Positions 1 through 27,377 of a DNA stretch of 27,377 bases are shown in pieces. How positions within the stretch are numbered: position 1 is the stretch's first letter; each line of letters starts with the position of its first letter. Both the position numbers and the translations under genes were made by a program. Origin of the DNA: Candidatus Thorarchaeota archaeon (GTDB lineage: Archaea > Asgardarchaeota > Thorarchaeia > Thorarchaeales > Thorarchaeaceae); contig JBHLRP010000045.1 in assembly GCA_048882485.1 (NCBI GenBank), forward strand, positions 1-27,377. Direction: 5' to 3'. The notes below the pieces were generated by a model. That model did not search any database. It had not been told where the DNA came from and was given only the letters and a program-made list of their open reading frames with translations.

Positions 1-312
1 TTCCTTCCATGTATCAAGTTTGAGCTTTACAATTTCAGGAATTGCCTCGATAACTAGATCCGCATCTTTGACAGCGTCCTTCAGGTCAAGTACCCCTTCA
101 ATCCTTCCTAAGGTTGCATCAATCTCTTCCTGAGTAATCTTGCCTTTCTTGAGACCTCGTTCAAGGTTCTTCTTTATGATTGCCATTCCCTTGTCAATGA
201 ACTTCTGGTCGATGTCCCTCATCTTCACCTCATATCCAGCCTGAGCACAGACCTGAGCAATGCCATTCCCCATCTGTCCTGCACCCAGAACTGCAATCTT
301 CTTGATCTCCAT
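1..312 (-). CDS. 3-hydroxyacyl-CoA (3-hydroxybutyryl-CoA) dehydrogenase, N-terminal part; runs off the window edge
   Basis: Not in the ORF track. Manual translation from ATG at 312: MEIKKIAVLGAGQMGNGIAQVCAQAGYEVKMRDIDQKFIDKG...DADLVIEAIPEIVKLK. It has the Rossmann GxGxMGxGIA and the family motif DLVIEAIPE. Confidence 0.93.
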   Translation of the reverse strand, partial: MEIKKIAVLGAGQMGNGIAQVCAQAGYEVKMRDIDQKFIDKGMAIIKKNLERGLKKGKITQEEIDATLGRIEGVLDLKDAVKDADLVIEAIPEIVKLKLDTWKE

Positions 313-457
313 AATTCCAACCTCTTCCTGATGGTTTGTCTGTTTTTGGCTCGGCAAGAGGTGGGTAATATGTCTGTTGCTGGGTCCTAAGGACGAGCGA
401 TTGACATCCTCCATCGCTAGTCTTATTTCATGGATACATTGGACTACAGCATAATAG

Positions 458-889
458 GTGGAACATTTGGAAGACATTTCATGGGACAACAGCTTGTCTG
501 TCGGAGTTGAATTGATTGATGAACAGCATAAGATGCTGATTGAACGCATAAACAATCTCTCAATTGCTGTTGCGAAGTATATGGGTCACACAAAGATCAT
601 CGAAACTTTGCTTTTCATGACGGAGTATACTGACTTTCATTTCTCAACTGAAGAGCGTTACATGAAGGAGCTGGATTATCCTGCAATGGAGAACCACATC
701 AAACAGCATGAAGAGTTCAAGAGCATGCTAAATACCCTTGAGGATGATTTCAAAGAAGATGGTGCTACCAAAGTGGTCAGCAAATCCATCAATACGTTCC
801 TTGGGAATTGGCTCTTCAACCATATCAAGGTTGTAGATGTTAATTTTGGCAAGTTTCTCAGGGAAAAGGGCGTTGCTATGACGGAGTAG
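458..889 (+). CDS. Bacteriohemerythrin (single-domain hemerythrin)
   Basis: W-x4-SVG-x3-IDEQH start, plus di-iron ligands H...HFxxEE...HxxxH...HIxxxD (EQH, HFSTEE, HIKQH, HIKVVD). Confidence 0.93.
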   Translation: MEHLEDISWDNSLSVGVELIDEQHKMLIERINNLSIAVAKYMGHTKIIETLLFMTEYTDFHFSTEERYMKELDYPAMENHIKQHEEFKSMLNTLEDDFKEDGATKVVSKSINTFLGNWLFNHIKVVDVNFGKFLREKGVAMTE

Positions 890-901
890 GATCTCCTTCC
901 A

Positions 902-1654
902 CTATTTGCTATTCCATAAATCCTGGAACAATTTCATGTGAAAATCGACATACTCTCTGTCCTTAGTTACAAATGCGTAGGGTTCTTTGTCTGAAGACTC
1001 AAGGTTCACAAAGCTAATCCCATAGGAGTCAACTATCGCGAACGAGAGAGGGATGTCAGTATGTACTTGTACCTCGAATCCAATTTCCATGGTATGATCT
1101 GAAAGGAATTTTATGTCAATCCCTTTATCTGCCAACCTGCGAAGCTCTGATTTCAGCTTGAACCAATCAAAGATTCCGCCAGTTGTTCTCTTACAGACCC
1201 ACACCCTCCTCTGGGCTATTGCTAATAACGATCGCATTATCGTTAGGCCATCGTCTAGCTGAACCAGTGAGGTGTCCATGGAATTGCTCTGCAAAATGCT
1301 TCTGTTGCCGTATTCTTCAAGACTATGACCCAAGGACATGACAGCTTGAATGCTATCCTCGAAGTTGCTTCTGAGCGTTTCAAGATAATGATGTACAATT
1401 TTCTTTGGTGATTGAGCGGCCACTATTAGCGGATCCTTCGAAACTTCCATAATGAGCTCCTTGCTCATTAAGCTCTTTAAAGTATCATAGACTCTAGTCC
1501 GATGAATTCTCGTCAAGGCGCTCAACTGACTAGCAGTGAAGGATTCACCTTTCAAGAGAACCAGAAAAATACGAGCCTCATTTTGTGTCAAATCCAGAGT
1601 GCTCATGAGCTCATCTCTGAGAGTATCAAGTTGAAGTCCAGAATCCTTCTCCAT
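902..1654 (-). CDS. TrmB-family transcriptional regulator
   Basis: N-terminal wHTH LDLTQNEARIFLVLL...TASQLSALTRIHRTRVYDTLKSLMSKELI, followed by a C-terminal PLD-like effector domain (KGIDIKFL, FAIVD). Start placed at ATG 1654; the ORF is open to 1687. Confidence 0.85.
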   Translation of the reverse strand: MEKDSGLQLDTLRDELMSTLDLTQNEARIFLVLLKGESFTASQLSALTRIHRTRVYDTLKSLMSKELIMEVSKDPLIVAAQSPKKIVHHYLETLRSNFEDSIQAVMSLGHSLEEYGNRSILQSNSMDTSLVQLDDGLTIMRSLLAIAQRRVWVCKRTTGGIFDWFKLKSELRRLADKGIDIKFLSDHTMEIGFEVQVHTDIPLSFAIVDSYGISFVNLESSDKEPYAFVTKDREYVDFHMKLFQDLWNSK

Positions 1655-1737
1655 AGATGTCACACCGTGTCGCGACAGCCACATCATTACTTCTTTTAAA
1701 CATGTTAGGTTGGAATTTGAAACTTAGATGTGATGAT

Positions 1738-2682
1738 ATGGCGGCAATAATGTCAATCTTCCCAATAATCACGACAATAGTGGCAGTAATCTTCGCCTGC
1801 TTGGTGTTCCAACAATGGAGGCGACGAAAGAGAATCTACCAGCTAATCTGGTTCATTTCGTTGGTCATGTTTGCCGTTACAGCGTCCTTTGAGGCGTTCT
1901 CGGAATTCTTGGGTTGGAGTGTCCCGATATACAGGGTTTATCTCGTGCTTTCTGCATCACAGGTAGCGATCATGGGAGCTGGAGCGCTCTATTTGATTCT
2001 AGCTAAGAATGTCTTCTCCACAAAGGGTCTGCTGGCAATTGATGCAGTCCTCGCTGGAATTGTAGCTTTCTTCTCTTGGATGATGACGCTGAGTTCCATA
2101 ACCGACTATTCGGCCTTGATGTTCGGAGCAATGGAATACCCCCTAGCAGGGATTGGGACCTATGTCGTGTTGGCGGTCTTGGCGTTTGGACTCGGCAGAA
2201 ATATGGATCCCAATCGAAAGAAGATGCTTCATGGTCACATCTACATCATTTTTGCAATAATCATGACATTTTGGATGGGTGCCTATGCTGCGGTTGCAGC
2301 AGTTGACACCGATGCATTTGTAGCAGGAATTGCAGTTGCAGGTCATGCAATGGCCCAGCATGTAAGGAATTTCTCACCTCTCCTGTCTGTCACAGGTGGC
2401 TTTCTCTTGATCGGCGCGGCTTTCTTTTCATTCATCAAAACAAGATTCAACTTCAATCTTTGGATAGCGTTGGGCGGGTTGGCAATTGCCATTGCTGGCT
2501 CTATCGCAAGAGGTGGGGCAGAGTTTGGCAACGTATTGTATATTGGAGAAGTAATCGGTGTATTTCTACTCACAAAGGGGTTTGTTGATTCTGACAAAGT
2601 GATACGTGAGAGATTCGACCGCATCAGACCTGATGAATCAAAAGAACTCACCGTATCAGACTCAAAGAGTGCCGATGAATGA
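1738..2682 (+). CDS. Uncharacterised multi-pass membrane protein (about 9 TM)
   Basis: Repeated hydrophobic segments with a basic loop QQWRRRKR after TM1. Start placed at ATG 1738, which avoids overlap with the divergent TrmB gene. Confidence 0.75.
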   Translation: MAAIMSIFPIITTIVAVIFACLVFQQWRRRKRIYQLIWFISLVMFAVTASFEAFSEFLGWSVPIYRVYLVLSASQVAIMGAGALYLILAKNVFSTKGLLAIDAVLAGIVAFFSWMMTLSSITDYSALMFGAMEYPLAGIGTYVVLAVLAFGLGRNMDPNRKKMLHGHIYIIFAIIMTFWMGAYAAVAAVDTDAFVAGIAVAGHAMAQHVRNFSPLLSVTGGFLLIGAAFFSFIKTRFNFNLWIALGGLAIAIAGSIARGGAEFGNVLYIGEVIGVFLLTKGFVDSDKVIRERFDRIRPDESKELTVSDSKSADE

Positions 2683-2835
2683 AGAAAAGAAGACAGCCTT
2701 CTTTATGTTGCAACTATGGTAATCATTATACTTGCTATCGTTGCTTTCCTTGCTTGACATAATCTAGTGAGTAGTACATACCCGTTAGGTCTTTGCAACG
2801 AATGCCTCGGATAGATAAAGGCAGGTGCTGAGAAA

Positions 2836-4095
2836 ATGAATGTCGCTGATGCAACCATCGAGTCGGAAAGCTTGCCAGAAAACACTAGAAAAATCCTCTT
2901 CACAGGTGTCCTTACGTTCCTGACGATAACAGCTGCTGCACTTCTTCATGTAAACCAACCCGAATTCATCCTTGACAGATTCCCAGGCATTTCAAATCTG
3001 GAATATTCATTGTTTGACGTGATGTTATACGCGGCATATCTTATTCTAGGGATAGTCACTGGGGCTCTCTCGGATAGATGGTCTCGACGCAGAATCTTCG
3101 TCCTAGTGGGTGCCTCTGGATCAGTAGTCTTCTACATACTCATGACCACTACATTGTCATATTCACTGCTACTCACCTATAGGTTTCTTCAGGGATCCTT
3201 TACAGTGATGTCATGGCAGTCATTCATGACTCTAGCTCTGGATTTCTCAACTGCTCAGAGTCGAGGGAGGCATATGGGGATTTTCGGAGCCTTGTTGGCT
3301 CTCTCATTTGGCTTCGGTCCAGCTATTGGTGGAATCCTTGCCACTGTAGGTGTCTTCATGCCCTATTACTCTGCAGCTGCCCTCAATATCCTTGTTTTCA
3401 TCTTTGCATTGATTGGTCTGAGAGACCCTCCTGCAACAAAGAAGCGACCCAGCATTGTCGAAAGCCTGTTGGTAGCCAAGCGATATCCCAAACTTGTAGT
3501 GCCCATCACTTTCAATTTTATAGATAGATTTCACATGGGCTTCATTCTTGTTGCATTGCCCCTTTTCCTTACCTCCATCCTCGGTCTTCCTGAATCACTC
3601 AGAGGTTTGGCTCTAGCCGTATTTGCGACGCCTTTCATACTGCTTCAATATCCGATGGGAAGACTCTCTGACAGATTTGGACGATATCCGATTCTTATTG
3701 CTGGAAGCATTCCTTATGGAATCGTTCTGGCGGCTCTAGGCTTCATTGGTGCAGTAGGCTTTCTCCCACTTCTTTTCGGACTAATACTCTTGGGCGTATT
3801 TTCGGGGATTACAGCTCCATCTGCCCTTGCTTTGGTGGGTGATGCCTCCGATGCTGAGGATTCAGCTATGGCTATGGGTCTGTTCAATTTCTCCGGAAAT
3901 GTGGGAGTCACGGTAGGTCCGCTAATCTTCGGATATCTCCTTCTTCTTTCAGACTTCTTTGCAACCTTCATTGTGGCTGGAGCAATTGAGGTGATCTCAC
4001 TGGCCGTTGTAATTCTCATCGTTAGGCTTTTGTTCAAGGAGCCTTTGCGGCTAGAGCGACAGGAAATCGTGGCACAGCCTACACTAACCAATTGA
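2836..4095 (+). CDS. MFS transporter
   Basis: About 12 TM with MFS motif A in both halves (GALSDRWSRR, GRLSDRFGRY). Confidence 0.92.
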   Translation: MNVADATIESESLPENTRKILFTGVLTFLTITAAALLHVNQPEFILDRFPGISNLEYSLFDVMLYAAYLILGIVTGALSDRWSRRRIFVLVGASGSVVFYILMTTTLSYSLLLTYRFLQGSFTVMSWQSFMTLALDFSTAQSRGRHMGIFGALLALSFGFGPAIGGILATVGVFMPYYSAAALNILVFIFALIGLRDPPATKKRPSIVESLLVAKRYPKLVVPITFNFIDRFHMGFILVALPLFLTSILGLPESLRGLALAVFATPFILLQYPMGRLSDRFGRYPILIAGSIPYGIVLAALGFIGAVGFLPLLFGLILLGVFSGITAPSALALVGDASDAEDSAMAMGLFNFSGNVGVTVGPLIFGYLLLLSDFFATFIVAGAIEVISLAVVILIVRLLFKEPLRLERQEIVAQPTLTN

Positions 4096-4106
4096 GCTGA
4101 CCATCT

Positions 4107-4622
4107 ATGACAACCAGAATTGTGCTTGCAATGCATGGAATGCCTCCGAAGGATTTCCCAGAAGAGGAGGTTGCTGAGCTAATCAGGCTTCACCGCATAA
4201 TTGAGAAAGCAGGAGATCATGCTCAAGCAGAGATGCGGGTCCGGTTCGCTCAACTGGATAGCAGGGTTAGAAACTGGGAGCGTACTTCCGAGAACGACCC
4301 CTTCTGGGCATCATCTCTGAAGCTGGCTGAAGAGCTTCAAGAAGCAACAGGCTTTGAAGTCGTTGTTGGGTTTAACGAATTCTGTGCACCCAATCTTGAC
4401 GAAGCTATAGACACAGCTGCTCGTTCAAATGCAGAAAGGGTGGTCATTGTTACGCCTATGATGACTCCGGGCGGTGAGCATTCTGAAGAGGACATTCCTG
4501 AGGCAATATTGGCAGCCAAAAGTCGATTTGATGGAGTTGAATTCATCTACGCCTGGCCTTTTCCTAGGTCTGATGTAGTGTCTTTCTTGACAAGCCAAAT
4601 CCAAGAATTCAGTGATGCATAG
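4107..4622 (+). CDS. CbiX/SirB-family tetrapyrrole chelatase (short CbiX type, with a helical insertion)
   Basis: IVLAMHG (first His), GFNEFCAPNL, and PMMTPGGEHSEEDIP (second His), matching class II chelatase motifs. Confidence 0.8.
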   Translation: MTTRIVLAMHGMPPKDFPEEEVAELIRLHRIIEKAGDHAQAEMRVRFAQLDSRVRNWERTSENDPFWASSLKLAEELQEATGFEVVVGFNEFCAPNLDEAIDTAARSNAERVVIVTPMMTPGGEHSEEDIPEAILAAKSRFDGVEFIYAWPFPRSDVVSFLTSQIQEFSDA

Positions 4623-4628
4623 TAACAT

Positions 4629-4677
4629 ATTGTGACTCCATTCTGTGACCTTCAATTGTGGCTCCGCTATATATACT
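4629..4677 (+). promoter_or_regulatory. Three 13-bp-period direct repeats followed by a TATA box
   Basis: TGTG(A/G)C at 4631, 4644 and 4657, then TATATATAC at about 4668-4676. Confidence 0.35.
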
Positions 4678-4707
4678 GATTCTGAGTGCTAATTCTTGTG
4701 AAATATC

Positions 4708-4812
4708 ATGGCTCTACCAACTAACTCTCGAAAGTCACGCGATTTGAAGAAGAAGCGAACTCTGCCTCCTTCAACAAGGGCAATAGTCCAAGCTTACATC
4801 TATAACAGGTAA
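4708..4812 (+). CDS. Putative small basic peptide (34 aa)
   Basis: MALPTNSRKSRDLKKKRTLPPSTRAIVQAYIYNR*. The ATG lies about 30 nt downstream of a TATA box, consistent with a near-leaderless archaeal transcript. Confidence 0.35.
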   Translation: MALPTNSRKSRDLKKKRTLPPSTRAIVQAYIYNR

Positions 4813-4892
4813 GCACCTGCATAGGTGGAATGGTTCGTGCGCTTCAAATATCCAGACGGTTTTGCACATAAATTCAACCGAAAAAAACGAAT

Positions 4893-4917
4893 GGTTTGGT
4901 TGCCAAACCTTTATATG
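4893..4917 (+). promoter_or_regulatory. TATA box with an adjacent 7-bp inverted repeat (promoter of the candidate ncRNA)
   Basis: GGTTTGG-ttg-CCAAACC (4893-4909) directly followed by TTTATATG (4910-4917). Confidence 0.55.
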
Positions 4918-4940
4918 GATTTGGCCCGCACATTCAACCA

Positions 4941-5294
4941 CACAGCATCGGCAAGCAACCAGTTCGTGGAGTATAGTGATTGGTCACTGAGTGCCCGCAA
5001 CTGCGGTCACTTTCGCCCATTAACGGCTTATACTGTGACCAGAAGTATACTACGTGAGACAATTCCAATGGCTAACGATTCAGACTGTGTTGTGGCCAGT
5101 TCGGCTCAAGATGTTGAAGTGCCCTCCCAGGCGGCTGTTAATGGGCAATCCTTGCTCAAAGGAGCATTTACGGTCAAGAAGGGACCGAGTGGTCCCAAGC
5201 CAGTTGTGGTAGATATACCATACTTAGCAAACTCCTATCTCCGTTGTAGCGCTCGCGGAGCCAAATCTCGGGAGCGCTACAGCTTACATCTGTG
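4941..5294 (+). ncRNA. Candidate large structured non-coding RNA (~355 nt), family unrecognised
   Basis: Nested long-range helices, several hairpins and 5'/3' end pairing. Non-canonical pairs are G-U on the + strand. It begins about 25 nt after a TATA box. Confidence 0.6.
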
Positions 5295-5380
5295 AGGTTA
5301 AGAGCCATGATTTCGGAAGGGCCACATTCTGATTCTTCTTTCTCTATTCACGTTGTTCATAATCGACTGAGGTTCAAGAA

Positions 5381-6865
5381 ATGAGCAGATTAGCAAATGC
5401 AATAGGGCTCCCAGATGCTAATGAAAAGGTTCTTCGATTAGCAAGGATCTTGATTTTCCTAGGCCCATTGGCTACATTCACTTTCACCATGTCGACAACC
5501 TTCTATCTGATCTTTGTTGCTGAAGCACTGGGTGGCGGCGATTATATCGCAGGCCTTCCTTTCGTAGCAACTCTTGTAGTCATCCAGATGGCCATTCAAT
5601 TACTCCTGGACTATCCTACTGGTGCAATTGGAGACTGGATAGGACAGCGCTACATAGTATCATCAGCCACCACGTGCTACGCTATTGCGTTTTGGCTAGT
5701 TTCAATGGTCATACCAACAACTCCATTCTGGTTCCTAGTAATTATCTATGTAATTCAGGGCCTTGGCAACTCTCAAATGAGTGGCGCGCTTAACACGTGG
5801 TTCGACAATAACTATAGAATCGCCATGCCAGGTGACTCGGACAGAAAGCAGTATGGCATGTTTTGGGGAAGAGTCGGAGGAATGATGCAAGTCGTATCAA
5901 CTGCAGCACTCATCCCTGGTAGCATCTTGGCTGCAGTCTTTGGTCGACCATGGGTATTCCAGCTGCAGGCAGTATTGGCTCTAGTTCTCACTATTTTCGG
6001 CTTCAGATTCATCACGGACTTTCCTGAGGTCCAAGCCGCACGACAACAGCGACCCACCATGAGTGGGTACACCAAGATTCTGAAGGATGGAGTGGGTTAT
6101 CTATGGAGTGAGCCCTTCGTCAAATACATCGTAATCGGGTCAATGCTTGCCACCAGCTCGATAATGGTGTGGGGCAATCTCATCCTGTTCCCCATGTACT
6201 TCCTCTACCTTATCACTGACGTAGCTGTTGCATCGTTTCGGACTGTCCTATTCATTCCTGGGATTGTTGCACAGGAAAGATCTGGAGTTTGGTCCAGGCG
6301 ATTTGAACCCAAAAAGTGGATTCCAAGATTCCGACTCATCCAGACATGCGGGCTCGTGTTCTTCTTGGTCGTTTCATTCATAATATTCTTATTTCCGCCT
6401 GCAACAAACGGTGGTCCGATGTTCAGCGTCGTTCTGCCTATTGCCAATGTGGAACTAATGCAGATACCAGTGGGGAACATCTTGCCGGTCGTGTTGCTCT
6501 TCTTTTCCTTCACTCTTACCGGCTTTTTTGGAGGATTTGCTGAGATTCTCACACAGAGGCAACTGCTTGATGCTATTCCAAATCGAATTAGGAACTCAAT
6601 GTATTCCCTCTCTCCCACCATCGCAACCATATTTGCGCTCCCACAGATTTGGTTCTTCGGATGGTCGATACCTACCATTGGATTCCCATTGACTCTAATG
6701 TTGTGTGGAATGGTGTCTCTCATCGGCGTGCTACTGATACGCAAAGGGCTTCACCAGCCAAAACCAGTTCTTGAAGAGGAGGCTTGGAGTAACAGCCAGC
6801 CAGAAGCCCAAGAAGTCATTGAAGAGATAGAAGAAGAGATTGCCCACGAAATGATTGAAGAGTAG
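5381..6865 (+). CDS. MFS transporter with an acidic C-terminal tail
   Basis: LDYPTGAIGDWIGQR (motif A variant), SGALNTWF, about 12 TM. Confidence 0.88.
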   Translation: MSRLANAIGLPDANEKVLRLARILIFLGPLATFTFTMSTTFYLIFVAEALGGGDYIAGLPFVATLVVIQMAIQLLLDYPTGAIGDWIGQRYIVSSATTCYAIAFWLVSMVIPTTPFWFLVIIYVIQGLGNSQMSGALNTWFDNNYRIAMPGDSDRKQYGMFWGRVGGMMQVVSTAALIPGSILAAVFGRPWVFQLQAVLALVLTIFGFRFITDFPEVQAARQQRPTMSGYTKILKDGVGYLWSEPFVKYIVIGSMLATSSIMVWGNLILFPMYFLYLITDVAVASFRTVLFIPGIVAQERSGVWSRRFEPKKWIPRFRLIQTCGLVFFLVVSFIIFLFPPATNGGPMFSVVLPIANVELMQIPVGNILPVVLLFFSFTLTGFFGGFAEILTQRQLLDAIPNRIRNSMYSLSPTIATIFALPQIWFFGWSIPTIGFPLTLMLCGMVSLIGVLLIRKGLHQPKPVLEEEAWSNSQPEAQEVIEEIEEEIAHEMIEE

Positions 6866-6866
6866 A

Positions 6867-7064
6867 GCAGGACTCATTTCATTGGTTGGAGTTCTCATGA
6901 TTCGAAAAGGCCTTTCATATCCAATTCCTATGACTGAGGAGCGGAGACAGGCTCTGGAATAAGCGGCTCAAGAACAGCAGGAGACCACAATTGAACAGAC
7001 GGGCCAAAATTCTAGCATAAATCCCTCAGATGATACAGTACAAATGCCATCTGGACAAGATTAA
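6867..7064 (+). pseudogene. 3'-terminal remnant of a paralogous MFS gene
   Basis: Translates as AGLISLVGVLMIRKGLSYPIPMTEERRQALE*AAQEQQETTIEQ...QD*, matching the upstream MFS C-terminus CGMVSLIGVLLIRKGLHQPKPVLEEE. Confidence 0.7.
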
Positions 7065-7132
7065 TACCGCCAAATGCGGATGTTGCATGAAGGCTTACAG
7101 CCAGAATATATGAACACGCCAGAGGATTGAAT

Positions 7133-7876
7133 ATGTCAGATCGCCCACAGTTCCTTACGGTCACATACTCTGACCGGGGTCTAGATACAATGGGCCATGA
7201 GAGAAAGATGGTCCGAGAGAAGGATGTCAAGTTTGATGGTGAGGATGGCTCCTTGGAGCTCACAGATATCAGACTTGTCTGGATAAAAAAGCCCTCAAGA
7301 TGGGGTTCCGCGAAGAAATTTGGTGCCCTTGCTGGAGCAGTGGCTGGTGCCGCCCTATTGGAAGGAATAGGCAGAGAAATGGGTGGAATCGGAGGTAGAG
7401 CAGTAAGAAGCATAGGTCGAGGTGTAGGCTTTGCAGCAGTGGGTGCAGCTATTTCATCATGGAGTTCTGATTCCTTCTACAACAAGGATGCAAATGGCAA
7501 CACCGAGAGTCTTGCGATTCCAATACTTGCCATAAGCCAGGCTGCCCAGAGTGGAGATGAACTGGTCATCGATCTAACTTCTGGAGGGAATTTGCGCTTT
7601 AAATTCAGGCAGAAGCGAGTCATTCCTTCAATCATGGCTAATATCTCATCAGCTCAAGATGCAGGTAAGTGTCCCTATTGTGGAGCTGGGAATGCATCCG
7701 GAGCCAATGCCTGTTCCAAGTGTGGTGCACCCCTTGCAGGCCGCGGCGGTGGTCCAGCGGAAGCACACACTGAGAGTGTCACTATCTCTACGGGCGGCGG
7801 AGGCTTCTGTACAAACTGCGGTCAGCAATATCCTGCAGGCGCAAAGTTCTGCGGAAGTTGCGGCCAGAAAGTCTGA
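7133..7876 (+). CDS. PH/GRAM-like domain protein with a Gly-rich hydrophobic insert and two C-terminal zinc ribbons
   Basis: GSLELTDIRLVW and LAIPILAISQ (PH/GRAM-like strands), a Gly/Ala-rich segment, CPYCG...CSKCG and CTNCG...CGSCG. Confidence 0.75.
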   Translation: MSDRPQFLTVTYSDRGLDTMGHERKMVREKDVKFDGEDGSLELTDIRLVWIKKPSRWGSAKKFGALAGAVAGAALLEGIGREMGGIGGRAVRSIGRGVGFAAVGAAISSWSSDSFYNKDANGNTESLAIPILAISQAAQSGDELVIDLTSGGNLRFKFRQKRVIPSIMANISSAQDAGKCPYCGAGNASGANACSKCGAPLAGRGGGPAEAHTESVTISTGGGGFCTNCGQQYPAGAKFCGSCGQKV

Positions 7877-7921
7877 TTTCCGAGGATCTAGCAAGGTCTG
7901 GCCTATTCGCCAGACCTTCTC

Positions 7922-8668
7922 TCATCTGAAGAGGTCTTCCTCTTTTGCACGTGGAATGTCCCTAGCTGTTTCAAGTCCTCTATTGTATTTGTACCCTCTC
8001 ACTACGACAATTGGCATTCCTTCGTCTGCTTGTCCCATCAAGGGTTCTGCTGCTGAAGCTATCTCGTCAATCTGACAGACAGTAGACCTTTGCATTGGCT
8101 TCCCATAGAGATCTAGCTTTCCTTTGTTATGTTTGAACGCATTTATGCCAGCACATCCGAGAGCAATATTGATTGAGCCTTCTCTCCAAGGTCTGCCCTG
8201 TGTGTCAGTTATGATGACCGCCAGTTCGAAACCTGTTTGCTCCTCAAGATTCATCAGAATTATAGCAGCACTTGCATCAGGGTCTTTTGGCAACAAGATG
8301 AAGCTATCTGGAGGCGCATTTGATTTGTCTACTCCGCTAAAGTTGCAAATAAGGCCTGAATTGGTTTCAGTAATCAACACACCCTGGTTCCTTAAGACAA
8401 CTCGGCTCTCTCTCAATGCCAGTTCGACTTGAACAGGATCGAAGCCATTAGATTCCGCAATCTCCTCTGCTCTATCAGAAATTCGCACTGAATCACGATG
8501 TACGATTCTGCCTTCCAGCTTTGAAACAATAGAATGAGCTATGACGAGAATATCTCTCGGCTTTAATGAAAGCTTGGATTTGCCTAGGCATTCCAAGATC
8601 ACAGAGGCTAGATTCATTCCTCTCTCAATCTCAGGGATGCCCGGGATGCTAAATAGCTGGATTCCCAC
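7922..8668 (-). CDS. cofE: Coenzyme F420-0:L-glutamate ligase
   Basis: IPGIPEIERG, DILVIAHSIVSKLEGR, GVDKSN, LLPKDPDASA, IITDTQGRPWREG, DEIASAA, KEEDLFR. Start placed at GTG 8668. Confidence 0.93.
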   Translation of the reverse strand: MGIQLFSIPGIPEIERGMNLASVILECLGKSKLSLKPRDILVIAHSIVSKLEGRIVHRDSVRISDRAEEIAESNGFDPVQVELALRESRVVLRNQGVLITETNSGLICNFSGVDKSNAPPDSFILLPKDPDASAAIILMNLEEQTGFELAVIITDTQGRPWREGSINIALGCAGINAFKHNKGKLDLYGKPMQRSTVCQIDEIASAAEPLMGQADEGMPIVVVRGYKYNRGLETARDIPRAKEEDLFR

Positions 8669-8912
8669 TTTTTGCAACCTCTTACATCTCAAAAACCCAT
8701 TGGGCATGGTGGGCGAAAAATCTACCCTAAGCTGACATACTCTGGCCTAGACTTCTCCTAGAAGGGTATTATGACGGGAAAACAATAAATGGGATATAGA
8801 GGAACTCCTGAGAGACAAGAAACACCGTATTGTGCCTTATCTGGGGTTATAAGTCGGTAAGGGAATGTTAAACCAGTATGCTTGAGCACAGCTTTCAACG
8901 GAGCGAATTGCC

Positions 8913-10964
8913 ATGAGTTCAAAGAAGAAGAAATACAAAAAGGCGAAGAAGAAATCTGCCCCTCGAAAAAAGACTACTCCGGATTCAGTCGTTGCTGGAG
9001 CGGGAGCAGGGGATATTCGCCAAGGTACCATTGCCAAGTTCATGCGGAAAAGAACTCAGTTAGTGGGCTTTGAAACTGGCTTAAACAAGCATACCCAATT
9101 TGCAATCGAGTTCCTAGATAACGCAATTGACGCAGTGGAAAGCTGGTGGTGGAAGACTGGCAGACATCCACGACTTGATGATCAATTGGATCCCAAGTAT
9201 ATCGAAGAGATCCGAGCAAAGCTTGAGGGGACCCTTCATGACTCAATTGCCCTTAGTAAGAAGCTTGAGAAGGATGTACGAGAGGGCAAAGAAGTTGAAA
9301 TTCCGCCAAGACGGAGAGAAACTCTGCAGGACCGCCTTACAAACTTCAGGAAGTTTGTGGTTCCGTTTCGAGGCATGATTAACAGACGAGAGCCCCTGTG
9401 TGTCATTCAACTTACTGAGGTTCAGATGCCTGACCTAGTCCCGCTTGATGATGAAGAGGGGTTCAAAGTCTACGAATTCATATGCTTTGATAATGGAGTA
9501 GGCATGGTTCCTTCAGATTTGGAGAAGTTTGGAATCTACCTCGCTTCAAGCAAGTCCGAAAAACTAAGGCAGACACGAGGCAGTCAGGGATTTGGTGCTC
9601 CTTCTGCCTTTAGCGACGCTCAGAATACAACCGGTAAGCCCATATTCACTATATCGAAGCGGTTCAACACCAAAGAGGCCACTGTCACCGACTTCTATAC
9701 AACTACTGCAAACACAAAGGAATATGTAAGTGGCCCAATCGACATGGAGCTTCCGTTTGAGCATGGGACCTATATCAAACTCAACTATCTGAATATCCAG
9801 TATCGGCGTGGATATGCTGATACCTACTGTGAGATGGCATCATTGCTCAACTCTCACGTGACCATTGTTTTCATCGATCCCTACGGGGCAGTACACATCT
9901 ATCCAAGAAGAGTGAGGGAATTTCCTGCTGAGCCGAAGTACGCTCAGCCTCATCCGGCAAGCATTCGTATTGGTGAGTTTCAAGACCTACTTCGAGAATC
10001 TCCAGAGCCAGATTTGCGAAGCTTCCTAACCAAAGCCTTTGTGAGGTTGAGTGGAAACAAGGCAAAGACCATCATCGGGAATGCAAACAAGGAATTGCGT
10101 AGGCGACATCAGGATACACTTAGCCCTAAGACCCCCACAGATTCGCTCTCAAAGATGGAGATAGAACTGCTCTACAAGGCATTCTCTGGAGAGGACTATA
10201 TAGCACCACCAACAGACACAGTAGTCCCAGTTGGAGAAGAGGTATTTGAGCAGACTATCCACATGGCCTATGAGCCAGACTTCGCTACAGCAGTTACGAG
10301 AAAACCTACTTCTGGAAAAGGCCTCTCTTTTGCTGTTGAGGTGTGTATTGCGTATGGAGGGAATATCAAACCCGCAACTTCTGCCCCAATGGTTCTGTGG
10401 CGGTTTGTGAACCGTGTTCCAAAGCTCAGGGACAACAGTGACTGCGCAACTTGGAAGGCAACAACCTCGGTTAATTGGAAGAATTACAAGGTGCAGACCT
10501 TTGACAATGGCATTCCCCGAGGACCCATTATGGTGTTTATTCATGTGGCTGGAGCATACGTTCACGTGATGTTCAAGGGACAGAGCAAGCAAGCACTGGC
10601 AGAAGATGAGGTGCTGCTACGTGAGATTAAGTTGGCTCTCGAAGATGCAGGTAGAAGATTTAGACGCTTCATTACAAGACGTGAAACAGCCAAGCGAAAG
10701 GCAAAGCGTGCAGGAATTCTTGCTATGTATGCTGACCAGTTCTCACAGAGTCTCGCTACAATCGCAAATGATGGAAGGAAGAAACCATTGTTTGATGCTG
10801 AGGTTGTTGCAAGGAAGATCCGTGACTCAATCACCGGATTTGAAACTGCAGATGACCAAGAAGAAACTGAAACAGATGCAAGAGGTACTGACCTCGTTGC
10901 TGATGTCCCACTTGGGGATGGCGATGAAGACTTCGCTGAAGTATCAGTGGATGGTGGCGATTAA
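8913..10964 (+). CDS. top6B: DNA topoisomerase VI subunit B
   Basis: GHKL motifs EFLDNAIDA, DNGVG, SSK...QTRGSQGFG and HGT; QPHP; H2TH region; transducer RFVNRVP and FKGQSKQA. Confidence 0.95.
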   Translation: MSSKKKKYKKAKKKSAPRKKTTPDSVVAGAGAGDIRQGTIAKFMRKRTQLVGFETGLNKHTQFAIEFLDNAIDAVESWWWKTGRHPRLDDQLDPKYIEEIRAKLEGTLHDSIALSKKLEKDVREGKEVEIPPRRRETLQDRLTNFRKFVVPFRGMINRREPLCVIQLTEVQMPDLVPLDDEEGFKVYEFICFDNGVGMVPSDLEKFGIYLASSKSEKLRQTRGSQGFGAPSAFSDAQNTTGKPIFTISKRFNTKEATVTDFYTTTANTKEYVSGPIDMELPFEHGTYIKLNYLNIQYRRGYADTYCEMASLLNSHVTIVFIDPYGAVHIYPRRVREFPAEPKYAQPHPASIRIGEFQDLLRESPEPDLRSFLTKAFVRLSGNKAKTIIGNANKELRRRHQDTLSPKTPTDSLSKMEIELLYKAFSGEDYIAPPTDTVVPVGEEVFEQTIHMAYEPDFATAVTRKPTSGKGLSFAVEVCIAYGGNIKPATSAPMVLWRFVNRVPKLRDNSDCATWKATTSVNWKNYKVQTFDNGIPRGPIMVFIHVAGAYVHVMFKGQSKQALAEDEVLLREIKLALEDAGRRFRRFITRRETAKRKAKRAGILAMYADQFSQSLATIANDGRKKPLFDAEVVARKIRDSITGFETADDQEETETDARGTDLVADVPLGDGDEDFAEVSVDGGD

Positions 10965-13117
10965 TGGCTCGTAAGAAGAAGTCCGAGAAGACTGAGACCG
11001 TCCAAGAAACCCTTGGAAACCTCATCGAAACCAAGAAGAAGCCAAAAAAGAAGACCACGAAGAAAGCAACCTCCAAAGAATCCAAAAAGCCTACAAAAGC
11101 AGCCGCTAAACCAAAAACCAAGACCAAACGGAAGATGCCTACTTCCAAGAAGGAGAAGCCATCCGAGACACCTGCAAAGAAACCTGCCGAAAAACCAGCT
11201 GCTGATGTAGCTTCCGAAATATCTGGACCATCATTGAGGCTCTTGCCTGGTGTAGGTCAGAAATTGGAAGAGAAGCTCAAAGCCGCAAAGTATGACACAG
11301 TTGAGAAGATATCCAGGTCTCGGTCAAAGAGCATGGCAAGTAGGGTCGATGGTCTTAGCTTGTCAGGCGCCAAGAAACTGATAGATGCGGCAAAAGAATT
11401 GCTTAAAGGTGAAACAAAGGGTGTCACGATTGTGAAACCTTCGGCTTCTGAGGCAGATGTGGTTGATGACAGTCCAGAAACTAGACTCAAGCTAACTGAT
11501 TTGCCGGGAGTTGGTGGAAAGCTCGCCAAAGAACTTGAACGTTCCGGCTACAATACAGTGGCAAGATTGTCACGTTCTAGGCCAAGCTCAGTAGCCAAAG
11601 TCGTTGACGGGCTAAGTCTAAAGAGGGCAACAACCCTTGTTGATACTGCTATTGAACTCATACGCGAAGCAGAGATGATTGCTATCTCTGAAACCATAGC
11701 TCCAAAGCCTGCTCCAATAGATGAGCCAAAGAAGCTAGAGGAACCGCCAGAGGTAAAACCTGAGAAGAAGGATGAAACAAAACCTGAGAAGAAGGAACCA
11801 CCAAAGGAAGCTCCAAAAAAGCCTACGAAACCGAAAAAGCCCATAAAGCCTGAAAAGGAACCAGAAATCGATGTCCCTAAAAAGACAAAAGCGAAGAAGA
11901 AGAAGTCTGGTCTCCCCGTTCCCGATTCAGTAAAGGCCCTTGAAAAAGAAATGAAACGGAAGTGGAAGGCGGCTGAGAAACGCAAGCTCGCAATTGAGGC
12001 AGGAGAGCTTCCAGAGGAAGAGATTGAACCTCTGAAAGAAACTGTGGAGGTTGTTGGTCTCACTTCTAATCAAACACAAGACACACTCGTGGATGTCGCA
12101 ATGGAAGTCCTTAATGAGGCCATGTTAACTGGACGACCAGCTTTTGAGATTCCTAGCAGATCAAGTGACAATATCGTCTGGGATGAAATCAGAGACCTGC
12201 TTCTACTGGGGATGAAGACAGTTGCTCGACCCTACCATTCTCTTGCTTCAGTGGTAGATGCCACCAGAACTGCAAGGGTCATGGAGATAGTCTTCCAACT
12301 CCTGAAGTCCAATCTGCATGCGACTAAACGAGAGGTCTTCTACAGTGATGTTAATTTGTTTCGTGAGCAAAAGAGGAGCGACAAGATTGTCGAGGACGTA
12401 GCTTCTATGCTACACACGACGCGTGACAGCATTCATGTGGTTGCTTCAGCTCGAGGTTCTGCGATGGGAAGAGTTGTGATTCGTGATGGTGGAGACACCA
12501 TTGATCTAACTCGAATGGGAACCGGCGGTTGGGCAATCACTCCCTTCTTGGATCAAGTTGAGATTTTAGAGAGCGATGCCGAGTTCATACTGCTCTCTGA
12601 GAAAGATGCAGCAGTTATGCGATTGGCAGAGGCAAAGTATTGGAATAGGCAGCCATGCATAGTCTTGACAGGAAAAGGCTCAGGTGACATTGCGACTCGT
12701 GCCTTCCTACGCATGCTAGTGAAGGAGCTCGAGATTCCTGCGTTCGCGCTAGTAGACTCAGATCCTTATGGGCATTACATATACTCCGTCTTCTTGCGAG
12801 GTAGCAAGAGACTCAGCTATGAGTCTCCCTTCATTGCTACTCCTGAGTTAAAGCTTCTAGGCGTCCTGAGTCGTGATCTTGAGGAATATAACATTCCAAA
12901 ATCTGTTCGGATACCAATGGAGCCAACTGACATCAAACGTGTCAGGGACATGCTCAACGAACCATTCGTGCAAGCCAACAAGGCATGGGTGAAAGACCTG
13001 AGACTGATGTTGAAGCTTAAGGAGAAGGCAGAGATTCAGGCATTCGCAAGCCACAGCTTTGAATACCTCACTGATGACTATTTGCCTCGCAAGCTAGAAA
13101 CAGGGGATTGGATTTAA
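10964..13117 (+). CDS. top6A: DNA topoisomerase VI subunit A (Spo11 family) with a long N-terminal HhH/Lys-rich extension
   Basis: The C-terminal ~355 aa carry the catalytic Tyr motif TKREVFY, Toprim EKDA and DSDPYG, and KAEIQA. TAATG stop/start overlap with top6B. Confidence 0.95.
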   Translation: MARKKKSEKTETVQETLGNLIETKKKPKKKTTKKATSKESKKPTKAAAKPKTKTKRKMPTSKKEKPSETPAKKPAEKPAADVASEISGPSLRLLPGVGQKLEEKLKAAKYDTVEKISRSRSKSMASRVDGLSLSGAKKLIDAAKELLKGETKGVTIVKPSASEADVVDDSPETRLKLTDLPGVGGKLAKELERSGYNTVARLSRSRPSSVAKVVDGLSLKRATTLVDTAIELIREAEMIAISETIAPKPAPIDEPKKLEEPPEVKPEKKDETKPEKKEPPKEAPKKPTKPKKPIKPEKEPEIDVPKKTKAKKKKSGLPVPDSVKALEKEMKRKWKAAEKRKLAIEAGELPEEEIEPLKETVEVVGLTSNQTQDTLVDVAMEVLNEAMLTGRPAFEIPSRSSDNIVWDEIRDLLLLGMKTVARPYHSLASVVDATRTARVMEIVFQLLKSNLHATKREVFYSDVNLFREQKRSDKIVEDVASMLHTTRDSIHVVASARGSAMGRVVIRDGGDTIDLTRMGTGGWAITPFLDQVEILESDAEFILLSEKDAAVMRLAEAKYWNRQPCIVLTGKGSGDIATRAFLRMLVKELEIPAFALVDSDPYGHYIYSVFLRGSKRLSYESPFIATPELKLLGVLSRDLEEYNIPKSVRIPMEPTDIKRVRDMLNEPFVQANKAWVKDLRLMLKLKEKAEIQAFASHSFEYLTDDYLPRKLETGDWI

Positions 13118-13192
13118 TCTCTAGCCTAATCATTAGTTCCCATTTGAAAAAAGGCATAAGGGATAATATCATGTTCAATCCACATCACTATA

Positions 13193-14125
13193 GTGAATTA
13201 TGGAGGAATTCAGTTGGTTGTGTCAGACCTCGGCATTGAAGTCATAGATGGCCATGCTCATTTCATCACTTACAAGACAGTTAAGGAGTGGTTCTCAGAT
13301 CCGGAGGTTCTGGAGAGGGCTAGACAACGAGTCAGCTTTCAGACCGATATGCGGGAGTTCATCCTGCCCGACGAACCTTGGGACACTGGAGAGATGTGGA
13401 TTAAGGAGCTTGATAAATACGGAATATCCGCTATAGGAATGATGATTGGCCCGGAGAGCTGGGATGAATTTCTTACTACACGGAAGAAGTATCCTGGTCG
13501 ATTCATGGGATACGCAAACGTCAATCCAGCTTTAGAGGACGCAGTTGAAACCGTGAAGCGTGCGGGTAGAGATGGTTTCCAAGGAATCAAGTTATACCCC
13601 AGTTCATGGGACTTCCATGTTTATGATGATTGTGTATATCCAATTTACGAGGAAGCACTTCGCCAAAAACTCCTAGTGATACTTCACTTTGGCATCACGA
13701 TAGGCAACCAAGCAAATCTTCGATATGGTAATCCACTTGATATTCAGAAACCGGCACAAGACTTTCCTGACCTCAACTTCATGATTGCTCATTTTGGAGC
13801 TGGCTTCTTTCGAGAGGTTTTGATGTTATTCTACCAGACGCATAATGTAGTTGTGGACTCAAGTGGCAGCAACATGTGGATGACCTATCTTCCGTATGAT
13901 TTGACTATAACAAAGATTTACGAAAAGGCGATGAAGGCCGGAGGGTCTTGCAGAATTGTCTTTGGAACTGACTCTTCGTTCTTCCCTAGAGGATTTCGTT
14001 ACAACATCTTGGAGGAGCAGTATAACGCAGTCAAGTCCCTCTGTCCCCAACTATGTTACACAGAAGAAGATGTGGATTTGATATTTCGCGGAAACATATT
14101 GCGACTTACAGGCTTCAAACCATAG
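13193..14125 (+). CDS. Amidohydrolase family protein (Amidohydro_2-like TIM barrel)
   Basis: IDGHAH, GIKLYP, ILHFG, IAHFG, VFGTDS. The true start may be GTG 13220. Confidence 0.88.
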   Translation: MNYGGIQLVVSDLGIEVIDGHAHFITYKTVKEWFSDPEVLERARQRVSFQTDMREFILPDEPWDTGEMWIKELDKYGISAIGMMIGPESWDEFLTTRKKYPGRFMGYANVNPALEDAVETVKRAGRDGFQGIKLYPSSWDFHVYDDCVYPIYEEALRQKLLVILHFGITIGNQANLRYGNPLDIQKPAQDFPDLNFMIAHFGAGFFREVLMLFYQTHNVVVDSSGSNMWMTYLPYDLTITKIYEKAMKAGGSCRIVFGTDSSFFPRGFRYNILEEQYNAVKSLCPQLCYTEEDVDLIFRGNILRLTGFKP

Positions 14126-15358
14126 CTAGGCCTTTCTAATCTTCTTGTCTAGACTCTTGAGCTTCTTGGGGTCCTCACCCTCTCGATATCTTTGCGCAGC
14201 TTCTTGATATTTGGTGAGTGCCTTTCGTGTCTGACCAGCCTTTGCCAGTGCATCCCCTTCGTCTTCGAGGATCTTTCCCCACTCGACATAGCAGTCACGA
14301 ACCTTTTCCGAACACTTCGCTCTTTTCTTGGCATCTGTTGAAAACATGTATAATTCTCTAGCTTTCCGGAATTGAACAATCGCCCATTCAAACTCATTTG
14401 CCTTTCTGTGATTCTCAGCCTGTTCAAAGTGATCATTGGCCATTGCGTCATACCCCTCGTCTATCATCCTAGTGGCATCTGCAATAGCTTTCTCATTGGC
14501 AGCTCTCTCAAAGAGCTTCTTAGCCATCTCAAATGTTTCAATTGCCGGTTCGAACTCTTTGGCTTCCAGTTTCCTGAATCCGTCTTCCATTCTTGCTTTT
14601 CCCATCGCCTCATAGACATAGCCAGGATATTCGAACCCATCACCAGATATAGAAAAGCCGCAGCTGGGACACTCTGGTGTATCAAGCTCAGGCATTGGAG
14701 TCGTTACTGCAATTTTCTTGGGTGTTCCAACAACCGTATCAATAAAATCCTTTGAGGTTACACCTCTCCCACCGGGGAACAGGTGAGTCACGGCATCCCT
14801 CGTGGGGTCGTCTTTGCCTTCTGGAAACAGATGGTCGAAGACCTCTACCGGGTGGACTTCTATCTCTTCGGCTATGACTCGAGGTGGTGAAACTTCTTTG
14901 AATGGCATTCCTACCTTTATCTCGGGATCTATTCCCTCAACTTCCCAACTCAAATCAGAGCTGCTTCCTGCAGTTGTTTCAGGTGCACCCCCAAGATCTG
15001 GCTCTGGCGCAGCTACTTCTTCGGTGGTTGATTGAACAAGCTTTTCATCAACCTCCCATGACAGATCTTCTTCCGGGGATGTGGGTGCCGCTGATGGCGG
15101 TGCTTCTTCTGCTACAAGTTCATCAACATCTGGGAGTTCCGTGTCTGGCAAGATTTCTAGCTCTGCGGGAGGTTCACCGAGGTCTGGAACATCATCAAGT
15201 TCAGAAACCTCTGGTAGAACATCATCGCTAGCTTCTGAGGTCGTTGGTACATGTCCATTTGGTAGTCTATTCCCACACCCCATGCAAAAGGTGGAGCCCC
15301 TACGACTGCGTTTTCCACATTCCGGACATTCGACACTTCCTTCCATGTTTCTACCCAC
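14126..15358 (-). CDS. Zinc-ribbon / acidic disordered linker / TPR (SNAP-like) helical repeat protein
   Basis: CPECG...CMGCG, an E/D/P-rich linker, CPSCG, then repeats AIETFEMAKKLF, AIVQFRKARELY and ALTKYQEAAQRY. Confidence 0.75.
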   Translation of the reverse strand: MGRNMEGSVECPECGKRSRRGSTFCMGCGNRLPNGHVPTTSEASDDVLPEVSELDDVPDLGEPPAELEILPDTELPDVDELVAEEAPPSAAPTSPEEDLSWEVDEKLVQSTTEEVAAPEPDLGGAPETTAGSSSDLSWEVEGIDPEIKVGMPFKEVSPPRVIAEEIEVHPVEVFDHLFPEGKDDPTRDAVTHLFPGGRGVTSKDFIDTVVGTPKKIAVTTPMPELDTPECPSCGFSISGDGFEYPGYVYEAMGKARMEDGFRKLEAKEFEPAIETFEMAKKLFERAANEKAIADATRMIDEGYDAMANDHFEQAENHRKANEFEWAIVQFRKARELYMFSTDAKKRAKCSEKVRDCYVEWGKILEDEGDALAKAGQTRKALTKYQEAAQRYREGEDPKKLKSLDKKIRKA

Positions 15359-15446
15359 TGAGTCTTTATCCCACAGATTTACGCGGTCAAGTCTACTTAG
15401 ACACTGTTGGGGTATCGCCAGTCCATATGAACAATTTTCGTACGGG

Positions 15447-16082
15447 TCAGGGCAAAACGTACAAGAGCCAATAAGTCGGCACTGTTATCAATATTCCAAG
15501 CAAGACACCTGCTATGGCCTGAGCCAAGCTGTGCTGTTTGAGGACCGTTCGAGACCAGATGACTGCACTCCACAGAATGATTATAGGCCACGCAATCCAT
15601 CCATACACAATAAGAAGAGCGGTCCCAGGGCCTCCAACTCCTGCCCCATGTACAGACACCTTGGTCTTGAGAGTAGCAATCATAACTCCGGATGTAACGG
15701 TGAAATACGCAGCTGATAACACTGCGAGAATGAAACAATGGGCAAGCGAGAAGATAATGTATACTATACCGTAGCATAACAGTGAGAAAGCAAAGAACTT
15801 AGCTCTATTCTCTCGTAAGGAAACGTCAAGGTCAATATGTCCACGCCATGCAGAGAGAATGATTGGAATAATTGGAAGAATAACCATGCCAAGGATGAGA
15901 ATAAGAAGGGCACTAGCTGGATTGAGTATCGGTCCAAGACCAATTGGAGACGCAAACACCATGATCAACCCGACGTAAAGGTTAATGAGGGGTGCAGGCG
16001 TGAGTCTCGATACTATTCTTGCAATCTGAATGCCAGCTCCAGTGATGTCGAGGCTCTCATCGTTGTATTTCAGCGTACTCAT
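15447..16082 (-). CDS. PAP2-like membrane protein
   Basis: Multi-TM protein with KVSVHG and WSRTVLKQHS motifs (PAP2 C2/C3-like SxH and SRxxxxxH). Confidence 0.7.
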   Translation of the reverse strand: MSTLKYNDESLDITGAGIQIARIVSRLTPAPLINLYVGLIMVFASPIGLGPILNPASALLILILGMVILPIIPIILSAWRGHIDLDVSLRENRAKFFAFSLLCYGIVYIIFSLAHCFILAVLSAAYFTVTSGVMIATLKTKVSVHGAGVGGPGTALLIVYGWIAWPIIILWSAVIWSRTVLKQHSLAQAIAGVLLGILITVPTYWLLYVLP

Positions 16083-16239
16083 CGATGAAATTCAGCTCAA
16101 TAATCGCAATCTTCAATGTTTTCATCTATCGACTACCGTATTACAAATGGTAGGGGGCGTCACGACAACCCTTATTTTCTCCTAGCAACAGGATTTGACA
16201 TTAAGGGATACTGAGAAACTCCTTTGGATGGTAAGAACT

Positions 16240-16548
16240 ATGACAGCTGTTCCAAAACGCGAAGTCTTCGAACGCATTATCCAAAATATTACAAGTAAAT
16301 TCCCAGATGTCTATGCGGCTCTGTTTATCAGTCCTGAGGGATTTCCAATCAACTCGTGGGGAGTTTCTCTAGAGCGAGCTGAAGAGATATCCGCATTATT
16401 GAGTGCACTCATTGGCAAGACCAAAGAGATTATCCGTCAAGTGAAGCAAGGCGGCGAAATGCAGTTTATTCAGATTCAATCAACTTTGGGTGGAATTCGC
16501 ATAGCCCCGATGGAAGAGTTCATTCTAGTCACTATGACTAGGTCATAA
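16240..16548 (+). CDS. Roadblock/LC7 (MglB/LAMTOR-like) domain protein
   Basis: About 100 aa: PDVYAALFISPEGFPINS, EEISALLSALIG, then IQIQSTLGGIRIAP strands. Start placed at ATG 16240. Confidence 0.85.
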   Translation: MTAVPKREVFERIIQNITSKFPDVYAALFISPEGFPINSWGVSLERAEEISALLSALIGKTKEIIRQVKQGGEMQFIQIQSTLGGIRIAPMEEFILVTMTRS

Positions 16549-16571
16549 TCAGAGTACAATGTTACTCTGAT
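16548..16571. promoter_or_regulatory. Perfect 9-bp inverted repeat (operator or terminator hairpin) upstream of the ABC operon
   Basis: ATCAGAGTA-caatgt-TACTCTGAT, followed by AT-rich TTAATTAATAAG at about 16579-16590. Confidence 0.45.
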
Positions 16572-16618
16572 GAAGAAGTTAATTAATAAGCGGATATCTT
16601 GCTTACCTGTGCACGCCC

Positions 16619-17545
16619 ATGTCTATAGAATCTTTCAAGATATCAGATTTATCAAAATTCTATGGTCCGACTCTTGCGTTGGACAAAGTCACTATTACAG
16701 CTCCTAAGAAAGCAGTAGGTTTGCTTGGCCCAAATGGCGCTGGGAAGACCACACTTATTCGCATTTTGATGGGGATAATTCGGCACTCTTCAGGCTCAGG
16801 AACTGTTTTAGGATATGACTTCTGTGACTCAATCCAGGATATCAGGGACCACGTTGGATATTCCCCGGAATTCACGCCGATGATTCCTGATGTAAGTGCC
16901 ATGAAGTATGTTACCTTCATGGGGAAGCTATCAGGTCTTGCTGCTGTGGAGGCTGCGCAGCGAGCTCATGATACTTTGCATTATGTTGGCTTGGCTGAAG
17001 AGCGCTATCGCCCACTGCGCGAATTCAGCACTGGTATGATGCAAAAGTGCAAGCTGGCAGCGGCACTGGTTCATGATCCTGATTTGGTCATTCTGGACGA
17101 ACCTACCGATGGACTTGATCCAAATGGTCGGCAGCAAATGCTGGACTTGATTGAACGATTGTATAAGGATGAAGGTAAGAGCCTGATAGTTTCATCTCAT
17201 CTGCTGTTTGATGTTGAGAAAGTATGCGATTGGGTTATGGTCTTAGGAAGAGGACAACTCATAACGAGTGGAAGCATGAGTGAACTGCTCGCAGACACAT
17301 CTGGGGCGCTTCGTCTGAAGATCACGGGCGATGCTACAGCCTTTTCGCGTAAGCTCACCTCCAGAGGGCTAGAGGTCGAAGTTGATGGTCCGTTCTTGGA
17401 TGTCAAAAGGGATAATGGCACTGAGATGGCCGTTCTCGAAGAAGTCAACAGAGATTCCCAGGTAAGCCTACGATATATGGGAAGTAGGACAAGAACGCTT
17501 GAAGATGTATTCATCTCTATTGTAGAGGGGAGGGAGCTTGGATGA
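16619..17545 (+). CDS. ABC-2-type transporter ATP-binding protein
   Basis: GPNGAGKT, FSTGM signature, ILDEPT, SSH. Confidence 0.93.
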   Translation: MSIESFKISDLSKFYGPTLALDKVTITAPKKAVGLLGPNGAGKTTLIRILMGIIRHSSGSGTVLGYDFCDSIQDIRDHVGYSPEFTPMIPDVSAMKYVTFMGKLSGLAAVEAAQRAHDTLHYVGLAEERYRPLREFSTGMMQKCKLAAALVHDPDLVILDEPTDGLDPNGRQQMLDLIERLYKDEGKSLIVSSHLLFDVEKVCDWVMVLGRGQLITSGSMSELLADTSGALRLKITGDATAFSRKLTSRGLEVEVDGPFLDVKRDNGTEMAVLEEVNRDSQVSLRYMGSRTRTLEDVFISIVEGRELG

Positions 17546-18519
17546 GTGAAGAACCATCGACCGAAGACACCTATATCCGGAGATTTGGTTTCAGGCGATT
17601 TACGGGTGTGCGTCAGAATCGTCTGTATCGAATAATCTCCGTGGCATGGTTCAATCTCATTGAAACAATAAGACGCTCAGGATTCACCAAGATGCTTCTT
17701 GTATTCATGTTCTTCTCCATCCTGATTCAGGATGTTCTCATCATCGTCATTTCGTGGTTCCTTCCCTTCATTGGTGACCCTATGACAATCAATGATCTGT
17801 TTAGAGATGCATATGCTGACTCAGTTCTTGGCATGGTTTCACTTGTCAACCGAATCACCGTTCTCGATTTCGGATTCATGCCATTCAATATATCATCTGT
17901 TGGAATCAGCTTCATCTGGCTACTACTTATGGCTATTGTTGGTGGGGGTCTCATTGCAGATGATAGACTCCATCAAACAACTGAGGTGTACTTCTCAAGA
18001 ATATCAAGACTTGAGTATGTAATTGGGAAGCTCATGAGTCTAATTCTTTTCTCAACAATTGTGGTCGTGCTTCCATCCATCATTCAGTACTTCCTTCTCT
18101 CCTACGGTCTTGAAACAGACCTTCTCGTCAACATTGACTTGATGTTCTGGGGCATCGGATTTACACTTTTGGCCGCGTTTTTGCTCAGTCTAATAATTCT
18201 GGCGATGTCTAGCTTCACAAAACGACGAGCTGTTGCAACACTCACGTTCTTCATTGCTGCTATTGTCATGTCGAGCTTCTACAGCGCAATTGGTTTTGGT
18301 CAAAGCGAATCTCTGATTCTGTTGCTAGACTTTGTTGGCGCTATTGCGCTTCTAGGTGCCATGGCACTAGGATACGATTCGCTCGATATTAATGGCCGGG
18401 ATGTTTTCTTTAGCAATGGAATAGGAATAGAAGGGCCAATGGTTCTCGGTGTGGTTCTGCTGGTTCTTGTGCTTGGCATTATATCTCTAATGCTCACTTT
18501 GTTTCGGAGGGATAGCTAA
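17542..18519 (+). CDS. ABC-2-type transporter permease
   Basis: Multi-TM protein with GGGLIADD...YFSRISRLEYVIGK; ATGA overlap with the upstream ATPase. Confidence 0.85.
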   Translation: MSEEPSTEDTYIRRFGFRRFTGVRQNRLYRIISVAWFNLIETIRRSGFTKMLLVFMFFSILIQDVLIIVISWFLPFIGDPMTINDLFRDAYADSVLGMVSLVNRITVLDFGFMPFNISSVGISFIWLLLMAIVGGGLIADDRLHQTTEVYFSRISRLEYVIGKLMSLILFSTIVVVLPSIIQYFLLSYGLETDLLVNIDLMFWGIGFTLLAAFLLSLIILAMSSFTKRRAVATLTFFIAAIVMSSFYSAIGFGQSESLILLLDFVGAIALLGAMALGYDSLDINGRDVFFSNGIGIEGPMVLGVVLLVLVLGIISLMLTLFRRDS

Positions 18520-19463
18520 TGCTCATCATAGATATAGATGAAGCGTCCAAGCAATATGGCGAAGTCGTGGCTATCAGTCGATTCAACATGTCGGTCAAAA
18601 GTGGTTCAATCACAGGATTCGTTGGACCCAATGGTGCAGGAAAAACGACGACAATTCGCGTTATCACTGGACTAACAAAGCCGGACAGTGGTACAGTTAG
18701 TGTATACGGCGAGGATCCCTTCGAAAATGTTGGCATTAAGGAACGTATAGGGTACGTGTCTGAATATGATGATCTATATTCGTGGGCCACTGTACGAGAT
18801 TCAGTCAAGATGCTAGCAAATATCAGCACACCACGAAAACCCGGCATCAATGATGCTGTTGACAAGGCTATTTCAGATGTTGGGATGGCGAAGTTTGCAG
18901 ATAGGAAGGTTTCGGCTCTCTCTAAGGGAATGAAGCAGAGAACCAAGATTGCAGCCGCACTGACTCACGAACCTTCTCTGCTAGTATTGGATGAACCTCT
19001 TAGCGGACTTGATCCACTGGGTCGTAGGAGAATCATGAATCTCCTCAGACGACTCAATAGTGAGGAAGATGTCACGATTCTGATATCAAGTCATGTTCTT
19101 GAAGAGCTCGAGCATCTGGCAAACAGGATTACTCTCATCCACAGAGGTCAGACAGTTGCAGAAGGAAACCCTGATCGAATCAGGAAGCTCCTGTACCAAT
19201 ACCCCCACGAGATTCAGTTCAAGTCGCTGACGGAAGATATGAAGAGAATTGCCAGTGGGCTTGTGAAGATTGAGGGGTTGGTTAAGTCGCTTACATTCAT
19301 CGAGCAGACTGAAGATCTGCTTGAATGTAGAGTAGTAACACCTCAGCCTGAGCAGTTCTATGACGAGCTCGTTCGATTGGCTGTCGAGCAAAAGGCACCT
19401 ATTATCCAATTGGACAGTCTATCTGAGAGTGTGGAAAGCCTGTTTGAATTCCTGGTATCATGA
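18519..19463 (+). CDS. ABC-2-type transporter ATP-binding protein
   Basis: GPNGAGKT, LSKGM, VLDEPL, SSH. Confidence 0.93.
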   Translation: MLIIDIDEASKQYGEVVAISRFNMSVKSGSITGFVGPNGAGKTTTIRVITGLTKPDSGTVSVYGEDPFENVGIKERIGYVSEYDDLYSWATVRDSVKMLANISTPRKPGINDAVDKAISDVGMAKFADRKVSALSKGMKQRTKIAAALTHEPSLLVLDEPLSGLDPLGRRRIMNLLRRLNSEEDVTILISSHVLEELEHLANRITLIHRGQTVAEGNPDRIRKLLYQYPHEIQFKSLTEDMKRIASGLVKIEGLVKSLTFIEQTEDLLECRVVTPQPEQFYDELVRLAVEQKAPIIQLDSLSESVESLFEFLVS

Positions 19464-19473
19464 GGTGATAGAG

Positions 19474-20262
19474 ATGTCAACAGAATCAACACAAACTATA
19501 GCTCGGAAAGATAATGAACTCTCTGCACCTCTGAAGACGATAATCCGGGGCGTATACCTTGTAAGACTGTTCCTGACATCTTTCGTAAAGAGCAGAAAGA
19601 GTCAGGTCTTGACAATTCTGGGTTTATTGCCAGTTGTGGTAATGATTGCATGGGATGTGCCTTCCCCTGCTCGATTCTTCTTCCGTGACTTTGTGCAGAC
19701 GCTGTATATCTCTCTGCTCATTCCATTATCTGGACTGCTTCTTGGAACTGCAGCATTGTCTGATGAGATTGAGTCTCATACAATCGTACAGCTTGTAACT
19801 AGACCCATTAGACGGATTGAGTTACTCATTTGGCGCTACATTGCCACGGTCATAGCAGGCATAATAATCTCCATAATAGTCACCTCTGGATTCTATCTCT
19901 CGGTAGTAGTTTCAGAAGAGATTCCACTGGAGATGTTGACGGGTTTCTGGTCTGTATGCGCCGTCTGCAATGCTGTCTATTGTGCGATATTCATGCTATT
20001 AGGCATCGCTCTAAAGAGGCCTCTTGTCTGGGGAGTAGTAATTACACTCTACGAACAACTTCTCGGCGTGGTGGCAATTTTCTTTGAAGGTGCGGTGTTC
20101 TCTCTTTCGGGCCACATACTGAACTTTGGTCAGCTTTTCGTGGACTATAGCTACAGCATACCAAATTGGCCGCCACTTAATTCTGGCTCGATTCTTCTTG
20201 TGATAGTGCTCGTTTGCATTGCGCTATCTGCAATTTTATTCAGGCAAAAAGATCTCGCATAA
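19474..20262 (+). CDS. ABC-2-type transporter permease
   Basis: LSDEIESHTIVQLVTRPIRR motif, about 6 TM. ATG 19474 is preceded by the SD GAGGTGA. Confidence 0.87.
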   Translation: MSTESTQTIARKDNELSAPLKTIIRGVYLVRLFLTSFVKSRKSQVLTILGLLPVVVMIAWDVPSPARFFFRDFVQTLYISLLIPLSGLLLGTAALSDEIESHTIVQLVTRPIRRIELLIWRYIATVIAGIIISIIVTSGFYLSVVVSEEIPLEMLTGFWSVCAVCNAVYCAIFMLLGIALKRPLVWGVVITLYEQLLGVVAIFFEGAVFSLSGHILNFGQLFVDYSYSIPNWPPLNSGSILLVIVLVCIALSAILFRQKDLA

Positions 20263-20400
20263 TCTTGTCGATGTTTAATATTCAATCACTCGGCAGTCCA
20301 ACTAGTGCTATTTTTATATCTAGTAATGCGACAAGTGGATGACCATGTGCTTGGCATTGCATGCGCGGATGGACGCCAAGCATTGAGGGAGGTCCTCAGG

Positions 20401-21444
20401 ATGTCACCAAGAAAGAAGGCAGATGAAGAAGAAACCGTAGATTATGAGGATTTCGAGGAAGGCGAAATCGATGAGGAATTTGTCGAGCTCGGCACTGAGG
20501 GAGAATCAGGATTAGATGTTACTGATCTCCCAGGAGTCGGGCCAGCAATCGCAAAGCGCTTGTCTGAAGCTGGATACAGAAGTGTTGAGGCGATTGCAGT
20601 GGCATCTCCATCTGAGCTTGCAGCAGCGGGATCAATCGGCGAAACCACATCGACCAAGATCATAAAGGCAGCACGTGAAATGCTTGATATTGGCTTTGAA
20701 ACAGCAGACCTTCTTCTTGAAAGGCGAAAGACAGCGGGACGAATAAGCACTGGCTCTGCTGCACTTGACGAACTCTTTGGCGGAGGACTTGAAACCCAGA
20801 GCATCACGGAGATGTACGGTTCATTCAGATCCGGGAAGACACAGATGGCACATCAGCTGTGCGTTATGGTACAGAGGCCAGAAGGTGATGGTGGATTGGA
20901 TGCTACAGCCATCTATGTGGACACAGAGGGCACCTTCAGACCTGAGCGTCTTGTAGACATGGCTGAAGCTTATGGCATGGATAAGAAGAAGGTTTTGAAG
21001 AATGTTGTTTGGGCACGCGCCTACAACTCTGACCATCAGATCCTTCTATGCGATCAAGCAATGGAGATGGCTCCTGAAAAGAATGCTAAGCTATTGGTTG
21101 TTGATTCAGTTACGAGTCACTTCAGAGCCGAGTACACTGGAAGAGGTACACTTGCCGCCAGACAACAGAAGCTAAACAAACATCTGCACCATCTTCAACG
21201 AGGAGCTGAAATCAACAACATGGCAGTCTACATCACTAATCAAGTGATGTCACGACCTGATGCTTTCTTCGGAGATCCAACTGCTCCTGTTGGAGGCCAT
21301 GTGCTTGCTCATGTTCCCCAGACACGTTGCTATCTAAGGAAGTCCAAGGGTGAACGGAGAATCTGCAGACTCGTGGACTCGCCCAATCTTCCAGAGGGGG
21401 AGGCGGTATTTACAGTCACAAAAGATGGAATACGTGACGTATGA
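20401..21444 (+). CDS. radA: DNA repair and recombination protein RadA
   Basis: HhH N-terminal domain (DLPGVG), GFETA polymerisation motif, Walker [53 protein letters not shown] lies before ATG 20401. Confidence 0.97.
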
Positions 21445-21469
21445 TTATTCTGCATGAAGTTCTCGTTGG

Positions 21470-21485
21470 GGTGGAGTCCTCCACC
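21470..21485. terminator. Short hairpin between the convergent radA and GGR genes
   Basis: GGTGGA-gtcc-TCCACC in the 41-bp gap between convergent stop codons. Confidence 0.35.
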
Positions 21486-22832
21486 TCACCCGAAGTCAGC
21501 GGCCTTTACTATTGCAAGGACTGAATCATTCCAACTCTCAAGCCCTGAGGGGCTTGAAGGATAGGCGTCGTAGACCTTTGAAATCTTTTTCATGAGACCT
21601 GAGGCTTTCTGAAGGTCTCTCAGAAGACTAATTCGACTCACTCCTCTTTTGAATCTGCGAATCTTGTCAACAGCACCCAACGAGAGCCCGTTTCCTCTGT
21701 TTGCTGCCATCAAGTCTCTTGCTTCAAGGATTCTCTTTTCAAACCCAAAATCCATGTCCTCATCAGCAACTGCTTGAAGTAGTCTCCGGAATATCTCCAG
21801 TGATGCAAGCCGCTTGCCGAAATTGGCCAAATAACTGACATTGTAGTGCCAGAGACCCTTTGCGCCTAGGTTGTTTCTTGCAATAGCACGTTTTGCAACT
21901 TCTCCGAGGATGATTCCAGCACGCATTCCCGCACCTATCCCTCCTCCATGGATTGGATTAACCTGAGCTGCTGCATCTCCTACAAATGCCACTCCATCTG
22001 CTACTAGACTCTTCAACGGTCTCCTTACAGGTACAGCTCCTCCTGCTGCTTCAATGACTCGACTCTTCACAAGCAAGGAGTACTCATTTTTGAATTTCAG
22101 AAAATGAGATTTTGGTGATCCTCGACCTGAGCCTCCAGCAATTCCTGTTCCTGCATTGACCTCTTGCATTCCCTTGGGGAAAATCCACGCGTAGCCACCT
22201 GGTGCCACCTTGCCGCCCAATAGCACCCGGGCGACCTCTGGCTCTGCAAGCGGCATCTTGAGCTTCAGTATCTCTCTATAGCAAAGGGCTACATCTTCCT
22301 TGTCAATCGTCTTTTCGACAAGTGGATGGTCAAGTTTATTCCTTATAGTGCCAGCAAAACCGCTAGCATCAATCACAAGCTTAGCATAGACCCTTTTCTC
22401 TTCACCCTTGCTCTTATAATCTACGCCAGTAACCTTGTCATTGGAGATTATCGGACTGCCAACGCGACTCTCCGCTTGAAAAGCCACACCCGCATCAATG
22501 GCTTCTTGGAGGAGTCGCTGACCGAAGTTCAGTCTATTGACGGTCCACCCATCAAACTCGGTCCAACCTCTGACCTTGAGTTCATTATTCATGCTCGGCG
22601 GATATACATCTGCTCCCGAAATGGAGCTTGATATCTCATCATCACGGGGAAACTCAATTCCTGTATCCTCGAAATGTGATTTACTAATCTCATCGCCGCA
22701 GACTTTCTGACCCACCTCTGAATGTGGCTTCTTGTCCAGGAGAAGAGTCTTCAGTCCCATCTCTGCGCATCTTCTCGCGGCAACACATCCTGCTGAACCA
22801 GCACCAACCACAACAACATCGGGTCTTCTCAA
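21486..22832 (-). CDS. Geranylgeranyl reductase family (digeranylgeranylglycerophospholipid reductase-like)
   Basis: DVVVVGAGSAG, KVCGD, IDASG, PGGYAWIFPKG, VGDAA, NPIHGGGI. TTG 22832 chosen because a minus-strand TATA (CTTTATATTC, 22861-22870) lies about 30 nt upstream; the ORF is open to 22892. Confidence 0.9.
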   Translation of the reverse strand: MRRPDVVVVGAGSAGCVAARRCAEMGLKTLLLDKKPHSEVGQKVCGDEISKSHFEDTGIEFPRDDEISSSISGADVYPPSMNNELKVRGWTEFDGWTVNRLNFGQRLLQEAIDAGVAFQAESRVGSPIISNDKVTGVDYKSKGEEKRVYAKLVIDASGFAGTIRNKLDHPLVEKTIDKEDVALCYREILKLKMPLAEPEVARVLLGGKVAPGGYAWIFPKGMQEVNAGTGIAGGSGRGSPKSHFLKFKNEYSLLVKSRVIEAAGGAVPVRRPLKSLVADGVAFVGDAAAQVNPIHGGGIGAGMRAGIILGEVAKRAIARNNLGAKGLWHYNVSYLANFGKRLASLEIFRRLLQAVADEDMDFGFEKRILEARDLMAANRGNGLSLGAVDKIRRFKRGVSRISLLRDLQKASGLMKKISKVYDAYPSSPSGLESWNDSVLAIVKAADFG

Positions 22833-22900
22833 AGTCTTTCGAAATCTGAGGACCGCATGTGAATATAAAGACGCCGTCGTATTGGGAGTCATTTTGGGGG

Positions 22901-23437
22901 TTATACATGCTTGAACTCGATTGTTACAATGGATACTATCACAATACCCACAATTAGAACAAGCAATGGCGGCATCCAGTTGATGAACTCAATGAAGTAG
23001 CCTATAAGAACAGGTAAGGTCAATGGACTCTGAGCTAGTATTGCGAGGACAAAGAGTAGTCCTGATGCAGCAAAGATAGGATAGAAGACTGGACCGCCAC
23101 TAATGACAAGTAGAAGCGTGATAACTCCCAATCTGCTCTTCACCGGGTCCAGTAGAGGCAGTGGAATTGCTTCGTCATCATCAAACAAAAAATAGTAGCT
23201 GATGAGTAATGTCGGCATTTTGATTCTAACGAGTTCCAGGACCTGTATTCCAAGCTGCACCGACAATAAGATGGTTGTATGAATCACCATGTATCCTAGC
23301 ACAAGTGCTGTGAATGGCAGTAACTCGATGGCAAGAATCTGGTAGCTTTCCACCAATCCAACAAAGACAAGGAAATTAATGACGAGCAGAACGATATGAC
23401 CGATAGCACCTGTCAAAACCTTTCTGCTTGTCACCAT
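22901..23437 (-). CDS. Uncharacterised membrane protein (about 4-5 TM)
   Basis: Hydrophobic segments flank an acidic loop FDDDEAIPLPLLDP. The gene starts 25 bp downstream of the GTPase gene. Confidence 0.75.
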   Translation of the reverse strand: MVTSRKVLTGAIGHIVLLVINFLVFVGLVESYQILAIELLPFTALVLGYMVIHTTILLSVQLGIQVLELVRIKMPTLLISYYFLFDDDEAIPLPLLDPVKSRLGVITLLLVISGGPVFYPIFAASGLLFVLAILAQSPLTLPVLIGYFIEFINWMPPLLVLIVGIVIVSIVTIEFKHV

Positions 23438-23462
23438 TCCTGCTCAGTCCAAGTGAATCGAA

Positions 23463-24053
23463 CTAGACTCCCAGTTTAAATGGTTTGCTTGGCCCATCGG
23501 ATGCAATGGGTCCTATTTGACGTTGCTTTTCGATAGCGCGCGTGACAAGCTCTGTGAATAGCTCATTGATGTTCTCACCAGTCTTGGCACTTGTTTCATA
23601 GTGTAGAACATCAAGCCACTGCTGAATCATCTGGCCCGCAGCTGGAGGTACTAGTCTATCCTGTCTGTCAATCTTGTTGGCTACTACAGAAACAACCGCA
23701 TTGGGACAGACCGTTATGAACTTGGTGAACCACTCACCCACATCAAGGAATGTCTGTGGCCTCGTGACATCATAGACAATTATTGCCATGGTTGCACCGG
23801 CCATATACCTGCGTCTGAGTTCGTTATATGTTGGCTGGCCTGCAAGATCCCACAAGACCACTCTGGCAGTGACTCTGTTGCCATCTGGCATCGTCACTTC
23901 CACCGTCTTGAGGGCAAAAGTAGTGCCAATGGTAGCGATATATCTCTCACTGAAGGAGCCCTCGGTGTACTGTTTGATGCAGGAGGTCTTTCCAACCGCA
24001 CCGTCGCCAAGAGCAACTAGCTTAAACATATGAGAGATTTGCTCGGTGGACAC
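23463..24053 (-). CDS. Rab/Ras-superfamily small GTPase
   Basis: G1 GDGAVGKT, G2 YIATIG, G3 WDLAGQ, G4 NKID, G5 ETSAK. No C-terminal Cys prenylation motif. Confidence 0.93.
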   Translation of the reverse strand: MSTEQISHMFKLVALGDGAVGKTSCIKQYTEGSFSERYIATIGTTFALKTVEVTMPDGNRVTARVVLWDLAGQPTYNELRRRYMAGATMAIIVYDVTRPQTFLDVGEWFTKFITVCPNAVVSVVANKIDRQDRLVPPAAGQMIQQWLDVLHYETSAKTGENINELFTELVTRAIEKQRQIGPIASDGPSKPFKLGV

Positions 24054-24230
24054 GGTTCTTCCGTCCTGAAATACACTACCCAGTCAATCTGACTCGGAAT
24101 GGTATTTAATAGTTCTCGGAATGTCCTCGTAGTGTCAGAGCCAATCATTGAGGAGAGGTAAACATCCGACAAACCCTTTTCTAGAGCCCAAACATGTAGC
24201 AACCAACAATACAAGCAGGGAGTATGCAAA

Positions 24231-24947
24231 TTGGCTGAGCAGTTCCTAAGTCGCCTCCAAGATATTGAGAAGGCCATTGCGGGCCTGGATGAAACATTGA
24301 AGCGTATGGTGACGATTCTAGCCAATATGGATGAGATTCGTTCTGATATCAGACTTACCAAGGAAGAACTCCTAGATGCCATCAAAGCAATGCCTGCTCC
24401 AAGTTCAGACTCTGGAGGCGACTTGGACCATGTTGCTGATCTTGTCAAAGGTCAATTTGACCAGATTGCTACTTTCATCGGCGAAGCGGTTGAAGCCATG
24501 AAAGATGATATAGTGGATGCAATGAAGCGGATCCAGGCAGCTGCACCACCCGCCGTTGTCGCTACACCCGCCCCGGCTCCAACTGCTGCTCCCGCTCCAG
24601 CTGCTCCTGCACCAGCTCCTGAACCTGAGATTGTCGTAACTCAACCTGCACCAACTCCAACTACCGTGACAGTTCCAGCTGATAAAGCCATGATGATAGC
24701 TGATGAGTTAGACCACATTGTTGCTAGTCTGAAGATGGGCTGCAAAGCAGGAGATGTTATTGACCAGATAGATGAGTCAAAGGCCAATATCCTGAAATTT
24801 GTTGAGAGCGACCCGGTCATGATAAAAATTGACCAGTGGAAGGGAATAGTTGCCGCTTATCCAAAGAGGAAGGAGCTTCAGGCACGGGACATTTTGAAGA
24901 TTAAGAAGGGCATTCGTGCTGAAATTCCAAAGTACCGTCCTGCGTAG
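24231..24947 (+). CDS. Hypothetical protein: coiled coil, Pro/Ala linker, helical C-terminal domain
   Basis: Heptad-like N-terminus and a PAPAP linker. GGGAG SD lies upstream of the TTG start. Confidence 0.75.
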   Translation: MAEQFLSRLQDIEKAIAGLDETLKRMVTILANMDEIRSDIRLTKEELLDAIKAMPAPSSDSGGDLDHVADLVKGQFDQIATFIGEAVEAMKDDIVDAMKRIQAAAPPAVVATPAPAPTAAPAPAAPAPAPEPEIVVTQPAPTPTTVTVPADKAMMIADELDHIVASLKMGCKAGDVIDQIDESKANILKFVESDPVMIKIDQWKGIVAAYPKRKELQARDILKIKKGIRAEIPKYRPA

Positions 24948-25022
24948 GCAAGCCTCCCTCCCCTCGAAACCGAATCGTGAAGTTTAAAGCATGAGACACG
25001 ACCTCTCATTTGAGGTTGGAGG

Positions 25023-25442
25023 TTGATTCGCAGAAGAAAGAAGCCGCAGGAGGTTCCTCCTCCAAATCCCTTCAAAGCGCTGCTTGAGTTTACTGAGGCA
25101 GATGAGCGGTATGTCAATATGATGCTCAGGAAGACTGCGATGCGAACTTTGACGAAGCATAGAAAGAACCCGCAACTTTCAGGGCCTCCAGCAGTAAAAC
25201 CGGAAGTACATATTGATCCCGAGATTGACAGGATGCTTCATGCAATCGAAACAAAAATGGGCCTCCATAGAACGCCCGTTGTTCCAATCAGAAATTGCAG
25301 GAAATGCTACTTCTCCTCGGCATTCAGAATGATTGGCAATGATTGGTATTCACTCTGCACAAACATCGCCAGAGCACCTAGCCTGCAACGCGGAAAGTGG
25401 GTCCATTGTGAGAGCAATCTGTCATGTTGGAGAGCGCCCTGA
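25023..25442 (+). CDS. Hypothetical basic protein with a Cys-rich C-terminus
   Basis: SD GGAGG before the TTG; CRKC...C...C...C cluster near the C-terminus. Confidence 0.55.
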   Translation: MIRRRKKPQEVPPPNPFKALLEFTEADERYVNMMLRKTAMRTLTKHRKNPQLSGPPAVKPEVHIDPEIDRMLHAIETKMGLHRTPVVPIRNCRKCYFSSAFRMIGNDWYSLCTNIARAPSLQRGKWVHCESNLSCWRAP

Positions 25443-25467
25443 TCGAAGCGATTGTCTGGGCTGCATT

Positions 25468-25638
25468 CTATTCCTTTAGGAACCTCTTGATAATTCCCTC
25501 TACAAGTTTCAAATGTTCATCATCCAGAATCGATATCTTTGAGCGTATCCAGTCTATTCGCAATTTCTTATCAACTAGAACTTGTCTTCCCTTGTGCGCT
25601 ACAGCTTTTCCTGAGGGTCTAGGTGATGTTTTGGCCAT
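25468..25638 (-). CDS. Small hypothetical protein (56 aa)
   Basis: MAKTSPRPSG...LRIDWIRSKISILDDEHLKLVEGIIKRFLKE with amphipathic helices; it fills an otherwise empty gap. Confidence 0.45.
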   Translation of the reverse strand: MAKTSPRPSGKAVAHKGRQVLVDKKLRIDWIRSKISILDDEHLKLVEGIIKRFLKE

Positions 25639-25752
25639 ACAGGTTGCTATGACAATTGGAAAATAAGTAAATTCCACATGGATAAGTAACGGACCACTTT
25701 GCTAAAGAGGGTTAAAAGCTAGGATAATCTTGTCCAATTCTAGTTTGAAAAC

Positions 25753-27377
25753 ATGGAGAGCTTGCTTGGTTTGGTTGATATTCAACTTATGCTAGTTGAC
25801 GCCAAGGGAAACCAGAAACTTAGCCGAGTTAATAGTGAGCATATTAGCCTGTCTTGGCGAAACATACAAGAAATTGATCTATCTCCACTCACAGGGAATA
25901 ATGCCCTCAAAGAGATTCATCTTGGAGAGAATCAGATAGGTACAATTGACCTATCTCCTCTATCAGACTGTCCGAACCTTCGAGTTCTTGACCTATTTGG
26001 AAACAAGCTGCAAACTATAGATCTTGGTCCGCTTGCTTCGTGCAGGAACCTTGAGGTTCTAAGACTCAGTTGGAACCAATTGAACCGAGTAGATTTAATG
26101 CAGATCAAATCATGTAGGAGTCTTCAAGTCCTAGACCTTTACAATAACAAATTCAAGAGTGTTGATCTATCTCCTCTTGGCTCACTGAATAGACTTAGAG
26201 AACTCCGCCTGAATGAAAACCAGCTTTGCAGCATTGACTTGGGACCCATACGAGTCCTCGAGTCTTTGGAAGCATTGGATTTGAGCTGGAACCAGATACG
26301 CGAACTCAATACCTCCCCACTTAGGCATTGTTCAAATCTGCGATCATTGGATCTGCAGGGAAATCGGCTAGCTGGTATCGACCTTGGTCCATTAGGATCG
26401 TGTCAGAAGCTCGAAAGACTTCGTCTCTATCGAAATCTTATCACCAAGATTGACTTGCGCCCTCTCTCTCATTGTGCTAGTCTCTTGGAACTACATCTAA
26501 GCTGGAATCAACTCGAAGCCATCGATTTGACTCCTATTGGAGCTTGTAGGAATTTAGAAGAGCTGCATTTGGACGAGAATAATCTGTCAGAAATAGATCT
26601 TAATCCTCTGGTCACATGCCACAGCTTGCAGGCACTTCATCTGAATGGAAATCGTTTGGAAAACGTGGATCTCACCTCCCTATCTTCTGGTACTTGTCTA
26701 CGAGAAATCGGCCTCAGTCATAATGCATTACAGAAGATAGACCTCTCACCTCTCAGCACATGTGCTGCTTTTGAGAAGCTCGATCTAAATAACAATCGGC
26801 TCGAGAGTATTGACCTCAAATCACTTGGAGGTCGAAGTGCACACGGGAAAATTGATCTCTACAATAATGATTTGAAGACAATTGATCTGAGTCCTTTGCT
26901 TTCGCTTGATTATTGGGCTGATGTCAACCTTGACTTGCTAGTCACAGTCACGGTGGATCCAATATTCTCTGGAGAGGATCTCAATCTCAAGCTCTCGCCT
27001 GACAGAGATTGGAATATTCAGTGGCATGACTACCAATCGAAAATTGAGGTGGAAGGATGGGATTCCCTAAAAACGACAGTGATTGAATATCTTGGCAGAC
27101 TGGAAGGTCGCCACAAATTGGCAGGTCAGAGGAGCTTTTTGGAGGCTCTAGGCATTCCTGAGTTCAACGGTTTCGATGGCGACTTGATTCCTATCATTGA
27201 GTCTATAGATTATATTGAGAGTTTCAGCCAACTCATTGATAATTTATACCAGATCATGGTTGAACGCCTACGCGAGCAAGTTGCATCCAAGGGAAACACT
27301 GTCCTGCTTGACGTCGAAAGGATGCGCAAAGGGATGGCGGCTGTATTAATCACTGACATTGCCAAGCGTCGCAGAGA
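25753..27377 (+). CDS. Leucine-rich repeat protein, 3'-truncated by the window edge
   Basis: Not in the ORF track because no stop falls inside the window. Manual translation from ATG 25753 gives about 15 tandem 24-aa repeats LxLxxNxLxxIDLxPLxxCxxLxx, then a non-repeat region. Confidence 0.92.
   Translation, partial: MESLLGLVDIQLMLVDAKGNQKLSRVNSEHISLSWRNIQEIDLSPLTGNNALKEIHLGENQIGTIDLSPLSDCPNLRVLDLFGNKLQTIDLGPLASCRNLEVLRLSWNQLNRVDLMQIKSCRSLQVLDLYNNKFKSVDLSPLGSLNRLRELRLNENQLCSIDLGPIRVLESLEALDLSWNQIRELNTSPLRHCSNLRSLDLQGNRLAGIDLGPLGSCQKLERLRLYRNLITKIDLRPLSHCASLLELHLSWNQLEAIDLTPIGACRNLEELHLDENNLSEIDLNPLVTCHSLQALHLNGNRLENVDLTSLSSGTCLREIGLSHNALQKIDLSPLSTCAAFEKLDLNNNRLESIDLKSLGGRSAHGKIDLYNNDLKTIDLSPLLSLDYWADVNLDLLVTVTVDPIFSGEDLNLKLSPDRDWNIQWHDYQSKIEVEGWDSLKTTVIEYLGRLEGRHKLAGQRSFLEALGIPEFNGFDGDLIPIIESIDYIESFSQLIDNLYQIMVERLREQVASKGNTVLLDVERMRKGMAAVLITDIAKRRR

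Follow-up and report, generated by a model that had tools for sequence, protein, structure and literature searches.

Positions 4941-5384 of the window (the whole stretch of 27,377 nucleotides of DNA from Candidatus Thorarchaeota, an Asgard archaeon, that was analysed) are, in the reading that we moderately favor, the 5' leader of an MFS transporter mRNA: cis-acting, highly structured and translated, and not a separate gene. Positions 4941-5294 carry a conserved RNA structure on the + strand that belongs to no described family. This element is probably not a discrete RNA and most likely represents the translated front end of the transporter mRNA. Most likely the leader was built around a regulatory module that precedes transporter genes throughout the family; as judged from sequence comparison, its 5' third is this widespread module and not a unique RNA, and the element would be an expanded form of an older arrangement that most of the family retains. 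The points of this reading that rest on direct evidence are the conservation, the structure, the non-coding mode of evolution, the relay of open reading frames and the linkage to the MFS gene. The locus is a well-delimited, conserved and testable case: a leader of about 440 nt with a supported fold, stacked predicted promoters and a frame relay that ends on the transporter start.

The initial annotation had proposed, as its first choice, a discrete RNA of about 355 nt and, as its second, a large leader for the downstream MFS gene. The evidence favors the latter: the terminal helices meant to define the ends of a discrete RNA are not conserved, neither a terminator nor a separate promoter for the MFS gene was found, and a chain of open reading frames leads from 5068 to the MFS start. 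The structured RNA that it had described stands in part: the + strand fold (z = -3.9), the lack of an Rfam match and the inner helices hold, whereas the outer long-range helices fail.

Layout of the locus

A gap of 759 bp separates the CbiX chelatase gene (4107-4622) from the MFS gene (5381-6865). A TrmB-like protein is encoded nearby at 902-1687. The features discussed below are the following:

4668-4676, + strand: P1, a TATA-like box (TATATATAC) predicted from the sequence, 40 nt before the ATG at 4708 of sORF1
4708-4812, + strand: sORF1, 34 codons, ending in ..RAIVQAYIYNR and a stop; conserved peptide, member of the family-wide small-ORF arrays
4893-4917, + strand: P2, palindrome GGTTTGG-TTG-CCAAACC (4893-4909) fused to TTTATATG (4910-4917), located by pattern search
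4981-5071, + strand: TGGTCA-box module, detected with covariance model R2 (68/86 family genomes)
5015-5146, + strand: long-range 13-bp helix 5015-27/5134-46, extended by 5120-23/5130-33 and enclosing small hairpins; 182/182 cells paired in 14 sequences
5028-5033, + strand: putative P3-like TATA core TTATAC, within the module and with TGGTCA boxes on either side
5068-5295, + strand: leader ORF, 75 codons, stop TGA 5293-95, start and length kept; probably translated, peptide without constraint
5181-5196, + strand: hairpin GGGACC/GGTCCC; 84/84 cells paired in 14 sequences
5243-5283, + strand: 18-bp terminal hairpin 5243-60/5266-83; 98% of cells paired in 14 sequences
5307-5384, + strand: uORF, 25 codons, whose stop TGA (5382-84) overlaps the MFS ATG (5381-83) in the ATGA at 5381-5384; kept in homologues
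5381-6865, + strand: MFS transporter gene (Pfam MFS_1, 3e-16), 3' of the element in every homologue and likely the regulated gene

Conservation of the RNA fold

On the + strand, positions 4941-5294 fold at -129.5 kcal/mol, compared with -107.6 ± 5.6 kcal/mol for dinucleotide shuffles (z = -3.89, none of 100 shuffles being as stable), so the stretch is more stable than the shuffled controls with which the initial annotation had suggested comparing it; the - strand reaches z = -2.52. The element has 13 homologues, 8 of which were found through the translated ORF, and the same MFS gene comes next downstream in all 13; with the window they make up a set of 14 sequences. By DNA search, the full-length form is present in 3 of 16 genomes of the genus.

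In the consensus structure as revised on these 14 sequences, 98.0% of 1204 cells are paired, versus 32-46% when the structure is slid, and 7 of the 86 pairs are doubly changed, versus 2.4 ± 1.3 in shuffles (0/500); the structure was predicted from the same alignment on which pairing was counted, so these figures lean in its favor. The alignment contains close sequences (82% mean column identity) from few clades. About 40 further pair types occur, most of them G-U intermediates, which the - strand would show as A-C, and many unpaired stretches within the structure are invariant. The covariation that the earlier description called for is present among the homologues as compensatory and wobble changes that keep the pairs, in a comparison of few clades and with a structure drawn from the same alignment. 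It had also noted G-U pairs on the + strand, and the further pair changes are mostly of this kind.

The helices first proposed were scored individually on six homologues. The long-range helix 5015-27/5134-46 is paired in all 78 cells, passing from A-U through G-U to G-C, and G-U/A-U changes also occur among the homologues. The hairpin placed at 5245-81 is likewise supported (106/108 cells) and extends to 5243-60/5266-83; in the 14 sequences it has four doubly changed pairs and nine with wobble-preserving single changes, and its sequence is kept although homologues read the same stretch in different frames. Hairpin 5181-86/5191-96 pairs in 36/36 cells, five of its six pairs varying on one side via G-U, and hairpin 5069-73/5094-98 in 26/30. 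Of hairpin 5153-57/5162-66, only the inner 3 bp are supported. The candidate AAGC/GCTT pairing 4953-56/5282-85 is found in 23/24 cells with one doubly changed pair, and the extended hairpin also claims 5282-83. The other proposed helices did not survive the comparison: the terminal helix 4941-45/5290-94 is paired in 13/30 cells, helix 4968-76/5235-42 in 34/48 and hairpin 5029-34/5044-49 in 16/36, the 3' strand of helix 4987-93/5221-27 is deleted in half of the homologues, and helix 4995-5003/5201-09 is beaten by the local hairpin 4990-98/5003-11 (51/54 cells, two compensatory pairs).

Comparison with known RNA families

None of the 4227 models of Rfam 15, which include riboswitches and C/D and H/ACA sRNAs, matches any part of the window at the gathering threshold, in agreement with the novelty claimed at the outset. 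At E<=10, positions 4600-5400 give three matches, all at chance level (11-16 bits), and Rfam is equally silent on the surroundings of the promoter element's second copy and on four loci in other genomes that share this element. The signatures of SRP RNA and RNase P RNA had been reported missing by eye, and neither model matches the window at the gathering threshold or at E<=10. These two identities are rejected because both RNAs sit elsewhere in the genome: RNase P RNA (RF00373, a model with the P4 helix and CR-I/CR-V) on contig C110 with 162.7 bits, and archaeal SRP RNA (RF01857, with helix 8 and Alu-domain motifs) on contig C58, where the best genomic match is full length with 90.3 bits. C/D-box and K-turn readings of the module were dismissed by eye, no conserved C box (RUGAUGA) or D box pairing being seen. 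The CbiX neighbor suggested a cobalamin riboswitch, which was rejected, with no B12 box visible by eye and no Rfam match.

The element contains invariant junction sequences and competing pairings. Rfam identifies no known aptamer or ligand for it, and the genomic context hints at none beyond the CbiX neighbor. A full-text search of the literature found no published report on this element. As far as we are aware, very few cis-regulatory RNAs have been described from archaea and none from Asgard archaea.

Mode of evolution of the open reading frames

ORF 4825-5295 (156 aa) is labelled 'hypothetical protein' in public annotations. The homologue comparison indicates that the element evolves as non-coding sequence, with selection acting on nucleotides and not on codons. 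After 5068, 'dN/dS' is 0.7-1.3 and the 51 codons have 23, 24 and 21 variable columns at codon positions 1, 2 and 3. Over the 50 codons after 5068, inter-clade identity is 0.80-0.84 for nucleotides and 0.58-0.70 for amino acids. The adjacent MFS gene, compared between clades, has a third-position identity of 0.43, a dS too saturated to be computed and a dN of 0.085. Two controls behave as coding sequences: dN/dS of the MFS gene is 0.03-0.13 within clades, and sORF3 of other genera has codon-position entropies of 0.58/0.585/0.92. In other genera, sORFs that are truly coding begin at this conserved start (5068 in the window).

Indels of 4 nt shift the frame at both ends of the ORF while the sequence stays conserved, and the C-terminal 25 residues are read in different frames between clades from DNA that is nearly invariant. 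The frame is open in 14/14 copies. For the eight homologues (of 13) detected by way of the translated ORF, an open frame was a condition of discovery, and in simulations that place the differences at random the frame stays open in 21-60% of trials per DNA-found copy; openness alone is therefore only mild evidence. Between 4966 and 5067 there is a weak excess of variable columns at position 3 (10/16/20; not significant by a chi-square estimate, p about 0.2), with dN/dS of 0.3-0.56 between clades. Neither Pfam nor NCBIfam holds a family for sORF1, the 75-aa frame, the 156-aa frame or four small ORFs of other genera. Codon-type conservation of ORF 4825-5295, which the initial annotation had named as grounds for giving up the RNA interpretation, was not found, and its proposal thus passed this test. 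The 'hypothetical protein' called here in public metagenomes is accordingly a warning for annotation, as the stretch appears to evolve as RNA and not as protein.

A relay of frames into the MFS gene

A succession of frames leading into the MFS gene is kept in the 14 sequences despite frame-changing indels of 4 nt and 2 nt. The leader ORF starts with ATG (TTG in three sequences) behind an SD-like sequence that is also conserved. In 13/14 sequences it is 74-79 codons long, always with a TGA stop just before the next start; in the remaining one it continues to a stop 10 nt short of the MFS ATG. The distance from this stop to the uORF start is at most 11 nt in homologues. The uORF has 19-25 codons in the homologues, uses the same conserved ATG (GTG in two) and ends between -4 and +22 nt from the MFS start; owing to the 2-nt indel, its reading frame differs among them. 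This is the layout of a translationally coupled leader, in which an upstream frame stops on the following start codon or only a few nt away from it and does so across homologues. The spacer of about 100 nt between the last hairpin and the MFS start is itself conserved and contains neither an oligo-T terminator nor a TATA box. Beyond the last hairpin the homologues keep no oligo-T terminator, and other clades lack the T-rich stretch that the window has there. Compensatory changes in support of a masking of the MFS ribosome site by pairing were not found.

The TGGTCA-box module and the promoter-like elements

Two covariance models were used, R1 (215 nt) and R2 (88 nt). The R2 module, which corresponds to the first ~90 nt of the element, is present in 2-4 copies in each of 68 of the 86 genomes of the family, some 170 copies in all. 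Its parts in the window are TGGTCAC (4981-87), the hairpin 4990-98/5003-11, a conserved spacer, GTGACCA (5035-41), an SD-like GTGAGA (5054-59) and the start codon 5068-70. In all it carries three TGGTCA boxes, which compete to pair with the single GTGACCA. In the family, the module sits in arrays of tandem ORFs of 30-45 codons that precede MFS genes. In the older arrangement, three to five small ORFs in tandem are followed by the MFS gene, with the module lying over the end of sORF 2 and the start of sORF 3. Of 10 loci sampled in other genera, 8 have an MFS gene downstream of the module. The MFS gene is the sole constant partner of the arrays, whose upstream neighbors vary (3-hydroxyacyl-CoA dehydrogenase, ATC hydrolase, unknown proteins).

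At the nucleotide level the module is more conserved than the flanking coding sORF. A conserved small-protein C-terminus (..SGH..GQ.VSE.AY.VTNL and a stop) was considered as the cause of this conservation and rejected: third positions are invariant where the neighboring sORF shows variation, and in other genera these nucleotides are read in a different frame. Where the first TGGTCAC and GTGACCA deviate from pairing in 73 copies of the module, 12 cases are G-U and 14 are A-C, with no G-U excess. Two column pairs of the module covary (0/5000 shuffles each), one, at the base of the outer helix, changing from C:G to G:C, and the other, 52-64, alternating between G:C, U:A and C:G; the central pairs of the module hairpin show 128 G-U versus 11 A-C, largely inherited. 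More distant copies in other Asgard families are intergenic, with a perfect palindrome GTGACCA-N6-TGGTCAC, a better TATA box at the position of P3 and a winged-helix-like gene just upstream. The 5' module may act as DNA (promoter and operator) rather than as RNA.

The promoter-like element announced about 25 nt upstream of the RNA, with its TATA box at 4910-4917, is present and conserved. The P2 palindrome is perfect in the window, and GGTTTGG-N3-CCAAACC with TTTATATG occurs in 13/14 homologous sequences, 114 or 118 nt before GTGACCAG; its sequence points to a transcription start near 4940. Only two P2-type sites exist in the genome, the other preceding a small-ORF array on contig C56. The P3-like TTATAC lies exactly 40 nt before the conserved start in 14/14 sequences, the same spacing as between P1 and sORF1. 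The sORF1 peptide is conserved upstream of the element in seven further homologues and has paralogues on contig C56, and related sORFs in other genera show codon-type variation. The repeat AGCTTACATCT occurs at 4791 and at 5281.

Alternative explanations

Several other scenarios may explain these observations. Control could act mainly on the DNA, through three stacked promoters and operators, the RNA folds being secondary: the TGGTCA boxes would be transcription-factor sites flanking the inner TATA core and GGTTTGG/CCAAACC the site of another factor. The fixed 40-nt spacing of TTATAC, the features of the distant Asgard copies, the lack of a G-U excess among the TGGTCAC/GTGACCA departures and the conservation of the module whatever frame reads it all agree with this explanation. 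Nevertheless, it leaves the 3' two thirds unexplained, where the 13-bp helix and the 18-bp hairpin change via G-U and compensatory pairs that are relevant only in RNA, and the covarying columns and G-U-rich central pairs of the module also speak against it. We consider such a mainly DNA-level control unlikely, but DNA-level and RNA-level layers may coexist. It is quite unlikely that P2 is the promoter of a free-standing, trans-acting structured RNA of ~355 nt whose 3' end follows the 18-bp hairpin. The upstream promoter-like element, the strong conserved structure with invariant unpaired stretches as in complex functional RNAs, the absence from Rfam of an RNA that is neither RNase P nor SRP RNA, and a stable 3' hairpin that could protect the end of a processed RNA would suit it. 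Yet its closing helices lack conservation, the hairpin is followed by no oligo-T tract, and the element is always directly 5' of the same MFS gene, across a conserved spacer whose uORF ends at the MFS start; moreover, its 5' third is a module found inside coding small-ORF operons of other genera, and its narrow spread within the genus fits a locus-specific leader better than a housekeeping RNA.

That ORF 4825-5295, or its 75-aa part from 5068, encodes a functional protein is improbable. Its frame is open throughout the set and predicted by gene callers, 156 open codons are unlikely by chance in a spacer of ~50% G+C, the start codon and SD-like sequence are conserved, and 4966-5067 shows the slight position-3 excess and lowered dN/dS given above. 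This excess is, however, not significant, and after 5068 the ratio is about 1 with a flat phase pattern, amino acids are less conserved than nucleotides, the C-terminus changes frame by clade, the upstream part holds a conserved promoter read in two frames, and no protein family is recognized. Finally, a chance structure in a fast-evolving spacer, or a decaying and functionless remnant of small ORFs, would be compatible with the narrow distribution of the full-length form and with a clear descent from small ORFs (the module, the 'AY'-type ends in alternative frames and the AGCTTACATCT repeat). This explanation is hardly credible given a conservation far above that of the neutral sites of the neighboring gene, the stability relative to shuffles and the persistence of pairing through substitutions.

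Proposed mechanism and related systems

In the leader interpretation, transcription would begin behind P2 (near 4940), with a second start probably behind the inner P3 (near 5055). The P2 transcript would open with the TGGTCA-box module, and the multi-helix fold would span the rest of the leader. Ribosomes would initiate at the conserved AUG at 5068, translate 75 codons across the folded 3' domain, terminate at the UGA at 5293, restart 11 nt further on at the AUG at 5307, terminate again at the UGA at 5382 and restart at the overlapping MFS AUG (5381). Transporter output would then depend on the number of ribosomes that enter and complete the relay, a number that could be set by the fold around the first start site or by a bound protein or small molecule. 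Within this interpretation we infer the transcription starts, read-through into the MFS gene, translation of the frames, their coupling and any sensing. More speculatively, the element, together with the family-wide TGGTCA-box and small-ORF arrays from which it would derive, may represent an undescribed type of archaeal gene control, in which a large RNA that senses a ligand, a protein or the ribosome gates ribosome entry into a relay of coupled uORFs ending on the MFS start, at 2-4 loci per genome; we regard this as possible but doubtful. If true, it would place multi-uORF translational control in the closest prokaryotic relatives of eukaryotes.

Termination and reinitiation at overlapping stop and start codons (ATGA) is the translational coupling of prokaryotic operons. 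The uORF and the MFS gene have this arrangement, kept in homologues, and the stop of the leader ORF, 11 nt ahead of the uORF start, falls within an SD-like UGAGG. Unlike in such operons, the upstream frames have no selected products here, at least two non-conserved frames extend across ~300 nt of conserved RNA structure, and the coupling is predicted. Control by leader peptides is known for bacterial MFS efflux genes: tetA(L) of Bacillus subtilis combines a leader ORF, stem-loops and reinitiation, and cmlA is subject to translation attenuation. The locus resembles them in having a short, presumably translated leader and RNA structure directly 5' of an MFS gene, whose output would depend on ribosome behavior; the likeness is one of arrangement. 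The element differs in being archaeal and much longer, at about 440 nt, with several serial frames, its own stacked promoters and no known inducer. Its position 5' of a transporter gene recalls riboswitches and other large leader RNAs, as do the many unpaired but invariant nucleotides of its multi-helix fold, the start region set within the structure and the alternative pairings (three TGGTCA boxes for one GTGACCA). It differs from riboswitches by matching none in Rfam and by an expression platform that would be the translated relay instead of a terminator or a masked SD. Archaeal RNase P and SRP RNAs (about 300-350 nt) are similar in size, in their stable nested helices and in the promoter directly upstream, but the element matches neither model and both are encoded elsewhere in the genome.

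GCN4, with its four uORFs, is the paradigm of eukaryotic multi-uORF translational control. The family-wide form similarly has three to five tandem small ORFs before the main ORF (two frames in the window), but the archaeal sORFs carry SD sequences, with a spacing suited to coupling and not to scanning, several of them encode conserved peptides, and no link to initiation-factor control is known. The family-wide result is possibly weightier than the window itself, with a module of ~88 nt under strong nucleotide-level constraint in 68/86 genomes. If the arrays control translation, they would show the use of multiple uORFs by archaea without scanning ribosomes; if the small-ORF peptides are functional, they would form a new family of Asgard micro-proteins tied to transport.

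Locus and homologues

The stretch at 4941-5294, which the initial annotation took for a discrete novel ncRNA or, alternatively, for a large leader of the downstream MFS gene, lies in a 759-bp gap flanked by genes for a CbiX-type chelatase and an MFS transporter. DNA searches recovered full-length copies in three of the 16 other genomes of the genus (94%, 79% and 78% identity), and two further copies were found on metagenome contigs. Searched as a protein, the open frame returned 16 'hypothetical proteins', the DNA of eight of which entered the comparison. The same MFS gene follows the element in every homologue; CbiX precedes it in the genome loci that retain CbiX and in three of the metagenome contigs with a readable upstream gene. 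Within the gap, sORF1 is followed by a palindrome fused to TTTATATG and then by the element. A pattern search found this putative promoter, the palindrome with its TATA box, at a fixed distance in 13 of the 14 copies.

Features of the locus (coordinates on the + strand of the window)
4107-4622: CbiX-type chelatase gene
4708-4812: sORF1, a small ORF of 34 codons inside the gap, with a TATA-like box (P1) 40 nt before its start
4893-4909: perfect palindrome GGTTTGG-TTG-CCAAACC, fused to the TATA box at 4910-4917 (together P2)
4984-5071: extent of the 88-nt model of the module, which consists of TGGTCAC, a hairpin formed by another two TGGTCA boxes, a spacer with conserved positions (..C.CA..A..GCATAT..) and GTGACCA, then an almost invariant ATG after about 25 nt that include a Shine-Dalgarno-like GTGA/GAGG
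5068: start of the leader frame (ATG in 11 copies, TTG in 3), 74-79 codons, end always TGA, at most 11 nt before the uORF start
5307: conserved ATG (GTG in two copies) of the uORF, 19-25 codons, stop between 4 nt inside the MFS start and 22 nt before it
5381-6865: MFS transporter gene, downstream of the element

Structure of the element

The proposed comparison with dinucleotide shuffles shows that the + strand of 4941-5294 is unusually stable (-129.5 kcal/mol vs -107.6 +/- 5.6; z = -3.89, 0/100 as stable), the - strand being weaker (z = -2.52). It corresponds to no known Rfam family: Rfam 15 gave no match in the window at the gathering score and only three chance-level matches at E<=10. RNase P RNA and SRP RNA, the two archaeal RNAs of comparable size and already judged absent here, are located elsewhere in the same genome, respectively on contig C110 (162.7 bits) and contig C58 (5972-6282, - strand, locus L011; 90.3 bits, a full-length match to the archaeal Rfam model). 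With a gathering score set at 96.5, the C58 gene would escape routine annotation.

The individual helices of the initial annotation fared unequally. On six homologues, the 13-bp helix 5015-27/5134-46 is paired in 78/78 cells, with an A-U to G-U to G-C series, and the hairpin at 5181-96 in 36/36. The terminal hairpin is also maintained (106/108 cells), but it has 18 bp (5243-60/5266-83) and not the 10 bp described. A possible AAGC/GCTT helix (4953-56/5282-85) is paired in 23/24 cells with one double change, and rivals the extended terminal hairpin for 5282-83. By contrast, the partners of the closing helix (4941-45/5290-94) and of two long-range helices (4968-76/5235-42 and 4987-93/5221-27) are deleted or altered without compensation. 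The hairpin at 5029-49 fails on the six homologues, on which 4995-5003/5201-09 also gives way to a local hairpin (4990-98/5003-11) that has two compensatory pairs.

The RNAalifold consensus of the 14 sequences comprises 86 pairs, and 98.0% of its cells are paired vs 32-46% with partners slid. The covariation sought among homologues is present, as seven pairs have double changes (2.4 +/- 1.3 in shuffles, 0/500) and the covariation score is 0.130 vs 0.110 (0/500), in sequences that are close, come from few clades and also served to derive the structure. Pair variation consists mostly of single transitions via G-U on the + strand, which fixes the strand. In the consensus, the AUG at 5068 has GCAAC directly on its 5' side, base-paired to GUUGU at 5089-93; the pyrimidine tract 5329-35 is predicted to pair weakly with the opening codons of the MFS gene, without compensatory support.

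A proposed leader running into the MFS gene

The reading as a discrete ncRNA is not supported: the closing helix fails, the homologues have no conserved oligo-T tract 3' of the terminal hairpin in the spacer to the MFS start (nor a TATA box), and a relay of reading frames runs into the MFS gene. The order of this relay (5068, 5307, 5381) is kept on the RNA among the 14 sequences. The uORF stop TGA (5382-84) and the MFS ATG (5381-83) overlap in the window, and in one metagenome copy the leader frame, 100 codons long, stops 10 nt short of the MFS ATG. The architecture outlasts 4-nt and 2-nt indels which alter the frames, so that the peptides differ, a pattern that would be expected if selection acted on the passage of ribosomes and not on the product. 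Such an arrangement is that of termination-reinitiation coupling, which may operate here. Since the relay ends at the MFS start, the spacer of about 100 nt is itself conserved and the MFS neighbour is constant, the leader alternative is supported and the initial observation is, overall, partly confirmed: the evidence supports a cis-acting structured, probably translated leader, a new family of that kind. Transcription would start near 4940 and near 5055, and translation at 5068, with reinitiation at 5307 and then at 5381; ribosome entry would be set by the fold around the first start, through the GCAAC/GUUGU pairing.

The main rival reading was a functional protein encoded by frame 4825-5295, since this frame is open in all copies. 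We regard its openness in the homologues as only mild evidence for selection; when the observed differences are placed at random, 21-60% of the trials for each sequence leave the frame intact, and eight copies were found via the open frame itself. Codon-type conservation, which the initial annotation had named as adverse to an RNA, is absent: after 5068, variable columns are flat across codon phases (23/24/21, of 51 each), and the Nei-Gojobori 'dN/dS' over 50 codons is 0.7-1.3. Between the same genomes, the adjacent MFS gene used as a control has a dN of 0.085, a third-position identity of 0.43 and a dS too saturated for computing, whereas the element keeps an identity of 0.80-0.84 over all positions, so that purifying selection acts on its nucleotides, not on codons. 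The frame is also shifted by 4-nt indels near 4939 and 5222, differs by clade in the promoter region and last 70 nt where the DNA is nearly invariant, and matches no family in Pfam or NCBIfam.

A family-wide module

Outside the genus, a 215-nt core model gave only weak matches, which have a sharply conserved 5' part in common. An 88-nt model of this module, which makes up the 5' third of the element, matches 68 of the 86 family genomes, 2-4 times each, and a small number of genomes from two further families in the phylum. In other genera, the module ATG (equivalent to 5068 in the window) starts ORFs of 31-38 codons with conserved ends (..AITHAYTYRR, ..ALAYAYLTVRR, ..SLFYDYHWRLDG); with a codon-position entropy of 0.58/0.585/0.92 in 13 loci, they are truly coding. 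The module has an entropy of 0.15/0.21/0.25 in the same loci. It covers the 3' end of the preceding small ORF (M..ERLI.W..DP..WS.SGH..GQ.VSE.AY.VTNL), and in other genera the same nucleotides are in another frame. This low entropy at all positions and the change of frame by genus show that the module is constrained as nucleic acid.

The arrays are made up of three to five tandem small ORFs, 10-15 nt apart, followed by an MFS gene in 8/10 sampled loci; their upstream neighbours vary. Since module and arrays are family-wide, the window's element appears as an expanded derivative, in which sORF1 was kept, the sORF2 start was apparently replaced by P2 and sORF3 seems to have grown to 75 structured, non-coding-like codons. 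This small-ORF, TGGTCA-box and MFS system of Asgard archaea matters more than the window itself.

The module could also act as DNA, that is, as a promoter and operator, a role that may coexist with an RNA layer. Its TTATAC core (P3, 5028-33), flanked by TGGTCA boxes, precedes the start by exactly 40 nt in 14/14 copies, a spacing identical to that of P1 and sORF1. Copies in other families are intergenic, adjoin a winged-helix-like gene and have the perfect palindrome GTGACCA-N6-TGGTCAC and better TATA boxes, and where the outer helix departs from pairing there is no G-U bias (12 G-U vs 14 A-C). Nevertheless, two column pairs covary (an outer-helix base, C:G to G:C, and 52-64, G:C/U:A/C:G; each 0/5000 shuffles), the central hairpin has 128 G-U vs 11 A-C pairs, mostly inherited, and, in the window's clade, 5134-46 pairs with the spacer in the well-supported 13-bp helix, possible only in P2 RNA. 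If P3 is active, its transcript would lack the 5' strand of this helix, so the two promoters would give differently folded leaders. The three TGGTCA boxes vying for one GTGACCA would suit a switch.

Other observations

Three distant intergenic module copies in another Asgard family (loci L106, L107 and L109) have a perfect 8-9 bp palindrome and lie directly 3' of a winged-helix-like gene ending in ..KKATYYK.. and directly 5' of a conserved gene for a 116-121-aa protein (MSDKD..EELREIL.AVQETIPQLI..), with neither a small ORF nor an MFS gene at these loci. The module may thus be a more widely used operator-promoter. A second copy in the window's genome (contig C1:179017-179101, - strand) directly precedes a 34-codon ORF (MAFTKYNRNETKKKRMTKAKLLSTKALARVYFVR), without a preceding small ORF; at this locus (L112, to about 1.5 kb past the module), no ORF of more than about 50 codons was seen in the first 900 nt of the - strand.

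In other genera of the family (loci L037-L100), 3-5 tandem ORFs of 30-45 codons precede MFS genes at 2-4 loci per genome. They combine variable N-termini with conserved C-terminal motifs (AY.Y.RR, SLFYDYHWRL[DE]G and NAYQ.KWRL.K) and match no Pfam family; they may represent leader peptides, arrest peptides or a new family of micro-proteins.

A direct repeat, AGCTTACATCT, occurs at the end of sORF1 (4791-4801) and of the structured element (5281-5291), each time followed by a Shine-Dalgarno-like sequence and ATG, which fits an origin of the element's 3' end in the terminal part of an ancestral small ORF. Directly after sORF1, an AGGTGG Shine-Dalgarno precedes a tiny frame (MVRALQISRRFCT, 4830-4871). 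This frame begins with residues similar to the sORF2 start of other genera (MVYAE.., MVFSE..), and it is probably a truncated sORF2 remnant cut off by the P2 insertion.

The only other genomic copy of GGTTTGG-N3-CCAAACC plus TATA, on contig C56 (L002:1100-1560, - strand), precedes four tandem small ORFs (MTHDETEHECSGHGPDTHESLYYDYCAWR, ..PIGFAYTYRR, MALTERITKKKRPQKKISTRAIAHAYLYR and MAHKNGTKR..), and the two sites look like a two-site regulon of some factor, tied to small-ORF arrays. A TrmB-family winged-helix regulator, encoded 3 kb upstream of the structured element (902-1687, - strand), is a candidate for binding to one of the two palindromic elements.

Follow-up and report, generated by a model that had tools for sequence, protein, structure and literature searches.

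The locus described here raises the question of what a type IIB topoisomerase may gain from a catalytic subunit about twice as long as usual. Topoisomerase VI (Topo VI) is the decatenase of archaea and plants and the ancestor of Spo11. In the 27,377-nucleotide stretch of Thorarchaeota DNA analyzed in this work (the window), the gene for the catalytic subunit, top6A, encodes a protein of 717 amino acids with a long N-terminal arm. The original prediction interpreted two repeats in this arm as helix-hairpin-helix (HhH) modules akin to the N-terminal domain of RadA, which would tether the enzyme to DNA and possibly link break formation to recombination. The tethering part of this proposal is kept below as a probable reading, while the link to recombination via RadA is judged very improbable. 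The arm bears on how Topo VI finds DNA crossings and on its possible coupling to the replisome.

A complete topoisomerase VI with an oversized catalytic subunit

The features of the locus, together with the radA gene, are as follows.

8913..10964, + strand: top6B, 683 aa, GHKL ATPase and transducer with a Lys-rich N-terminal tail and an acidic C-terminal tail (Pfam, motif reading)
10964..13117, + strand: top6A, 717 aa (open reading frame; its ATG shares one base with the top6B stop codon, TAATG)
10994..11026, + strand: N-terminal motif ETVQETLGNLI, aa 11-21, PIP-box-like (conservation, PCNA model)
11030..11227, + strand: basic Lys/Thr/Pro/Ala-rich tail, aa 23-88, predicted to be disordered (composition, AF2)
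11228..11413, + strand: HhH repeat 1, HHH_5, aa 89-150 (Pfam, 28.0 bits)
11414..11479, + strand: short acidic inter-repeat linker, aa 151-172 (AF2, charge)
11480..11671, + strand: HhH repeat 2, HHH_5, aa 173-236 (Pfam, 29.2 bits)
11672..11899, + strand: Lys/Pro/Glu-rich linker, aa 237-312, predicted to be disordered (composition, AF2)
11900..12013, + strand: KKSGLPVP motif and N-terminal helix leading into the core, aa 313-350 (conservation, AF2)
12014..13114, + strand: Top6A catalytic core, 5Y-CAP/TP6A_N and Toprim (Pfam)
20401..21444, + strand: radA, 347 aa, outside the system and given for comparison only (Pfam Rad51 5.7e-95, HHH_5 9e-14)

In Pfam searches the product of top6B matches Topo-VIb_trans with an E-value of 3.4e-42 and HATPase_c_3 weakly, and the ATPase motifs can be read in its translation (N-box EFLDNAIDA, G1 DNGVG, G2 GSQGFG); the charges of its N- and C-terminal tails are +11 and -15, respectively. 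The top6A gene is translationally coupled to top6B through the TAATG overlap, and in relatives the junction is likewise TAATG or TAGTG, so that an ATG or GTG start and the 1-nt overlap are kept. Both domains expected of a Top6A core are present: 5Y-CAP/TP6A_N with the catalytic tyrosine (PF04406, aa 434-492, E 2.4e-19) and Toprim with its Glu and DxD ligands (PF21180, aa 541-711, E 2e-53), which implies that the core begins near aa 350-420. Y460 (within KREVFYSD), E546, D598 and D600 are invariant among 63 Top6A homologues, and the closest solved relative of the core is S. shibatae 2zbk_A (E 2.9e-59). With a B subunit that has the GHKL motifs and the transducer encoded immediately upstream, the sequences indicate that Top6B and Top6A most likely constitute a complete type IIB topoisomerase that works with ATP; it is the Asgard copy nearest to the crenarchaeal enzyme of S. 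shibatae. Having an intact ATPase partner, the enzyme counts as a topoisomerase rather than as a break-maker like Spo11.

Top6A shares its 5Y-CAP and Toprim core, catalytic Tyr and acidic metal ligands with canonical archaeal Top6A (S. shibatae 2zbk_A, 389 aa; M. mazei 2q2e_A, 369 aa). Like known Top6A, it comes with an adjacent coupled top6B and has an additional N-terminal helix of the kind seen in Asgard archaea and eukaryotes. This helix is reported in PMC9665070, and PMC12680538 and PMC9665070 describe Asgard Top6A as conserved and as the sister of eukaryotic Top6A/Spo11. The KKSGLPVP motif and the helix are strongly conserved among the 63 homologues, S315 and W334 being invariant and G316-P320 at least 90% conserved, and the helix itself (residues 321-345) has a pLDDT of 83 in AF2. 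Unlike canonical Top6A, the protein bears about 310 extra N-terminal residues comprising a PIP-like tip, a Lys tail, HHH_5 modules (2-7 in the family) and a K/P/E linker. The claim of doubled size is borne out by comparison with solved chains (369-389 aa) and with open frames from the 26 other Asgard families (369-489 aa) in a sample of 201 genomes. The arm is not mentioned in the searched portions of the text of PMC12680538 and PMC9665070, and literature searches brought up no specific account of an HhH arm on Thorarchaeota Topo VI or of a PIP box in Topo VI.

Architecture of the arm

The arm spans ~310-350 residues and consists of the Lys-rich tail, two HHH_5 repeats and the K/P/E linker. 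The coordinates and residues originally given for the repeats agree with the translation. The repeats are 50% identical to each other (BLASTP E 6e-18), and each of them alone exceeds the HHH_5 gathering score of 27 bits in Pfam. In the AF2 model they fold as helical hairpin domains with four to five helices each (pLDDT 74-86 for repeat 1 and 73-92 for repeat 2). Both are basic, with pI 9.9-10.3, and retain the canonical hairpin LPGVGxK; repeat 2 is the better conserved of the two (81-89% identity across the genus). The tracts around them have pLDDT values below 50, and the lysine-rich composition proposed earlier is confirmed: the tail (aa 23-88) contains 35% K and has a net charge of +18, the linker that precedes the core (aa 237-312) contains 29% K, 22% P and 18% E, and the inter-repeat linker has a net charge of -3. 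AF2 was unusable when run from the single Top6A sequence (mean pLDDT 38); with 63 homologues the arm domains were folded and the core was poor (mean pLDDT 54). Because of the poor core, whole-model Foldseek TM-scores are low and local matches alone are informative, and the model carries no information on contacts between the arm and the core.

A probable role in holding the enzyme on DNA

We infer DNA binding by the arm from the family of its modules, their charge and analogy. Among solved structures, the repeat profile has its best sequence match in a topoisomerase V repeat (residues 624-682; 58.3 bits, E 5.6e-15), with RadA at 49.6 bits. The (HhH)2 domains of topoisomerase V wrap DNA and serve as a processivity factor (PMC9489208). 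The arm carries two HHH_5 modules, and up to seven in relatives, between disordered Lys-rich tracts; in our preferred reading it most likely binds duplex DNA with no sequence preference. The A2B2 enzyme would thereby gain four further anchors to DNA, each on a long leash, which would increase its affinity and processivity or aid the capture of the second duplex at a crossing, in the manner of the topoisomerase V (HhH)2 array. It is therefore the tethering part of the original prediction that fares well: the modules are basic HHH_5 domains on an arm that is under selection and fixed in its family, and a flexible basic arm of this kind probably holds Topo VI on DNA, raising its affinity or processivity, with the tip perhaps docking on PCNA.

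Topoisomerase V of Methanopyrus kandleri, a type IC topoisomerase with 12 tandem (HhH)2 domains, offers a parallel to Top6A in that both carry a tandem HhH array. The two enzymes differ in catalysis, since topoisomerase V has an unrelated catalytic domain, uses no ATP and cleaves a single strand, and the arrays differ in layout: that of topoisomerase V is C-terminal, contiguous and has AP-lyase sites, whereas Top6A has fewer modules, located N-terminally and kept apart by disordered Lys-rich tracts. Salt-tolerant, processive polymerases have already been engineered with the topoisomerase V array. An Asgard family with an arm of 2-7 HhH modules, and possibly a PCNA hook, on the catalytic subunit of its Topo VI would amount to a natural experiment in processivity and recruitment.

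Within the genome, the Top6A-repeat profile scores highest against L32e (74.9 bits), followed by RpoK (56.6), a membrane protein (48.2) and, in fourth place, the RadA N-domain (45.0). Like the HhH-bearing eL32 (H. marismortui 1jj2_X/1s72_Y), the L32e of this genome has an N-terminal HhH add-on followed by a charged linker, and the identity between its module and repeat 1 is 53%; long Thorarchaeota Rpo6/RpoK (PMC13257274) similarly bears this HhH subtype at its N terminus, again with a charged linker. Unlike in Top6A, the module here sits on a protein of the ribosome and on a subunit of RNA polymerase, once per host in this genome, and its ligand may be RNA. One HhH subtype is in this way spread over replication, transcription and translation proteins of the lineage.

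Such a distribution could also arise if the HhH module were a lineage-wide localization or interaction tag and not mainly a DNA anchor, a reading to which we assign a low but real probability. The tag could recognize a common partner (RNA, a chromatin protein or a nucleoid scaffold), or the Lys tracts could promote co-condensation of the information-processing machinery. This reading draws on the occurrence of the module on functionally unrelated hosts, often with K/P-rich linkers, and on the tree described below, where Thorarchaeota RpoK HhH is the nearest neighbor of the Top6A repeats with weak support (83/82). HHH_5-type domains are also able to mediate protein contacts, and NusA AR2, an example of a protein-binding (HhH)2 domain, is among the fold matches. 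Against the tag reading, the Top6A modules are basic, with the canonical hairpin preserved, their best solved sequence match comes from a DNA-wrapping protein, and a copy number of 2-7 suits additive nucleic-acid binding more than a specific partner. As a counterpoint to DNA binding, the ligand of the same module on L32e and RpoK could be RNA or protein.

Relationship of the repeats to RadA

The likeness of the repeats to the N-domain of the RadA encoded in the same window, pointed out in the original prediction, is real, with alignments of 33% identity over 61 aa (E 5e-8) and 45% over 40 aa (E 7e-11). Moreover, when a single repeat is compared with PDB structures, RadA/Rad51 N-domains occur most often among the matches (rmsd 1.3-3 Å, 23-33% identity), and top6BA and radA lie 2-10 kb apart across the order, with 7.3 kb here between the top6A stop codon and the start of radA downstream, close to the distance of about 7 kb noted before. 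One could thus suppose that the modules derive from RadA or work with it, coupling Top6A breaks to recombination. We find this very improbable. The placement by profile and tree upheld the assignment of the repeats and the RadA N-domain to the same HHH_5 subtype, but not a closer kinship: RadA ranks fourth within the genome, behind L32e, RpoK and the membrane protein, and provides only 2 of the 150 best global matches. In a maximum-likelihood tree (61 rows, 64 columns) the Top6A repeats and RadA N-domains form separate clades with support of 90/89 and 99/96, respectively (97/94 for the repeat 2 clade). The AU test nevertheless does not reject a sister clade of Top6A and RadA (p-AU 0.158), which makes the tree alone weak evidence against RadA descent, and the case against such descent is built on profile ranking, charge and synteny as well. 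A quick HhH tree of 146 rows was discarded as badly optimized, a constrained tree having a higher likelihood (p-AU 0.81).

The charge of the two groups is opposite, with a pI of about 10 for the Top6A repeats and 4.8 for the acidic RadA N-domain. The proximity of top6BA and radA is also kept in the sister family, in which Top6A has 420 aa and no HhH arm, and the genes that separate top6A from radA are unrelated (an amidohydrolase, a zinc-ribbon/TPR protein, Roadblock and an ABC transporter), some of them on the opposite strand. The intact Top6B ATPase, in turn, favors strand passage over persistent breaks. The repeats share with the RadA/Rad51 N-domains (1pzn, 1t4g, 1b22) the HHH_5 family, a five-helix fold, 30-33% identity and an rmsd of 1.3-3 Å. 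Unlike in RadA/Rad51, they are not followed by a polymerization motif or a RecA-fold ATPase: Pfam gave no Rad51/RecA match in Top6A, where the repeats are succeeded by the disordered linker and the Top6A core. Most likely, the Top6A arm has no special tie to RadA or recombination, and the finding has no bearing on the origin of meiotic recombination.

Coding potential, selection and distribution of the arm

Among the 201 Asgard genomes, long Top6A is restricted to one family, where the open frames are 680-954 aa in length and contain 2-7 repeats. The arm-bearing proteins form 79 clusters, and two repeats are present in 77 of them; the variable copy number is as expected for an additive DNA anchor. 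The arm would have been gained in the ancestor of this single Thorarchaeota family. Only the closest pair of genomes has an unsaturated dS, and the dN/dS values from that one pair are 0.16 for the repeats, 0.22-0.24 for the tracts (0.22 for the tail) and 0.012 for the Top6A core. The inter-repeat linker has a dN/dS of about 0.5. Where dS is saturated, repeat 2 still remains 81-89% identical. By these sequence measures the arm is coding, under purifying selection and fixed in the whole family. That the extension could be an annotation artefact, with translation beginning downstream of an untranslated frame, is hardly credible, given that the frame is open in every relative, that in relatives, too, the start codon and the top6B stop overlap at this position, that dN/dS is 0.16-0.24 across the arm, that the extension contains folded HHH_5 domains and that a conserved N-terminal motif sits right at the predicted start.

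The N-terminal tip and PCNA

This motif has the consensus VQxTLGxL[VI]; V13, Q14, T16 and L17 each reach at least 90% conservation across the 63 homologues, and the flanks are variable. Compared with the PIP-box pattern Qxx[LIM]xx[FYW][FYW], Q14 and L17 are conserved, the aromatic pair is absent and positions 7-8 are L-I or L-V, and are not hydrophobic in some lineages; Fen1 of the same genome ends in a canonical QSSLTDFF. When modelled with PCNA from its own genome, the Top6A motif gave an ipSAE of 0.73, the best control giving 0.02; for comparison, 58 of 80 solved complexes attain that mark, and so do 2 of 110 mismatched pairs, these counts being approximate (own alignments were used). The runs share at least 56% of contacts, with a partner pLDDT of at least 49, and place residues 11-21 of Top6A against PCNA residues 40-47, 124-128, 226-227 and 243-250, i.e., at the canonical PIP site. 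PIP-PCNA complexes are abundant among solved structures and the pass may reflect mere likeness to them; the model suggests, at the same time, that the conserved tip may dock Topo VI on PCNA. It is conceivable, though we hold it as a tentative idea, that this is the first clamp-tethered type IIB topoisomerase, in which a non-aromatic PIP box would bring the enzyme to PCNA at replication forks, the HhH modules and Lys leashes would hold the sister duplexes for decatenation, and labor would be split with a second, euryarchaeal-type Topo VI. The second Top6A copy had been flagged "TGA inside"; this was dismissed, as the flag reflects read-through beyond an intact 349-aa open reading frame.

The top6BA Locus and the N-Terminal Arm of Top6A

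Topoisomerase VI is encoded in the window by two adjacent genes:

8913–10964, + strand: top6B, 683 aa, in which a transducer domain (Pfam E 3.4e-42) and the N, G1 and G2 boxes of a GHKL ATPase can be recognised
10964–13117, + strand: top6A, 717 aa, with Pfam domains TP6A_N (aa 434–492) and Toprim (aa 541–711) and two HHH_5 stretches upstream

The TAA stop codon of top6B and the ATG of top6A overlap by one base, and a stop/start overlap is retained in relatives as TAATG or TAGTG, with the start codon always immediately preceding the conserved Top6A N-terminus. Since the flanking genes (F420 ligase, MFS transporters, amidohydrolase, a zinc-ribbon/TPR protein, Roadblock and ABC transporters) are unrelated, top6BA is a two-gene unit. 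The catalytic Y460 and the Toprim ligands E546, D598 and D600 are invariant and the ATPase partner looks intact, which indicates, judging from the sequence, that this Topo VI is a strand-passage enzyme. Long Top6A homologues are named "helix-hairpin-helix domain-containing protein" or "SPO11" in public records, with Candidatus Thorarchaeota or Promethearchaeota as source labels.

The original prediction that this Top6A is about twice the usual size holds, since the chains of solved Top6A structures are only 369–389 aa long, and its repeat coordinates and residues agree with our translation. The additional length is due to an N-terminal arm (aa 1 to ~350). A tip of 22 residues is followed by a Lys-rich tail (aa 23–88; 35% Lys, net charge +18), by repeats 1 (aa 89–150) and 2 (aa 173–236), which are 50% identical (E 6e-18) and each of which passes the HHH_5 gathering score alone, and by a linker (aa 237–312) composed of 29% K, 22% P and 18% E. 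In the AF2 model, built from an alignment of 63 homologues, the repeats fold at pLDDT 74–92, residues 1–88, 151–169 and 246–301 fall below 50, and a confident helix is present at aa 321–345. Just ahead of this helix lies a KKSGLPVP motif (aa 313–320, window 11900–11923), which the 420-aa Top6A of the sister family lacks. Within the HhH-bearing family S315 is invariant, and each of G316–P320 reaches 90% conservation or more. In comparison with the closest genome, the repeats have a dN/dS of 0.16, the disordered tracts 0.22–0.24 and the catalytic core 0.012. In more distant comparisons dS is saturated; the identity of repeat 2 is nonetheless 81–89%.

Distribution of the Arm

A search with residues 1–360 returned 79 protein clusters, all of them from Thorarchaeota-type MAGs and all (79/79) carrying both HHH_5 and Top6A domains. 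Two repeats are present in 77 of the 79, three in one and five in another, and whole-genome searches revealed further forms with four and with seven repeats, the latter 950 aa long. When the spread of the fusion across Asgard lineages was examined in 201 genomes from 27 families, it was confined to the Thorarchaeota family of the window's genome (f1), where the gene is present in 42 of the 43 other genomes. The open frames of f1 span 658–954 aa, four cut-short frames (241–527 aa, at least three of them at a contig end) being set aside; those of all other families in this sample span 369–489 aa. In the sister family, which belongs to the same order, Top6A is 420 aa long and has no HhH. This distribution implies a single gain of the arm at the base of one family, with the number of repeats changing later. 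The repeat 2 clade spans genera and is robust (97/94), and thus the duplication is older than the radiation of the family. The arm is mentioned neither in a 2025 study of Asgard Top6A (PMC12680538) nor in the Topo VI surveys consulted; it is fixed in one family and undescribed in the literature searched, and constitutes a variant of a known enzyme.

Kinship of the HhH Repeats

It was originally suggested that the repeats resemble the RadA N-domain, a kinship to be weighed against one with generic HhH modules, and that the arm may couple break formation to recombination. The contrast is partly false because Pfam places the Top6A repeats in HHH_5 together with the N-domain of RadA. RadA/Rad51 N-domains are also the commonest fold matches of the repeats (rmsd 1.3–3 Å). 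By sequence, however, other proteins are closer. When all HHH_5 hosts of the genome were scored with a profile built from 46 Top6A repeats, ribosomal protein L32e came first (74.9 bits), followed by the RNA polymerase subunit RpoK (56.6), a multi-pass membrane protein (48.2) and, in fourth place, RadA (45.0), with the remaining hosts at 20 bits or less. With 53% identity, the L32e module is as near to repeat 1 as repeat 2 is, compared to 33% for RadA. Among 1.8 billion representatives the profile matched 2316 proteins at E ≤ 1e-3, and the best 150 of these include 6 L32e, 7 membrane-protein, 3 RpoK and 2 RadA hosts. One HhH module has spread over translation, transcription and replication proteins of this lineage.

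In a careful maximum likelihood tree of 61 HhH domains the Top6A repeats form one clade (90/89) and the RadA N-domains another (99/96), the Thorarchaeota RpoK modules being a weakly supported (83/82) neighbour of the former. The tree alone is not decisive on a sister relationship with RadA, since an AU test on only 64 columns fails to reject a Top6A+RadA clade (p 0.158). The charges of the two domains are opposite: the Top6A repeats are basic (pI 9.9–10.3) and the RadA N-domain is acidic (pI 4.8). The best sequence match of the profile among solved structures is a topoisomerase V repeat (residues 624–682; 58.3 bits, E 5.6e-15), with the RadA of P. furiosus (49.6) and M. voltae (43.6) scoring lower.

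The proximity of top6BA to radA, 2–10 kb in most genomes of the order, is seen whether or not the arm is present, and thus also in the sister family that lacks it. At least two Asgard genomes further afield (G028 and G035) show it as well. The presence of this linkage in the arm-less sister family means that it predates the arm and does not depend on it. In the window, unrelated genes on both strands separate top6BA (8913–13117) from radA (20401–21444). Taken together, the profile ranking, the opposite charge and the linkage without the arm leave the proposed connection to RadA and recombination unsupported. The radA frame reaches an upstream GTG at 20305 (window 20305–20400); the ATG at 20401 (MSPRKK...), where the alignment of relatives begins, is the likelier start. 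RadA also carries an acidic N-terminal tract ahead of its HhH domain.

A Possible DNA Tether with a PIP-Like Tip

The other half of the original prediction, built-in DNA tethering, is favoured by the basic HHH_5 modules and by their likeness to topoisomerase V. An A2B2 holoenzyme would gain four basic HhH modules on disordered Lys-rich leashes. By analogy, the arm should act as a tether that raises DNA affinity and processivity, or it may help to hold the second duplex. Such HhH motifs were reported to give chimeric polymerases processivity and salt resistance in 2002 work as related in PMC9489208. The N tail of Top6B is rich in Lys (aa 1–25, window 8913–8987, net +11) and its C tail is strongly acidic (aa 640–683, window 10830–10961, net −15); the latter could fold back onto the basic arm.

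The first 22 residues of Top6A contain a run of Lys and, after it, the motif [TV]VQxTLGxL[VI]E. V13, Q14, T16 and L17 are each at least 90% conserved, unlike the tail that follows. The motif is similar to a PIP box but lacks the aromatic pair, whereas Fen1 of the same genome ends in the canonical QSSLTDFF. A complex of Top6A residues 1–45 with the genome's own PCNA, modelled with separate alignments, scored 0.73, compared to 0.02 for the best of three controls; 58 of 80 solved complexes attain this mark, compared to 2 of 110 mismatched pairs, proportions that are approximate since self-made alignments were used. Contact agreement between runs was at least 56% and partner pLDDT at least 49. Residues 11–21 are predicted to contact PCNA residues 40–47, 124–128, 226–227 and 243–250, i.e., the classical PIP site. 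Because many PIP-PCNA complexes have already been solved, the model speaks for a likeness of the tip to a PIP box rather than for proof of binding. No PIP box on Topo VI was reported in the literature searched.

Other Topo VI and HhH Proteins

The same genome encodes, on another contig, a second Topo VI operon of standard size (top6A at G000:C20:34909-35937, L022:910-1959:-; top6B-2 directly upstream, L022:1952-3001:-). The second Top6A (349 aa) shares ~30% identity with the long copy. Its nearest matches are the enzymes of M. jannaschii and M. mazei, and that of the long copy is the S. shibatae enzyme. It was reported that the conserved Asgard Top6A is the sister of eukaryotic Top6A/Spo11 and that Thorarchaeia have additional Top6A copies related to other archaea (PMC12680538). 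From the nearest matches of the two copies we infer that the long Top6A belongs to the conserved Asgard clade. Relatives also have a third, Toprim-only match of ~400 aa. Very long frames in other Asgard families contain Top6A-like matches at 29% identity (G030:C1:99412-100500, frame of 1109 aa; G035:C23:269619-271007, frame of 988 aa) and may encode type IIB enzymes of a different kind, either fused or extended.

In L32e (G000:C52:10601-11446, L014:1468-2316:+) the HhH is N-terminal and followed by a K/P-rich linker; in RpoK/Rpo6 (G000:C3:165815-166495 minus, L015:1093-1776:-) it is also N-terminal, and the long N-terminus of Thorarchaeota Rpo6 was remarked on in a 2026 paper (PMC13257274). 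In the membrane protein (G000:C41:23698-25371, L017:28-1704:+) it is located at the C-terminus. Three to seven closely similar HhH copies are present in giant proteins of 2000–4700 aa (P0089, P0092, P0095, P0110, P0127 and P0184), one cluster of which bears the JGI label murein DD-endopeptidase MepM. The protein P0128 and its cluster are Methanospirillum-type RadA of ~408 aa in which the N-terminal HhH domain is duplicated.
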